Assembly (NCBI GenBank): GCA_963768655.1
Contig: CAVYIM010000005.1
Coordinates: 320,001-384,000 of the forward strand
Direction of reading: 5' to 3'
From: an uncultured Chloroflexia bacterium
GTDB taxonomy: Bacteria; Chloroflexota; Limnocylindria; Limnocylindrales; CSP1-4
DNA: 64,000 bases
Below the pieces are notes generated by a model. The model saw only the letters and a list, made by a program, of their open reading frames with translations, did not search any database and was not told where the DNA came from. This document shows, one piece after another, positions 1-64,000 of this stretch (the stretch's first letter is position 1; each line of letters begins with the position of its first letter). The position numbers and the translations under genes were made by a program.

Positions 1-450
1 GACGTTCTCGTGCTCGACGAGCCGTTCGCCGGGCTCGACCCGGTCGCCGTCGACGTGATGGCTGACGTGCTCCGCGAACGGGCCGACGCAGGAGTCCCCG
101 TCATCTTCTCGAGCCATGAACTCGAGCTCGTCGAGCGGATCTGCGACCGCGTCGGCATCATCGATCGCGGCAAGATGGTCGCCTGCGGCACCGTGGACGA
201 ACTCCGGGCCGGGGGGCAGGAGCGCCGCTGGGTCGACGTCCCCGGGGCCCCGGGCGACTGGGAAGCCGGCCTCCTGGGCGTCCGGCTCGTGCGGACCGAC
301 GGCACGCGGCGGCTCTTCGAGCTGGATCCGGGCGTCGACGATCAGGCGCTGCTCCAGGCGGGGTTGAACACCGGCCCGGTACGCGAGTTCGAGCGTGTCG
401 AGCCCACCCTGGGCGAGATCTTCCGGACGGTCATCGAGGAGGCAGCATGA
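1..450 (+). CDS. ABC transporter ATP-binding protein, C-terminal part (5' truncated by window)
   Basis: Walker B/D-loop VLVLDEPFAGLDP and H-loop VIFSSH; stop overlaps the permease start (ATGA). Confidence 0.9.
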   Translation, partial: DVLVLDEPFAGLDPVAVDVMADVLRERADAGVPVIFSSHELELVERICDRVGIIDRGKMVACGTVDELRAGGQERRWVDVPGAPGDWEAGLLGVRLVRTDGTRRLFELDPGVDDQALLQAGLNTGPVREFERVEPTLGEIFRTVIEEAA

Positions 451-1634
451 ACCCGCGATCTTTGAGTTCAGGAACGCGCCGCCTGCCGGCCACCGTCCTC
501 GTCGCTCGCCGCGAGGTCCGCATGCGTCTGCGCTCGCGGGTCTTCGTTGGCGGCACCATCGTAATGACCGTCCTCGTCGTGGTCGGCATCATTGCGGCGG
601 CGCTGCTCGCCGGCAAGACCAACCCGGTTCGGGTGGGCTTCAGCGGCGGATCGCAGGCGCTCGAGCCGACCTTCACGGCGACGGCCGCTGCCCTGGGTGT
701 GCCAGTGACAGTCAGCGACATCGCCGACGTCACTGCCGGGGAGGCGCAGGTAACGGCGGGCACGCTCGACGTGCTCGTCATCGGGTCGTCGACCGCGCCG
801 ACGGCCGTGGCGAACGATGCGGTCCCATCGAGCGTCGAGTCCGCCCTATCGCTGACCGCAGAGGCCGCCCGTCTTTCCGACGCCGGCCTCTCACCGACGG
901 CCGTCAAGTCGGCCATGGCCCTGGTGCCGGTCCAGCTTCTGGCGCCCCCCAATCCCAAAGACACCCAGAACCTGTTAGCCAGCCTGGCCCTGGGAATAAT
1001 CCTCTGGATCGCGCTCGGCCAGTACGGGAATATGGTGGCCCAGGGCGTGGTCGAGGAGAAGGCGACGCGGATCATGGAGATCCTGCTCGCCACGATCCAG
1101 CCGAGCCGCCTGCTCGCAGGCAAGGTCATCGGGGTCGGCCTCGTCGGTCTCCTGCAGGTCACGATCGTGGGCGCGGCCGCGCTCGTGGCGGTCCACGTGA
1201 CCAATATCGCTGCGATCCCGGCCCTGGACGTGGCCTCGATCCTGGCCGATATCTTGTGGTTCCTGCTCGGATTCCTCTTCTATGCCACTGCCTACGCTGC
1301 GGTCGCCTCCCTCGTCTCGCGCCAGGAGGAGATCCAGAGCGCGGTCGCCCCGATCTCGATCTTCCAGATCGCGGGGTACCTGCTCATGTACGCCGCGCTG
1401 CCGAATCCGAGCGGCCCCCTGGCCACGGCGTGCTCGCTGTTTCCGCCGTTCGCCCCAATCGTCATGGCCGTGCGGATGGCGAGCAGCGACGTGCCGGTCT
1501 GGCAGGTCGGCCTGGCGATAGCGCTAATCGTTGCATCCATCGTCGGCCTGACCTGGCTGGCCGGCCGCATCTACACCAACGCAGCCATGCGCATCGGGGC
1601 CCGGGTACGGTTCATGGATGCGTTTCGTGGGTAA
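447..1634 (+). CDS. ABC-2 type exporter permease
   Basis: Multi-TM protein with the GVVEEKATRIMEILL motif; coupled to the ATPase. Confidence 0.9.
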   Translation: MNPRSLSSGTRRLPATVLVARREVRMRLRSRVFVGGTIVMTVLVVVGIIAAALLAGKTNPVRVGFSGGSQALEPTFTATAAALGVPVTVSDIADVTAGEAQVTAGTLDVLVIGSSTAPTAVANDAVPSSVESALSLTAEAARLSDAGLSPTAVKSAMALVPVQLLAPPNPKDTQNLLASLALGIILWIALGQYGNMVAQGVVEEKATRIMEILLATIQPSRLLAGKVIGVGLVGLLQVTIVGAAALVAVHVTNIAAIPALDVASILADILWFLLGFLFYATAYAAVASLVSRQEEIQSAVAPISIFQIAGYLLMYAALPNPSGPLATACSLFPPFAPIVMAVRMASSDVPVWQVGLAIALIVASIVGLTWLAGRIYTNAAMRIGARVRFMDAFRG

Positions 1635-1698
1635 CGCTCGCAGTCAGGTCCAGCATGTTCAGGCCCCATCGGGCCGATAGATCGGAAGGAACAAGGCA

Positions 1699-1863
1699 AT
1701 GTCCCGTGGGACTCATCCACTGGCGGCCCTGTTGGCGGTCGTCTCCGCGATCCTCATCGTGTTCGGCCGGGTCAACAAGAACAGGTGGTGGGGCAACTGG
1801 GTCGCGGTCGCCGGGTTCGCGGTGCTCGTCATGGCCGCCCTCGTCTTCCTTGTAGAAAGGTGA
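1699..1863 (+). CDS. Small 2-TM membrane protein, 54 aa (MSRGTHPLAALLAVVSAILIVFGRVNKNRWWGNWVAVAGFAVLVMAALVFLVER)
   Basis: Translated by hand; RBS GGAAGGA; frame conserved in the paralog at 2073. Confidence 0.75.
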   Translation: MSRGTHPLAALLAVVSAILIVFGRVNKNRWWGNWVAVAGFAVLVMAALVFLVER

Positions 1864-2072
1864 CGGAAACGACCTCTCCGGTGCGACCAGTGGCCGTAGC
1901 GCTGACCCTGGCCCGCATCGGCGGCCTGACCTGGCTGGCCCGCCGCATGTACACCAACGCAGCCATGCGCATAGGGGCCCGGGTGCGGTTCATGGATGCG
2001 TTCCGTGGGTAACGCTTGCAGCTGGGTACAGTACGTTCAGGCCCGATCGGGCCGACAGATCGGAGGAACTAG

Positions 2073-2249
2073 ATGCCGTCTCGTGTGATGGCCCATCCAT
2101 TCTTGACCCTGATGGCGGTGGTTTCCGCGATCCTCATCGTGGTCGGCCGGGTCAACCGCGACATGTGGTGGGGCAACTGGGTCTTTGTCGCCGGAATCGC
2201 GGTCCTCGTGGTTGCAGGCGCCCTCTTCCTCCTCCTGACCAAACGGTGA
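2073..2249 (+). CDS. Small 2-TM membrane protein paralog, 58 aa (MPSRVMAHPFLTLMAVVSAILIVVGRVNRDMWWGNWVFVAGIAVLVVAGALFLLLTKR)
   Basis: RBS GGAGGA; shares HP..L.AVVSAILIV.GRVN...WWGNWV with 1699-1863. Confidence 0.75.
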   Translation: MPSRVMAHPFLTLMAVVSAILIVVGRVNRDMWWGNWVFVAGIAVLVVAGALFLLLTKR

Positions 2250-2579
2250 TCGAAACGACCTCGTTTCGGCCCGACGCGCACCCGACATTGGCCAGCACGG
2301 GCGCAAGCCCTTCAGCTGAGCTTCCCTTTTGGAGCGCCTCTCCGCCGCCGGTCGCATCAGGGTGACCCGGGGTCTGGGGGCGGTCCAGATCGCATCGTGG
2401 GCCTGATCGCCTGTCTTCCCGAGGTACGCGATCACCGCCCTACGGTGGCTTCGTCGCAAGCGTGGTCGTCTAGGAAGCGTCGACCCGCATCGTCCCCGCC
2501 AACTCAAGCGCGTGTCCAATGTCCAGGAGCCACGGCCGAGGCTACCGTGAAGGACAGGCAGCTTGCCTGCTCGGATGAA

Positions 2580-2595
2580 TGGCTCCGGCGGTAGG
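2580..2595 (-). repeat. att-like copy of the tRNA-Asn 3' end
   Basis: TGGCTCCGGCGGTAGG is identical to 8072-8087. Confidence 0.8.
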
Positions 2596-2884
2596 GAGCC
2601 GGATGTCGCCTACGAGATTGCGTCCACTCTTCGTCCGGGGTAACCCTCCCCGCCTCACTCGCTCTCGCGAATGGCTCGCCGACGCGCTTTTGGAATGCGC
2701 CATCGGCCACCAGTCCCACGTGGGTCGCCTTCGCAACGACATTGCGCGGATTGCCGAACGGTTCTCGAGCGAACCCGGAGTCGCGAGGCGGTCGCGGCGC
2801 GACGTCGCGCGGGCCAACGCATCTCGCAGACCTGAACGTCTGGGTTGGATGGCGACGCATCGACGATGCGTGAATCGAATCCGC

Positions 2885-3397
2885 TCACCCGAGGTCAGGC
2901 CGGGGCTTCTCGATCGCCTCGGGAATCATCACAGACCTCGCCGACAGGATCGGCGCGGCGAGCCTCTCGTCGCCCTCGATGTCGGCTAGTGCGTAAGTCT
3001 CCTCGGTCGACCCGAAGTTGAACAGCGAACGCCAGGCCTCATGGACATCCATTGAGACCGCGGCGACGGGCCGGTCGGCGGCCCCGTCGAGCAGGACCCA
3101 GCCGGCGGCCCCGCGCGTGACCGTCCACGCATGGGCCCAATCGCCCCGGACGCGGAGCACGAGCGACGTGCCAGGCGTGGCTTCCACCTCAGCGTAGGCG
3201 CGTCGGAGGGCGAGCACCGAGAGCCGCAGGATCGGCTCGACCCACCGGCGGCCGGTCAGGCCGGAGCGCCGACGGCGTCGCGGACCCGCATCTGGTGGTG
3301 CCAGCGCTCCGTGAACTGGAGGGCAATTCAACTCACGGTGGAGTGGGCGGAAGAGCCGGGTCGTGTGGACCGGTTGGACTACCCGCAAGGTAGCCAT
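2885..3397 (-). pseudogene. Mycothiol maleylpyruvate isomerase (MDMPI)-like protein remnant with internal deletion
   Basis: ATG overlaps the S66 stop (TGATG); N-terminal LFRPLHREL and C-terminal GDERLAAPILSARSVM are retained, the middle is missing. Confidence 0.5.
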
Positions 3398-4447
3398 CAG
3401 TAGGTAACCCAGATGCGCCGATTGACCCCGTCCATTCGGATCCGGCCGCCGATGGGGACGATCAACTGCGGGTCGGTGTGCCCGAAGTCCACGTTGAACA
3501 CGATGGGCGCGTTGGGCGCATAGCGAGAGACGGCGGTGATGACCGATGCCTCGAATTCCAGGCGCGTAGGCAGCCCGGTTCTCCAGAACGCGCGCGGCAG
3601 CCGTCATGGGACGACCCACGAGCACCGCGGCGAAGCGACCGAGGATCCCGCGTTCGCCAAACGACTGGAGCGCGTAGCCAACCTCAGCAGGCGTGGGCAT
3701 CTCCTCCGAGGTCTCCATCACGAAGATGCAGCCTTCGTATGCATCCGGCGCCGCGATTTCTCGATCCGCAATCGCCATCAACGTCAGCACGTCGAAACAG
3801 CCGCCCCAGGTCGTCCCCTCGACGACGCGATCCGCGTTGTGCCACTTCCAGCCTTCGGCGGGCTTCATATTCGGCTCGCGTTCGAACGTCGCGGGTTCGG
3901 CCCAGTCGCTGTCCTCGTCGCGCCAGGTCGTTGCCGCGGTCAGCTCGTATTCGCCGCTCGTGAACAGCGCGGTGCGTAGCGATTCGGTCGAAAGCGGGTG
4001 GAGCGCGCCGGGCCGGCCGAGGTGGTACATCACTGAGCCGCCGTAGTAGCCGACGATGCCCGTGTTCCACAGGTAGACGAGGAGGTTGGTGTTGTCGCTA
4101 TAGCCGAAGAACGGCTTGGGGTTGGCGGCAATCAAACCGCGGTCGAGGTGCGGCAGGATCCGGATCTCGTCGGCGCCGCCGATGGAGGTCATTACGGCCT
4201 TGATCGACGGGTCGGCGAAGGCCGCCATGACATCCCGAGCCCGATTGCGCGGATCGGCGCCCATCTGCCTGGTGGTCGGGTACTCGACCGGCACGAGGCC
4301 GAGGTCCTCGCGCAGCCTCCGCAGCCCCAACTCAAACGGCAGCGGCAGTTTGCCCGGCAAGCCACTCGCCGGAGACAGGATCGCAACTCGATCCCCCGGC
4401 ACCGGCTTGGACGGGTACGTGAGCACCTTGGCCGACTGAGTTGTCAT
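3397..4447 (-). CDS. S66 family LD-carboxypeptidase / MccF-like peptidase (frameshift near 3560)
   Basis: VAILSPAS, SIGG and catalytic GYSDNT; the FNVDFGHTDP C-terminus is in another frame, ending at TGA 3397. Confidence 0.85.
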
Positions 4448-4490
4448 AGGCTCCCCTCGCTTCTCAAGCACTTGCCTCATCGATGTCCCC

Positions 4491-5837
4491 TCAGCTGCTG
4501 AAATCCGGCTGGGCGAGCCGGAACTCCTCGAGCACCCTCCACGAGCGCGGTTCGCGCCTGCCTGCCATAAGCAGGATCCGGTCGGCGGTATCCCTCAGCG
4601 GCAATCGCCCGATGAGCGCAGCCTCGGCCGCCCGCAGCTCGTCGACCGAAGCGAGCCCTTCCGCCGCCTCGCTGCTGTCGACCGTGAGGTGCGGGATGAT
4701 CGTCTCAAACGCGCCTCCATAGGGCTGCCATTGCGGGTACGCGGCCACCACCGCCTCGGTCATGGCGACAAACGGACCCGAGTCCTCCGGGGCGAGCCAA
4801 AGGACATCATTGCCAAACCATCGGATACACCGGAACTCCACCGCAAACGGCCGGTGTGCTGCAAACAGCCGTCGGAGCCGAGAGATCACTGTGGTGTCGA
4901 TCTGGTCCACCGGGCCGAAGGGATAGAGCAGGGTCACGTGCGCCGGCAGCCCGAACTCGACTGCCGGGTCGAGGTGGCGCAGGTCGTCGATCTGCTGGTC
5001 AACCTGGTTCATCGGCACGAGCAGCGCGGTGAATTCCATTTGGTGGGTACTCCGCGGGGGCGACGAGGGCATGTCCTGGCTGATGGTCAGGATCGCGTCA
5101 CCAACGAGGGCGACAAACGACGCGGCGGCCCCGGTCACTCTATCGTCCGCGAGGCCCAAGCGCCCGCCCGACAGCCGGCAGCGTTCCGCCTCATCGATGA
5201 GCCAGGCCCACTCCGGCATCCACGAGCGAACCAGGGCCGCGCCCTCCTGTTTGGAACAGGGCCTGTCGTTCCGGATTGTCGCGAGCGCCCGACACATCGT
5301 CAGCACGCAATAGGCACGGTTGCCCGGCGTCGCACTCGGCAGATTTCGAGACCGCACCTCGTCCGCGTAGCGCCGGATCTCTGTGAGGAAGTCCGTCCAA
5401 GACACCGGTGGAATCGTATCGGCGGGCGGTGGCCCGAATAGCGTGACGCCGGTCTCGCGTACCAGGTAGAAGTTGTTGATCCACAGTTCAACGCCATCGC
5501 GCAGGTGAAATGGTTCGCCGGGGCTGATGACTCCGAGCCCTCCGCCGGACCGAAAGTGGGTCAGCGTGTCCCGTCCCACATACACGAGCTCGAGCCGGTC
5601 GTCCCATTCGGGATGACGCTTCACGAACTCCGAATGGAGGGCCTCGAGCCGTTCGGCAACGGCGGCGTCCAGATCGCGTTGTGTCACTACCAGCAAGTCA
5701 ATGTCACTGACATCCGCGACGAAGCCGCCGACGGCCGCCGAGCCATACAGATACACCGCGACCAGGTCAGATCCGAGGGCGGACTGAAGCCCGTTCGTCA
5801 AAACCTGTCCAAGGGCGGCGGGGAGTCGATCGGACAT
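4491..5837 (-). CDS. AadA/ANT-like nucleotidyltransferase (DUF4111-type C-lobe) fused to a 2H phosphoesterase (2'-5' RNA ligase family)
   Basis: YGS...SDIDLLVV NTase motif; two HxT motifs (AHVT, PHLT) in the C-terminal ~180 aa. Confidence 0.8.
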   Translation of the reverse strand: MSDRLPAALGQVLTNGLQSALGSDLVAVYLYGSAAVGGFVADVSDIDLLVVTQRDLDAAVAERLEALHSEFVKRHPEWDDRLELVYVGRDTLTHFRSGGGLGVISPGEPFHLRDGVELWINNFYLVRETGVTLFGPPPADTIPPVSWTDFLTEIRRYADEVRSRNLPSATPGNRAYCVLTMCRALATIRNDRPCSKQEGAALVRSWMPEWAWLIDEAERCRLSGGRLGLADDRVTGAAASFVALVGDAILTISQDMPSSPPRSTHQMEFTALLVPMNQVDQQIDDLRHLDPAVEFGLPAHVTLLYPFGPVDQIDTTVISRLRRLFAAHRPFAVEFRCIRWFGNDVLWLAPEDSGPFVAMTEAVVAAYPQWQPYGGAFETIIPHLTVDSSEAAEGLASVDELRAAEAALIGRLPLRDTADRILLMAGRREPRSWRVLEEFRLAQPDFSS

Positions 5838-6991
5838 TACGAAGCCTCCTCGGTTGGATGCCCGTAGACAACGAGGATGTGCCACAGGTCCTTGAGACGG
5901 GTCAAGGCATCTTCCGAGTCGCGCCAGGGCTGCCACGCGCCTGTGTCGTTGACGACGGAAACAGCGGCCCAGCCGAGGACCCTCGCGTCCAGATGCCGTC
6001 CGTGGGTTGGGAAGCGGTCGACCACCGTCCGAGCGAACGCCGCCGCACGACCGGCGGCACAGAACGCCGCCCAACGCCTCGGCTCCGGAACCGGTGGCTC
6101 TTCGAGCGGGACCTCGTCAACGGTGAGCTGGCTGCCGGCATTCCAACTTACCCCAACCTGGTAGCGCTCGGCAGTGTCAAGGAGAGCGTCACCCGTCGCC
6201 GACCCAAGGAACGAAGGATCGATGACCATCTCCGCGACGTCGTCATGGAGGGTGACTGGGCCGTGTATCTGGGACTCCAGGAAGGCGTCGAGCGCGTGGC
6301 TCATGACGGGCGCGAGCCGCGGTCGCTCGGGATTGAGCAGGCGCTCGACAAGCGTTGGGACGGTCAGCGGCCGGCCCAGGTCGTCGCCCTTCGCCACCCG
6401 CTCCAAGAGTCCGGCGAGCACGGGTTCCAGCCGATCGACGACACCACCGTCATCGGGCAACGTCACGCTGTCGCCAACGAAGAACGTTGTGCGGGTGAGG
6501 CTCGCCGGTCCCAGCCGGAGGTGGCAGGAACCGAATCGTGGACACGCACCGTTGGCGAGCTGCAGAACATCGAGGCCGCCATAGCGCGGGCGTTCCGCGG
6601 CGCCGACGCCTGCAGCTTGATAGGCCGCGCCGAAGAGCCGATCCTCCCATCGGTCGCGCTCTCCGCCGGGACGTGCGGTGAGGCCGCCATTCGAGATACC
6701 CGTCTCGAACTGGCTTCGGTAGATCCCATCGGCCAGCAGGACCTCCGCCACCGATCGGCCGTCGCCGGCGATCCGATCGGGATGGAAGTTGATCGTCAAC
6801 GTCGCGACACGGCGAAGACCCGCACAGAGCTCGCCGATATCGGCCGAGAGCCCGGCATCTCCCAGCGCGCTTCGAATTCGGTCCTCGTCACGGCGGCGGT
6901 TTCGTTCCGCCTGGGCACGCACGTGGGCGAGCGCAGCTCGGTTTGCGGGGCTCGACCTGGACCCGGATCCGAACGTTGTTTCCTCGTCCAC
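5837..6991 (-). CDS. DUF3626-family protein
   Basis: Motifs TINFHPDR, YRSQFETGISNGG, RPRYGGL, RFGSCHLRL, ESQIHG; stop overlaps the next ATG (TAATG). Confidence 0.8.
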   Translation of the reverse strand: MDEETTFGSGSRSSPANRAALAHVRAQAERNRRRDEDRIRSALGDAGLSADIGELCAGLRRVATLTINFHPDRIAGDGRSVAEVLLADGIYRSQFETGISNGGLTARPGGERDRWEDRLFGAAYQAAGVGAAERPRYGGLDVLQLANGACPRFGSCHLRLGPASLTRTTFFVGDSVTLPDDGGVVDRLEPVLAGLLERVAKGDDLGRPLTVPTLVERLLNPERPRLAPVMSHALDAFLESQIHGPVTLHDDVAEMVIDPSFLGSATGDALLDTAERYQVGVSWNAGSQLTVDEVPLEEPPVPEPRRWAAFCAAGRAAAFARTVVDRFPTHGRHLDARVLGWAAVSVVNDTGAWQPWRDSEDALTRLKDLWHILVVYGHPTEEAS

Positions 6992-7264
6992 GATGCAATC
7001 ATGCCCCGGCGTTGCCCGCGGCGGTACTCGCTGATGAAACTCGACTGGCAGCACCACTTCCCGTCCTCCTCGTCCAGCCGTGAAGCGGTGGCACGCCGGG
7101 GGCGACATTCTCCGTAAGGGAGGTGGACGTCGACGAACACGCATGGTTCTCCGCGAAGCTTCGGGGGACAGGCTGCGGAGACCGCTTCGACGCCGATCTA
7201 GACAGCGGGCCGGAGAGGAGAGTACGAACTCCTGCGTGATGACTGATCAATGGCACCCACGCCC

Positions 7265-7294
7265 TTGACCACCCGAATAGACTAGTCTTAGACC
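7265..7294 (+). promoter_or_regulatory. Putative TA promoter with palindromic operator
   Basis: TTGACC-N18-TAGACC with the perfect palindrome AGACTAGTCT (7279-7288) in the spacer. Confidence 0.5.
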
Positions 7295-7315
7295 AGCTGA
7301 CAGGAGTTTAGTGAC

Positions 7316-7558
7316 ATGCGCCAGGTCGGGGCCTACGAGGCCAAGACTAATCTTCCCCGACTGCTCGACGAGGTTGCCTCCAGCGGGGAACCAATCGCCA
7401 TCACCAAGCACGGAGTCGCGGTGGCAGTGCTCGGCCCCGCGTCTACGCGCGCGAACTTGACGGCGAGCGAGGCGATTGCCGGCTTGCGTGCCTTCCGAGA
7501 CGGCCATCGATTGGACGGGCTTTCGCTTCGTGAGCTCATCGACGAGGGCCGGCGGTGA
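7316..7558 (+). CDS. Phd/YefM family antitoxin
   Basis: VGAYEAKTNLPRLLDEV..GEPIAITKHG; RBS AGGAG. Confidence 0.92.
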   Translation: MRQVGAYEAKTNLPRLLDEVASSGEPIAITKHGVAVAVLGPASTRANLTASEAIAGLRAFRDGHRLDGLSLRELIDEGRR

Positions 7559-7965
7559 GCTTCGTCATCGACGCCTCGGTGGCTCTCGCATGGTGTTTCG
7601 CCGACGAAGTCTCTCCCGTCGCGGACGCGGCCCTGGGTCGGCTCACCAACGAGGAAGCGCTCGTTCCCTCCATCTGGCCGCTCGAGGTCGCCAACGCCCT
7701 CAGGACGGCCGAGCGCCGCGGCCGTCTCGATCTGGCCGATCTCGCACGCATCCGCGAGCTGCTGATTTCTCTGCCGATCCAGATCGAGGCAATCGACCTG
7801 GACCTGGCTCTGGGTGAGGTCTCCGATCTCGCGCGCAACCTGAACCTGACCGCCTACGACGCTGCCTACCTGACCCTGGCCGCTAGGCGCGGGCTCGTCC
7901 TGGCTACGGTCGACGAGAGTCTCAAGAGAGCCTGCAATTCGGCCGGCGTCAAGCTCGTCGAGTAG
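7555..7965 (+). CDS. vapC: VapC PIN-domain toxin
   Basis: FVIDASVALAW, EVANAL, YDAAYL, TVD; overlaps the antitoxin stop. Confidence 0.92.
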   Translation: MSFVIDASVALAWCFADEVSPVADAALGRLTNEEALVPSIWPLEVANALRTAERRGRLDLADLARIRELLISLPIQIEAIDLDLALGEVSDLARNLNLTAYDAAYLTLAARRGLVLATVDESLKRACNSAGVKLVE

Positions 7966-8071
7966 GTCGGGCAGCCAGTACGGAGGGTTTTCGCCTGGGC
8001 GGATTCCGCAAGGCCATCCAGGCAACGACGCGAGCCGACCGGGCGGATAGCCGCAATTCCAACCGAGTGAT

Positions 8072-8146
8072 TGGCTCCGGCGGTAGGATTCGAACCTACG
8101 GCCAAGCGGTTAACAGCCGCCCGCTCTACCACTGAGCTACGCCGGA
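8072..8146 (-). tRNA. tRNA-Asn (GTT)
   Basis: Minus strand reads TCCGGCGTAGCTCAGTGGTAGAGC...CTGTTAA...GGTTCGAATCC...GGAGCCA; cloverleaf with encoded CCA. Confidence 0.97.
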
Positions 8147-8317
8147 GCGAGTCGATCGCCAAAGCGATCGACTCAGGCGATCGCTCGCGATCCGTGGCGC
8201 CGTCGCGGCGCCGCGCGACAGAATAGCACGGCACCGCCCGGCCGTTACGGGTGCGTGGCGCACCGGTTGGGGCGGCCAATCGAGGCCCACGTGCGGGCCA
8301 TCCCACCAGGAGGACCA

Positions 8318-10816
8318 GTGACCAGGCAGTCTCTCAGCGGCGCATGGCAGCTCCGGCAGGCCGGCTCGAACGAATGGCTGGCCGCCCGGGTCCCCGGCGG
8401 CGTCCACACAGATCTGATGGCCGCGGGCAAGATCGCCGACCCCTTCGTCGGCGACGAGGAGCTGCGGGTCCAGTGGGTTGCCGAGGCGGATTGGGAGTAC
8501 CGGTGCAGCTTCCGCGTCGACGCCGCCACCGCCGCCGAGGAACACCTGGACCTCGTGTTCGACGGCCTCGACACGCTGGCCGAAGTCCGTCTCAACGGGG
8601 AGCTGCTGGGCAGCGCCGACAACATGTTCCGGACCTGGCGCTGGGACGTGACCGGCCGCCTGGCGGCCGGCGACAACGAGGTCGCGTTGCTGTTCCACTC
8701 CGCCGTGCGCCGCGGGGCCGAGCTGAACGCCGTCCGGGCCCTCGACCGGCCCAAGGAGACGCTCCCCGGCGGGCCGTACCTGCGCAAGGCGCCCTGCCAC
8801 TTCGGCTGGGACTGGGGTCCAAAGCTCCCGAACGTCGGTATCTGGCAGGACGTGCGCATCGAGGGCTGGAGCGCCGCCCGGCTGGCGGACGTCCGAATCG
8901 AGCAGGCGGTCGAGGTCGAACGCGCTCGGGCGAGCCTGCACGCTCGCGTCGAAGTCGAGCGGACGCAAGCCACCAACCCTGCGGCCATCGAGGCGCGCAT
9001 TCGAGTCGTCCACCCGGGCGGTCGGACCGACGTCGCCCGGGCTGTCATCCCCGCCGGGGAGTCGGGCGCAAGCCTCACGCTCGAGATTGCCGAGCCCGAG
9101 CTGTGGTGGCCCAACGGCCTCGGCCGCCAGCCGCTCTACCGGGTCGAAATCGAGCTGGCCGCGAGCGATCGGACGCTCGACTTTCGCTCCTACCAGGTCG
9201 GCCTGCGGACGCTCGAGCTTCGGCGCGTGCCCGACGAGTGGGGCGAGTCGTTCACGCACGTCGTGAACGGCGTGCCCATTTTCGCGAAGGGCTCCAACTG
9301 GATCCCCGCGGATTCATTCCCGGCACGGGTCACGCCGGAGCGGCTCGAGGCGCTGCTCGGCGCCGCCGCGGCCACGAACCACAACATGATCCGGATCTGG
9401 GGCGGCGGCTACTACGAGACCGAGGCGTTCTACGACCTGTGCGACCGCTTCGGCATCCTGGTCTGGCAGGACTTCATGTTCGCCTGCAGCGTCTACCCGC
9501 TCACCGACCCCGGGTTCCTGGCGAACCTGGAGATCGAGGTCCGCGAGCAGGTGCGGCGGCTACGGCATCGGGCCTGCCTGGCGCTGTGGTGCGGCAACAA
9601 CGAGATGGAGCGAGGCTGGACGAACTGGGGCTGGAGCCGGCCCGAGAACGAAGACCTCCGCGCGGCCTACCTGCGCTTCTTCTCCGAGACGCTGCCGGCC
9701 TGGATCGCGACGCAAGACGCCGCCACTCCGTACTGGCCGAGCTCGCCCTCGTCGGGACGGCCGCTGGCGGAGCCGATCGGCGGCAACCGCGGCGACGAGC
9801 ACGAGTGGATCGTCTGGCACGCTCTCGCACCCTTCTCGGCCTATGGCCACGAGACCTACCGGTTCGTCAGCGAGTTCGGCTTCGAGTCGCTGCCGGCGCT
9901 GGCCACTGTCGCCGCCTTCGCGCCCGACCCGGCCGAATGGAACCTGGGCTCGCCGCTGCTCGACCATCATCAGCGCTGCCCGGTCGGCAACGCCCGGATC
10001 CTGTACTACATGGCCCAGCAGTTCCGGCTGCCAAAGGACTTCCCGTCGCTCGTATACCTGAGCCAGATCCTCCATGCCGAGGCGATGCGCGTGGGCGTGG
10101 AGCACTGGCGGCGCCAGCGGGACCGCTGCAGCGGGGCCCTGTACTGGCAGCTCGACGACTGCTGGCCCGTGTCCTCCTGGGCGAGCGTCGACTACTTCGG
10201 CCGCTGGAAGGCCCTGCAATACGCCACGCGGCGGTTCTACGCCCCGGTGCTCCTGGCCGCGGAGGTGGAGTCGGATGACGTGTCGCTGGCCGTCACCAAC
10301 GACACGGCCGCGGCCTGGCGGGGCGAGGTCCGCTGGTCGCTGGAACGTCTCGACGGCGAGGTCGTGGCGTCCGGGGGCGGCCCGGTGGAGGCGCGGGCGC
10401 TGACCACGACTTCGGTCGGTCGCGTCGCCCTCCCCGACTCGGCGTCCGAGCGGCGATCGCTCGTCCTGGTGTCGGAGCTGATGGAGGCAGGCTCCCGGCG
10501 GGCGCTGGTCGTCACGCCGTTCGTCCCCGACAAGCAGCTGGCGCTGGGCCGGCCGGCGGTCGACCTGGCGGTCGAGGCGGCGGCGGGTTCGGCCGAGACC
10601 GCGCCGGACCGAGCGACCGTCCGACTCCGGTCTGACACGCTTGCGCGCTGGGTCGAGCTCTCGCTCGACGGCGCCGACGCCGTCCTCGACGACAACTACT
10701 TCGACCTGCCGGCCGGGCGCGAGGTGGTGGTCGGGTTCGACGTGCCCGATGGCTTCGACCTTGCTCGTGTGCGGAAGGTCCTTCGCGTTCGATCGGTCGT
10801 CGACACCTACCCGTAG
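8318..10816 (+). CDS. Beta-mannosidase, GH2
   Basis: FGWDWGP, KGSNWIPAD, RIWGGG, WQDFMFAC, WCGNNE, FVSEFG; RBS AGGAGG before GTG. Confidence 0.93.
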   Translation: MTRQSLSGAWQLRQAGSNEWLAARVPGGVHTDLMAAGKIADPFVGDEELRVQWVAEADWEYRCSFRVDAATAAEEHLDLVFDGLDTLAEVRLNGELLGSADNMFRTWRWDVTGRLAAGDNEVALLFHSAVRRGAELNAVRALDRPKETLPGGPYLRKAPCHFGWDWGPKLPNVGIWQDVRIEGWSAARLADVRIEQAVEVERARASLHARVEVERTQATNPAAIEARIRVVHPGGRTDVARAVIPAGESGASLTLEIAEPELWWPNGLGRQPLYRVEIELAASDRTLDFRSYQVGLRTLELRRVPDEWGESFTHVVNGVPIFAKGSNWIPADSFPARVTPERLEALLGAAAATNHNMIRIWGGGYYETEAFYDLCDRFGILVWQDFMFACSVYPLTDPGFLANLEIEVREQVRRLRHRACLALWCGNNEMERGWTNWGWSRPENEDLRAAYLRFFSETLPAWIATQDAATPYWPSSPSSGRPLAEPIGGNRGDEHEWIVWHALAPFSAYGHETYRFVSEFGFESLPALATVAAFAPDPAEWNLGSPLLDHHQRCPVGNARILYYMAQQFRLPKDFPSLVYLSQILHAEAMRVGVEHWRRQRDRCSGALYWQLDDCWPVSSWASVDYFGRWKALQYATRRFYAPVLLAAEVESDDVSLAVTNDTAAAWRGEVRWSLERLDGEVVASGGGPVEARALTTTSVGRVALPDSASERRSLVLVSELMEAGSRRALVVTPFVPDKQLALGRPAVDLAVEAAAGSAETAPDRATVRLRSDTLARWVELSLDGADAVLDDNYFDLPAGREVVVGFDVPDGFDLARVRKVLRVRSVVDTYP

Positions 10817-10846
10817 CGGCTCGGGGTCGGTCGCCTCGGCGCCCGG

Positions 10847-11722
10847 CTACTTCTCGACGGGCAGATCCGGGCGGTTGCCCCACTCCTCCCACGACTCGGC
10901 GTAGTTGCGCACTCCGCTCAAGCCAGCCAGCTCGTGGAGGACGAACCAGACCAGCGCTGCCCGGACGCCGCCCTGGCAGTAGGTGGCGCGCACATCTTCC
11001 GGAGTCACGCCGGTCCCTCGGAGGATCGCCAGCGCCTCGGCGCCGGTTCTGAGGCGCCCGTCCGGCGCCACGAAGTCGCTGAAGAGCCGATGCTTCGCGC
11101 CGGGAATCCGGCCGCCCCGGGCCGCCCGCACGTCCGTGCCGAGGAACTCATCGATCAGCCTGACGTCCAGCAGACGCGTCGGGCCGCCCGGCGCGCTCGA
11201 CTCCTTGCTCCATGCCAGTACCTGCTCGGCGGTGGCGATGAGCGAGTCGTCGCGCTCGTGAAGCGGCTCCGTGGCCGCGACGGGCCGGGGCGCAGTCGCG
11301 TCCGCCGCGGTCGGTCGTCCCTGCGCCTGCCAGACGGTGAGCCCGCCGTCGAGGACGTGGATTCGTTCGCTCGGGAAGCCGAACAGGCGCAGCAGCCAGT
11401 AGCCGCGGATCGCCTGGCGATTCAGGCCCGCATCGTCGTAGAAGACGATCCGGGCGCCCGGCGCCACACCCCAACGGCGAAGCGACGCGGCCACTTCCTC
11501 GCGGCCCGGCACCACGTACAGCCGCTTCACCGAACCGGTGTCCGCGCGCGTGCCCGCCTTCGCCAGATCGACGTGCGTATCCACGAAGATGGCGCCGGGT
11601 ACGTGCGTCTCGTCGTAGATCTTGCGGTCGAGCGCGACATGCACGATCCGGAGATCCGAGTCGCCCAGGTGGGCCGCCAGCCACTCGGCCGATACGAGGG
11701 GTCCAGGTCCGGCAGCGTTCAT
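10847..11722 (-). CDS. Tandem-rhodanese sulfurtransferase
   Basis: LVSAEWL, VLDGG, GGRIPGA, YCQGGVRA, YAESWEEW. Confidence 0.9.
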   Translation of the reverse strand: MNAAGPGPLVSAEWLAAHLGDSDLRIVHVALDRKIYDETHVPGAIFVDTHVDLAKAGTRADTGSVKRLYVVPGREEVAASLRRWGVAPGARIVFYDDAGLNRQAIRGYWLLRLFGFPSERIHVLDGGLTVWQAQGRPTAADATAPRPVAATEPLHERDDSLIATAEQVLAWSKESSAPGGPTRLLDVRLIDEFLGTDVRAARGGRIPGAKHRLFSDFVAPDGRLRTGAEALAILRGTGVTPEDVRATYCQGGVRAALVWFVLHELAGLSGVRNYAESWEEWGNRPDLPVEK

Positions 11723-12049
11723 TCGTCTCCTCCCGAGTGCGGCCACGATGCCGCCTAGAGTACCCGGCAGCCGGGCCGCGAGCTTGGACCGCTCTGCCCC
11801 GTCCGCGGCATCGACAACTCGCTCCGCCGTGTCGACCCTGCCGCCACCCTCGATACGTCGATCATGCCCAGTTGCGGATACTCCTCTGACCGACACAGCC
11901 GGGACGGCCGGTCGTTGCTCGCCCGGTGAGCGAGTGTGACTGCACGGCCATCCGGACGCCCCGCGCAGGTCGAATCTGAGCGCTACGAGGTACAGCTGCG
12001 ACTATCCACGGGCTCAGCCGGCCAGTGAACGACCCCCGACGGCCGAACG

Positions 12050-12427
12050 TATACGCGCGGTTGAGCAAGCTCGACGGCTAATGCTTCGCCTGGCGTGGCG
12101 CGGCGGTTCGAGGCGCCAGTCGGAGGATCGGGAGACCAGCGGGCCTGGGATGCGGTCCTCCTCGTCGGACCTTCGGAGATGGCGGTGGAAGCGGAAACGC
12201 GGCTGAGGGACGTCCAGGCGGCCCAACGGCGAATCATCCTGAAGCGCCGAGATGACCCCGGCGTCTCAGGTGTGATCCTTCTCCTGTCGAACACGCGCCA
12301 CAACCGCGCCCTGGTGCATGAGTATGGAGCCGCGCTGCGCGCCGACTTCCCGGTCCAGGCGGACAGGATGCTCCGGGCGCTCTCGGAGGGCCGCGACCCG
12401 GGTGGAAGTGGCGTAGTCCTGTTGTGA
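12050..12427 (+). pseudogene. C-terminal fragment of a restriction-endonuclease-like (PD-(D/E)xK) protein
   Basis: GDQRAWDAVL...AVEAETRLRD motif; no N-terminal HTH and no clear start. Confidence 0.5.
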
Positions 12428-12534
12428 GGCGGCCGCCGTCGATGGCCAAACAGCATGCGGCCCGGACCGCGGCGACGCCGGCCCGGCCGGCCCCGCGCCA
12501 CTCCCCGCCGCGCGCGCCACTCCCTCGACGCGCG

Positions 12535-14255
<1,721 letters not shown>

Positions 14256-14259
<4 letters not shown>

Positions 14260-16280
14260 CGGTGTCCTCCAGCGGATGTCAGGTTGCTCACGGCTTCGCG
14301 CCGTCGGTCGAGTGAATTGCGAGCTTCATACAAGTTGCGTTGCGTTTCGAGCAGTCGAGCGATTGCCTGCGGGTCGACGGCGGCCTGCGCCTCCATCAAC
14401 TCACCGGCGTTGAAGCGGATCTCGTCTTCGAGGCGATCGGCCTCCAGAGCCAGGAGGCACTGGTCCACGCCGTTGCGGACGTGGTCGGTGTCGAGCGTGG
14501 TCGGATCGTTGGGCCCACGGTCCGCATAGAGGGCGATCGCCAGGCTGTGCAGCTCCGGCGGCAGCGAGTCGAGGAAGCGCATGCGCTTGAACTCGCCGGA
14601 ACCGCCGGCTTCGCGGTCCAGGTCGCGGTCGGCCACCATCGCCACCAGTAGCTCGCGCGCCGGAGTGCTGGGAAGCCGCGCTCCCTGCGCCGCTAGAGTC
14701 GCGGCGACCCGTTCCTGCTGTTCGGGCACGAGAAGGAGCAGCCTCAGCAGGCGAGCTTCCTCGCGCGTCAGAGACTTGAGCTCGGCCTTCGTGTCGATCG
14801 TATCCGGGGCCGACATGACGGCATCAGCAGTGAAGCGTCCCGAGCCGGCACCGGCCGCGCCACTCGACCCCCCGCGCCCGTCCGCACCGACCTGACCCAC
14901 CGGCACCGGCGCCCGCATGGCCTCCAGGAGGACCCGCTCCTCCACACCGGTGCGACGCGCCAGCGTCTGGAGATAGCTGTCGCGCACGACCGGGTCGCGG
15001 ATCTCGCGCAGCATCGGCACCAGCGCCCCGACGGCATGGCGCCGGCCCTCGGCAGTCCGGATCGGGAAGGCCGTGGCGTAGTAGTCGATCAGGAACTCGA
15101 TGATCGGCTGGGCCGTGCGGATCGCCTCCCGCCAGAGATCGGGCGTGTCGCGGATGACTTCGTCGGGGTCCTTGCCCTCCGGCAGCCTTGCGACGCGCAC
15201 GCGTGTGATCTCGACGCCGGTCTCCTCCGCCGCCAGCGAGCCGATCAGCCTGAACAGCTCCGCGCCGCCGATCGAGCCGGCGTGCTGGCCGGCCGGGTCG
15301 ACGTCGTAGGCGAGCACGATCTCGCGGGCGTAGCGGGCGATGAGCGCGACCTGGGCTGGCGTGAGCGCCGTGCCGAGGCTCGCGACCACGTTCTCGAAGC
15401 CGGCCTGGTGCGCCATCAGAGCGTCCGTGTACCCCTCGACGAGAACGGCCTCTTCCGACCTGCGCATCTCGCCCCGGGCCCGCTCGATGAGATAGAGCGT
15501 GCGGCTCTTGTCGAAAAGTGCCGTCGCCGGTGAGTTGAGGTATTTCGGCGCGTTGGGGTCGGTCGCGCCGTGGCCCGCCTCGGCGCCGTCGCCCGCGCCC
15601 ACGGCCACAGCCACGGCCACGGCCACGGGCAGGATCCGTCCGCCGATCCCCACCGCGTTCCCCGCCGCATCGCGGATCGGGAAGATGATTCGCGAGCGGA
15701 ACTTGTCGTAGGCTCCTCGCCCGCTCGATCGCTGGCTTGTCAGGCCCACTTCCGCGAGCTCCGCAACCGTTACGTTGCGCCGGCTCTGGAGCATTCGAAT
15801 CATCTGGTCCCAGCCGCCTGGCGCCCAGCCGAGCTGGAAACGTTCGACCGTCTCGTCGGTGAAGCCGCGGCCGTGCAGGTATTCGAGCGCGGGCGCGCCG
15901 GTCTTCGATTGCGTCAGGACGACGTGGTAGAAGGCGATCGCCTGCTCCAGCACCTCGCGCAGTCGAGCCTTTCGGGCGTCCTCGCGGCTCGTGCGCTCGT
16001 CGACCTCGATGCCGGCCCTCGCCGCCAGGCGCTTGAGGGCTTCGGGGAAGCTCAACCCTTCGCGGCGCATCACGAAGCTGAAGACGTCGCCGCCCTCGCC
16101 GCAGCCGAAGCAGTGCCAGCTATCGCGCGCCGGGGTCACGACGAAGCTCGGGGTCTTCTCGCCGTGGAACGGGCAGAGCCCCTTGTAGGTGGTGCCGGCC
16201 TTGCGCAGCTCCACCTGCTCGCCGACGATCTCCAGGACCGACAGCTTGCTCTTGACTTCTGCGGCTACCCCAACAGCCAA
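14256..16280 (-). CDS. dnaG: DNA primase
   Basis: CHC2 zinc finger [11 protein letters not shown]...CFGC, KYLNSP, Toprim EGYTD/DVD; RBS GGAG before TTG. Confidence 0.96.
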
Positions 16281-16439
16281 ACGCTTCTCCTGCTCAACAG
16301 ACGGCCGACGAGACTCCGACGTTCACTCTTCGCCACCTCCGGCCCGTCCCGACCGACCGAACGACCGCCCAGCCGAACCGCCCGAATGATCGAACGCCTT
16401 GCGCCCGAGCCCTCCACGAACCACCCTGACACGACTAAG

Positions 16440-16462
16440 GGCCTGTCAAGTCTTGACAGGCC
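16440..16462. promoter_or_regulatory. Perfect palindrome GGCCTGTCAAG-T-CTTGACAGGCC upstream of dnaG
   Basis: 11-bp arms seen directly; function unknown. Confidence 0.55.
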
Positions 16463-16500
16463 TTTGCCGGCCAATTCTTACCACTTTTCGCCGCGTTTGT

Positions 16501-16517
16501 ATACCCCTGGGGGGTAT
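16501..16517. promoter_or_regulatory. CsoR/RcnR-like operator
   Basis: ATACCCC-TGG-GGGGTAT matches the C-tract/G-tract inverted repeat of CsoR operators. Confidence 0.45.
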
Positions 16518-16568
16518 TGACATGTCCGGGGTTGTATACTTGACACAAGGCCCCGAACCTGCTAGTGT

Positions 16569-16730
16569 TCATGGCATGGACGACCGGTCGAGCTTCGAAC
16601 CCTTCACTTCAGCCTCGCGGGCATGCTTCTTCGCATGCTCAACGACCTGCGGATGGAAGAGCTTCGCGACGGCTTCCTCGGTCGTCAGTTCATGCGCCTT
16701 CTTCGGCGGTTGGGGTTTCTGAGATGTCAC
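16569..16730 (-). CDS. Small IS-borne ORF, 53 aa (MTSQKPQPPKKAHELTTEEAVAKLFHPQVVEHAKKHAREAEVKGSKLDRSSMP)
   Basis: Helical, charged composition; divergent from and overlapping the transposase start. Confidence 0.4.
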   Translation of the reverse strand: MTSQKPQPPKKAHELTTEEAVAKLFHPQVVEHAKKHAREAEVKGSKLDRSSMP

Positions 16731-17647
16731 GTCAGCCTACTTTCACCCAAGAGGTCAACCTCGTTGCTCTGATCGACTCGTTTGGTAGCGAGGACAAGTG
16801 CCGGGCCTACCTCGAAGAGCTTCGATGGCCCGAAGGTGTGCGCTGCCCGCGCTGTGGGTCCGCCAAGATCAGCCGTATCGCCAAGCGCCATCAGTTCGAC
16901 TGCGACACCTGCCGGTATCAGTTCAGCGTTACCGCCGGAACGATCTTCAACGACTCCCACCTGCCACTGTGGAAATGGTTCCTCGCGGTGTACGTCATGG
17001 GCGAGTCCAAGAAGGGGATCAGCGCGAACCAACTCAAGCGAATGCTCGGCGTTTCCTACAAGACGGCTTGGTATCTCTGCCATCGCATCCGCGAGACCAT
17101 GACCTCCGAAACCGCCAGGCAGCTTCGGGGGATCATCGAAGCCGACGAGACGTTCATCGGCGGCACCAAGACTCACTTCGGCCGGACGCCTGCCGAGAAG
17201 GTCACCGTCCTGGGTGCCGTCGAGCGTGGCGGGAACGTCCGCGTTCGGGTGAGCGACCATACGGGCAAGGTCCGCAAACACGACGTGTACAGCTTCCTCG
17301 CGGCGACTGTGGCCCCGGACGCCGAGGCGATCTACACGGACTCGGCTCAGGTCTACGACGAACTGGCCGACGGGGACACCCGCCACGAGTCCGTCAACCA
17401 CGGCATCGGGCAATGGGTGCAGGCCGACGTTCACACGAACACCATCGAGTCCGTGTGGTCGCTCTTCAAGCGATCCGTGGTCGGTTCCTACCATCACCTG
17501 TCCGCCAAGCATCTTCAGGCATACCTCGATGAGTTCGCGTTCCGGTATGACAACCGGGAGAACGCGTATCTCTTCCGCGACACGCTGCTGCGGCTCATTG
17601 GTTCGGAGCCTCTTCAGTACGCTGAATTGACGGCTGAAACCGCCTGA
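16724..17647 (+). CDS. IS1595-family (ISXO2-like) DDE transposase
   Basis: Zn ribbon CPRC/CDTC, IEADETFIGG, IYTD, VNH, HTNTIESVW. Confidence 0.95.
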   Translation: MSRQPTFTQEVNLVALIDSFGSEDKCRAYLEELRWPEGVRCPRCGSAKISRIAKRHQFDCDTCRYQFSVTAGTIFNDSHLPLWKWFLAVYVMGESKKGISANQLKRMLGVSYKTAWYLCHRIRETMTSETARQLRGIIEADETFIGGTKTHFGRTPAEKVTVLGAVERGGNVRVRVSDHTGKVRKHDVYSFLAATVAPDAEAIYTDSAQVYDELADGDTRHESVNHGIGQWVQADVHTNTIESVWSLFKRSVVGSYHHLSAKHLQAYLDEFAFRYDNRENAYLFRDTLLRLIGSEPLQYAELTAETA

Positions 17648-18371
17648 GATCGGGGTCCTGAACTTCGGACCATCTCAGCGGTACTGGCACAAACTCAACG
17701 ACTAAGCGGCGCACCCTGTAGCCCTGCGCCTCCACGTCAATGTCCGCGCGATATTTCCCTTGTGAACCCAGGCTCCAATCCGTTGTTGATCTGCGCAGGG
17801 TGACCATGTTAGATCGGGACCGGTAGGAGATACAAAGCACAACCCGCTCGGCTCCCGCTCTAACGGCATGGTCCTTTCCGCCGTCATCCCACGCCAACTC
17901 TGCGGGTCTGAAGCCAGGCAGTGGGTGCCATTGGCGGCCATCATCCGAGTTTATGCGCAAGTCTTTGATGCGAAAACAACATTCCGCGATTTCCTTCGGG
18001 CCAGCGACACAACGAAATGCCAGAGTCTTACCAACCAAGTAGAGCGACACATCGTGCCAGTCCTCGTGCTCGACGCACTGAATACTGAGAGCGTCCTCGG
18101 ATAGGTCCGGATCGGCAGGTGTCGATGCCTTCGACCAGATGCGCCAGTAGCCTTGGATATTGGCCGAGATCAGCGCCATGGCGAAAACTCGTAAAGGCGT
18201 AACTGCGAACGGCGTGGTGGGAGGATGAGGGTCGAAGATGAGTAAGAAAGCGATTGCCGCTGCCCCGAGATTGACCACGGTCCAAAGCCCAAGGCCCAGT
18301 ATTTCCCGCAGGTACTGCCAGACGAACAGCCTGATCCGAGAGTGCCACGCGCGACCCACCGCTGACGCCAT
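17595..18371 (-). CDS. IS passenger: hypothetical protein with N-terminal TM helices and a beta-rich C-terminal domain
   Basis: Open ~258 codons with atypical, lower GC; RBS GGAGG. Confidence 0.6.
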   Translation of the reverse strand: MASAVGRAWHSRIRLFVWQYLREILGLGLWTVVNLGAAAIAFLLIFDPHPPTTPFAVTPLRVFAMALISANIQGYWRIWSKASTPADPDLSEDALSIQCVEHEDWHDVSLYLVGKTLAFRCVAGPKEIAECCFRIKDLRINSDDGRQWHPLPGFRPAELAWDDGGKDHAVRAGAERVVLCISYRSRSNMVTLRRSTTDWSLGSQGKYRADIDVEAQGYRVRRLVVEFVPVPLRWSEVQDPDLRRFQPSIQRTEEAPNQ

Positions 18372-18476
18372 GCCCACCTCCTAGTGGGCACCATCGTAGC
18401 GCCCCCAGACGGGCCGTCTAGGGGCGCATACTGGGCCTGACGCGCGTTCATGCGTCACCACCAGAGGGACATTGCG

Positions 18477-18704
18477 ATGGATCAGGCACAGAGATCTGCC
18501 CGTGGCCTGGATGCGCGGAAGAATGATTACCCGTACCACACGAAGGATTTGACGAAGCCTCGTGTCTACCACGTGCGCGGGGCGTGCGAGGCAGGGGGGA
18601 GGATCGAGCCGGAGAACATTCGGACGGGTGGTTTTGGTCGTGAGCTGTGCAAGGAATGCATAGACCTGATTGTGGCGGCTCGCGCCGCAGAAACTCCCAG
18701 ATAG
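18477..18704 (+). CDS. IS passenger: small putative Zn-binding protein
   Basis: YH....C..G..I...N...G..GR.LCKEC; RBS GAGGGA. Confidence 0.6.
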   Translation: MDQAQRSARGLDARKNDYPYHTKDLTKPRVYHVRGACEAGGRIEPENIRTGGFGRELCKECIDLIVAARAAETPR

Positions 18705-18907
18705 GACCACGCTTGTTCTTTCTCGGCCAGTAGGCGATCAGGTCTCGGCCGAAGTCGAAGAGCCGCGGCTCGTGGGCACATTTGCAATGCCGCTTCCTCG
18801 CACTCACAGCGCGGCCCTGCCAGCCTGTCGAGAAACAGGGTAGGGCCCGGCCTGCCTTGTGTCAAGTATACAACCCCGGACATGTCAAGAGGGCCGCCGA
18901 GTACGCG

Positions 18908-19618
18908 CTACCCTCCGCGGAGCCAGCCAGCTCGCACCTCGCCGGGTGACAGCCGGGCCAGGAGGTCGAGCAGCGGGACGGCGGCGGCGAACGTCTCGGT
19001 GAGGGTGGCCGGCAGGTTCGGCGAGAAGACCTCGTCGTCGGACAACGGGCGGCCGAAGGTCACGTCCTTGAGCTTCAGCAGCTCCGCCCCGGGATGGTCG
19101 GGCGGGAAGCCGCTGGGGACTCGCTTGAGGCTCTCGCCGCTGACCGTGCCGAATGTCGAGGCGAACCTGGGATCGTCGAGCACCGCCCGCACAGGAGGCA
19201 GGTCGTTCGCCACCGTCTGCCGCCACGCCGCAAGCTGAGCCGGATCCGGGTGCCACATCCCACCGCCGGCGAACATCTCGCCTGGCTGGAAGTGGAAGTA
19301 CGCACCCACGCCGCCGCCTTCGCCGGTCCACGGGAAGCTGGCCGATATGTGCGTCTTGTACGGCGACTTGTCGGCGGAGAACCGGATGTCGCGGTAGATC
19401 CGGAACGGCGAATGCGCAGGATCGGCTCGAAGCGGGAGGCGGTCACCCTCGAACCGCTCCGCGAGGGCGCGGCATAGCGCCTCCAACGGCTCCTTGAGCA
19501 CTCGCTCGTACTCGGCCTTGCGAGGCTGGAACCACGACCGCTCGTTGTGCAGCGCCAGCTCGACGAGGAACTGGACGGCGTCGCGCGAGAAGCCGGCGAA
19601 CGGTGCTGCCACGGCCAT
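18908..19618 (-). CDS. DUF2461 / TIGR02453 family protein
   Basis: HNERSWF, FRIYRDIRFSADKSPYK, LKRVP. Confidence 0.9.
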   Translation of the reverse strand: MAVAAPFAGFSRDAVQFLVELALHNERSWFQPRKAEYERVLKEPLEALCRALAERFEGDRLPLRADPAHSPFRIYRDIRFSADKSPYKTHISASFPWTGEGGGVGAYFHFQPGEMFAGGGMWHPDPAQLAAWRQTVANDLPPVRAVLDDPRFASTFGTVSGESLKRVPSGFPPDHPGAELLKLKDVTFGRPLSDDEVFSPNLPATLTETFAAAVPLLDLLARLSPGEVRAGWLRGG

Positions 19619-19740
19619 CGGTTCACCTCCGAAGGGCTATTGAGGAGCAGCGGGAATCCTCCCACTGTCCCCGCAGCGCGGACAACGCCGCGCTCGACGT
19701 CCCATCTGCGCGCCCAGACGGCGCCCTTCCGCCAGCCTAC

Positions 19741-22632
19741 TCACTCGGGCCCGGGCCCGTCCAGGACCTCGCGGACCTTGCGGGCAAGGCGCTCAGGCGT
19801 GAACGGCTTGGGCAGGAACGCGCTGTGCGTGGCAGTCTGCTGGGACAAGACGGTCGACTCGGCGTGGCCCGACATCAACACGGCCCGCGCCTGCGGAGCG
19901 ATGGCCGACAAACGCTTGAGCAGCTCGGGCCCGCTCATGCCCGGCATCATGACGTCGCTGACGATCACGTCGATGGCCGAGCCGACGAGGCCGGCGGTGC
20001 GGATGGCCTGGGCTCCGTCCGCCGCCTCGAGCACGACATAGCCATGGGCCCGCAGGCCGAGCACAGCCAGGCGACGCACGCGCGGTTCGTCCTCGACGAC
20101 GAGCACCGTCTCTGTGCCGGTGGGCATCGGCCGCGGCGGCGCCGGAACGGGCTGCGGGTCCGCGGCACCGTCCTTTCGGGGCAGGTAGATGCGGAAGGTC
20201 GTGCCCTGGCCGGGCTCGGAGTACACCCGAACGTGGCCGCCAACCGACCTCACGATACCGTGGCACGTCGCCAGACCGAGGCCCGTGCCCTTGCCCAGCT
20301 CCTTCGTGGTGAAGAATGGCTCGAACAGGTGTGAACGCACCTCCTCGGTCATGCCCACTCCCGTATCGGCCACCGCAAGCAGGACGTACGGCCCGGGAGT
20401 GGCGCCCGGGTTGGCAAGGGCCGACTCCTCGTCGATCGTCTCCTCGGCCGTCTCGATGAGCAAGCGACCGCCGTCGGGCATGGCGTCGCGGGCGTTGACG
20501 GTCAGATTCACCAGCAACTGCTGTATCTGGCCCGCGTCGGCTTCCACCATCCCCGCATCGGGATCGAGCGCGGTCTCGATCTCGATGTCGTCACCGAGCA
20601 GCCGTTGGAGCATCTTGAGCGAGTCGGAGACCAGTGCGCTCAGATCCAATCGCACCGGTGCGACGATCTGCCTGCTCGCGAACGTCAGCAGCTGCCTGGT
20701 CAGGCTGGCCGCCCGTTCGCCGGCCGCGGCCACCTCCTGCAGGTCGAGCTTGGCTGGATGGTCGGCCGGCAGGTCGGGCGGGAGATCGAGCTTGCACATC
20801 TCGACGTAGCCGAGAATCGCCGTCAGCAGGTTGTTGAAGTCGTGAGCCACGCCACCGGCAAGACGTCCGATCCCTTCCATCTTCTGCGATTGCAACAGCT
20901 GCTCCTGGAGGGTGCGCCGCTCGGTGATGTCCTGAATGACCCCGTCGTAAGCGATCGGCACCCCGTCGGGACCCAGCCGAAGGACCGGCGTGTCGCGGAC
21001 CCACCGGACGGCCCCGTCCTTGCGGAGGATCCGGTACTCGAGCGACCCGGTTGGCTCGCCCGCCAGGATCCGTCGAACCTGATCGGCAGCGACTTCCCGG
21101 TCCTCTGCAACCACCAAACTCAGCCACAACCCCGGGTCGGTGGACAGCTCTTCCGCCGTGTAGCCGGTTACCGCGACGCAACCGGGCCCGTGACTGACGC
21201 TCACAGCCTTGCCGTCCTCGATCTTCACGCTCATCACGTAGTCCGTGATGGTGTCGATGATGTGGCGGTAGCGCTCCTCGCTCTCGCGCCGCGCCTCCTC
21301 GGCCATCTTGAGATCCGTGATGTCGTCCGAGATCCCGAGGACGTACCGTGGTTGGCCCTGGTCATCGAAGATGGGCATCTTCGTCGTGTGGAAGATCCGC
21401 CGCCCATGGTGCGGCGTCGTCAGGGCCTCTTCGGGCACTACGATCGTCTGTCCCGTCTGCAGCACCTGCCGCTCCACCGACGCGAAGAACGCCGACTCGT
21501 CGGCCGGCGCAAGGCCCTGGTCATCCTGCCCGACCAGCTCGTCCCGTGTGTAGCCCAGCGCGTATTCGGCGGCTCGATTCACGCGCGCGAACCGCAGGTC
21601 GCGGGCGTCCTTCACGAAGACCATGACGGGGATGTTCTCGAGGATGTTGGCCAGGAAACGCTCGCTCTCCCGCAGCGCATCCTCGGCCCGGCGGCGATCC
21701 GTGACGTCCTCGAATGTGCCGAGGAGCCCGACCACGTGGCCTTCTCCGTCCAGCAGCGGCATCTTGCTGACGTGCACCCAGGTTGGACTGCCATCGGCCC
21801 GAACCTGGGCCTCGTCGTAGCCGAGCTTGGGCTGACCGCTGCTCATGACCGCGCGATCGTCGGCTACGTATGCGTCGGCGAGTTCCCGCCAGGGCAGATC
21901 GTAGTCGGTCTTGCCGACCAGGTCGGTCGGATCGGCAACGCCGGCGTCACGGGCGAACGCCGCGTTGCATCCGACGATGACCGAATCGGTGTCCTTCCAG
22001 AAGACGCGCTGCGGGACCGTGTCGAGTACGAGCCGGAGCATCTGCTGCGAGCGGAACAGTTCCTGCTCGGCGCGTCGGCGGGCGACGATGTCGTGCAGCG
22101 TGGCAATGTAGCCGTCGCCCAGCTTGGTGACGCTGACCTCGAAGTCACGCCCAAATCCCTCCGGGTCGCTGCGCCCGGCGACGTCGTGGTCCCGGACCGA
22201 GCTTCGAAGGAGGGGATCCCCGGTCTCGACCACTCGGACATACGCGTCGAACTGGCCGTTGGTGCGCCGGCCCGGGAAGAGATCGAGAATGGTGTGGCCG
22301 AGAAGCTCCTCGTGCGTCACACCGCTGATACGACTGGCGGCCTCGTTCGCATAGACGATCTGGAAGTCCACGATGCGGCCGGCCTCGTCGCGGATCGAGC
22401 GGTTGATCAGAACGCCATCCATCAGCCCATCGAAGAAGGCCGTGGATCGCCCATCGGCGCTCGAGAGACGCGCCTCAGCCTCGAGTCGCCGGCGTTCCGA
22501 CTCGTCGAGCCGGTGCGACAGGTCCGACAGCTGCAGACCCAGACTCTCGCCCTCCCCGGCCGGGTCGCGCGCCCCGCCCTGGACAGACACATCCGTCTCA
22601 CCGGTGGTCGGCTTTCGGTTGTGTGGGCTCAT
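19741..22632 (-). CDS. Multi-PAS hybrid sensor histidine kinase/receiver
   Basis: About 4 PAS/PAC domains, H-box GGVAHDFNNLL, NARDAM, GKGTGLGL, C-terminal REC; start uncertain. Confidence 0.92.
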   Translation of the reverse strand: MSPHNRKPTTGETDVSVQGGARDPAGEGESLGLQLSDLSHRLDESERRRLEAEARLSSADGRSTAFFDGLMDGVLINRSIRDEAGRIVDFQIVYANEAASRISGVTHEELLGHTILDLFPGRRTNGQFDAYVRVVETGDPLLRSSVRDHDVAGRSDPEGFGRDFEVSVTKLGDGYIATLHDIVARRRAEQELFRSQQMLRLVLDTVPQRVFWKDTDSVIVGCNAAFARDAGVADPTDLVGKTDYDLPWRELADAYVADDRAVMSSGQPKLGYDEAQVRADGSPTWVHVSKMPLLDGEGHVVGLLGTFEDVTDRRRAEDALRESERFLANILENIPVMVFVKDARDLRFARVNRAAEYALGYTRDELVGQDDQGLAPADESAFFASVERQVLQTGQTIVVPEEALTTPHHGRRIFHTTKMPIFDDQGQPRYVLGISDDITDLKMAEEARRESEERYRHIIDTITDYVMSVKIEDGKAVSVSHGPGCVAVTGYTAEELSTDPGLWLSLVVAEDREVAADQVRRILAGEPTGSLEYRILRKDGAVRWVRDTPVLRLGPDGVPIAYDGVIQDITERRTLQEQLLQSQKMEGIGRLAGGVAHDFNNLLTAILGYVEMCKLDLPPDLPADHPAKLDLQEVAAAGERAASLTRQLLTFASRQIVAPVRLDLSALVSDSLKMLQRLLGDDIEIETALDPDAGMVEADAGQIQQLLVNLTVNARDAMPDGGRLLIETAEETIDEESALANPGATPGPYVLLAVADTGVGMTEEVRSHLFEPFFTTKELGKGTGLGLATCHGIVRSVGGHVRVYSEPGQGTTFRIYLPRKDGAADPQPVPAPPRPMPTGTETVLVVEDEPRVRRLAVLGLRAHGYVVLEAADGAQAIRTAGLVGSAIDVIVSDVMMPGMSGPELLKRLSAIAPQARAVLMSGHAESTVLSQQTATHSAFLPKPFTPERLARKVREVLDGPGPE

Positions 22633-22825
22633 CGATGACTCCGGCCGCTCGTCCCTGCCAGCACGGTCGCCGGCGGGACGGCGTCCCGGCCCCCAGGCGT
22701 CCCTGCGAGGGATCGGTCGGGAGGCAGGGATTCTACACAGGCGTCGGGGTTGGTCTGGCCGCGCGCCCCGGCGCGGCCACCGGGACACGTGACGACCCAT
22801 CACGGCGCCGCCACGTCCGGGGCCA

Positions 22826-23455
22826 TCAGGACTTCAGCGTGAACGAGTTGAAGAAGACCCCTGCACCGTTCGGGTCGTCGTTCGGGCCGATGATCGCCTC
22901 CAGCAGGTACATCCGCGTCGCGACCAGGTAGGCGCGACACTCTACGGTCCCGCCGGAGTAGAGCACTGACCAGGTACGTCCCGGGTGACCGTTCAGATCG
23001 ATCTGCGACTGGCTGACGATCTGACCGCCGCTCGAGCCCGCGACCTGACTGGCCTGGCCCTCGGCCAGCAGGGAGTCCGCCGACTTTCCGGCGAGAGAGG
23101 CGGCCGTGTAGTCCACCCATGCGACGAGATAACCGGTCTTGCCACCCGGATTCAGGACCATCTCGGTCGTCTCGGGCACGGTCGCGCCACCGCTCACGGT
23201 GAGCGTCTTCTTCGTCTCGGTTGGGACCGCCGGCATCTGGATCTCGAAAGATTGGTCGGCAGGCGTGAAGGTGATCCACGCGCCGCTCGGCCGGGGCGTG
23301 ACTCCCGGCGCCAGAGTGACCGTCGGGATCGACGCGGCGGCCGACTGCGGCGTCAACGCGCCATTCGTGGCCGTGCCGTGCGGGGTACCGGAGGACCCCG
23401 CGCAGGCGGTGACCAGGAGCGCGAAGCCGAGGATGGCCAGGCGACGGGAAGCCAT
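22826..23455 (-). CDS. Putative lipoprotein
   Basis: Lipobox LLVTAC; RBS GGAGG. Confidence 0.75.
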   Translation of the reverse strand: MASRRLAILGFALLVTACAGSSGTPHGTATNGALTPQSAAASIPTVTLAPGVTPRPSGAWITFTPADQSFEIQMPAVPTETKKTLTVSGGATVPETTEMVLNPGGKTGYLVAWVDYTAASLAGKSADSLLAEGQASQVAGSSGGQIVSQSQIDLNGHPGRTWSVLYSGGTVECRAYLVATRMYLLEAIIGPNDDPNGAGVFFNSFTLKS

Positions 23456-23543
23456 GCGCGTCCCTCCGTGGACATGCCGCGTGACGGCGGCTGCGGTTGA
23501 GCTGGACGTTGTTCGGTCGCTTACGTCTGCTGTCAAGGTCGCC

Positions 23544-25148
23544 TCAGCTGTTCGGGTTGGGACTGGGGCTGACACTTGGGCTGGGGGTCGACAGCGGGGG
23601 CGGAGTCAGCAATGGCATACCTCCTACGACCACATTCGTAATCCCTTGAAGAGCGTCGTCCACAAGGGCCACCTGCTCGTCCACCGTCGTGGTGTCGGTC
23701 TGGTCGGTCGTGTCGGTCGTGGTCGTGTCGAAGAAGTCGTCACCGCCGGCCACGTCGGGCACGGAGTCGGTGGCATCGACAGGGTGGACTTCCACGATCG
23801 TGTCGCCGTGCTCGTCGATCGCGATCGGAGCGCCGTTGACCATGACCCAGCCGTTGAGCAGGTCGTCGGGGCCGACGTAGTGGTAGGTATTGGTGGCGGG
23901 GTCGTAGGTCCACCACGGCGAGTTGGTGTTGGTGCCGCCCGTGCCGGACCCGGCGGTGGTGTCCTCGCCGCTGGTCGTGGTGTCGGTCTGGTCGGTCGTG
24001 TCGGTCGTGGTCGTGTCGAAGAAGTCGTCACCGCCGGCCACGTCGGGCACGGAGTCGGTGGCATCGACAGGGTGGACTTCCACGATCGTGTCGCCGTGCT
24101 CGTCGATCGCGATCGGAGCGCCGTTGACCATGACCCAGCCGTTGAGCAGGTCGTCGGGGCCGACGTAGTGGTAGGTATTGGTGGCGGGGTCGTAGGTCCA
24201 CCACGGCGAGTTGGTGTTGGTGCCGCCCGTGCCGGACCCGGCGGTGGTGTCCTCGCCGCTGGTCGTGGTGTCGGTCTGGTCGGTCGTGTCGGTCGTGGTC
24301 GTGTCGAAGAAGTCGTCACCGCCGGCCACGTCGGGCACGGAGTCGGTGGCATCGACGGGGTGGACTTCCACGATCGTGTCGCCGTGCTCGTCGATCGCGA
24401 TCGGAGCGCCGTTGACCATGACCCAGCCGTTGAGCAGGTCGTCGGGGCCGACGTAGTGGTAGGTATTGGTGGCGGGGTCGTAGGTCCACCACGGCGAGTT
24501 GGTGTTGGTGCCGCCCGTGCCGGACCCGGCGGTGGTGTCCTCGCCGCTGGTCGTGGTGTCGGTCTGGTCGCCGAAGAATGCGTCGTCGCCGAACGGGTCG
24601 GGCTGGTCTGCGGTCTGCTGGCCCGGGTTGGTGTTGGTGCCCCCGTTGTCGCCCGGGTTCGTGTTGTCGCCGCCGTTGTCGCCGCCGCTGGACCCGCTCT
24701 GGTCGGTTACCCGCATTGCCTGAAACGTGCCGTTGTACAGACTCCCGCCCTTCTCCGACTTCCATGTGACCGTCATCATCCGGCCATACGGAGTGAGCAC
24801 GAGCGTGCCCGCACCGCGGTCTTCGGGATCGGACTTCTGGTAGGTGGCGCCATGCCAGAAGGTGAAGGTGCCGTTGAGCCCGTTCAGCGTGCCCGATATC
24901 TCCAGACCCTCGGGCGATGTTCCGGTGAACGCCTTGCCTTTCTGGACGATGTCGATGCTGCCCAGCCCGAGGGCGTCCCAGTGGCCGGCCAGGCTGAACG
25001 CGACCGGCGTGGGTGTCACACTCGGTGTAGGCGTCGACAAGACATCCGCGGCTCGCACCGACCCGGCTCCGGCGGCGGCCAACAGGCTCGCAAGGAGAAC
25101 GGCAGCGGCGCGGGCGCGCAGGCCCGACCACTTGACGGTCATCGGCAT
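23544..25148 (-). CDS. Secreted acidic D/T-rich protein with three 96-aa tandem repeats
   Basis: Signal peptide, beta-rich N-terminal domain, repeats. Confidence 0.75.
   Translation of the reverse strand: MPMTVKWSGLRARAAAVLLASLLAAAGAGSVRAADVLSTPTPSVTPTPVAFSLAGHWDALGLGSIDIVQKGKAFTGTSPEGLEISGTLNGLNGTFTFWHGATYQKSDPEDRGAGTLVLTPYGRMMTVTWKSEKGGSLYNGTFQAMRVTDQSGSSGGDNGGDNTNPGDNGGTNTNPGQQTADQPDPFGDDAFFGDQTDTTTSGEDTTAGSGTGGTNTNSPWWTYDPATNTYHYVGPDDLLNGWVMVNGAPIAIDEHGDTIVEVHPVDATDSVPDVAGGDDFFDTTTTDTTDQTDTTTSGEDTTAGSGTGGTNTNSPWWTYDPATNTYHYVGPDDLLNGWVMVNGAPIAIDEHGDTIVEVHPVDATDSVPDVAGGDDFFDTTTTDTTDQTDTTTSGEDTTAGSGTGGTNTNSPWWTYDPATNTYHYVGPDDLLNGWVMVNGAPIAIDEHGDTIVEVHPVDATDSVPDVAGGDDFFDTTTTDTTDQTDTTTVDEQVALVDDALQGITNVVVGGMPLLTPPPLSTPSPSVSPSPNPNS
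23686..24570 (-). repeat. 288-bp tandem repeat, about 3.07 copies
   Basis: Unit starts at 23686, 23974, 24262 and 24550; near-identical (one substitution seen, near 24357). Confidence 0.95.
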
Positions 25149-25404
25149 TGCTCCGCGGGACGCTGAGCTTCGCCCCCCTGGACCCGATGGTTGCTCCCCG
25201 GCCGGAATTCTCTCACGCTGTGGGAAGATCTGCGGGCCGGCCCTGTTCCCGGGAACGCGTCTTGCGGTACTCCGCGCCTCAAGCCGCCGGCGCCGATCGT
25301 CGTTGTGCGTTCGACGCCGTAGCCCGCCCGCCCCGGGCGTGGTTGCGCGTTTTTCGATCCCTGGCTCACACTTCCCGTGCTACGGATACGGAGGAACGAC
25401 CCCT

Positions 25405-27807
25405 TTGGACGAAGTGACGCCTCAGCCCGGCCAGCCTTCGGAGCAGCCTGGCGGAGAGGTTGGACGGCGTCGGGCCGGGCCATCGGGCGGGCCCGACGCG
25501 CCGAGCCTCCGGGCGCGCATCCGAACGGTCGCGCAGGCTTCGCTCCCGAGGGGCGCCCTGATCCTGTCGTCGATCACGGCTATCGGCGTGATCCTGGGCC
25601 TGCTCGAAACCAAGGTGCTGGCCCACTTCTTCGGCGCCGGTACCGACACCGACGCCTTTTACGCGGCCCAGGTGCTCCCCAGCCTCGTGCTCGAGATTCT
25701 GGTCGTAGGCGGGGTCAGCGCCTCGTTCGTGCCGCTCTTCGTGGGGCTTCGGGACGAGGATCCGGCCGATGCGGTGGCGTTCGGGCGAACCCTCCTGACG
25801 CTGGCGATCCTGGCGATGACGGCGGCGACGGTGGTAATGACCGTCTTCGCTCCGCAGTGCGTGTCATTCGTAGCGCCGGGGTTCAGCGGCCAGCAACGGG
25901 ACGAGTGCATAAGCCTGTTCCGGATCCTGAGCGTCACCCAGATCATCTTTGCCGCGACCTGGATCCTGGGCGAGATCCTGATCGCGGAGAAGCGCTGGCT
26001 CACCTACGCCATCGCGCCCCTCATGTGGTCCGGCGGGATCATCGCCGGGACTCTGGTGCTGCAGGGCCCGCTCGGGATATACGCGTCGGCGATCGGCGCG
26101 GTTGCTGGAGCGCTGGCCTATCTCGGGATCCGCCTGTTCGGCGTCTTCCGGGCCGGCTTCCAGCCCTGGCCGAGCCTCAACCTTCGGGCGAAGGGCCTCC
26201 GCCAATACGCCTGGCTGATGCTGCCCAAGATGCTCAGCCAGCCGCTCAAATCGTCGGTCATCGTGCTCTACTTCACCGCACTCGCATCGACCCTCCAGAC
26301 CGGCTCCGTTGCCGACCTGACCTGGGCGCGCAAGTTCCAGACGAACCCGGAGCTGGTAATCGGGGCCCAGTTCGCCATCGCGGCCTTCCCCGCCCTCGCG
26401 GCCGCCGCAGACCTGGGCGATCGACGCGCCTTCCGGCGGGTCTTCAGCAGGAACCTGGCGACGATTGCCGTGCTGTCGACTGCCGTTGCGGTCGGCCTTC
26501 TTTCCCTGGGCTGGCTGGCGGTCCGGATCGTGCTGGGCGGCGGTGCCTTCAACGCCAATGACATCAGCATCACGACGATTCTCGTGGCCGTGTTCGCCGT
26601 CTCGATTCCTCTCGAAAGCGTGGTCGAACTGCTGGCCCGCGCCATCTACGCGACCCGGAACACGCTGATACCCACGCTGGCCTCTGTCGCCAGCTTCATC
26701 GCCCTGTTCATCACAGCCCAGGGCCTGGCCCCGACAGCCGGTCTGGTGGCTATCCCAGCCGCCTACGGAGTAGGGCAGGGCGTCAAGCTCGTGATCCTCG
26801 CGATCGCGCTCGCTCCGAGGATGGATCGCATCGGCCGGCCCGCGCCGGCGCCCGCGTGGACACCGCCACGCGTGCAGGTGCGCCTGGCGGAGAACCGGTC
26901 GGGAAGTGCATATGCGAGCCGCGGCATGGGACGCGCCCAGAAGGTGGCGCTGGGCGTAGCCGTGACCGCCTGCCTGACGGTCGGCGGATTGTACACGGCG
27001 GCCCAGGCGCTCAATGGAGCCAGCTTCGGCTATGCGCCTCTGGTGACTCCAAGGCCGCGGGTCCAGCCTACCGAGGACATCGCCGTCGCGACGCCCGCAC
27101 CCTCGGGCATCGCCTCCGCGAGCGCGACCGCAACCGCAACCGCAGGCGGGACGCAGCTGGCGACGGCGGCTCCGTCCGGACCGGCGTCGACTCCCACGCC
27201 GCCCGGCCAGTTCGCCATGGACCTCTATCAGCCGGGTGACTTCGTCGGGGAGATGGAGAACACGTGGTGCATACCCGCGGCGATGCAGACGATGGAGAAC
27301 ATCATGAACGCCGGCGCCGACACCTCTGAGACGACGCAGGCCTACCTGTACGACCTGGCCAATCAGATCTCCGAGGCCCGCAACGGCAGCCCGAACCCGG
27401 AGGGCCTGACGGGCGGCCTGCAGCAGGGCGGCTACGGCAACTATGCGATCCAGACCAAGCCCACCATGGCGGCGGCCATCAACGTGGTCGTCAAGCAGAT
27501 ACGCCTCACGAACCGGCCGGCCGCGCTCTTCGTCTGGTACGGCTGGCACACCTGGGTCGTCTCTGGGTTCGTCGCATCGGCCGACCCGGCCCTGACGGAC
27601 AACTACACCGTCCTCTCGCTCTATGTCGAGGACGTGTGGTACAACCGGCACTCCACCTTGTGGAACAAGACCCGCGGCGGCTACTCGCGCCCGCCCGACT
27701 CGCTGGTGCCGTACAACTTGCTGTCGCAGGACTACCTGAAGTGGGACCAGGCGGTCTACTACGCCGGCAAGCAGAACCAGTACGTGTTCGCCGTACCGGT
27801 CACGTAG
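25405..27807 (+). CDS. murJ: Lipid II flippase MurJ fused to a C-terminal papain-like (C39-like) domain
   Basis: FGAGTDTDAFYAA, ASFVPLF, ARAIYATRNTLIP; then a TM helix, a P/T/A linker and WCIPAAMQ...GWHTWVVSG...EDVWY; RBS GGAGGA before TTG. Confidence 0.85.
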   Translation: MDEVTPQPGQPSEQPGGEVGRRRAGPSGGPDAPSLRARIRTVAQASLPRGALILSSITAIGVILGLLETKVLAHFFGAGTDTDAFYAAQVLPSLVLEILVVGGVSASFVPLFVGLRDEDPADAVAFGRTLLTLAILAMTAATVVMTVFAPQCVSFVAPGFSGQQRDECISLFRILSVTQIIFAATWILGEILIAEKRWLTYAIAPLMWSGGIIAGTLVLQGPLGIYASAIGAVAGALAYLGIRLFGVFRAGFQPWPSLNLRAKGLRQYAWLMLPKMLSQPLKSSVIVLYFTALASTLQTGSVADLTWARKFQTNPELVIGAQFAIAAFPALAAAADLGDRRAFRRVFSRNLATIAVLSTAVAVGLLSLGWLAVRIVLGGGAFNANDISITTILVAVFAVSIPLESVVELLARAIYATRNTLIPTLASVASFIALFITAQGLAPTAGLVAIPAAYGVGQGVKLVILAIALAPRMDRIGRPAPAPAWTPPRVQVRLAENRSGSAYASRGMGRAQKVALGVAVTACLTVGGLYTAAQALNGASFGYAPLVTPRPRVQPTEDIAVATPAPSGIASASATATATAGGTQLATAAPSGPASTPTPPGQFAMDLYQPGDFVGEMENTWCIPAAMQTMENIMNAGADTSETTQAYLYDLANQISEARNGSPNPEGLTGGLQQGGYGNYAIQTKPTMAAAINVVVKQIRLTNRPAALFVWYGWHTWVVSGFVASADPALTDNYTVLSLYVEDVWYNRHSTLWNKTRGGYSRPPDSLVPYNLLSQDYLKWDQAVYYAGKQNQYVFAVPVT

Positions 27808-27902
27808 CCCGAACCCACAGGTCACGCCGCGCGGATCACCGGGCCGGCGCAGAAACGGGACAGTCGTTGACAGGTGACCCATGAGTCACCTATTGTCGGT
27901 CG

Positions 27903-28673
27903 ATGGACGAGGTCTTTCGGGCGCTGGCGGACCCAAGTCGCCGGTTGCTGCTGGACAGTCTCTTCGAGCGAGACGGCCAATCGCTCCTGGAGCTGACGGC
28001 GCACCTGCCGATGAGCCGCTTCGGCGTCATGAAGCACCTCCGAGTCCTCGAAAGCGCCGGCCTGGTCACCGCTCGCAAGGTGGGGCGCGAGAAGCGCCAC
28101 TACCTGAACCCGGTCCCGATCCGGCTCATCCACGATCGCTGGATCAGCAGATACGCCGAGCCGATCGTCGCGCAACTCACCGCGCTGAAGGCTCACCTGG
28201 AGGAAGAACCGATGGGCGTCCCACCCCGCCATGTCTACGAGATCCTCATTCGCACCACGCCGGAACGGCTGTGGCGAGCCATCACCGACCCGGCGGACAC
28301 GCAGCTCTACTACTACGGCACGAAGGTCCAGTCCGATTGGAAGCCCGGATCGCGTCTCGTCTACCTCGACGGCGACCAGGTCACGCTCGACTGCAAGATC
28401 GTCGAGATCGAGGCCCCCCGCCGGCTGGTCCACACCTTCACGATGGTCTACGACCCGGAGATGGCGGCGGAGCGACCGTCACGCGTTTCGTGGGTGATCG
28501 AGAAGCAGGGCGAGCTCTGCCGGCTGACGCTGGTCCACGACGACTTCGACGGCGAGACGAAGACCTACCGCGAGGTCGAGCACGGCTGGGCCGAGATTCT
28601 GTCCGGCCTCAAGACGCTGCTCGAAACCGGCCAGCCGCTGCACATCGGCGTGGAAACGGAGATGCCCGCCTAG
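27903..28673 (+). CDS. ArsR/SmtB HTH regulator fused to an SRPBCC (AHA1-like) domain
   Basis: VFRALADPSRR...KHLRVLE; TTPERLWRAIT...GWAEILSGLKTLLETG. Confidence 0.9.
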   Translation: MDEVFRALADPSRRLLLDSLFERDGQSLLELTAHLPMSRFGVMKHLRVLESAGLVTARKVGREKRHYLNPVPIRLIHDRWISRYAEPIVAQLTALKAHLEEEPMGVPPRHVYEILIRTTPERLWRAITDPADTQLYYYGTKVQSDWKPGSRLVYLDGDQVTLDCKIVEIEAPRRLVHTFTMVYDPEMAAERPSRVSWVIEKQGELCRLTLVHDDFDGETKTYREVEHGWAEILSGLKTLLETGQPLHIGVETEMPA

Positions 28674-28787
28674 ACAGCCTGTCAGTTCGGGGTCGTGGCA
28701 ACGTCCACGGCCCCGAATCTTCGCGCCCGCTTAGGCTAGAGTGGCGCTGTCGCCGTCCGGGAGGTCCAGCAGACAACGGAGGGAGCA

Positions 28788-29507
28788 ATGCCTGGCGAGC
28801 TGTTCGAACGCGCCACCACCGAAACGCCCGTCGTCGCAGCGTCGGAGATGGAGGTGGCCTCCCGCGACCGTGGCTATGGCGGCGTGGCGATCCTGCTCGC
28901 GGTCGCCGCGGTCGTGGCCGCGATCATCGGCGCTCGCGCTTCGATGGTCTCGAGCGACGCCAACGACTCGTGGCAGTCAGCCTTGCGCACCGAGGTCAAA
29001 CGTTCCGCCGCAGCGATGAACGACGTGCAGGCTCTCTATCAGAGCGACCTTCCGACGGCAATCGAGGTTCTCAAGGCCCAGATCCTGGCCAGGGAGCTGC
29101 AGGCCGCCGAAGCGGGCCAGAGCCCGGCCGTCCAGCAGGCGCTCGAGGTCGAAGCCAGCGTTCAGAGCCAGCTCGCGGTCGCCCTGGCGTCCGGCGCCGA
29201 GCTTGCCAGCGACCCGGCGTACGCCCTGCCATCGGGAGGCTTCGACCTGGGCAAGAGCCTGGCCGATATCCGATCCACCAACCCCCAGCTCTTAGCCCTC
29301 GATCCGGATAGCCAGGAGGCGGCCGGCGACTCGCTGGCCCAGAAGGCGCTGCTCCTGACCCTCGCTCTGATACCGACGGGTCTGTGTGCCCTGCTCGGTG
29401 TCCTGGCTCAACCGCTACGGCGCTACCGCAAGGTCCTGCTTGGCAGTGGCGTCGTCGCTCTCGCGGTCGGAGTGGTGATGGCGATCGGCGTGGAGGTGCT
29501 CGCATGA
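28788..29507 (+). CDS. Membrane protein (DUF4337-like, TM-coiled coil-2TM)
   Basis: Hydrophobic N- and C-terminal segments; RBS GGAGG. Confidence 0.65.
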   Translation: MPGELFERATTETPVVAASEMEVASRDRGYGGVAILLAVAAVVAAIIGARASMVSSDANDSWQSALRTEVKRSAAAMNDVQALYQSDLPTAIEVLKAQILARELQAAEAGQSPAVQQALEVEASVQSQLAVALASGAELASDPAYALPSGGFDLGKSLADIRSTNPQLLALDPDSQEAAGDSLAQKALLLTLALIPTGLCALLGVLAQPLRRYRKVLLGSGVVALAVGVVMAIGVEVLA

Positions 29508-30166
29508 TCGCCCCCGATGCCGCCGCAGACCTGCGGGCGGAGCGGCGCTTCGATCTTCTGGCCGCCGTCCTGATCGGCGCGATCGCCATCCTGGCGGCTG
29601 TGCTGGCGGTGATCCAGATCGAGACCGGGCAGGCGTCCACGCGCGCCCAGATCGAGGCGGCCCGTCTGACGGCCGATCTTTCGGCCCGCCTCCAGGTCAG
29701 CGGCACAGCCCAGACTGCGGCCATCGTCGACCAGCAGGAGGCCCTGGCACTGTCGATGCAGGCCACGGGTCGGGGGCTGGCAGCGCTGCAGTATGGAGAC
29801 GACGGCGCGGCAGCCATCGGCGAGGCGGAGACGCAGGCCGCAGCCGATCTCGGGACCGCCCTGGCCGCCACATCGGCCACCAGCGGCGGCGCGCCCCTCG
29901 ACTCCTACACCGCCGGCTTGCTGAATGCGACGACGCCGCAGCTGCTAGCTGAGCTCGGCGAGCAGAACCGTCAGGTCGACCTGGCCAACGACGCCGGCAC
30001 CCGCAATTCCAGGTCGATCCTCGGGCTCTCGTTGCTGGCCCTGGCCGGCGTCCTGACCGGTCTTGCGGCCGTGCTGCGGGAAGGGCGCGCCGGCTGGATC
30101 GCCCTTCTGTCCGCGGTCGGGATGGCGGGCGCGGCCGAGCTCCTGGCGGTGCTGGCCGTGATCTGA
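29504..30166 (+). CDS. Membrane protein with the same topology as the upstream gene (probable paralog)
   Basis: ATGA overlap; TM-coil-2TM layout. Confidence 0.65.
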   Translation: MIAPDAAADLRAERRFDLLAAVLIGAIAILAAVLAVIQIETGQASTRAQIEAARLTADLSARLQVSGTAQTAAIVDQQEALALSMQATGRGLAALQYGDDGAAAIGEAETQAAADLGTALAATSATSGGAPLDSYTAGLLNATTPQLLAELGEQNRQVDLANDAGTRNSRSILGLSLLALAGVLTGLAAVLREGRAGWIALLSAVGMAGAAELLAVLAVI

Positions 30167-30243
30167 CACGGGCCCGGCCGAAGGCGCTCGGCGGTACACT
30201 CGGCCTGGGCGGTCTGCCCTGGCACGGGAGCGAGAGGCGCAAC

Positions 30244-31464
30244 GTGAGCGACGGCACCAGGGCGTGCAAGTACGGCGTTCTGGGCGCGGGACGCCAGGGA
30301 ACTGCGGCGGCGTTCGATCTGGCGGTCCGTGGCCAAGCCGCATCGATCGTGCTGGCTGATCTGGACGGAGCGCGAGCCGACGAAGCGGCGACGCGTGTCA
30401 ACCGGCTGGCAGGCGCCGCCATCGCGAAGGGTGTGGCGCTGGACGCCACCGACTCCCCTGCCCTGGTGGAGTTCCTGCGGCCCCTCGATGCCGCTATAGG
30501 TGCCATCAGCTACAAGCTGAACCTCGGGTTCACCGAGTCGGCCATCGAAGCCGGCACCAACTGGTGCGATCTGGGCGGCAACACGTCCGTCGTGCTCGGC
30601 CAGCTCGCGCTCGACGCTCGAGCGAAAAGGGCCGGTATTCGGATCGTGCCCGATTGCGGCGAGGCGCCGGGTCTGGCGAGCAACCTGATGGCCTACGCCA
30701 TGTCTTTGCTCGACGAGCCGGAGGACCTCCTCCTCCTCGACGGAGGCTTGCCGCTCCACCCGAGCCCGCCGTGGAACTACCGTCTCACCTTCTCGATGGA
30801 CGGGCTCACCAACGAGTATGCGGGTGGAAGCACGTACATCCGCGACGGCAAGCCGGTCGAGGTCGCCTCCTTCGACCCGGCCGAGTACGAGCTGGTCGAC
30901 CTGGGCGAGCCGGTCGGCCTGCTCGAGGCATTCTCGACGGGCGGCGCCTCAACCACTCCGTGGACGCTGGGCAAGCGGCTGCGCTCGATGCGCAACAAGG
31001 TGGTTCGGTATCCGGGCCACGTCGTCGTCTGGAAGGGCTTCATGGAGGCGGGGCTCTTCTCCGAGGAGCCGATCCGCGTCGGCGACCAGGAGGTCGTGCC
31101 GCGCCAGGTCTTCCACGCCCTGATCGAGCCCCGGATCCGCGCCGACGAGAAGCTCGACGACATCGTCATCGCCCACGTCATCGTGACCGGCCGCAAGGCC
31201 GGGCAACCGACGCGCGCGGTCGTCGACATGCGCGTCGTCCGCGATCACAAGCTCGGCTTCTCCGCCATGGAGGAGACCACGGGCTGGCACGCCGCGATCG
31301 TCGCCCACCTCATGGCCCGGGGTCGGATCGCCACCGGCGCGGCCCCGGTGGAACTCGCCACGGACAGCGCCGAGATCGTGGCCGAGCTACGCGCCCGCGG
31401 CTTCCCGGTCACGGAGTCAGTGGAACCGATCGCGCCGAGCGCGCCGGCTGAGGCGGCCGAGTAG
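30244..31464 (+). CDS. Saccharopine dehydrogenase / lysine 6-dehydrogenase family oxidoreductase
   Basis: GVLGAGRQG, DLGGN, DCGEAPG, GLTNEY, RYPGH, AMEETTG. Confidence 0.88.
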   Translation: MSDGTRACKYGVLGAGRQGTAAAFDLAVRGQAASIVLADLDGARADEAATRVNRLAGAAIAKGVALDATDSPALVEFLRPLDAAIGAISYKLNLGFTESAIEAGTNWCDLGGNTSVVLGQLALDARAKRAGIRIVPDCGEAPGLASNLMAYAMSLLDEPEDLLLLDGGLPLHPSPPWNYRLTFSMDGLTNEYAGGSTYIRDGKPVEVASFDPAEYELVDLGEPVGLLEAFSTGGASTTPWTLGKRLRSMRNKVVRYPGHVVVWKGFMEAGLFSEEPIRVGDQEVVPRQVFHALIEPRIRADEKLDDIVIAHVIVTGRKAGQPTRAVVDMRVVRDHKLGFSAMEETTGWHAAIVAHLMARGRIATGAAPVELATDSAEIVAELRARGFPVTESVEPIAPSAPAEAAE

Positions 31465-31516
31465 CGGAACTGCGGACTCGGCCGCCGCTCGGCCGGGACC
31501 CCCAGGCGGCAACAGG

Positions 31517-32908
31517 TCAGTGGCGGAACGACGTCACGAGCGTCCTGTCGATCGGTTCCGCCTGGCGCTCCAGCTCGGGCAGCAGCCGCTCCAGGTCGGC
31601 CATGAAGAGGCCCGCCAGGTCGTGGGAGAAGCCGTTGCGAACGACTATGCGCAGAACCGCCAGATCCTCGCGATCGGCCGGGAACGTGTAGGCGGGCACC
31701 TGCCAGCCGCGCTCCCGAAGCCGCCGCGAGACGTCGAAAACGCTGAAGTTGTCGATCTCCGCCTTGACGCGAAACGCCACCACGGGCAACTCGCTACCGT
31801 CGGTGATCAGCTCGAACGGGCCCAGCTCGGCCAGCTTCCTGGCGATACTGCCGGCCACGTCGCGGCAGACGGAGTGGACCAGTCGATATCCCTCGCGGCC
31901 GAGGCGCAGGAACATGTAGTACTGGGCCACGATCTGGGCGCCGGGGCGCGAGAAGTTGAGGGCGAAGGTCGGCATGTCGCCGCCGAGATAGTTGACGTGG
32001 TAGACGAGCTCCTCGGGCAGCGCCGCTCCGTCGCGCCAGAGGACCCACCCCACGCCTGGGAAGACCAGGCCGTACTTGTGGCCCGAGGTGTTGATGCTCG
32101 CGACACGCGGGATGCGGAAATCCCACGGCAGGTCAGGGTCCAGGAAAGGCGCGATCATCCCGCCCGAGGCGCCGTCGACGTGGATCGGGACATCCAACCC
32201 GGTCCTCTCCTGGAGACGGTCGAGGGCGGCCGCGATCTCCGCCACGGGTTCGTAGCTGCCGTCGAAGGTCGATCCAAGCACGGCGACGACGCCGATCGTG
32301 TTCTCGTCGACGAGCTTCACAGCCTCCTCGCCGGTCAGATGGAAACGGTCGCCCGCCATCGGCACCAGCCGTGGCTCGACCTCGAAGTAGTTGGCGAACT
32401 TCTCCCAGCAGACCTGGACATTGATGCCCATGACGATGTTCGGCTTGGCGGTCGACTTGCCGGCCGCCCGGCGCTGCTGCTGCCAGCGGCGCTTCAGCGC
32501 CAGGCCGCCGAGCATGCACGCCTCCGACGATCCGACGGTCGAGCAGCCGGGGGCCTTGGCCGGATCGGGCGCGTTCCACAGGTCGGCCAGCATCGAGACG
32601 CAGCGGTGCTCGATCTCCGCCGTCTGCGGGTATTCGTCCTTGTCGATCATGTTCTTGGGCAGGCATTCGGCCATCAGCATGCCCACCTCGGGTTCCATCC
32701 ACGTGGTCACGAAGGTAGCCAGGTTCTGGCGGGCGTTGCCGTCGAGCATCAGCTCGTCGTGGATGATCTGGTAGGCCGCGGCCGAGGACATTTCGCCGCT
32801 GGGCAGCCGCCTGGCGGGAATGGGCGCCATCACGGAACCCTGGGCGAAGAGCGGGTTGACCGACAGGTGCTCGGCGCCGCCCCGGCGACGGTGGCTCGAA
32901 CCCAACAT
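31517..32908 (-). CDS. gadB: Glutamate decarboxylase (PLP-dependent)
   Basis: NARQNLATFVTTWME, KNMIDKDEYPQTAEIE, SGHKYG, LNFSRP. Confidence 0.95.
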   Translation of the reverse strand: MLGSSHRRRGGAEHLSVNPLFAQGSVMAPIPARRLPSGEMSSAAAYQIIHDELMLDGNARQNLATFVTTWMEPEVGMLMAECLPKNMIDKDEYPQTAEIEHRCVSMLADLWNAPDPAKAPGCSTVGSSEACMLGGLALKRRWQQQRRAAGKSTAKPNIVMGINVQVCWEKFANYFEVEPRLVPMAGDRFHLTGEEAVKLVDENTIGVVAVLGSTFDGSYEPVAEIAAALDRLQERTGLDVPIHVDGASGGMIAPFLDPDLPWDFRIPRVASINTSGHKYGLVFPGVGWVLWRDGAALPEELVYHVNYLGGDMPTFALNFSRPGAQIVAQYYMFLRLGREGYRLVHSVCRDVAGSIARKLAELGPFELITDGSELPVVAFRVKAEIDNFSVFDVSRRLRERGWQVPAYTFPADREDLAVLRIVVRNGFSHDLAGLFMADLERLLPELERQAEPIDRTLVTSFRH

Positions 32909-33037
32909 CCGAGGATCCTCCATGTGGCGCATGTGTGGCGCAGCCGGCGCGACATTGGCGCGGCGCCCCGATCGCGTGCCGGAGCGTCCGGCTCCGCTCA
33001 ACGGCAACTCTAGCTGTCACACGGATACCATGGCGCA

Positions 33038-34354
33038 ATGCCAGAGACGATCCCGGCCGCCGAGCCGGCTTCCGCCACCGCCGCCTCGGCCGTCCAGGCC
33101 GCCCCACGCCGGTCGTTGTGGCACCACGCCAACTTCATGAAGCTCTGGCTGGCCGCGACCGTCAGCCTGATGGGCAGCCAGGTCAGCCAGCTGGCGATCC
33201 CGTTCATCGCGACCGTCATCCTGGTTTCGAGCCCTCTGGAAGTGGCCCTGCTCGGCACGGTCGAGATGGCCCCGTTCCTGCTCTTCGCCCTGCCTGCCGG
33301 AGCCTGGCTGGACCGAGTTCGCCGCCGGCCGGTGCTGATTGCCGGAGACTTCGGCCGCGGCCTGGCGCTGCTCACGATCCCGATTGCCTACGCCGCCGGG
33401 GACCTGACCATCTGGCAGCTTTACGCCGTCGGCTTCATCGCCGGTTGCTTGACGGTTCTGTTCGACGTGGCCGACCAGTCGTACCTGCCGGCCCTTTTGG
33501 AGCCCGACTTTCTCATCGAAGGCAATGCCAGGCTGTCGGTGCCACAGGCGGCAGCCCAGATCGTCGGTCCCGGTTTCGGCGGCGGGCTGATCGGGCTGGT
33601 CGGCGCACCGTTCGCCGTCATCGCCGACGCGATCAGTTTCTTCGCGTCGGGCGGGCTGATATCGCTCATCCGTAAGCCCGAGCCGACGCCTGAACGGCTG
33701 GTGGAAACGAGCCTGCGCCAGGAGATTGCCGAGGGCCTGAGATACGTGCTCGGCAACCGCCACCTGCGCATGATCGCCGGGTCCACCGCGACCTCGAACC
33801 TTGGGACGAGCATGGCCTTCGCGATCTTTCCGATCTTCGCCTACCGTGAGCTGGGCCTGAGCGTGACGCTGGTCGGGATCGTCTTCGGGTTGGGCGCCCT
33901 CGGCGTCCTGCTCGGCGCCCTGGTCTCGGCCGGCCTCTCGAAGAGGATGGGCGTCGGACGGGCCATCGTCGGCTCGATGTTCATCACCGGGCCGGCGACG
34001 ATCCTCATCGCGCTGATGCCGTCGAACGTCCCCGTGGCCGCCGCCCTGCTGTTCTGCTCGGTGTTCCTGAGCGGGTTCTCCGCCGTCCTATACAACGTCA
34101 ACCAGGTGAGCTTCCGCCAGGCGATCACGCCCCTCGACCTGCAGGGCCGCATGAACGCAACGATGCGCTTCGTCGTCTGGGGCACGCTGCCGATCGGCTC
34201 GCTCATGGGCGGCGTGCTGGCATCGTTCCTGCCTGTCCGCACGACAATCCTGGTCGGCGCCGCGGTTAGCTCGGCCGCCTTCCTGTGGGTCCTCCTCTCG
34301 CCCGTCCGATCATTGCGCGTAATCCCGAGTGATGGAGTTGCGCCGGCTGGGTGA
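33038..34354 (+). CDS. MFS transporter
   Basis: About 12 TM; motif A-like GAWLDRVRRRPV. Confidence 0.9.
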   Translation: MPETIPAAEPASATAASAVQAAPRRSLWHHANFMKLWLAATVSLMGSQVSQLAIPFIATVILVSSPLEVALLGTVEMAPFLLFALPAGAWLDRVRRRPVLIAGDFGRGLALLTIPIAYAAGDLTIWQLYAVGFIAGCLTVLFDVADQSYLPALLEPDFLIEGNARLSVPQAAAQIVGPGFGGGLIGLVGAPFAVIADAISFFASGGLISLIRKPEPTPERLVETSLRQEIAEGLRYVLGNRHLRMIAGSTATSNLGTSMAFAIFPIFAYRELGLSVTLVGIVFGLGALGVLLGALVSAGLSKRMGVGRAIVGSMFITGPATILIALMPSNVPVAAALLFCSVFLSGFSAVLYNVNQVSFRQAITPLDLQGRMNATMRFVVWGTLPIGSLMGGVLASFLPVRTTILVGAAVSSAAFLWVLLSPVRSLRVIPSDGVAPAG

Positions 34355-34516
34355 CGCGCCCGCCACCGATTCGGAACGGCCACCCTTCCAGCGGGCCCTC
34401 CGAACCGGCCTGGGAGCGAAGCGTGAGACAGATACGCCGATTCAGACCCTGCCGCCGAGTCGGCGCGTATTCCCTGTGAGCCCCTCGATGGAGGGGAACA
34501 TAGCCGGAAGGAAACC

Positions 34517-35101
34517 ATGCGTCCCACCAATCGATTGATCTCGCTCGCGGGGGTCTCGGCCGCCGCACTCCTCTTCGTCGCGGCCTGCTCCTCGGCCGCC
34601 GCCACTCCCCTGGATTCCTTCCAGGGCGCCACCGCTACTCCCGCGATGGCAACTGAGAGTGCCATGGCGCCGGCAACCAGCCCGGCCGCCACCGGCCTCA
34701 CGATCGGCGTCACGAACGATCCCACGCTGGGTGCGTACCTCACCGGGTTGAATGGGATGACGCTTTACGTCTTCAAGAACGACACGCCGGACACGTCCAG
34801 CTGCACCGGCACCTGCGCCACGAATTGGCCGCCACTGACGGTCGCGGCCGGTACCGCGATCGTCCCGCCGGCCGGCGCCACCGGCACGTTCAGCCTGATC
34901 ACCCGGCCCGACGGGACGATGCAGGTCGCTTACGACCACCAGCCGCTCTACTACTACGCCGGCGACTCCGCGGCCGGTGACACGAACGGCCAGGGCCTCT
35001 CGGGCAAGTGGTTCGTCGCGCCCCTCACGTCGAGCGGCGCCTCGGGGTCGCCCGCGGCAGCCACGCCCGCTGCTACGGCCAGCACAAACTCCGGGTACTG
35101 A
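34517..35101 (+). CDS. COG4315 / Lipoprotein_15 secreted-repeat lipoprotein
   Basis: Lipobox VAAC; GMTLYVF..D, CATNWPP, PLYYYAGD..GD.NGQG. Confidence 0.9.
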   Translation: MRPTNRLISLAGVSAAALLFVAACSSAAATPLDSFQGATATPAMATESAMAPATSPAATGLTIGVTNDPTLGAYLTGLNGMTLYVFKNDTPDTSSCTGTCATNWPPLTVAAGTAIVPPAGATGTFSLITRPDGTMQVAYDHQPLYYYAGDSAAGDTNGQGLSGKWFVAPLTSSGASGSPAAATPAATASTNSGY

Positions 35102-35135
35102 TTCGAGGGCGGCCGTGCCGCCTGAACCGCCATCC

Positions 35136-35170
35136 GAACCCGTCGGCCGGAAGGCCGGCGGGTTCTTCGT
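35136..35170. terminator. Hairpin between convergent genes
   Basis: GAACCCGTCGGCC-GGAA-GGCCGGCGGGTTC followed by TTCGT. Confidence 0.6.
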
Positions 35171-35479
35171 TCACAGAATGCGCACGTCGTGCTGCGCGCG
35201 AGCCCGGCTGAGCTCTTCCGGGGTCAGCGTCGCCGGGTCCACCCAGCCAACCAGGGTCCAGTGGTTTCCGACCGGGCAGCGCTGGAAGCGCACGCGACCC
35301 AGCCTGACGGCCTTGAGCGAAGCTCCGGGCACGACTGTGGACGTGAAGAGGTGTCCGGAACGGCAGCGCGCGATCCGCTCGAAGCGGTCGCCCGAACGGG
35401 CGCCAGCCACGAGCAGGACGGCCACGACGGCGATCAAGACCACCAACCCGAGAACCAACCCGAGAACCAACCCGTACAT
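35171..35479 (-). CDS. Small membrane-anchored Cys/His (putative Zn-binding) protein
   Basis: TM helix, then RCRSGHLF...SLKAVRLG..RFQRCPVGNHW; RBS AGGAG. Confidence 0.75.
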   Translation of the reverse strand: MYGLVLGLVLGLVVLIAVVAVLLVAGARSGDRFERIARCRSGHLFTSTVVPGASLKAVRLGRVRFQRCPVGNHWTLVGWVDPATLTPEELSRARAQHDVRIL

Positions 35480-35552
35480 CCAACTCTCTCCTGGCCGCCC
35501 TATCTAGACCTCTTGACAAAGGCTACGCCCGGGACACGAAAGCTGCCCGCCG

Positions 35553-35607
35553 CTGCCACCTGCCGCCTGCCACCTGCCGCCTGCCACCTGCCGCCCGCCG
35601 CCTGCCG
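35553..35607. repeat. Intergenic heptamer tandem repeat (CTGCCRC), about 8 units
   Basis: CTGCCAC and CTGCCGC alternate. Confidence 0.85.
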
Positions 35608-35731
35608 ACCGCGCGGAGGCGGCGATAGAACCCGCGCTGCCGCGCCAGCCACGTGTCGGGCGTCCGGCCAGTCGATCCTCGCCAGCGGTCGGCCCCAGCC
35701 CCGAAGAGGGCCGACCGCCCAGGGAGGCCTC

Positions 35732-36535
35732 TCAGGGAAACAGCACCTTCGCGAAAGCCTCGGCGATGGCGCGGTAGCCGCGGGCATTGGCGTGGGGGTC
35801 GGGCCCGAGCGGCGGCGGCGAACCGGCCCAGGTCCACTCGTGGATCCGGGCCACGTTTAGCGGGACCGGACCGAAGCCCTCCAGCGTCACGATCGTCTCG
35901 AAATCGGACGTTGCAAAGGCCCCCTCCACGTCCGCGACATCGAGCCCCGCGGCGGCGTACATGGCGGCCAGGCCGGCGTTGATGGGCAGCACGCCCTCGT
36001 ATACCGACGTTCGGGCCAGAGCCTGCCCTTCGGGCCCATTGACCCAGTCCGCCAGGAACGGATCGTAGATCGTCATTCCCACGACTGGCGTATCGGGACC
36101 AGCGGCATCCCTCAGGGTTTCCAGAATACCTGGCAAGTTCCGTGCCACCGCCTCCAGCCCCGGCGCAATCCCCGCCAGATCGCGGCTCGGGAAGTCATTG
36201 AAGCCAATGTCGAGGGTGACGAAGGCGACCTCGCCTCGATGGCTTCGCAGGAAGTTGACCGCTTCGGCGAGCTGATTCCCCCGCGGGTACGCGAACAGGC
36301 TGCCGTCGAGCATCGTGGCGGTCGATTCGCCCGGGTAGCCGAGCTTCACGACGCGCAGATCCGGCAGCCGCTGGCGCGCGAGCGCGACGAGCTGATCCGA
36401 GTAGCCCTCGTCTGTCCGGAACTGGAGGTTCTCCGGACCGATCGGCTGAACCCCGGTCGACAGCGAGTCGCCCAACGACAGGTAGAAGCACGGTTCGGGT
36501 TCGCCCGAGGTGACAAGCCGGCGCGAGCTGCCCAA
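35732..36535 (-). CDS. SGNH/GDSL hydrolase
   Basis: LSLGDSL, GYPGES, IGFND, DPHAN. Confidence 0.9.
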   Translation of the reverse strand: MGSSRRLVTSGEPEPCFYLSLGDSLSTGVQPIGPENLQFRTDEGYSDQLVALARQRLPDLRVVKLGYPGESTATMLDGSLFAYPRGNQLAEAVNFLRSHRGEVAFVTLDIGFNDFPSRDLAGIAPGLEAVARNLPGILETLRDAAGPDTPVVGMTIYDPFLADWVNGPEGQALARTSVYEGVLPINAGLAAMYAAAGLDVADVEGAFATSDFETIVTLEGFGPVPLNVARIHEWTWAGSPPPLGPDPHANARGYRAIAEAFAKVLFP

Positions 36536-36653
36536 AACAGGATCTCCAGATCAGTTTCGGCCGAGCCTAGCAGGCGGGCGCGGAGATTGGTGTCGGCTGC
36601 AAGACAGCACTGCCCGGGAACGCGGACGCGCTGCAGCGGCCATACTTTCGGAC

Positions 36654-37997
36654 ATGACGACGGCACTCGGGCTGGACGATCTCGGCCGCCCCACGCGGCC
36701 CCTGCCCGTCACTCACCTCGTTCGAATCTCGCTCTACTGGCTGGGCATCTCGACGGTCTGGAGCGGGATCGTGGACATCGTGAATGGGCGCCTGCAGTTC
36801 GCCGGCCTCGTTCCCAAGGGCAGCGAGGGCATCGGGGCGTTCGAGATCTCACTCCTCGGAATGGTGATCGCGATAGTCGTCCAGCCGACCGTCGGCACCA
36901 TCAGCGACTACACGATCAGCCGTTGGGGACGCCGCAAGCCGTACATCTTCGTCGGCTCCGCCCTGGACGTGGTCTTCCTCGCGGGCGTGGCCACCTCCAA
37001 CTCGGTCGCGGCCATCGCGGCCTTCGTGGCCCTGCTCCAGTTCAGCTCCAACTTCTCCCAGGGCCCGTTCCAGGGCTACGTGCCGGATCTCGTCCCGGCC
37101 AAGCAGGTCGGGCTCGCCTCGGGCCTGATCGGCCTCTTCCAGGCGTTGGGCAACATCACCGGCTACGTGATCGCGGCTCTCGCCGTAACGCTGAGCTCCG
37201 TCGACCCCAACGCCTTCCTGTACGGGACGCTGGCCCTCGGCGTCGTCGAGTTCACCTCGATGCTCGGCGTCGTCCTCCGGGTCCACGAGGGCGACCGCGT
37301 CAAGTCGCGCAACGGCCGCTCATGGCTGTCGATCGCGGCCGAGGCCTGGGGCTCGGATCTCCTTCGCGAGACCAGCTTCCTGTGGCTCGTGGGCTCGCGA
37401 TTCTTCGTCCTGGCCGGGGCCGCCTTCTTCCCGGCGTTCAGCACCTTCTACCTCGCCCAGGTCTTCGGCATGGACGCCTCGAACACCGGTGAGACCAAGC
37501 TCATCCTCCTGGGCGTCGTGGCCTCCTGCCTGACGCTGGCCGTGCTGCCGGCCAGCCGGCTGTCGGACCACATCGGGCGCAAGCCGGTCATCTACGGATC
37601 CTGCGCCCTGGGCGGGGTCGGGCTGACCATTGGGGCTCTCGCCCCGATTCTGCCGGTGGCGATCCTCGGCGCCAGCCTGTTCGCGGCGTCGGCCGGTTCC
37701 TTCCTGGCAGTCGACTGGGCGCTGATGAGCGAGCTCGTCCCAAAGGCATCCACGGGACGATACATGGGCATCTCGAACGTGGCCACGGCCTCCGCCGGCA
37801 CGTTCACTCTGGCAATCGGGGGAGCGATAGTCATGGACAACGTCAACCGCTGGCTCGGCTACGGAGCGGGACCTCGGGCGGCGCTGCTGCTGGGGGTCGT
37901 GTGCTACATCGTGGGAGCGCTGCTGCTGCTCCCCGTCCAGGAAGCACGACGCGGGGAGACGGTCGAGAAACCCGAGCAGACGGTGCCTCAGGTCTGA
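36654..37997 (+). CDS. MFS transporter (sugar-type)
   Basis: GTISDYTISRWGRRKPYI and LSDHIGRK motifs. Confidence 0.9.
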   Translation: MTTALGLDDLGRPTRPLPVTHLVRISLYWLGISTVWSGIVDIVNGRLQFAGLVPKGSEGIGAFEISLLGMVIAIVVQPTVGTISDYTISRWGRRKPYIFVGSALDVVFLAGVATSNSVAAIAAFVALLQFSSNFSQGPFQGYVPDLVPAKQVGLASGLIGLFQALGNITGYVIAALAVTLSSVDPNAFLYGTLALGVVEFTSMLGVVLRVHEGDRVKSRNGRSWLSIAAEAWGSDLLRETSFLWLVGSRFFVLAGAAFFPAFSTFYLAQVFGMDASNTGETKLILLGVVASCLTLAVLPASRLSDHIGRKPVIYGSCALGGVGLTIGALAPILPVAILGASLFAASAGSFLAVDWALMSELVPKASTGRYMGISNVATASAGTFTLAIGGAIVMDNVNRWLGYGAGPRAALLLGVVCYIVGALLLLPVQEARRGETVEKPEQTVPQV

Positions 37998-38564
37998 TGG
38001 GCCTTCGTCGAGGGGTTTGCCCTCGGCGGCCGACGACGCTGATCTGGGACAACTCGTAGCCCCGCAGCCGGAGGCATGCCGCGGACCCCTGGGCTGACGC
38101 GGCCGGAGCCCACTGAGCCCGACGGGTGGGTAGGGTGCGTAGTCTTCCGTAGGTCGGCCCGCGGCAGTCCGTCATGTGTCCCGATGGACGGCGCCCGGCG
38201 TCAGGCGTCTCATTGCCCGGCTCACCCAAAATGGCCGAGCTTCGATAGCCAGAGACCTACAGATGGGCCGATATCCCCCAAACGGGGCAGCAAGTGTCGC
38301 CCGGCCCGCTCCGATAACCCTCACGGAGACGCCTCTGGGGAGCCTGTGCTCCGCGGCCGCCGGAGGGATCCCGTCGCCCGCGACGTCCGCGGGCGCCCCG
38401 AAGGGCACGGATGCCCGGATGGTGCCGGACCCTCAGCCCCGCTCGTCGGCCGGTCTCGACCCTCGATCCGGGTCGGGCAACCAGCGGACCGGACTCGCCT
38501 CGGCGATACTGCCGCCGGCGTCGAGGTTGCGCACCCGCCTTCGCAACGACCGAGGCGTCGACCG

Positions 38565-40760
38565 ATGAGCCGGGAGCTGGCCCTTCGCCGGCACGGCCTC
38601 TTCCCGGGCGCTGCGGCCCTGGCCCTTCCGGCGGCTCACCGCGGCTGGCGCGATCGGCCCGGCCTGATTCTCCTGATCGGGGGCCTGGCGACGGCCGTTC
38701 TGGCGGCGCTGGAGGTGGCGGGGGTCGGCGGCGAACATAGCGCCGTCATCGGGCTCCATGTCCTTGTGTCGGCCGCCGCGACGACGCTCGCGCTGTCAGT
38801 TCTGGCTCGCCGTCCGCGTTCGGGCGCGCTCCGCCACGGCCCCCTGGCCGCGGCCGCCGCCCTCACGGGCATCGGGATGCTCGTCCTAAACCTCGCGGCG
38901 CCGGCGTTCGGCGTGCCCCCGGCCGCGATCGCGGCGAACGTCCTCTTCATGGCCGGAGCCGCGCTCGCCACGCCAGTGATCGTGGGATCCCTCTACCGCC
39001 GGCTCGAGAGACGCGTCCTCGACATGGCCGCCCTCGACGGCGGCATCATCCTCTTTGCGGGAATCACCCTGATGCTGACCATGCGGCCGACGGACGCGGG
39101 CGTGGAAGGGATCGGCCAGCTGGTAGTCCCGGTGATCGCGGCCGGGTTCATAGCCAGTGCTGGCGTGGCCGCCATCGTCGCCCTGGCCTTGCGCGCCGCC
39201 CCGGCCTTCCGCGGCGTCTGGGCCGGGATCGTCGGCGTTGCGATCCTGGGCGTGTCCTGGATCCTGTGGATCGGCACCGTCCTGCGCGGCCAGTACCGCG
39301 ACACGTCTACCAGCCTGCTCTACTCGATCGGCATCCTGCTCATCGGCTACGCCTGGATGACCTGGAACGAGGACGTCGGCGGCGGCAGGACGTACGACCG
39401 GATCGCTCACGCGCTGGTCGACTGGCTGCCCATCGGTGCCATCCTCATGTGCGTGGTGATGGAAGCCATCCCGCACGGCCGAATCGACGGCATCGATCCA
39501 GCTCCGGTCGGGACTGCCGTCGTGGTGCTACTTTCGATCTCGCGGCAGCGGCTTCTCCTCGTTCGGGAGCGCTGGGCCTCCCACCGACTGGCTGGTGAAG
39601 TGGAGGAGCGGGCCCAGACGATGCTCTCGCTGGCCCGTCTCGAGCAGGCCGAGTCTCTGGAGGCCACGGCCACTCGAGTCTGCGACGAAGCGCTCCATCT
39701 GGATGCGATCGAGTCCGCGTGCGTCTACACCTTCGGGCCGTCAGGCACGGTCGTGCCGCTGGCACTTCGTGGAGCGTTCCGCACCGATGAGAGCGTGGGC
39801 GAGCCCATCGACGAGGGCCGCGCCTTCCATAGGCGGGCCTGCGCGAGCCAGGGAACATGGGTCGACGCTCCCGACCTCGGGAGCAGCCCACCACTCGGTG
39901 AGGCCTTCGCCCCGATGCACTGGGACGACCGCATCGTCGGCGTCGTCGCCATGGGAACGACCAGTCGCGACGATGCTCAACGCCTGACCGAGCGCCTGCC
40001 AATGCTGACCGAGTTCGGCGTAGTCTCCGCCGCGTTGATGGGCCCGACGCTGACTGAGCACTGGCGTATCGCCGGGGTCCGCGAACAGCTCGAACGGGTC
40101 ATCTCCAGCCATGCCTTCACGCCCGTGTTCCAGCCCGTGGTCAGGCTGGAGAGTCGAGAGATCGTCGGCTACGAAGCGCTGACCCGCTTCGCCGACGGCA
40201 CTCGACCCGACAAGCGCTTCCTCGAGGCTCACGCGGCCGGGCTGAGCGTCCGCCTCGAGACGGCCTGCATTGGCGATCAGCTCGAAGCCGCGACGTGGCT
40301 TCTCCAGGGCATCTGGGTCAGTCTCAACATCTCGCCCGCCCTCGCCTCGGCGGTCGTGCCGTTGATCGCGGCCCTCGAGAGAGCAGACCGGGACGTGGTC
40401 CTCGAGATCACCGAGCACGTCGAGATCGCCGACTATCGCCAGCTGGTTGCGGCCCTCGAGCTGGTTCGAGGCCGGGCTCGACTCGCCGTCGACGACGCCG
40501 GCGCCGGCTACGCCGGCCTGAGCCACATTCTCGAGTTGAAGCCACAGTTCGTGAAGCTCGATCTGTCGCTGGTCCGGAACATCGACACGGACCCGGCCCG
40601 TCAGGCGATGGTGGCGGGCATGGCCCACTTCGCCAGCAACTCGGGTTGCGAGCTGATCGCGGAGGGGATCGAGACGCAGGCAGAGCTCGCCGAGCTGATC
40701 CGACTCGGCATCTCGTACGGCCAGGGTTACCTCCTGGGCAAGCCCGGCCCGGTCGTCTGA
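38565..40760 (+). CDS. Membrane-bound EAL-domain c-di-GMP phosphodiesterase with GAF-like region
   Basis: About 10 TM; FQPVV..GYEALTRF, EITE, AVDDAGAGYA, KLD, AEGIET. Confidence 0.9.
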   Translation: MSRELALRRHGLFPGAAALALPAAHRGWRDRPGLILLIGGLATAVLAALEVAGVGGEHSAVIGLHVLVSAAATTLALSVLARRPRSGALRHGPLAAAAALTGIGMLVLNLAAPAFGVPPAAIAANVLFMAGAALATPVIVGSLYRRLERRVLDMAALDGGIILFAGITLMLTMRPTDAGVEGIGQLVVPVIAAGFIASAGVAAIVALALRAAPAFRGVWAGIVGVAILGVSWILWIGTVLRGQYRDTSTSLLYSIGILLIGYAWMTWNEDVGGGRTYDRIAHALVDWLPIGAILMCVVMEAIPHGRIDGIDPAPVGTAVVVLLSISRQRLLLVRERWASHRLAGEVEERAQTMLSLARLEQAESLEATATRVCDEALHLDAIESACVYTFGPSGTVVPLALRGAFRTDESVGEPIDEGRAFHRRACASQGTWVDAPDLGSSPPLGEAFAPMHWDDRIVGVVAMGTTSRDDAQRLTERLPMLTEFGVVSAALMGPTLTEHWRIAGVREQLERVISSHAFTPVFQPVVRLESREIVGYEALTRFADGTRPDKRFLEAHAAGLSVRLETACIGDQLEAATWLLQGIWVSLNISPALASAVVPLIAALERADRDVVLEITEHVEIADYRQLVAALELVRGRARLAVDDAGAGYAGLSHILELKPQFVKLDLSLVRNIDTDPARQAMVAGMAHFASNSGCELIAEGIETQAELAELIRLGISYGQGYLLGKPGPVV

Positions 40761-40893
40761 CGCCTGGGCTCGTCACTCGCAGACGAGGCGCTCCAGACAA
40801 GCCCGCACCGCCGGACCGCACGATCGAGCCGGCGCGCCCTGCCCCCGTTGGACGCGTGCCCGCGTCCTCGCGGGGCGTTGTAACCTTCCGATC

Positions 40894-41892
40894 GTGGACG
40901 TGAAGGCCGGCGTCGAACAGGCCACTGGGTCCGAGCAGGGCCTGGGTCAGAGCTTGCTGCCGCTCGAGCCCCAATACCGCGAACGGGTCTGGGGCGGGCA
41001 GCGCCTGCGCGCCTCCGATCCGCCCATCGGCGAGGCCTGGGTCGCCTTCGGGGAGAGCGTCGTGGCGACGGGGCCGCTGGCGGGGCGCAAGCTGGCCGAC
41101 CTGGCCGCGGAGAGCGGCCCGGCGCTGCTTGGTTCGTCTGTCTACGGCCGCTACGGCCGGCGCTTCCCCCTTCTGGCCAAGCTCCTCGACTGCGCCGACT
41201 GGTTGTCGGTCCAGGTCCATCCCAACGACGAGCAGGCCAGGCGAATGGTCGGTCCGGGGGAGTTCGGCAAGACCGAAGCCTGGTTCTTCCTCGAGGCAGA
41301 GCAAGACGCCCGAATCCTGCTCGGAGTCAGACCCGGGACGGCGACGGCCGAGCTTGTGGCCGCGATTCGCGGGGGGCGAGTCGCCGAAGTCGCCGCCACG
41401 GTGCCGGTCCGCGGCGGCCAGGCCGTTCTCATTCCCGCCGGAACGTTGCACGCCCTGGGCCCCGGGCTGCTCCTGTACGAGCTCCAGCAGGAGAGCGACA
41501 CCACTTATCGCGCCTACGACTGGGGCCGGCCGCAGTCGACCGGGCGCAGGCTGCACATCGAGGAATCCGTCCAGGTAACGACGACCGACGAACCGGGCGT
41601 GCCAGCTTCACCTGTCGTCGCAGGACCCACCGGAGTCGCCGACGCCGTCGACTGCCCCTACTTCGATCTGGACCTGGCCCGCGTCGGAGCCGATCCCATG
41701 CCCCTGGACACCAGTGGGCGCAGCTTCCACATCCTGACCGCGACGGAGGGGGCGGTCGAGGTCGAGGCCGGAGCCGAGCTAGTCCGGCTGGCGCGGTTCG
41801 AGACGGCGGTCGTGGCCGGCGGGACCGGCGCCTATCGCGTTCGCGCCGCCGGCGGCTCGGCCGCGCTGCTGAGGGCGTCGGTCCCAGACTGA
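40894..41892 (+). CDS. manA: Type I mannose-6-phosphate isomerase
   Basis: [32 protein letters not shown]. Confidence 0.9.
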
Positions 41893-42002
41893 CCCGAAAG
41901 CCGGCCTCTCTGCGCGGCGGCCCGCGCTGCGTGCCGGCCCGATCCGTCGCATCATGGAACGACCACGATCCGTTCTCGCCACAACTACCGCCGGAGGCCA
42001 CG

Positions 42003-42890
42003 ATGCAGGTCGGGCTGCTGATTCCGCAGGGCTGGAAGTACGAGTACAACGGCTGGGACCCGGCCGTGGCCTGGGCCCGGACTCTCGAGCTGGCCCGCCA
42101 GGCCGAGGAGTTGGGGTTCGAATCGGAGTGGGTCTTCGACCACTTCCACACCACGCCGGACCCTCTCGACGAGATCACGTTCGAGTCGTTCACCACGCTC
42201 ACCGCGCTGGCGATGGTGACGTCGCGTGTCCGTCTCGGCCACATGGTGATCTGCAACGGGTTCCGCAACCCAGCGCTCGTGGCCAAGCTGGCCTCCACCC
42301 TCGACGTGGTCAGCGCCGGCCGTTTCGAAGTCGGAATCGGCGGCGGCTGGAAGGAAGACGAGTGGCTGGCCTACGGCTACGGCTTCCCACCGATCGGCGA
42401 TCGCCTCGGCTCCCTCCGCGACGGGCTCGAGATCATCACTCGCATGCTCGCCCCCGGCCACGCCACCTTCGAGGGCAAGTACACGAGCGTCAAGGACGCG
42501 ATCAACGTCCCCAAGGGCATCCAGAAGCCGCGGCCGCCGATCGTGGTCGGTGGCAACGGCACCGAGGTGACCTTCCGCCTTGCGGCCCGCTTCGCCGACG
42601 AACTGAACCTGGTCTTCATCGGGACCGAGAAGGCGGCCGAGCTGATGAAGTTGGCGCGTCAGCGGTGCGAGGAGATCGGGCGCGACCCGGCCACGCTCCG
42701 TATCTCGCTCTACTGCGCCGACGAAGACTCGAGGATGCCCGGCCAGGAGCGTGTCGACTTCATCGGCCGATGTGCCCAGATCGGACTGGATCGCCTCGTC
42801 GCCTTCCCGACCATGCGGCGACCTACGCTGGAGGCGCAGGCGTCCTACGCGGCGGACTGCCGGGCCGCGGGCGTCACGCTGGCGGGCTAG
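42003..42890 (+). CDS. LLM-class F420-dependent oxidoreductase
   Basis: WVFDHFH, RNPALVAK, GIGGGW, VGGNG; RBS GGAGG. Confidence 0.9.
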   Translation: MQVGLLIPQGWKYEYNGWDPAVAWARTLELARQAEELGFESEWVFDHFHTTPDPLDEITFESFTTLTALAMVTSRVRLGHMVICNGFRNPALVAKLASTLDVVSAGRFEVGIGGGWKEDEWLAYGYGFPPIGDRLGSLRDGLEIITRMLAPGHATFEGKYTSVKDAINVPKGIQKPRPPIVVGGNGTEVTFRLAARFADELNLVFIGTEKAAELMKLARQRCEEIGRDPATLRISLYCADEDSRMPGQERVDFIGRCAQIGLDRLVAFPTMRRPTLEAQASYAADCRAAGVTLAG

Positions 42891-43894
42891 CGCCGACCGG
42901 TGCGAAGCGGTCCGGATCCGGCGCCCGTTCTCGCGACCGCGGCCGCGATCTCTTCGATCTCCCCGGCCGACAGGACGAGCGACCCGCCCGGGAGCCAGCC
43001 ATCGACCTGCTCCGGGCTGCGTGCGCCGACGATCGCGCCTGAGACGCCCGGCCAGCCCAGCACCCAGGCGAGGGCGACCGCCGAAACGGAGGTCGCCCGG
43101 CGATCGGCGATCAGCCTCAGGGCGTCGCGCAGGGCGATGTTGCGGGACAGCGCCGGCTCGTTGAAGTTGGGCGCCGTGCGCCGCCAGTCGTCCTCGGCCA
43201 TGGCGGCCACGCGCGACCGAGAGAACGAGTCGGTGAGAATCCCCGACGCCATCGGGCTGTAGACGATCACGCCGGTCCCGTGAGCGGCGGCCCACGGGAT
43301 CACGTCGGAGGCCGAGCCGCGCGCGATCAGCGAGAACGGCGGCTGCAGCGATTCGACGTGGCGGACGCGCTCGCAGCGCGCCAGCAGGTCGACGCCGTAG
43401 TTGCTCACACCGATGGCCCGAACCTTGCCTTCGTCCACGAAACGGCTCATCTCGCCCCAAGACTCTTCGACGGGGACACCGTATTCGTCCGGCCAGTGGA
43501 TCTGGAACAGGTCGATGCGCTCGACGCCGAGGCGCCGGAGCGAGGCTTCGCAGTCACGCCGGAGCGAGGCCGGCGCCGAGATCCGCTTCGCCGGGGTGCG
43601 GGGATTCTGGGGATCCCAGACCAGGGCGCACTTGGTGAACACCAGGGGCCGGGCCGAGGCGGGAATACGCGCCAGGGCTCGACCGACGACTTCCTCGGAG
43701 TGGCCGAGGCCGTATACCCCTGCCGTGTCCACCCAATTCACACCCTTGCCGACGGCGTGGACTATCGCCGCAATCGAGTCGTCGTCGTCCTGCGGGCCCC
43801 AGCCGAAGGCCCAGCCCCCGCCGCCGACCGCCCACGCGCCGAAGCCGACCGTTGTGATCTCAATGCCGCTGGTCCCAAGCTTTCGGACGTTCAT
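42887..43894 (-). CDS. Aldo/keto reductase
   Basis: GFGAWAVGG, DTAGVYG, IDLFQIHWP, IGVSN, YSPMASG. Confidence 0.93.
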   Translation of the reverse strand: MNVRKLGTSGIEITTVGFGAWAVGGGGWAFGWGPQDDDDSIAAIVHAVGKGVNWVDTAGVYGLGHSEEVVGRALARIPASARPLVFTKCALVWDPQNPRTPAKRISAPASLRRDCEASLRRLGVERIDLFQIHWPDEYGVPVEESWGEMSRFVDEGKVRAIGVSNYGVDLLARCERVRHVESLQPPFSLIARGSASDVIPWAAAHGTGVIVYSPMASGILTDSFSRSRVAAMAEDDWRRTAPNFNEPALSRNIALRDALRLIADRRATSVSAVALAWVLGWPGVSGAIVGARSPEQVDGWLPGGSLVLSAGEIEEIAAAVARTGAGSGPLRTGRR

Positions 43895-44002
43895 GTCCTC
43901 TCTCCTTCGGTGGCGGACGGTGGCCCAACGCGACGTCTCCGCTCATTGTGCCGCGTCGGCGCCGGGAGACGGCATCCGCATGCCTCGCGTACCCTCTTGT
44001 AG

Positions 44003-44533
44003 ATGAGCAATCGCAGAAGCGCCGGCATCCTGCTGTACCGCCTCCGTGCGGGACGCGTCGAAGTTCTGCTCGCCCATCCGGGCGGCCCGTTCTTCGGCCG
44101 TGCGGACGCCGGCAACTGGTCCATCCCCAAGGGCGAGCCGGGCCCGGACGAACTCGACATGGAGGTCACGGCCAGGCGCGAGTTCGAGGAGGAAACCGGC
44201 CATCGGGTTCCCGCCGGGCCCCTGGTCGATCTCGGCACCGTGAAGCAGAAGGGCGGCAAGGTCGTCTATGCCTGGGCAACAGAAGGCGACCTCGACCCGG
44301 CGACGGCGACGAGCAACACCTTCTCGTTCGAGTGGCCGCCGTTCTCGGGCCGGACGAAGACCTACCCCGAGATCGATCGCGTCGAATGGTTCGCGCCGCA
44401 GGAAGCCCGTCTCCGGATCAAGGCGGCTCAGGTACCTCTGCTTGACCGGCTCGAGGCCGCCCTGGCGGCGCCCGGCGAGCGGGGCGGTCCGGGCGACCTC
44501 GGAACCCCCGGCGACGGCACCGCGGCCCGATGA
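44003..44533 (+). CDS. NUDIX hydrolase
   Basis: HPGGP, WSIPKGE, ARREFEEETG. Confidence 0.9.
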   Translation: MSNRRSAGILLYRLRAGRVEVLLAHPGGPFFGRADAGNWSIPKGEPGPDELDMEVTARREFEEETGHRVPAGPLVDLGTVKQKGGKVVYAWATEGDLDPATATSNTFSFEWPPFSGRTKTYPEIDRVEWFAPQEARLRIKAAQVPLLDRLEAALAAPGERGGPGDLGTPGDGTAAR

Positions 44534-45333
44534 CGCAAGCCGACGGAGCAGTCGTCGATCTGCGCGGCGTCTCGGTCATTCGATCGGGGACGCTGCTGCT
44601 CGACGGCGTCGACTGGCGGATCGGGCCCGGTGAGCGCTGGGTCCTGCTCGGCCCCAACGGTAGCGGCAAGACGACCCTCATGGCCGTAGCCTCCACCTAC
44701 CTGTGGCCCTCCCGTGGCGAAGTGGCGGTTCTGGGTCGGGCCGTCGGCACGGTCGACATACGCGAGTTGCGCAGAAGCATCGGCATCGTCAGCGCCGCCC
44801 TGGAGGCCCGCATCCCGGGCCAGATCAGTGCCCTGGAGGTCGTCCTGGCCGGCGCCACCGGAGCCATCGCGCCGTGGTGGGAGCGCCACGGAGCGCGCGT
44901 CCGAGGCAAGGCCCGCGAGATGCTGGAGCTGGTCGAATGTTCGGCCCTGAGCGAGCGGCGCTTCGAGCTGCTGTCCTCCGGCGAGAAGCAGCGCATCCAG
45001 ATCGCCCGCGCGCTGATGCCCGATCCCTCACTCCTGCTCCTCGACGAGCCGGCTGCCGGGCTCGATCTGGGCGCTCGCGAACAGCTCGCCCTGTTGCTGT
45101 CAGCGCTGAACGAGGATCCACGTCTGGCGGCGATCGTCGTGGTCACGCACCACGTCGAGGAGATCGCGCCCGGGACGACTCACGCGCTGGTCCTGCGAGG
45201 CGGGAGGGTCGTCGCCTCCGGCGCTGCCGGCGACACCGTGACCGGCCCCGTGCTGTCGGACGCGTTCGGCTTGCCGCTGGTCCTGCACCGGGTCGGCCAG
45301 CGGTTCACAGCGAGAGCCGCCTCGGCCTCCTAG
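44530..45333 (+). CDS. ABC transporter ATP-binding protein (ModF/YlmA-like)
   Basis: GPNGSGKT, LSSGE, LLLDEP, VTHHVEEI. Confidence 0.92.
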   Translation: MTQADGAVVDLRGVSVIRSGTLLLDGVDWRIGPGERWVLLGPNGSGKTTLMAVASTYLWPSRGEVAVLGRAVGTVDIRELRRSIGIVSAALEARIPGQISALEVVLAGATGAIAPWWERHGARVRGKAREMLELVECSALSERRFELLSSGEKQRIQIARALMPDPSLLLLDEPAAGLDLGAREQLALLLSALNEDPRLAAIVVVTHHVEEIAPGTTHALVLRGGRVVASGAAGDTVTGPVLSDAFGLPLVLHRVGQRFTARAASAS

Positions 45334-45405
45334 GGCGCGCAGCCGGCGAGCTCGCGGCGAAGCAACAGCCCCGCCGGACCGCGGCCCGCGACCGCCACGA
45401 CCGGC

Positions 45406-46059
45406 CTATGGCCGCAGCCAGTCGATGCTGGGCCACTCCTCCTCCGGGATGGCTTCGGGGGCGACCGAGATGCGGGGCTCGTGCGCCGACGACGCAAGAG
45501 GCGCGTCGGGCGCGGCGGGCATTACGGCAGAGGCGGCGGCCACACCCTGAGTCCGGGCCCGCACCGACGCGGCGAGACGGAGCCGGCGCCGCCTCGGGGA
45601 GCCTCCGATCGCGCGGACGGCCTTGTGGACGGCCGCCTCGCGGGCGATGGCGCGAGTCTGTCGCGACGCCCCGGTCCCGCGCCCCGGGACGTCGATCGGT
45701 CCGGGCGCCACCTCGATGGCGACCCGGCCATGGCCTCTCTGCAACGGCATCGCGACCGTCTCGACCGGCCCGTTTTCGGGCGCCCCCTCTGTCGTCGAGG
45801 CGGTCGACGGCGCCGCGTCGCGAGCTCCGGGGATCGTCATGACCCGCAGGGAATCGAGGCGGCTGACGAGTTTGAGCGCCTCCTCGACCTCGCCGGCTCG
45901 GACGTCTCCCTCTGCCACCGCCTGATTCATGCGGAGCCGCCGTTCCTCCGGATCAAGATCGATCAGATCATCCAGGACCTTCTGGCGCCGCGCCTCGCGC
46001 GCAGCCCGATTCCAAAACACTTGTTTGCTCCTGCCGCTGGCGTTGGGACGAACGGCCAA
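45406..46059 (-). CDS. Hypothetical protein (helical N-terminus, disordered C-terminus)
   Basis: Plausible codon usage in the N-terminal half; start uncertain. Confidence 0.5.
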   Translation of the reverse strand: MAVRPNASGRSKQVFWNRAAREARRQKVLDDLIDLDPEERRLRMNQAVAEGDVRAGEVEEALKLVSRLDSLRVMTIPGARDAAPSTASTTEGAPENGPVETVAMPLQRGHGRVAIEVAPGPIDVPGRGTGASRQTRAIAREAAVHKAVRAIGGSPRRRRLRLAASVRARTQGVAAASAVMPAAPDAPLASSAHEPRISVAPEAIPEEEWPSIDWLRP

Positions 46060-46417
46060 CCGAGAAGGGGAACCGACCTCTGGCAGTCACCAGCGGCGGT
46101 CGAGAATGGAGCGGCTGGATCTACCCGACCAGCCTCCCACGAGGCTGCCACACCGCCCCCCGCCGGACAACGGCTCCGCCCGATTGACGCACCAGCCGGC
46201 ACAAACGGAAAAGTTCTCCGAGTCGCTGGATCAGGCTCAACCAGAGGGAGGCGGCCGGCGGCACCGCCGCTGGCGGCGCCGTCGTCGGACCGCTGACCGT
46301 GCCAGAGATGCTGGCATGCGGGTCCGCCGGCAGCCGCCCCGGCTCGAGCTATCCAGCGGGCACGGGCGGAAAGATACGAGGCGATGGAACGCGTGTTAGC
46401 AAATCTAGAGCATTGCG

Positions 46418-46540
46418 TCAGCGGGGGATGATCGTCGGTCCTCCATCCGCCAGAACGGTCGCTACCGGAAGCAATGCCAGAGCGACTGCCAGGATCCAGG
46501 CCAGAACGAGAGCGCGAAGGCTGAACAAGCGGAGCGACAT
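46418..46540 (-). CDS. Secreted signalling propeptide, 40 aa (MSLRLFSLRALVLAWILAVALALLPVATVLA-DGGPTIIPR)
   Basis: Strong RBS GAAAGGAG; basic n-region, hydrophobic h-region, VLA cleavage site, 9-aa polar tail; absent from the ORF track. Confidence 0.8.
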   Translation of the reverse strand: MSLRLFSLRALVLAWILAVALALLPVATVLADGGPTIIPR

Positions 46541-46610
46541 TGGGCGACTCCTTTCGGGAGGTTGGTCGCCCGCCTGGAACCCGGCCGGCGCGGCTCCGTC
46601 GGCGCCCCGA

Positions 46611-46640
46611 ATCGTACGGAAGGTCCGCCTGCGCGGTCAA
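46611..46640 (-). promoter_or_regulatory. Putative sigma70 promoter of the propeptide gene
   Basis: TTGACC-N18-TACGAT on the minus strand. Confidence 0.55.
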
Positions 46641-46679
46641 GTGCTACTGAACCTGTAGGCATCCAGGCACCGGCGCCTG

Positions 46680-46708
46680 TTCAAACTGCCTCACAAAGGT
46701 CGTAAACT
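46680..46708 (+). promoter_or_regulatory. Putative promoter of the HTH-TPR regulator (leaderless mRNA)
   Basis: TTCAAA-N17-TAAACT, 6 nt before ATG 46715; no SD sequence. Confidence 0.45.
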
Positions 46709-46714
46709 GTGTCC

Positions 46715-48010
46715 ATGCCTAGAGTCAGCGCCACCCGTCCCAGAGTCGACGATTCCCCACTGGCCAGGAAGATCGGCGAGCGGCTGCGGAAGGCGCGGCT
46801 CGCCGCCGGATTGACCCAGACCCAGCTGGCCGAGCCTCGCTATACCAAAGCCTACGTAAGCGCCCTCGAGAATGGCCTGAGCCGTCCGTCGATGGCGGCC
46901 CTGAACCACTTCGCCGGACGACTGGGGATACCGGCCAGTCAGCTCATCAACGACGAGCCGGCGGCGTGGGCCCGGCTGGAAGCCGACCTCCTCCTGGCCT
47001 GCAGCCGCTGGGATGAGGCGATAGCGGCGTATTCAAACCTTCTGGAGGCCCCCCAGCCCTCGGGCGCGCGGGCAGAGCTTCTGCGCGCTCTGAGCGAGGC
47101 CATGATCCGCAAGGGCCAGGCCGGAGATGCCATCGCGCGCGCGACTGAGTCCGCGGAGTTGTTCCGGGGCGCCCGTCGCGATGCCGACGCCGCCATGGCC
47201 GAGTACTGGGTTGCCGCGGCGCACTACATGCTGGAGAACACGACCGAGGCGAAAGCGATCCTGAACGCGATCCTGGCTCGAGTGAGAAGTGGCCTCAGGG
47301 TCGAGCCGGATTTTCAGGCCCGCATCCTGATGTCACTCTCATCCAACGAGTCGCTCGACGGCAACCACAAGGCGGCTCTGGCATATCTGGAGGAGGTTCG
47401 CGGCCTGGACGCCGATCTGGACGACCGCCGTCGCGCCGCCTACATGTTCGATCTGGCCTACAGCTACCGGGAGACCGGCGACTTCGAAGCAGCGGTTCGG
47501 ACGGGGATCATCAGCCTGGAGCTCTACCGGCGGGCGGAGGCCGAGCGCGAAACCGGGGCGCTCGAGAACGACCTGTCGATGTCGTACCTGGCTCTCGGCA
47601 ACTCAACCAGGGCAGCCGAGATGGCGGCGTCGGCTCGGGCGCGGTTCGAGCGGCTGGACGACAAGTGGTGGCTGGCCTTCGTACTCGACAGTCAGGCCCG
47701 GATCGCACTTGCGCGGGGCTCCGCCGACGAGGCCGCCCAATACGCCGGGCAGGCTCTGGAGCTTGCGCGATTCAACAAGAACGCGAAGGCCTCCGTCGAT
47801 GCCCTCCTGACCCTCGCCCGAGCCCGCACCGCGCTGGGCGACGGGGCGGGCTGTCTCGCCGCCAACGAGCAAGCCGCCGAGCTGGCCCGGCTGGCGGGCA
47901 GTCCGTCACTCGTCCGCAAGTCGCTGCGCGATCTGGCCGACGCGCTGGCGGCTTCCGGCGATCACGAACGCGCCTTTGCCCTGATGCGCGAGGCGCTGAC
48001 GGCGTCCTGA
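46715..48010 (+). CDS. XRE-HTH + TPR transcriptional regulator (RRNPP-like peptide receptor)
   Basis: IGERLRKARLAAGLTQTQLA...YVSALENG..RPS HTH followed by ~350 aa of TPR-like helical repeats. Confidence 0.85.
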   Translation: MPRVSATRPRVDDSPLARKIGERLRKARLAAGLTQTQLAEPRYTKAYVSALENGLSRPSMAALNHFAGRLGIPASQLINDEPAAWARLEADLLLACSRWDEAIAAYSNLLEAPQPSGARAELLRALSEAMIRKGQAGDAIARATESAELFRGARRDADAAMAEYWVAAAHYMLENTTEAKAILNAILARVRSGLRVEPDFQARILMSLSSNESLDGNHKAALAYLEEVRGLDADLDDRRRAAYMFDLAYSYRETGDFEAAVRTGIISLELYRRAEAERETGALENDLSMSYLALGNSTRAAEMAASARARFERLDDKWWLAFVLDSQARIALARGSADEAAQYAGQALELARFNKNAKASVDALLTLARARTALGDGAGCLAANEQAAELARLAGSPSLVRKSLRDLADALAASGDHERAFALMREALTAS

Positions 48011-48192
48011 GCTAGGTCGCGGACGGCCGCATCCCGGGGCACCAGGTCGGTGCCGGTCGTCACCACTTCCTCCAGGCGGAGTTGCCCGGCCGCGCTCGGC
48101 CGCGAGCTAGTGGCGCTCTGTGGCGTGTGATCGGCGTGAGAACCGCGCGAGGCGTGGTACACTCCCATTGGACTCGCACTCGACGGGGGACC

Positions 48193-48486
48193 ATGACTGT
48201 TCCGACCCAGACCATCGCCATCCGCGCCGTTCGCAAACTGGCGCCGGTTCCCTGGTGCCATGACGGCTGTAGTGGTCTCGCAATTCGAGCGCGGGCCGAT
48301 GTGCCGTCTTTCGATGATTCGATGATCCGAGGTGGCATCATCCGCGGCGCCGTCTCGTGCGAGCGGCTCACCGTCCTCGATCGGGCCATCAATCGTGAAC
48401 TCTGGCCGCTCGGCTACGTCGCCCATCTCGAACGCGGCGTCGCCGACGGTGGCGTGGTCGTGGTGGAGATCGCGGCCGGACGCTGA
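48193..48486 (+). CDS. Small hypothetical protein
   Basis: RBS GGGGGA; extended -10-like TGGTACACT upstream. Confidence 0.55.
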   Translation: MTVPTQTIAIRAVRKLAPVPWCHDGCSGLAIRARADVPSFDDSMIRGGIIRGAVSCERLTVLDRAINRELWPLGYVAHLERGVADGGVVVVEIAAGR

Positions 48487-48662
48487 CACGGCATCGGGCC
48501 GACGCATCCTTGGGGGGAACGCCTCGGCCCGATGTCCCGATTGCTGCCTGTCGGCGTCTCCACTCGGCGATCGCAAGCCGGGCACGCACAGATAGTCGCG
48601 CAAATCCCCCACTCCCGGTTTCTTCCCTGGCACGAACGTCGCCGATGCGGCACGCTGACGCA

Positions 48663-49730
48663 ATGCCGACGCCGACGTCAGAACCTTCGACCGGAGCGAA
48701 CCCCCACGATCCCGGGGCGGATGCGTCCGGCGAACGAGCCGTCGCGGTGGCCCGAGCCGCCGCCGTCCCGATCGTAACCGCCGCCGGAACGACGATCCGC
48801 ATCGGGACGGCCTCGTGGACGGATCCGACCATGACGGCGCCGGGTGTCTTCTATCCGCGCGGCAGCGATTCTGCCGAAGAGCGCCTCGCGTACTACGCCG
48901 AAACCTTCCCGATCGTGGAGATCGATGCCACGTACTACGCCCTGCCGAGTCCGCGCGTGGCCGAGGCCTGGGCGGCGCGCACTCCGCCGGATTTCGTCTT
49001 CGACGCCAAGGCCCACGCGCTCATGACCGGCCAGCCCACCGAGGCGAAGAGACTGCCGAAAGATATCCGCAACGCGCTGCCGCCCGAACTCGCGGCCCGG
49101 CCGCGACTCTATGCCCGCGATCTCCCGCCCGAGCTGCGCAATGAAGTCTGGAACGCGTACCTCGCCGGGCTGCAACCCCTTCGCGCCAGCGGCCAGCTGG
49201 GCTCTGTGTTGCTCCAGTACCCACGCTGGTTCTTCCCCACGAGCGAGAGCCGCGATTTGATCCTAGAAGCCAAGCAGCGGCTGGGGGACGTTCGCTGTGC
49301 CGTTGAGCTGCGCAGCGAGACCTGGTTCAACGACAAGAACCGAGAGCGGACGCTCCACTTCCTGGCGGACAACGCCATTCCCTTCGTGATGGTGGACGGG
49401 CCGCAGGGTCTGCGCAGCAGCGTGCCGCCGATCGTGGCCGTGACCTCGCCGGAGCTGGCGCTCGTACGGTTTCACGGCCGGCGCGCCGAAACCTGGGAGG
49501 CCAGCGGCATTCCGGTCGTAGAGAGGTTCCGCTACCTGTACACCGACGAGGAGCTGGCGGAGTGGGTGCCACGGATCCGCGAAGCGGCCGAGGACGCGCG
49601 CGAGATGCACATCCTGATGAACAACTGCTACGCGAACTACGGCTCGACGAACGCCCGGGAGCTGGCCTCGATGCTCGAGGCAGAGCTGACCGGCGGCGGG
49701 GCAACTGAGGGATCCGGCGCGGGCGGCTGA
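48663..49730 (+). CDS. DUF72 (YecE-like) family protein
   Basis: IGTASW, VEIDATYY, LLQYP, VELRS, VRFHGR, RFRYLY, MNNC. Confidence 0.9.
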   Translation: MPTPTSEPSTGANPHDPGADASGERAVAVARAAAVPIVTAAGTTIRIGTASWTDPTMTAPGVFYPRGSDSAEERLAYYAETFPIVEIDATYYALPSPRVAEAWAARTPPDFVFDAKAHALMTGQPTEAKRLPKDIRNALPPELAARPRLYARDLPPELRNEVWNAYLAGLQPLRASGQLGSVLLQYPRWFFPTSESRDLILEAKQRLGDVRCAVELRSETWFNDKNRERTLHFLADNAIPFVMVDGPQGLRSSVPPIVAVTSPELALVRFHGRRAETWEASGIPVVERFRYLYTDEELAEWVPRIREAAEDAREMHILMNNCYANYGSTNARELASMLEAELTGGGATEGSGAGG

Positions 49731-49750
49731 GAGACTCTCCCTCAGACAAG

Positions 49751-49786
49751 GCAAACGGCCCGGGGAGGGGGGCCCGAGCCGTTTGC
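49751..49786. terminator. Hairpin after the DUF72 gene
   Basis: GCAAACGGC...GCCGTTTGC arms. Confidence 0.45.
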
Positions 49787-50014
49787 GGGAGAGCGCGCCG
49801 TCACTCGCGCCCGTGGAAAGATCGGGACCTATCCTGCGGCTCCGTCGCGGCGTCGGCAGACCGCGCCAGAGCGCGTTCCATCTCATGGATCACGACGCGG
49901 GACGACCCCCAGGTGGCCCGGCAGGTGACCCAACCGGCGTTCATGGCAGCTTCCAGGGGTCGTGAGAGTAATATCCGACCCCCGGACAACCCAGCGAAGG
50001 CACAGCTCACGAGA

Positions 50015-51058
50015 ATGCAGCGCCGTCCACCGCCTCTCCGCGACATCCACGACTCGGGTCCCAGGTCGCCGGAAACAGTCTCCGGCAGAGAGGATGTCGA
50101 TCGCGTCCCGGTCGGACCGGTTCGAACGGACTCGAGCGCGAGGGCCTACGGCGCCATTCTGGGAGATGGCTTCGCCAGCGAGGTCGAACGCGTCGGGGGC
50201 CGCCGGCGCCTTCGTGGCGAGGTCGTGATGCTGGCGGCGGGCCTGGTGTTCCTGGCAGCCGCCCTGATCAAGCCATGGGCGGGCCCCGTGCCCGTCGCGA
50301 CGGCGTCCCCGAGCGCGGCACCGTCTCTTCCGGCCGAGATCGCCGTCGTGCCGGCGCCGACGACGACGCCCACCCCGACGCCGACGCCGAGGGTCTTCCC
50401 GGACATCCCTCCCTACGACTACCGCGGGCCGTACCCGTTCAAGGCCACGCCCTCACCCACCGCTCCTGCGCCCGTCGTCCTCGCCCACCCGCCGAGCAGC
50501 TGGTCCGCGGTCGACTGGAGCGTGTTGAGCACGACCGATCCGCACACCGACTGGGGCTTCGCGACGGCCATGATGGCCAGCGGCGCCGACAACCCCGCCG
50601 GCCCAGGCGCCTTCTCGCCGACGACCAGCTGGGTCGCCCTGGGTTCGCCGCCCATATACTCCGCGGTGCCCCTGGTGCAGGGTCGGAATGTCTACGCCGT
50701 GGCCGTGACCTGGCCGAGCGATCTCGTAGTCAGCCGCGTCACGATCGTCTACCTGGGCGGTCCGGAGCACCCGGTATACCTCCCGCCGGCTGCATTCCTG
50801 CCGGACAGCCAGGTGGCTCCCCTTCCGGCTGCCAGCGTGGCGTCGTCCTCGGCTGCCCCGAAGATGGCAGCCAACTCCGTTCGCTCGGGCGAGTTCCTGA
50901 TCCCCCCTACCAGCGCGTCGTCGACCGTGGCCCCAGGTTCGATCACCGCCGCCTGGCAATCAAGTCCGTGGCCTTGGCCTTATGGCGCCTATGAAATCAG
51001 CGTGACATCTGCGTACGGGACACGGAGGGTCGTGCTCGACCTGCTGCTCACCGACTGA
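50015..51058 (+). CDS. Membrane-anchored Pro-rich exported hypothetical protein
   Basis: Single TM ending in KPW, P/T linker, beta-rich C-terminal domain. Confidence 0.6.
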   Translation: MQRRPPPLRDIHDSGPRSPETVSGREDVDRVPVGPVRTDSSARAYGAILGDGFASEVERVGGRRRLRGEVVMLAAGLVFLAAALIKPWAGPVPVATASPSAAPSLPAEIAVVPAPTTTPTPTPTPRVFPDIPPYDYRGPYPFKATPSPTAPAPVVLAHPPSSWSAVDWSVLSTTDPHTDWGFATAMMASGADNPAGPGAFSPTTSWVALGSPPIYSAVPLVQGRNVYAVAVTWPSDLVVSRVTIVYLGGPEHPVYLPPAAFLPDSQVAPLPAASVASSSAAPKMAANSVRSGEFLIPPTSASSTVAPGSITAAWQSSPWPWPYGAYEISVTSAYGTRRVVLDLLLTD

Positions 51059-51228
51059 GGCCAGCCAGGGGCGAACCGATCGGCGGACTGCCGCGCCAGG
51101 CACGAATCGACCGCCCGGCAAGCCGCACGCAGCCGCTGCCAGCCGCTACCATCGTCCCTCTCGCGGCACGGTTTGACTCTCCGGGCGCCTGAGGGTCGAG
51201 GCTCCGCGCGTCAAGCACAAGGGGAGGG

Positions 51229-51547
51229 ATGCGCAATCTGCTGCCGATAGGCCGGTTCTCGGAGGTACGCCGGCTCTCGATCCCGGCCCTCCGTCACTAT
51301 GGCGAGCTGGGCCTGTTGCCGCCGGCGGGTCGGGTGATCACCACGACGATCCCCGGCGGCCTGGCGGCGGCTACGGTTCACGCCGGCCGCCACGAGAAAT
51401 CGGCCCGGCCTATCGCACCCTCGGCGAGTGGGTCCAGGAGCGCGGCCACGAGACGCCGGCCCGCCACGCGAGATCTACGTGGTCGGTCCGGACCAGGCGC
51501 ACGACACAGGCGCGCTGCGCACCGAGATCCTCTGGCCGGTGCGGTGA
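51229..51547 (+). pseudogene. MerR-family regulator with GyrI-like domain, internally deleted and frameshifted
   Basis: LLPIGRFS..RLSIPALRHY HTH joined directly to AATVHAG...REIYVVGP...LRTEILWPVR. Confidence 0.7.
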
Positions 51548-51608
51548 GCTCCCAAACCGCCGTCGGGCGCGCGCGACCACTTGCCGGGCGCGACGATAGG
51601 GCCGGCTG

Positions 51609-52471
51609 CTACGCTCGGTCTGCGCTCTGGAGCGCCACGAGAGCATCCGCATTGCCCCGATACCTCGGTCTAAGCGACGCCAGTTCCGCGATGCCGGCCC
51701 AGCGCCTCCTGCCACGTCCGACTACCTCGATCGGGTCGAAGAGGACGACCGTCGCCAGCTTGCCTGTCGGCGGCGGCGCACCGAGCCACCAGGCGTCGAG
51801 GACGTCAGCGCCGTCGGCGCCCATCGACTCGAAGCTGGCGCGATGGCGCCTGATAGCGCGGAGAGCCTCAGCCGACCAGAGCGCCGCCATGACATGAGTC
51901 TCGCTCTGCCAGCGCTTGACGCCCGCCCGCGCAGCCAGCTCGGCGCCCAGGTATGCACGCTGGGTGTTGAAGTCACCGAACGCCTCCTTGCAGGTTCGGG
52001 AAGGCGGTCCGGTTCTCGAGGTGCAGCAGCGCGGCGCGTTCCACGGACCAGGCCACCACGTCACCGCGGCCGGCGAACTGGTAGTGCTGGAACGGCTCGT
52101 CGAGCCGGACAGCGAAGCCGAGCGTTCGAAGATGGGCGGCCCCGGCTTCGCCCATCGCGGCGTGCACCGGGTCCTCTGCTCTTGACGCACCCTGACGCCG
52201 CCGCGGATCGGCCAGGTCGAACTCGGGCTTGAGCCACAGGGCACGGGCCAGCCTGACGTATGTTCGCCGAGGACGCGACCCTGCCGGACTCGGCCGCATG
52301 CACGGCCGCCAAGGTCAGACCGGCCGCGGCCGCGACTTCGCGCAGCGTCAGGCGTCGGCGCTCTCGTTCCGCGCGGACCTCATCGCCGAGATGAGCGGCC
52401 AGCGCGCCGAGCTCCCGCTCCTGTGTTCGATCGGCGGGTTCCTGCGGATGTGCACGCCCTGTGTACGGCAC
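51609..52471 (-). pseudogene. XRE-HTH + restriction-endonuclease-like protein split over three frames
   Basis: HTH RRLTLREVAAAAG; EDPVHAAMGE, GRGDVVAW, LHLENRT; frameshifts near 52265 and 51985. Confidence 0.6.
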
Positions 52472-52717
52472 TCGACCTCCGGGCTGGGATGGCGCCGGTT
52501 CGTCGGCCTGGCCGGAGCCTTGGCGAACTCGGAGTATCGCAACACGCGCTCATCGGACGCTTATCCGGCGTTCGTCGGGTCCGCGCGCAGCTCGCGCCTG
52601 GGTCGCGCGACGGTCAGACGGCCCCACGGCGGAGTCACGCGTCCGACGGCCGGGATCGCTTGCACGACACGTGCAAATCAGCGCGATGCAGGCCGGCGCG
52701 GCCCGCGGCCGACGGGA

Positions 52718-53179
52718 TCAGTCCCCCTGCGGTTCGAGCCAGAGCTTCTCGTAGGGGTCCGTGAACATGACGGTGCGAGCGGGGTATTCCCGGTACCCGT
52801 GCTCGGGATCAAAGGCCGCGAGGACCCAGGCCCACTCATAGACGAGGATCGCTGGCCAGGGAACCTGCTCGGCGAGCCGGCGGGTGAGTATGCGGGCTAT
52901 CTCCTGCTGTGGCTCGATCTGCTTCTTGGAGTAGTACACCGACGCGTCGATGTTGAAGCTGCCCGCGATGTCATGCATGTTTGGGTCAGCGTAGCCTTGA
53001 CGCTTGCTCAAGAGAATCGTCACAAATCCAGGAAAGCCGCCGACCTGATCGAACCTGACGCACGGTTCGCTTGGAATGCGCGTCTCCCGGACCCGCCCGC
53101 CCAGCACGCGGGCCATTGTCTCGGCTACTTCTTCGACCGAGAGGTCAGTCTTCAGGTAGAGGTTGTCATCGGTGGACAT
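52718..53179 (-). CDS. Hypothetical protein resembling SitI3-like polymorphic-toxin immunity proteins
   Basis: 153 aa with atypical codon usage; N-terminal LYLKTDLSVEEVA pattern (recalled resemblance only). Confidence 0.5.
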   Translation of the reverse strand: MSTDDNLYLKTDLSVEEVAETMARVLGGRVRETRIPSEPCVRFDQVGGFPGFVTILLSKRQGYADPNMHDIAGSFNIDASVYYSKKQIEPQQEIARILTRRLAEQVPWPAILVYEWAWVLAAFDPEHGYREYPARTVMFTDPYEKLWLEPQGD

Positions 53180-53230
53180 CCGAGCGCCTCACGGGCGCAG
53201 GGTAGCAGCCGCGCGACTCCCCCACCCGCT

Positions 53231-53361
53231 CCCCGGAATCGAAACGCCCGGCGGAGAACCGCCGGGCGTTCAAGTTGCGTCCGAGAACGGCTATTTGTCG
53301 CGCTCCCCACCGCTCAGGGCCGCCTGGGCTGCCGCGAGGCGAGCCACCGGAACCCGGAACG
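53231..53361 (-). repeat. Second copy of the ppdK 3' end and its terminator
   Basis: 131 bp with 6 mismatches to 55854-55984; encodes FRVPVARLAAAQAALSGGERDK*. Confidence 0.95.
53243..53270 (-). terminator. Intrinsic terminator (duplicated copy)
   Basis: AACGCCCGGCGG-AGAA-CCGCCGGGCGTT. Confidence 0.75.
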
Positions 53362-53435
53362 TCTGGCCGGTGGGGTGAACGCTCGGCCGTAGCCCGGGCC
53401 GCGTCGAACGATCGACGCGGCGAGGCATTGCCCGC

Positions 53436-55439
53436 CTATTTCGTCTTGACGAACTGGAAGTCGTCGGCAAATCCCCAGACTCCCGCATCGGCGGCGACCT
53501 TCACCCCCACGGTGCACGTTCCACCGGTGACGTGGATCTGGTCGATCGTCGGCTGCGTCCACGCTTTCCATCCGGTGTTCTTGACGTCCACCGACTGCGT
53601 GTCGCCACCGCAGGTCACGAAGAGCGCCAGAGTCTTCTCGCCACCCCCGCCCTGGAACCACGCGCTCAGGCGATAGGTGCCGCTGCCCAGACCGCTCATG
53701 ACCTGGGAGACCGTGAACGCGAACGGCTTGTCCAGCCAGTAATGAAGAGCGAAGACGCCGCCGTGGATGTCCCCGCTCTCATTGCTGACGTCCACCGCGC
53801 CCGTGTCTCCGTCGGCCACCCACGGAGCAAAGGATCCCGTCTCGAACCCCGGGTTCTTCAGGAAGCTGACGTCGCTGGTCACGGTCACATTGGCTATCGC
53901 CACCCAGGTCGCGCCGCTGACCGTGCCGTGTATGGTCAGCTGCCCATGTGTAGCGAAAGCTAATGCAGCCGGCATCTGCCACGTCACCGGGGTATCCCTG
54001 ATGGAATCATCGCTGTACGTCGCCTTGACCGTCACCGGAAGCTGCGGGACGGTCTTGACGGGGACGGTGAGCGCGATCGGGGTCACGCCGGTGATCGTCG
54101 CGGGGATGGTGACGCTGCCACTAGTCGGCCTGGCAAGCCGGAACACGTACATGGACGGGAGCGCATTGCCCTGCGGGTCGAACATGGCTTGGTTGTCCCA
54201 TTGATCCCCCTGGCCGGTTTCCCAGCCCGCGCCCGGGACCGCGTACCAATCGGGTTCCCAGTAGAAGACCCCCAGCCCTCTGCCGTCGGGCACCTGAGCC
54301 ACTGCCGCCATGACGTCCCTTACCGAGGTCGCTTGCCCTTGCACGGTGGCCAGATAGCCTCCGTCCGCGGGTGAAGTCGCGTCGAAGAGATTGGGGGTGG
54401 AGTCCGAGTCACTCAGGGTATAGGCGTAGGCAGTCTCAACAACGGCGACATCCTTGCCATACCGCTGGCTGATGTCGTTCATGTTGCTCTCGAGCTGCGC
54501 CAGGGCCCCGTGCCAGTAGCTGTAGTAGGACAGCCCTATGACATCGAAGTCGACGCCTCGCGTCGTCAACGCGTCGAACACGGTGCGATAGAGGCTGTTG
54601 TCTCCGCCGTTTGCCAGATGGATCACGATCCGGGCCCTGCGCTGCGGATCCGCGCCGTTGGGATCGGCGTCGTGAACCGCCTGTATTCCCGACTTGAGCA
54701 GCGCCGCAAGTGCGTCATACCCGCCGATCTGCGCGCTGCCCTGCGGCGAAGTCGCCCCGACCGGCCACATCATCCCGCCGTTGATCTCGTTGCCGATCTG
54801 GACCATGTCGGGCATGGCGCCCACCTTCGCGAGATCCTTGATCACGCCGGACGTGTAGTCGTACAGCGCCGTCTTCAGCTGGTCGAGATCCAGCCCCACC
54901 CAGGCCTTGGGCATGTTCTGTTTGCCGGGATCGGCCCACCAGTCGCTGTAGTGGAAGTCGAGGAGGAACTTGAAGCCCAGCTTCCTCGCCCTCGCGGCAA
55001 TGGCGGCCGTCGTCTCGAGGTCGTTGTTGCCGCCCCCGAGAGAGACTCCGCTCGCATCCGTCGGGTCGTTCCAGATTCGAAGCCTTATCCAGTTGACGCC
55101 GTGGTCTTTGAGAATCTGCAGACAGTCCTCGGGCACGCCGTTGACGAGGAACTTCGCGCCGCTGGCCTCCATCTGACTGAGCATGGAGACATCGGCGCCC
55201 ATGATGGAGTCCGGGCTGAGGCCGGCGATCGGATTAACGTGGATGCCGAGATCAGCCGGGATGGGCGGCACTGTGGGCACCTGCGTCGGCACCTGCGTCG
55301 GCTCCTCCGTTGGCGCCTGCGTTCGCAGCGATGTCGCCGCTGGACTCGGCTTACCGACCTCGAAGACGGCCAGCGAGGCAGCCACCGCGACGACGGCCAC
55401 GACGGCTGCCAGAACGAATGCCCTCTTTCCGCTCTTCAT
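53436..55439 (-). CDS. Exported endo-1,4-beta-galactanase GH53 with Ig-like and CBM-like domains
   Basis: GADVS, NWIRLRIW, DFHYSDWWADPGKQ, VQIGNE, VVETAY, FYWEP. Confidence 0.93.
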   Translation of the reverse strand: MKSGKRAFVLAAVVAVVAVAASLAVFEVGKPSPAATSLRTQAPTEEPTQVPTQVPTVPPIPADLGIHVNPIAGLSPDSIMGADVSMLSQMEASGAKFLVNGVPEDCLQILKDHGVNWIRLRIWNDPTDASGVSLGGGNNDLETTAAIAARARKLGFKFLLDFHYSDWWADPGKQNMPKAWVGLDLDQLKTALYDYTSGVIKDLAKVGAMPDMVQIGNEINGGMMWPVGATSPQGSAQIGGYDALAALLKSGIQAVHDADPNGADPQRRARIVIHLANGGDNSLYRTVFDALTTRGVDFDVIGLSYYSYWHGALAQLESNMNDISQRYGKDVAVVETAYAYTLSDSDSTPNLFDATSPADGGYLATVQGQATSVRDVMAAVAQVPDGRGLGVFYWEPDWYAVPGAGWETGQGDQWDNQAMFDPQGNALPSMYVFRLARPTSGSVTIPATITGVTPIALTVPVKTVPQLPVTVKATYSDDSIRDTPVTWQMPAALAFATHGQLTIHGTVSGATWVAIANVTVTSDVSFLKNPGFETGSFAPWVADGDTGAVDVSNESGDIHGGVFALHYWLDKPFAFTVSQVMSGLGSGTYRLSAWFQGGGGEKTLALFVTCGGDTQSVDVKNTGWKAWTQPTIDQIHVTGGTCTVGVKVAADAGVWGFADDFQFVKTK

Positions 55440-55864
55440 CTGCGCCTGTCCTCTCCTCACTCGGTCGCTCCTGCCTTCGACACGGATCGGCGAAGGGCTG
55501 CGGGTTCGCGTTCCACTTGCCGGCCTGAGATGACCCGACCGGTTGTGGCCGCCGGCGTGCCGATAGGCGATCGCGTCTGCCACGGCTGGATCCGCACCAG
55601 AACGCGCCGGTGATTGTCCTTCGACCCTCGTGGCGGGACTACGCAGGCAGCGGGATGTTGTTGATCGATTCCGGGGCTTGCGCGGCTCGTGAGGCGCACA
55701 CCGCGCCTTCCCGGGCGGGCCGACTCGTGGGGACTCCCGTCGCACCCGGCCACAGCCCCGGACGACCCGACCTCGGGACAGGGCCACGCGGCCGCCGCCG
55801 GCGGCCGGATCGCCCGCGAGCGGCGTGGCGCCGCGCGATTACGGGCGGCGGCCCCCCGGAATCG

Positions 55865-55894
55865 GAACGCCCGGCGGAGAACCGCCGGGCGTTC
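55865..55894 (-). terminator. ppdK intrinsic terminator
   Basis: 13-bp perfect stem GAACGCCCGGCGG/CCGCCGGGCGTTC. Confidence 0.8.
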
Positions 55895-55913
55895 AAGTCG
55901 CGTCCGAGAACGG

Positions 55914-58744
<2,831 letters not shown>

Positions 58745-59221
58745 GGGGGTGTCACTCTCCTTGGATGCGGGAGCTGTCGCGCCACGGACGGCGGGGGAGC
58801 GTCCGGGCGACGGAATTGCACGATGTCTCGCAGATTGTACCTTCGCGCGAGAGAGTGCCTCGCGTCCGAGAGACACCCGGGGCCGGGACGTGGGGACCCC
58901 CGATGGCATCCCTTCGGCCCGAGATGGCGGGACTCTCGGCCCACCGGGCCTACTGATATAGCGGGCGGATCAACCGGCGAGCGGCAACGGACGGATTCGG
59001 GCGTATTCTTCGGGCTGCCACGGGTGTCCCGAGCTGGGCGCGGGCGTTGGGTTCCGGATCGGTCCCGTCGCGGCTACCCGTCCGGACCCGCACGACATGA
59101 CCTTCGGCCCGACGCCTTGGGGCAGACTGGGCGTGTGGCTTCAGACTGGTGACAGGCACGATAGCTATAACTCATACTGAAACACACAACATTCCCGCGA
59201 AACCATCCATGCCGGAGTGAG

Positions 59222-60055
59222 ATGCACCCCATAGTCGCCAGGGCACAGTTGTCGCCCAACGTAACTCGCCTCGTAGTCGAGGCACCTCGAATCGCCGAGA
59301 TCCGCCGGCCCGGCCAGTTCGTCATCGTTCGGCGCGGGCCTGGCGCGGAGCGCATCCCGCTGACGATCGCCGACGTGGACCGCTCTGCCGGCACGATTAC
59401 CCTCGTGATCCAGGCAATCGGCAAGAGCACCCACGATTTGACGGCGCTGCAGGTCGGCGACGCGATCACAGACATCGCCGGGCCGCTGGGCAATCCCACG
59501 ACGCTGCTCGAGAGCGGGCATGCGGTGTGCGTCGGCGGCGGCGTGGGGACGGCCGTCGTGTACCCGATCGCCCAGGCCCTCTCGAATAATGGCGTGAGGG
59601 TCACGAGCGTCATCGGCGGGCGATCGCGGGAGTGGGTCATCTACGAGGACGAGCTGCGCGCCACGGGCGAGGTCGTCGTCTGCACCGACGACGGCAGCTA
59701 CGGCCGCCCGGGCTTCGTGACCGAGGCGCTCAAGGAGCTGTGCGAGGCCGGGGGCATCGACGAGGTCTTCGCCATCGGCCCGGTACCGATGATGCGGGCC
59801 TGCTCCGAGCTGACTCGACCGTTCGGCATCAAGACGACGGTCTCGCTGAACTCGATCATGATCGACGGGACGGGCATGTGCGGCGGCTGCCGCGTCGCCA
59901 TCGACGGCAAGACCCAGTACGCCTGCTGCGACGGTCCCGAGTTCGACGGCCACAAGGTCGACTTCCGCCAGCTGGCCGATCGACTGAACACCTACCGGGA
60001 ATTCGAGCAGGCCGCCCTCGAGCGCTGGCAGGCTGCCCACGCGGAGGCGCACTGA
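59222..60055 (+). CDS. nfnA: NfnA/SudB (dihydroorotate dehydrogenase electron-transfer-like FAD/2Fe-2S subunit)
   Basis: PGQFVI, ERIPLT, GPLG, MIDGTGMCGGCRV, CCDGPEFD. Confidence 0.88.
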   Translation: MHPIVARAQLSPNVTRLVVEAPRIAEIRRPGQFVIVRRGPGAERIPLTIADVDRSAGTITLVIQAIGKSTHDLTALQVGDAITDIAGPLGNPTTLLESGHAVCVGGGVGTAVVYPIAQALSNNGVRVTSVIGGRSREWVIYEDELRATGEVVVCTDDGSYGRPGFVTEALKELCEAGGIDEVFAIGPVPMMRACSELTRPFGIKTTVSLNSIMIDGTGMCGGCRVAIDGKTQYACCDGPEFDGHKVDFRQLADRLNTYREFEQAALERWQAAHAEAH

Positions 60056-61546
60056 TGGACGACCTGACGCTTGCCCGCCGCGCCGCCGAGCATTCCGCGT
60101 CCGCTCCCCAAGAAGGAGCGGATGAAGATCGACCGCGGGTCGATGCCCGAGCAGGACGCCATGCTCCGGGCTCGCAACTTCGCCGAAGTGAACCTCGGCT
60201 ACACCGAGCAGCTGGCCATCATCGAGGCCGACCGCTGCCTGCAGTGCCCCAAGCCCTACTGCATCGACGGCTGCCCCGTCGCGGTCAACATCCCGAACTT
60301 CGTCCGCCTGCTGGGCGAGGGCAACATCAAGGGCGCGGCCGACTCGCTGCTCGGCGACAACGCCCTGCCCTGCGTCACGGGTCGCGTCTGCCCGCAGGAG
60401 ACCCAGTGCGAGCAGGTCTGCCTGCGAGCCAAGACCGGCAAGCCGGTCGCGATCGGCTACCTCGAGCGCTTCGTCGCCGACTGGGCGATCACCCACACCG
60501 ATGTCTTCGCGCGCGCCAACCCGGCGCCCTCTGGCAAGAAGGTCGCCATCGTCGGCTCGGGGCCGGCCGGGCTCACGGCCGCCGGCGAGCTGGCCAAGCG
60601 AGGCCACAAGGTCACGATCTTCGAGGCCTTCCACGCGGCCGGCGGGGTGCTGATCTACGGCATCCCGGAGTTCCGCCTGCCCAAGGACATAGTCCAGAAG
60701 GAAGTCGATCGGCTGGTCGCCGACGGGGTCGAGATCCAGCCGAACTCGATCATCGGCAAGACGTACACCCTGCCTGAGCTGCGCGAGCAGTTCGATGCCG
60801 TCTTCGTCGCCGTGGGCGCGGGCCTGCCCGTCTTCATGAACGTCCCCGGCGAGAATCTCAAGGGCGTCTACTCGGCCAACGAGTACCTGACTCGTGTCAA
60901 CCTGATGGGCGCCTACAATCCCGACTCGGACACGCCCGTGCTGCGCGGCCAGCGGGTCGCGGTCATCGGCGGCGGCAACGTGGCGATGGACTCCGTCCGG
61001 ACCGCGCGGCGGCTTGGGGCGGCCGAATCGGTGTGCGTCTACCGCCGCTCCCGGACCGAGCTGCCGGCCCGCATCGAGGAAGTCCACCACGCCGAGCAGG
61101 AAGGCGTCCGCTTCGAATTCCTGACCGCGCCGGTGGAAGTGCTCGGCGACGAGAAGGGCTGGGTTTCGGGGCTCAAGTGCATCCGCATGGAGCTCGGCGA
61201 GCCCGACGCGTCCGGCCGCCGCCGCCCGGTCGAGATCCCCGGATCCGAGTTCATCTTCCCGTGCGAGATGGTCGTCGTGGCTATCGGCACGAAGGCTAAC
61301 CCGCTGCTCACCGCGACGTCGCCCGACCTGCGGGTCAACAAGTGGGGCTACATCGAGATCGACGACAACCTCCAGACCTCGATGGCGGGCGTCTTCGCCG
61401 GCGGCGACATCGTTCGCGGCGCGGCCACGGTCATCCTGGCGATGGGCGACGGCAAGAAGGCGGCCCAGAACATCGACGCCTACCTGCGCGGCGAATTGGC
61501 GGCCCCGGTGGCGGCCGAAACCCTGGCAGCGACGGCGGCGCACTGA
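60055..61546 (+). CDS. nfnB: NfnB/SudA (GltD-like NADPH-dependent Fe-S flavoprotein); probable 1-nt indel after codon 5
   Basis: RCLQC...CIDGCPV, GRVCPQE.QCE, GSGPAG, GGGNVAMD, GGDIVRG; coupled ATG at 60055 is out of frame. Confidence 0.88.
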
Positions 61547-61849
61547 CAGAAGATCGCGAGACCGGCGCCGCTCTCGCGAGCGGCCGTGGCGTGGCCGTGG
61601 CGGCCGCGTGGCGCCGCCGAGGCGCCGCGTGGCGCCACCGTGCGCCGCCGTTTCCGTCATCTACGCCTGGTGGGCGTGTTGGATGCGGGTGCCGCGTTCT
61701 GGAAGCCGGGCACCGCCGGCAGCGGGAGTGGCCTTCGACCACTGGCTGAGCGTGGACAGCGTTCGGGAGGCGCCGTCCGCTCGCGAGAACCTCTTAGGTT
61801 CGCAGGCAACACGCCTGGCGGGCGTATCTGCAAGAAACTCCGCCTCGGC

Positions 61850-63055
61850 CTACGTAGCCGCCGAGGCGCCCGGGGCCCCTCGGCGCGGCCGCCACGCCCG
61901 CGGCCGCCACCGCCAGATCCACCAGGCGGCCGCGGCGAGCACGATCACCGCCACCGAACTGATCTGGGTGGCGAACGAGAAAAGCCAGAGCAGGCTGCCG
62001 AGATACGCCGCGACCACGACCCGCGTTCGCCACGGCTCCCCTACTCCGCCGGCCAGAACCCAGCACATGAACGGGAAGGCGAGCGCCGCCTCGTAGCCCC
62101 ACGAGCGCGGGCCGGCCGCCAGACCCACGAGACACGCGGCCGAGGCCGCCTCCACGATCCCGGCGCGCCTCAATCCCGGTACGGCGGCGAGGGCAAGCGC
62201 GGCACCGCCGGCCACGGGCACGATCCATGGCACGGGCAATCGCCCCAGGAGCCCCGGCAGGCTGATCGCCTTGTCGGCGTTCTTCGCCGCGTCGGCCGGC
62301 AGCCACGTTTGCGCGCCGTTGAGCCACGTCCCCAACCAGCCCCAATCGCCGCCGGCCGCCGCCACGGAAAGCAGAAACGCCACTCCCCCGGCGGCGACGG
62401 CCACGCCCAGCTCGCGCCACCGGCCGCGGACCAGGAACAACGCCACGAACCCGAACACCAGCGTGGGCTTGTACCACAGCACACCGACGGCCACGCCCGC
62501 GATCCACGGCCGATCGGTGGCCAGACCCCAGATCGCCACCATCGCCAGGAGCAGCGCGAAGGGCGCGTTCTGACCGGTCACGATCGAGGCCGTGGACGGA
62601 GCCCAGGCCAGGGCGGCGAGGACGGCCAGCTCCGGAGTCAACCCGTAGACGCGCGCGGCCACGAACCCCGCGGCCGCGATGCACGCGATCATCAGCACGG
62701 CCTGGACCCAGAACGAGACGTCGAGGGGAAGCCGGGCAAACGGCCAGAACAGCCACGCGGCCGCGGGCGGATAGGCGAAGAACGCCTCCGAAATCCCGTG
62801 CGCCTGCTGCCAGGCCGTATGGAGGCCGGCGTCCACCAGGTCCGGTCCACCGGCCGTCGCGCCGGCCGCCCACAAGGCCCCCCAGTCGTGCCAGTGGTTG
62901 AATGGCGCGCCGACGATCGGCACGACGCCCATGGCGAAAAGGCCAAGCGCCCAGAGTCGGACGCGCCCGGCCCCGAGCCGGAGCGCGGAGTCGAGGCCGG
63001 CGATCGGGTGGTCCGCCGGCCGCCCGATCGGTTCGATCGCCTCGGGCGCGGCCAT
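61850..63055 (-). CDS. GT87 / DUF2029 family polyprenol-phosphate glycosyltransferase
   Basis: DW.ALW, FAYPPAAA, GQN, KP motifs; multi-TM. Confidence 0.8.
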   Translation of the reverse strand: MAAPEAIEPIGRPADHPIAGLDSALRLGAGRVRLWALGLFAMGVVPIVGAPFNHWHDWGALWAAGATAGGPDLVDAGLHTAWQQAHGISEAFFAYPPAAAWLFWPFARLPLDVSFWVQAVLMIACIAAAGFVAARVYGLTPELAVLAALAWAPSTASIVTGQNAPFALLLAMVAIWGLATDRPWIAGVAVGVLWYKPTLVFGFVALFLVRGRWRELGVAVAAGGVAFLLSVAAAGGDWGWLGTWLNGAQTWLPADAAKNADKAISLPGLLGRLPVPWIVPVAGGAALALAAVPGLRRAGIVEAASAACLVGLAAGPRSWGYEAALAFPFMCWVLAGGVGEPWRTRVVVAAYLGSLLWLFSFATQISSVAVIVLAAAAWWIWRWRPRAWRPRRGAPGASAAT

Positions 63056-63089
63056 GCTCAGGCCCGGCCGGCCGCGCCGCGCGAACGCA

Positions 63090-64000
63090 CTAGCCCCGCG
63101 CCTTCGCCAGCCGTTCGAGAACGAGTGGCTTCACCTGCGAGAGATCGACCCGGACCTGGTCCATCGAGTCACGGTCGCGAACCGTCGCCTTGCCGTCCTC
63201 GAGCGAGTCGACGTCGATGGTGACGCACCACGGCGTGCCGATCTCGTCCTGGCGGCGGTACAGCTTGCCGATCGCGGCCGTGTCGTCGTAGACCGCCAGC
63301 ATGTCCTTCGCCAGGTCGTCGCGGAGAGCGTGGCACTTCTCAACGATCTCGTCGCGCTTCTTGAGCAGCGGCAGGACCGCCACCTTGTACGGCGCCAGGT
63401 CCGCGTTGAAGCCGAGGACGACGCGCTTCTCGCCGCGGACCTCTTCCTCGCGATAGGCGTCGATCAGGAACGTGAATGCCGCGCGGTCGCCGCCGGCCGA
63501 GGTCTCGACGATCCAGGGCACGTAGTGCTCCTCGGTCGCCGGGTCGAAGTACTCCAGGTTCTCGCCGGTCGCCTGCTGATGGCGCCCCAGGTCCCAGTCG
63601 CCGCGGTTGTGGATGCCTTCGAGCTCCTTCCATCCGAACGGGAAGCGGTACTCGATGTCCTTCGCCTTCTTGGCGTAATGGGCCAGCTCGTCCGGGCGGT
63701 GCTCGCGGAAGCGCAGCCTTTCGGGCGCGACACCGTAGCGCTCGTACCAGGCCCGCCGCCGCGGCAACCACTCCTCGAAGACCGCGGCCGCCGTCTCCGG
63801 CTTGACGAAGTACTGCATCTCCATCTGCTCGAACTCGCGCATCCGGAAGACGAAGTTGCCGGGGCTGATCTCGTTGCGGAAGGCCTTACCGATCTGGGCG
63901 ATGCCGAACGGCAGCTTCTTGCGGCTGGTCTCGCGGACGTTGCGGAAGTTCACGTAGATGCCCTGGGCGGTTTCCGGGCGCAGATAGACCTCGTTGCCCT
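63090..64000 (-). CDS. glyQS: Glycine--tRNA ligase, alpha2 type (5' truncated by window)
   Basis: YLRPETAQG, GKAFRNEI, FRMREFEQME, IGKLYRRQDEIGTP. Confidence 0.96.
   Translation of the reverse strand, partial: GNEVYLRPETAQGIYVNFRNVRETSRKKLPFGIAQIGKAFRNEISPGNFVFRMREFEQMEMQYFVKPETAAAVFEEWLPRRRAWYERYGVAPERLRFREHRPDELAHYAKKAKDIEYRFPFGWKELEGIHNRGDWDLGRHQQATGENLEYFDPATEEHYVPWIVETSAGGDRAAFTFLIDAYREEEVRGEKRVVLGFNADLAPYKVAVLPLLKKRDEIVEKCHALRDDLAKDMLAVYDDTAAIGKLYRRQDEIGTPWCVTIDVDSLEDGKATVRDRDSMDQVRVDLSQVKPLVLERLAKARG

What the first reader, a model, noticed from the sequence alone, without database searches (positions are those of the whole stretch)
46418..48010. Candidate RRNPP-type peptide quorum-sensing system: unannotated secreted propeptide divergent from an HTH-TPR receptor
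Seen: a 40-codon minus-strand ORF, missed by the ORF track, with RBS GAAAGGAG and a TTGACC-N18-TACGAT promoter. It encodes a Sec-type signal peptide ending V-L-A followed by only 9 residues, DGGPTIIPR. It lies 174 bp from a divergent 431-aa XRE-HTH + TPR protein. Established: Rap/Rgg/NprR/PlcR/PrgX/AimR receptors are TPR proteins (most with an HTH) encoded next to short secreted propeptides whose mature peptide is re-imported; these systems are described mainly in Bacillota and their mobile elements. Inference: this is a receptor-pheromone pair in a high-GC, probably Chloroflexota, organism, where I know of no characterised example.
Basis: partly seen in the sequence, partly recalled or inferred. 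Interest (0 to 1): 0.9.

Follow-up and report, generated by a model that had tools for sequence, protein, structure and literature searches.

The report
Peptide-signal and receptor gene pair, Chloroflexota
A tiny gene for a secreted peptide sits back-to-back with a peptide-sensing type of regulator gene, and the pair is kept together across a whole class of soil and freshwater Chloroflexota, which looks like the cell-to-cell peptide signalling so far described in Bacillus and its relatives.

Summary
The 40-codon ORF, its ribosome-binding site, its promoter and the 174-nt gap to a divergent 431-aa XRE-HTH + TPR protein are all present.

The small ORF is a real, conserved gene. In the same genus, 27 of 28 genomes with the receptor carry it intact at the same place. 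Its third codon positions vary most, and its stop position is fixed while all three stop codons are used.

The cassette (receptor plus small ORF) extends through two families of class Limnocylindria, where 108 of 124 loci met one fixed set of criteria. The same criteria were met by 0.4% of random windows of the genome. More distant homologues labelled 'Candidatus Dormiibacterota' have it in 7 of 7 loci.

- Paralogous receptors each have their own peptide type.
- The small ORF stays next to the receptor in two orientations.
- Five genera replace the propeptide by a 12-codon ORF that keeps only the tail.

The receptor model matches NprR and Rap over its whole TPR domain. Generic eukaryotic TPR proteins match slightly better, and no curated RRNPP sequence family is hit.

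Peptide binding, export and re-import are untested. The best reading is an RRNPP-like peptide/receptor module outside Bacillota (confidence about 0.6).

The parts
46418..46540 (-). Small ORF: 40 codons plus stop, the candidate propeptide gene
   Evidence: One search lists the ORF. It is intact in 27 of 28 same-genus genomes that have the receptor and frameshifted in 1. Nucleotide diversity by codon position is 0.358/0.276/0.537. The stop position is fixed, with TGA, TAA and TAG all used.
46448..46540 (-). Residues 1-31: Sec-type signal peptide (basic N-end, hydrophobic core, small-x-Ala before the predicted cut)
   Evidence: Read from the sequence. An Arg in the N-region and an Ala at the predicted -1 site are kept in 90% or more of 46 sequences. 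pN/pS is 0.22 in the close group. No SignalP was run.
46421..46447 (-). Residues 32-40: Gly-rich tail ending hydrophobic/aromatic-Pro-Arg, the candidate mature peptide
   Evidence: The tail varies between species but keeps the Pro and its neighbours. pN/pS is 0.68 in the close group. Five genera of the sister family keep only this part, as a 12-codon ORF.
46548..46555 (-). Ribosome-binding site GAAAGGAG of the small ORF
   Evidence: An AAGGAG-like core is kept at the same distance in the aligned loci.
46611..46640 (-). Promoter-like site TTGACC-18-TACGAT for the small ORF
   Evidence: 1 found against 0.1 expected. Both hexamers lie in conserved columns of the intergenic alignment of 26 loci.
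46635..46652 (+). Conserved 18-nt box overlapping the -35 hexamer; candidate operator of the HTH protein (inferred)
   Evidence: It is the most conserved intergenic block. It occurs once in the 3.37-Mb genome at up to 1 mismatch, at this locus only. Its 8-nt core lies upstream of the small ORF in 29 of 29 same-genus loci, 11 of 21 loci of other genera of the family and 5 of 57 loci of the sister family.
46680..46708 (+). Promoter-like TTCAAA-17-TAAACT for the receptor; its -10 ends 6 nt before the ATG, so the mRNA is probably leaderless (inferred)
   Evidence: Read. The GTA.ACT block is conserved just before the ATG in 26 loci, and no Shine-Dalgarno sequence precedes the ATG. The consensus scan did not report this site.
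46715..48010 (+). Receptor candidate: 431-aa XRE-HTH + TPR regulator (HTH about residues 14-80 = 46754..46954; TPR superhelix residues 81-431 = 46955..48007)
   Evidence: Pfam. AlphaFold2 model with mean pLDDT 91.2 and 23 helices. Structural matches. Single copy in the genome.
45406..46059 (-). 217-aa ORF downstream of the small ORF on the same strand: a possible co-transcribed output in this species, not part of the conserved cassette
   Evidence: No terminator-like site lies between it and the small ORF. Homologues sit on the same strand 245-424 nt after the small ORF in 13 distinct same-genus loci only. No Pfam family was hit.

Best explanation
The locus is a two-gene peptide-signalling cassette of the RRNPP type.

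Proposed steps:
1. The small ORF is transcribed from its own sigma-70-type promoter and translated into a 40-aa propeptide.
2. The Sec pathway exports it, and signal peptidase I cuts after the small-x-Ala site. This releases a peptide of about 9 residues, Gly-rich and ending hydrophobic/aromatic-Pro-Arg, which may be trimmed further.
3. At sufficient concentration an Opp/Dpp-type ABC importer takes the peptide back up.
4. The peptide binds in the groove of the TPR superhelix of the divergently encoded HTH-TPR protein.
5. Binding changes the protein's occupancy of the conserved box over the -35 of the small ORF's promoter. That gives an auto-regulatory loop and, in this species, possibly reads through into the 217-aa ORF downstream.

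Shown: both genes exist, are conserved and stay adjacent. The tail is the selected part of the small ORF. The receptor has an HTH and a TPR superhelix the size of NprR's. Signal peptidase I and oligopeptide importers are encoded, and no outer-membrane markers were found.

Inferred: export, the cut site, re-import, peptide-TPR binding, the operator, the direction of regulation and any density dependence.
For: 1. Conservation of the pair.
- In the genus, 27 of 28 genomes with the receptor have the small ORF intact and divergent.
- With one fixed set of criteria, 29 of 33 same-genus loci, 21 of 30 loci of other genera of the family and 58 of 61 loci of the sister family f4 have it. Random windows meet the criteria in 16 of 4000 cases.
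- The distant homologues titled 'Candidatus Dormiibacterota' or 'Chloroflexi bacterium' have it in 7 of 7 loci.

2. Coding signature. The third codon position is the most variable, pN/pS is 0.22 in the signal part, and the stop position is fixed with all three stop codons in use.

3. The cassette behaves as a unit.
- Second receptor paralogues in family f4 carry their own small ORF, mostly with a tail ending Trp-Pro.
- Three paralogues have the small ORF convergent downstream instead of divergent upstream.
- Four of 4 same-genus genomes (90-92% complete) without the receptor also lack the small ORF, while a positive control scored E 4e-19.

4. The tail is the functional part. 18 loci from five f4 genera have no signal-peptide ORF. 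At the same place, behind a Shine-Dalgarno site, 17 of them carry a 12-codon ORF that keeps only the Gly-rich aromatic-Pro tail. The 18th (L133) has the same ORF extended to 22 codons. Ser codons of both codon families are used at the same position, and 0 of 4000 random windows match.

5. No conserved co-directional downstream gene. In 26 f4 loci the next gene converges on the small ORF. In the genus the downstream ORF is present in only 13 loci.

6. Receptor.
- The model has pLDDT 91.2.
- VIA-align gives NprR apo Z 27.6 (345 aligned residues, model 77-431), a Rap-peptide complex Z 26.7, phage Rap proteins Z about 26 and NprR-NprX Z 24.3.
- PlcR is at Foldseek ranks 23 and 36.
- A profile search of PDB sequences gives PlcR HTH 2.6e-9, RapH 1.7e-7 and NprR 3e-4.
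- The HTH recognition helix is nearly invariant (0.97 column identity). In 7 of 9 repeats the first helix is more conserved than the second.

7. Machinery in the genome.
- 6 SBP_bac_5 and 8 oligo_HPY matches.
- Signal peptidase I present.
- No Omp85 and no LpxC in an 88.6%-complete genome.

8. A leaderless variant has a precedent in RRNPP systems (PMC10518010, passages seen).
Against: - No experiment or transcript supports any step. No RNA run holds the stretch.
- The structural likeness is not specific. Eukaryotic LGN/Pins TPR domains score higher (Z about 30) than NprR, and MalT domain III also scores 22.6.
- No RRNPP-specific curated family appears among the Pfam hits at E up to 0.01 or the NCBIfam hits at E up to 0.1. 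Only generic HTH and TPR models appear.
- Adjacency and co-inheritance are equally expected if the small ORF is merely the regulator's target.
- The candidate operator occurs only at this locus, so no regulon beyond the peptide gene is visible.
- The signal-less 12-codon forms cannot use Sec. Either another exporter exists or those lineages signal inside the cell, which is not quorum sensing.
- The tail motif used for counting was derived from the first loci seen and then applied to the rest. The background rate calibrates this but does not remove it.
- Many loci come from related genomes and are not independent.
Confidence: 0.6

Rival explanations
1. The small ORF is only a target of the regulator. 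The HTH-TPR protein controls production of a small secreted peptide that acts elsewhere: on a membrane sensor, on other cells, or as a surface-active or antimicrobial peptide. The TPR domain senses something else.
For: Adjacency, co-duplication and co-loss fit a regulator with its target as well as a receptor with its ligand. The conserved box lies on the small ORF's promoter. TPR domains bind many partners, and the best structural matches are not bacterial pheromone receptors.
Against: The 12-codon forms without any export signal keep the tail and stay next to the receptor. This is hard to reconcile with a purely extracellular role via Sec. The pair also stays adjacent where it no longer shares a promoter region (convergent arrangement). 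No second conserved partner gene is seen in the flanks.
Confidence: 0.22
2. The small ORF is a regulatory leader or ribosome-arrest peptide, in the manner of secretion monitors or Pro-stop stalling. Its translation would control a downstream gene.
For: A conserved aromatic-Pro lies at or near the stop codon, and some clades have Pro-Pro runs. In this window no terminator-like site separates the ORF from the 217-aa ORF downstream.
Against: In 26 loci of the sister family the next gene converges on the small ORF, so nothing lies downstream to control. In the genus the downstream ORF is present in only 13 loci. Between 0 and 5 residues follow the Pro, so the stop is not fixed relative to it. At 40 codons the signal peptide would barely leave the ribosome before termination (inference).
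Confidence: 0.04
3. The product is an uncleaved single-pass membrane micro-protein that tethers or titrates the regulator through its short cytoplasmic N-end.
For: A hydrophobic stretch of about 20 residues and basic N-end residues are conserved.
Against: The lineages with 12-codon ORFs have lost the whole hydrophobic segment and kept the tail, which would lie outside the cell in this model. The small-x-Ala site before the tail is nearly invariant.
Confidence: 0.04
4. The small ORF is a chance ORF in high-G+C DNA, and the conservation reflects promoter or operator DNA of the receptor gene.
For: High-G+C genomes hold many spurious ORFs; one search lists 82 ORFs of 25 aa or more in 6.5 kb. Signal-peptide-like ORFs without the tail motif occur in 159 of 4000 random windows.
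Against: Codon-position pattern and pN/pS. Fixed ORF length with changing stop codons. A ribosome-binding site at constant distance. Presence at other positions and orientations relative to the receptor. Seven protein clusters already called by gene finders, none with a credible functional name.
Confidence: 0.02

Closest known systems
NprR-NprX of the Bacillus cereus group (RRNPP family)
   Same: One protein of about 420-430 aa with an N-terminal XRE-type HTH and a TPR superhelix of about nine repeats. It is the best bacterial structural match: apo NprR 5dbk Z 27.6 with 345 aligned residues spanning model 77-431, and the NprR-NprX complex 4gpk Z 24.3. The partner is a Sec-type propeptide of roughly 40 aa whose C-terminal part is the signal (general RRNPP description in PMC10518010 passages; the NprX details are recalled).
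   Different: The phylum differs (Chloroflexota, not Bacillota). Sequence likeness is weak (E 3e-4 to the profile, 9-12% identity in the structural alignment). The peptide gene is divergent upstream here, whereas nprX lies downstream on the same strand (recalled). The tail motif, Gly-rich then aromatic-Pro-basic, is not that of NprX. The cassette is vertically inherited across a class, with no sign of a mobile element.
Rgg-SHP and PrgX-PrgQ (RRNPP family)
   Same: The peptide gene is transcribed divergently from the HTH-TPR receptor gene, or convergently in some members, with the operator on the peptide's promoter giving auto-induction (arrangements recalled, not from a call). Both orientations are seen here.
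   Different: Rgg receptors are smaller and their peptides lack a classical Sec signal (recalled). No Rgg-type family appeared.
RopB-SIP and the leaderless communication peptides (LCP) of Firmicutes
   Same: An ultra-small ORF with a strong ribosome-binding site next to the receptor gene encodes the signal without leader or processing site (PMC10518010, passages). The 12-codon ORFs of five genera of the sister family fit this description.
   Different: Those peptides are described for Firmicutes only. Here the leaderless forms sit inside a clade whose other members have Sec-type propeptides, so both kinds occur in one receptor lineage. The window itself has the Sec-type form.
PlcR-PapR and Rap-Phr (RRNPP family)
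   Same: PlcR has the HTH + TPR architecture (profile E 2.6e-9 over the HTH; Foldseek ranks 23 and 36). Rap proteins align over the whole TPR domain (Z 24.8-26.7). Both have Sec-type propeptides.
   Different: PlcR is about 290 aa with fewer repeats. Rap proteins have no HTH. Identity is 7-18% in the structural alignments.
LGN/Pins TPR domains (eukaryotic)
   Same: They are the top structural matches (Z 28-30, 308-345 aligned residues). They are TPR superhelices that hold extended peptides in the inner groove (entry titles).
   Different: They have no HTH and come from a different domain of life. The match shows that the fold is a generic peptide-binding TPR solenoid, not something diagnostic of RRNPP.

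Membership tests
RRNPP(A) peptide quorum-sensing systems | Cytoplasmic receptor with a TPR-type peptide-binding domain | tested here: met
   TPR_12 E 2.7e-19. The AF2 model shows 9 helix pairs over residues 81-431. Z is 24-28 to NprR and Rap over the whole domain. No signal peptide or membrane segment is seen in the receptor sequence.
RRNPP(A) peptide quorum-sensing systems | N-terminal HTH DNA-binding domain (all subfamilies except Rap) | tested here: met
   HTH_31 E 4.3e-9 and HTH_3 E 5.6e-6, residues 20-74. Profile match to the PlcR HTH at 2.6e-9.
RRNPP(A) peptide quorum-sensing systems | Adjacent small gene for a propeptide with an export signal | tested here: met
   for the window. 108 of 124 loci in two families against 0.4% background. 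7 of 7 Dormiibacterota-labelled loci.
RRNPP(A) peptide quorum-sensing systems | Export and proteolytic maturation of the propeptide | not testable with these tools
   Only indirect evidence: a near-invariant small-x-Ala site and signal peptidase I genes. No SignalP and no experiment.
RRNPP(A) peptide quorum-sensing systems | Re-import by an oligopeptide permease | not testable with these tools
   Opp/Dpp-type parts are present (6 SBP_bac_5, 8 oligo_HPY), but they are common in bacteria: the control search rings in 11 of 14 genomes.
RRNPP(A) peptide quorum-sensing systems | Mature peptide binds the TPR domain and switches the receptor | not testable with these tools
   No experiment. The single complex prediction returned no verdict (see Tried and rejected).
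RRNPP(A) peptide quorum-sensing systems | Match to a curated sequence family of an RRNPP subfamily | tested here: not met
   Pfam at E up to 0.01 lists only generic TPR and HTH models. NCBIfam at E up to 0.1 lists nothing above its cut-off and no RRNPP subfamily. Which curated models exist for these subfamilies is recalled, not looked up.
RRNPP(A) peptide quorum-sensing systems | Occurrence in Bacillota or their mobile elements, as the family is described | tested here: not met
   NCBI names 'Candidatus Limnocylindrales bacterium'. No match in 50,697 phage records. Only HTH-level matches in 72,556 plasmid records. Family descriptions come from PMC10075063, PMC12700828 and PMC10518010 (passages).
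Leaderless communication peptides (LCP) | Ultra-small ORF with a strong RBS next to the receptor, encoding the signal without a leader | tested here: not met
   This is not met for the window, whose ORF has a leader. It is met in 18 loci of five genera of the sister family.
Secretion-monitor or arrest leader peptides | A regulated gene downstream in the same transcript | tested here: not met
   The neighbouring gene converges on the small ORF in 26 sister-family loci. The downstream ORF is present in only 13 same-genus loci.

The most novel reading that the evidence does not exclude
RRNPP-style peptide signalling is not a Bacillota speciality. A vertically inherited family of HTH-TPR receptors, each with its own adjacent pheromone gene, runs through Chloroflexota, in Limnocylindria and the Dormibacteria-type lineage. 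The peptides share a C-terminal hydrophobic/aromatic-Pro-(x)-basic code. Cassette duplications have produced separate peptide types within one genome. Within one receptor clade there have been at least two switches between Sec-exported propeptides and 12-residue leaderless peptides. This would mean either an ancient origin of this signalling design in monoderm bacteria or an independent invention of it.
Probability: 0.5. Interest if true: 0.85.

Novelty: new variant of a known kind. Interest (0 to 1): 0.8.

Why it matters
Cytoplasmic peptide receptors with genetically encoded pheromones are treated in the papers seen here as a trait of Bacillota, their plasmids and their phages. The largest survey seen says it analysed only complete Firmicutes genomes (PMC10075063).

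A conserved cassette of the same design in uncultured, abundant soil and freshwater Chloroflexota would have several consequences:
- It would widen the known range of peptide quorum sensing to another phylum.
- It would give a testable handle on social behaviour in organisms that cannot yet be grown.
- It would offer a natural series for asking how export signals and peptide specificity evolve: a Sec-type propeptide, a leaderless 12-mer and paralogous peptide types within one receptor family.
- It would flag a class of 12- to 40-codon genes that annotation either misses or leaves without a credible function. Only 7 protein clusters exist for this peptide among 5.8 billion clusters; three carry a source name, two 'hypothetical protein' and one an implausible oxidase-subunit label, and the other four carry none.

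Tried and rejected
Complex prediction. The full receptor alignment was sent with the full 40-aa propeptide alignment. The result was score 0.02 and no verdict, so it counts neither for nor against binding. The tool asks for chains of 30 residues or more, so the 9-residue tail alone was not sent.

Expression. No RNA holder is listed.

Regulon. The 18-nt box was searched in the whole genome at up to 1 mismatch. Only the locus itself was found, so no regulon could be defined.

RNA structure. The 5' leader of the small ORF folds into a hairpin that covers the ribosome-binding site (-31.8 kcal/mol). The z-score is only -0.92 against shuffles, so this was rejected as a finding.

Mobile-element origin. 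There is no phage match. Plasmid matches cover the HTH only (17-25% of the query). The Streptomyces plasmid hit that was inspected has no small ORF annotated next to it and belongs to another family.

ESM Atlas. The nearest named clusters are HTH+TPR proteins of Chloroflexota, 'Candidatus Dormiibacterota' and Actinomycetota.

Receptor-peptide covariation. A column-by-column test on independent pairs was considered and dropped. The tree offers too few independent changes of any one tail feature for 432 columns. The regex used to tabulate tail residues was faulty, so only that call's counts for ORF type (2 changes) and orientation (1 change) are used.

Loci where no small ORF of this type was found by any scan:
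- L046, L098 and L104, from other genera of the family.
- L085, from family f3.
- L103.
- L039, L043 and L062 have under 500 nt of upstream sequence.
- L084 (f3) and L089 (f24) have a signal-peptide ORF upstream on the same strand, with a different, Cys-containing tail. These were not counted.

Rows dropped before the counts:
- L057-L061, L070 and L031, which repeat another locus.
- L002 and L003.
- L050 and L054, from unpublished genomes G148 and G139.
- For the tree, also receptors outside 400-480 aa and loci without a peptide call.

The class tally (235 of 301) includes 12 unpublished genomes. No other claim rests on them.

Supplementary files of the papers were closed. The genome-wide tables of PMC10075063, PMC9765709 and PMC10518010 may list hits outside Bacillota that I could not see.

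It was sent again unchanged in content.
Full report
THE OBSERVATION

One search lists a 40-codon ORF at 46418..46540 on the minus strand. Its product has basic residues near the N-end, a hydrophobic core of about 20 residues, V-L-A, and then nine residues. The GAAAGGAG site lies at 46548..46555, 7 nt before the ATG. The consensus scan finds TTGACC-18-TACGAT at 46640..46611 on the minus strand. It is the only promoter-like site in 3.3 kb, against 0.1 expected, and no terminator-like site was found.

The divergent ORF begins at ATG 46715, 174 nt away, and encodes 431 aa. Pfam gives HTH_31/HTH_3 at residues 20-74 and TPR_12 in four stretches. Both genes are single-copy in the 3.37-Mb, 9-contig genome, which is 88.6% complete.

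IS THE SMALL ORF A GENE?

A search of 60 relatives found the receptor in 27 of 36 same-genus genomes, at 52-92% identity. It found none in 24 genomes of a sister family with genomes of about 1.1 Mb.

All 28 genomes with the receptor, the window's included, have a 39-41-codon ORF divergent from it. In 27 it is intact. One (L019) has a frame shift in the 5' part. The ATG lies 157-174 nt from the receptor start. In three distant members it lies about 338 nt away, because an extra stand-alone HTH ORF sits in between. An AAGGAG-like site precedes every start.

The coding signature is clear:
- Nucleotide diversity by codon position is 0.358/0.276/0.537.
- Among the eight closest species pN/pS is 0.22 in the signal part and 0.68 in the tail.
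- The ORF ends at the same position in all, using TGA, TAA and TAG.
- In an alignment of 46 such peptides, an Arg in the N-region, an Ala at the predicted -1 position of the cut site and a Pro near the C-end are each kept in 90% or more.

WHO HAS IT

In a sample of the class, 235 of 301 genomes have a receptor homologue at E up to 1e-15. The sample includes 12 unpublished genomes. By family the counts are:
- the window's own family: 45 of 91;
- the small-genome family: 0 of 12;
- family f4: 97 of 103, at about 47% identity;
- family f3: 90 of 92, but weakly.

A profile search across the phylum found strong matches only in this class. Weak matches (E 1e-21 to 1e-41) occurred in a few other families, mainly f19, with 6 of 8.

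I fetched 143 loci and applied one fixed set of criteria to each. The criteria were:
- an ORF of 24-46 aa;
- a basic residue in the first ten;
- a 12-residue window of mean hydropathy 1.7 or more;
- a tail of 4-20 residues after that window;
- an ending of hydrophobic/aromatic-Pro plus 0-4 residues.

A second pattern was applied for signal-less mini-ORFs. After dropping repeated loci and two loci from unpublished genomes, the criteria were met as follows:
- 29 of 33 same-genus loci;
- 21 of 30 loci of other genera of the family;
- 58 of 61 f4 loci.

The 58 f4 loci break down as 37 divergent propeptide ORFs, 18 divergent mini-ORFs and 3 convergent downstream ORFs.

In 4000 random 700-nt windows of the window's own genome the same criteria were met 16 times (0.4%), and the mini-ORF pattern never.

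Several of the 'misses' do have a small signal-peptide ORF whose ending falls outside the pattern: L026, L035, L036, L041, L107, L112 and L122 (seen). Three others have too little upstream sequence. No such ORF was found by any scan in L046, L098, L104 and L103.

The criteria were derived from the first loci seen and then applied to the rest. Many genomes are related. The counts therefore show consistency, not independent events.

The weak homologues of family f19 belong to records titled 'Candidatus Dormiibacterota bacterium' or 'Chloroflexi bacterium'. One is titled as an archaeon, probably through mis-binning. All 7 loci fetched there have a divergent ORF of 25-30 codons about 120 nt from the receptor. 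It has a hydrophobic leader and a 6-8-residue tail that again ends hydrophobic/aromatic-Pro-x-basic.

THE CASSETTE BEHAVES AS A UNIT, AND THE TAIL IS ITS SELECTED PART

1. Many f4 genomes have two receptor paralogues. The second paralogues form their own clade. Six of the nine have their own small ORF with a tail ending Trp-Pro-stop.

2. In three of these paralogues the small ORF lies about 100-300 nt downstream of the receptor and converges on it. Adjacency therefore survives loss of the shared promoter region.

3. Four same-genus genomes of 90-92% completeness lack the receptor. They also lack the small ORF (best E 0.003 or worse, on generic hydrophobic stretches). A control genome gave E 4e-19.

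4. On a tree of 104 receptors the tails follow receptor clades.

5. 18 f4 loci from five genera have no signal-peptide ORF.
- At the same distance from the receptor (160-196 nt), behind a GGAG-type site, 17 of them carry a 12-codon ORF. The 18th (L133) has it extended to 22 codons.
- Its product is Met, a few variable residues, the Gly-rich stretch, an aromatic residue, Pro and one more residue. This corresponds to the cut site and tail of the propeptides of sister genera.
- The flanks of these mini-ORFs are not alike, while the core is.
- Ser is encoded by both codon families at the same position. The stop is at a fixed position in 17 of 17.
- These forms sit in one 19-row clade in which a propeptide-type locus (L080) is nested. 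At least two changes between the types are needed on the tree.

6. There is no conserved gene downstream of the small ORF. In 26 f4 loci the next gene (LigD-like by its look; not checked against a family library) is on the receptor's strand and converges on the small ORF. In the genus a fast-evolving 217-aa ORF follows on the same strand in only 13 distinct loci.

THE RECEPTOR

An AlphaFold2 model built on 44 homologues has mean pLDDT 91.2. It shows a five-helix HTH domain followed by 18 helices over residues 82-429.

Foldseek against the PDB puts eukaryotic LGN/Pins TPR domains first, PlcR at ranks 23 and 36, and Rap proteins at ranks 43-49. A second look with VIA-align gives:
- LGN: Z 28-30;
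- apo NprR: Z 27.6, with 345 aligned residues covering model residues 77-431;
- a Rap-peptide complex: Z 26.7;
- phage Rap proteins: Z about 26;
- NprR-NprX: Z 24.3;
- MalT domain III: Z 22.6.

A profile search of PDB sequences gives kinesin light chain 4.8e-11, the PlcR HTH 2.6e-9, RapH 1.7e-7, the ComR HTH 6.7e-5 and NprR 3e-4.

The architecture and size are therefore those of NprR, and RRNPP receptors are the best bacterial matches. But the fold is a generic peptide-binding TPR solenoid. No curated RRNPP family is matched.

The recognition helix of the HTH is almost invariant (column identity 0.97). The TPR part is more variable (mean pairwise identity 0.55, against 0.69 for the HTH). In 7 of 9 repeats the first helix, which in TPR proteins lines the groove (general knowledge), is more conserved than the second.

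REGULATORY DNA

In an alignment of 26 intergenic regions the conserved blocks are:
- the ribosome-binding site of the small ORF;
- the -10 and -35 hexamers of its promoter;
- an 18-nt block that contains the -35 hexamer;
- a GTA.ACT block 6-8 nt before the receptor's ATG.

The last block suggests a leaderless receptor mRNA (inference). The 18-nt block occurs only here in the genome. Its 8-nt core lies upstream of the small ORF in 29 of 29 same-genus loci, in 11 of 21 loci of other genera and in 5 of 57 f4 loci. I read it as the likely operator, which would give an auto-regulatory loop. This is inference.

CELL BIOLOGY THAT THE MODEL NEEDS

The genome encodes signal peptidase I. It has six family-5 solute-binding proteins and eight ATPases with the oligopeptide-type C-terminal domain. 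It shows no Omp85 and no LpxC. That fits a single-membrane envelope, with the caveat of 88.6% completeness. None of this is specific to the locus.

MECHANISM AND RIVALS

The most economical reading is an RRNPP-like loop. The propeptide is exported and cut. The tail peptide is taken up again. It binds the TPR groove of the neighbouring regulator, which acts on the peptide's own promoter and, in this species, possibly on the 217-aa ORF behind it. I put this at about 0.6.

The main rival (about 0.2) is that the small ORF is only the regulator's target and its peptide acts elsewhere. The signal-less mini-ORFs and the persistence of adjacency in the convergent arrangement weigh against it but do not exclude it.

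A leader or arrest peptide is disfavoured by the convergent neighbours. A membrane-anchored micro-protein is disfavoured by the loss of the hydrophobic segment in the mini-ORFs. A chance ORF is disfavoured by the coding signature. Each of these gets a few per cent at most.

COMPARISON WITH WHAT IS KNOWN

In the papers I could read, RRNPP(A) receptors are described as systems of Bacillota, their conjugative elements and their phages.
- PMC10075063 states that only complete Firmicutes genomes were analysed (passages).
- PMC12700828 and PMC10518010 describe the family in the same way (passages).
- PMC9765709 does not contain the word stems 'Chloroflex' or 'Actinobacteria'.
- Searches for RRNPP with Chloroflexi, Limnocylindria with quorum sensing, Dormibacter with quorum sensing and peptide, and two broader combinations found nothing relevant.
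- Supplementary tables were closed and may hold hits I could not see.

The leaderless mini-ORFs have a precedent in the leaderless communication peptides next to RopB-type receptors in Firmicutes (PMC10518010).

As for membership, the architecture, the adjacent propeptide and the fold criteria are met. Sequence-family membership and the taxonomic range are not. The functional criteria could not be tested. I therefore file it as working like an RRNPP system, a new variant of a known kind, rather than as a proven member.

VERDICT

Interest is high (0.8). The cassette is conserved across a class and reappears in a second deep lineage. It offers a natural series from Sec-type to leaderless peptides. 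It would move a textbook Bacillota trait into uncultured Chloroflexota. All functional steps still await an experiment.

Noticed in passing
L025:1834-2148 (minus strand); similar spacing in L026, L027, L038, L041, L044 and others: In one clade a stand-alone 104-aa XRE HTH ORF (HTH_31 E 4.3e-11) sits between the small ORF and the receptor, on the receptor's strand. This moves the small ORF to about 338 nt away. Its role is unknown.
   Followed up: partly
window 45406-46059 (minus strand): A 217-aa ORF lies downstream of the small ORF. Its first 77 or so residues are conserved and the rest is fast-evolving and probably disordered. It hits no Pfam family. It is present in only 13 same-genus loci and truncated to 129 aa in L004. 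It is a candidate species-specific output of the system.
   Followed up: partly
window about 48190-48530, between the receptor and the DUF72 gene: A stretch here is conserved at protein level in 23 loci when queried with the minus-strand frame. A 97-aa plus-strand ORF (48193-48486) also covers it and has no Pfam hit. The coding strand was not resolved.
   Followed up: partly
L005, L019, L030/L031: Possible decay or assembly errors. The receptor of G004 has an in-frame TAG. The receptor of G027 is split over three frames while its small ORF is intact. The small ORF of G015 has a frame shift.
   Followed up: no
L051, L053, L067, L069, L116: In one f4 clade, and in one further locus, the residue after the predicted cut is Cys, preceded by small residues. 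This resembles a lipoprotein box, so these peptides might be lipid-anchored rather than free. No predictor was run.
   Followed up: no
L145: A Dormibacteria-type cassette lies on a contig whose record title names an ammonia-oxidising archaeon. It is most likely a mis-binned contig.
   Followed up: no
L084 and L089: More distant HTH-TPR homologues (families f3 and f24) have a 32-41-aa signal-peptide ORF upstream on the same strand, with a Cys-containing tail of another type. They may be further cassette variants and were not counted.
   Followed up: no
window 46541-46605 (minus strand): The 5' leader of the small ORF can form a hairpin that pairs the ribosome-binding site, but it is no more stable than shuffled sequence (z -0.92).
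   Followed up: yes
ESM Atlas result: Clusters of HTH+TPR proteins of similar length are also common in Actinomycetota; one cluster has 830 members. Whether those have adjacent small ORFs could not be checked here.
   Followed up: no
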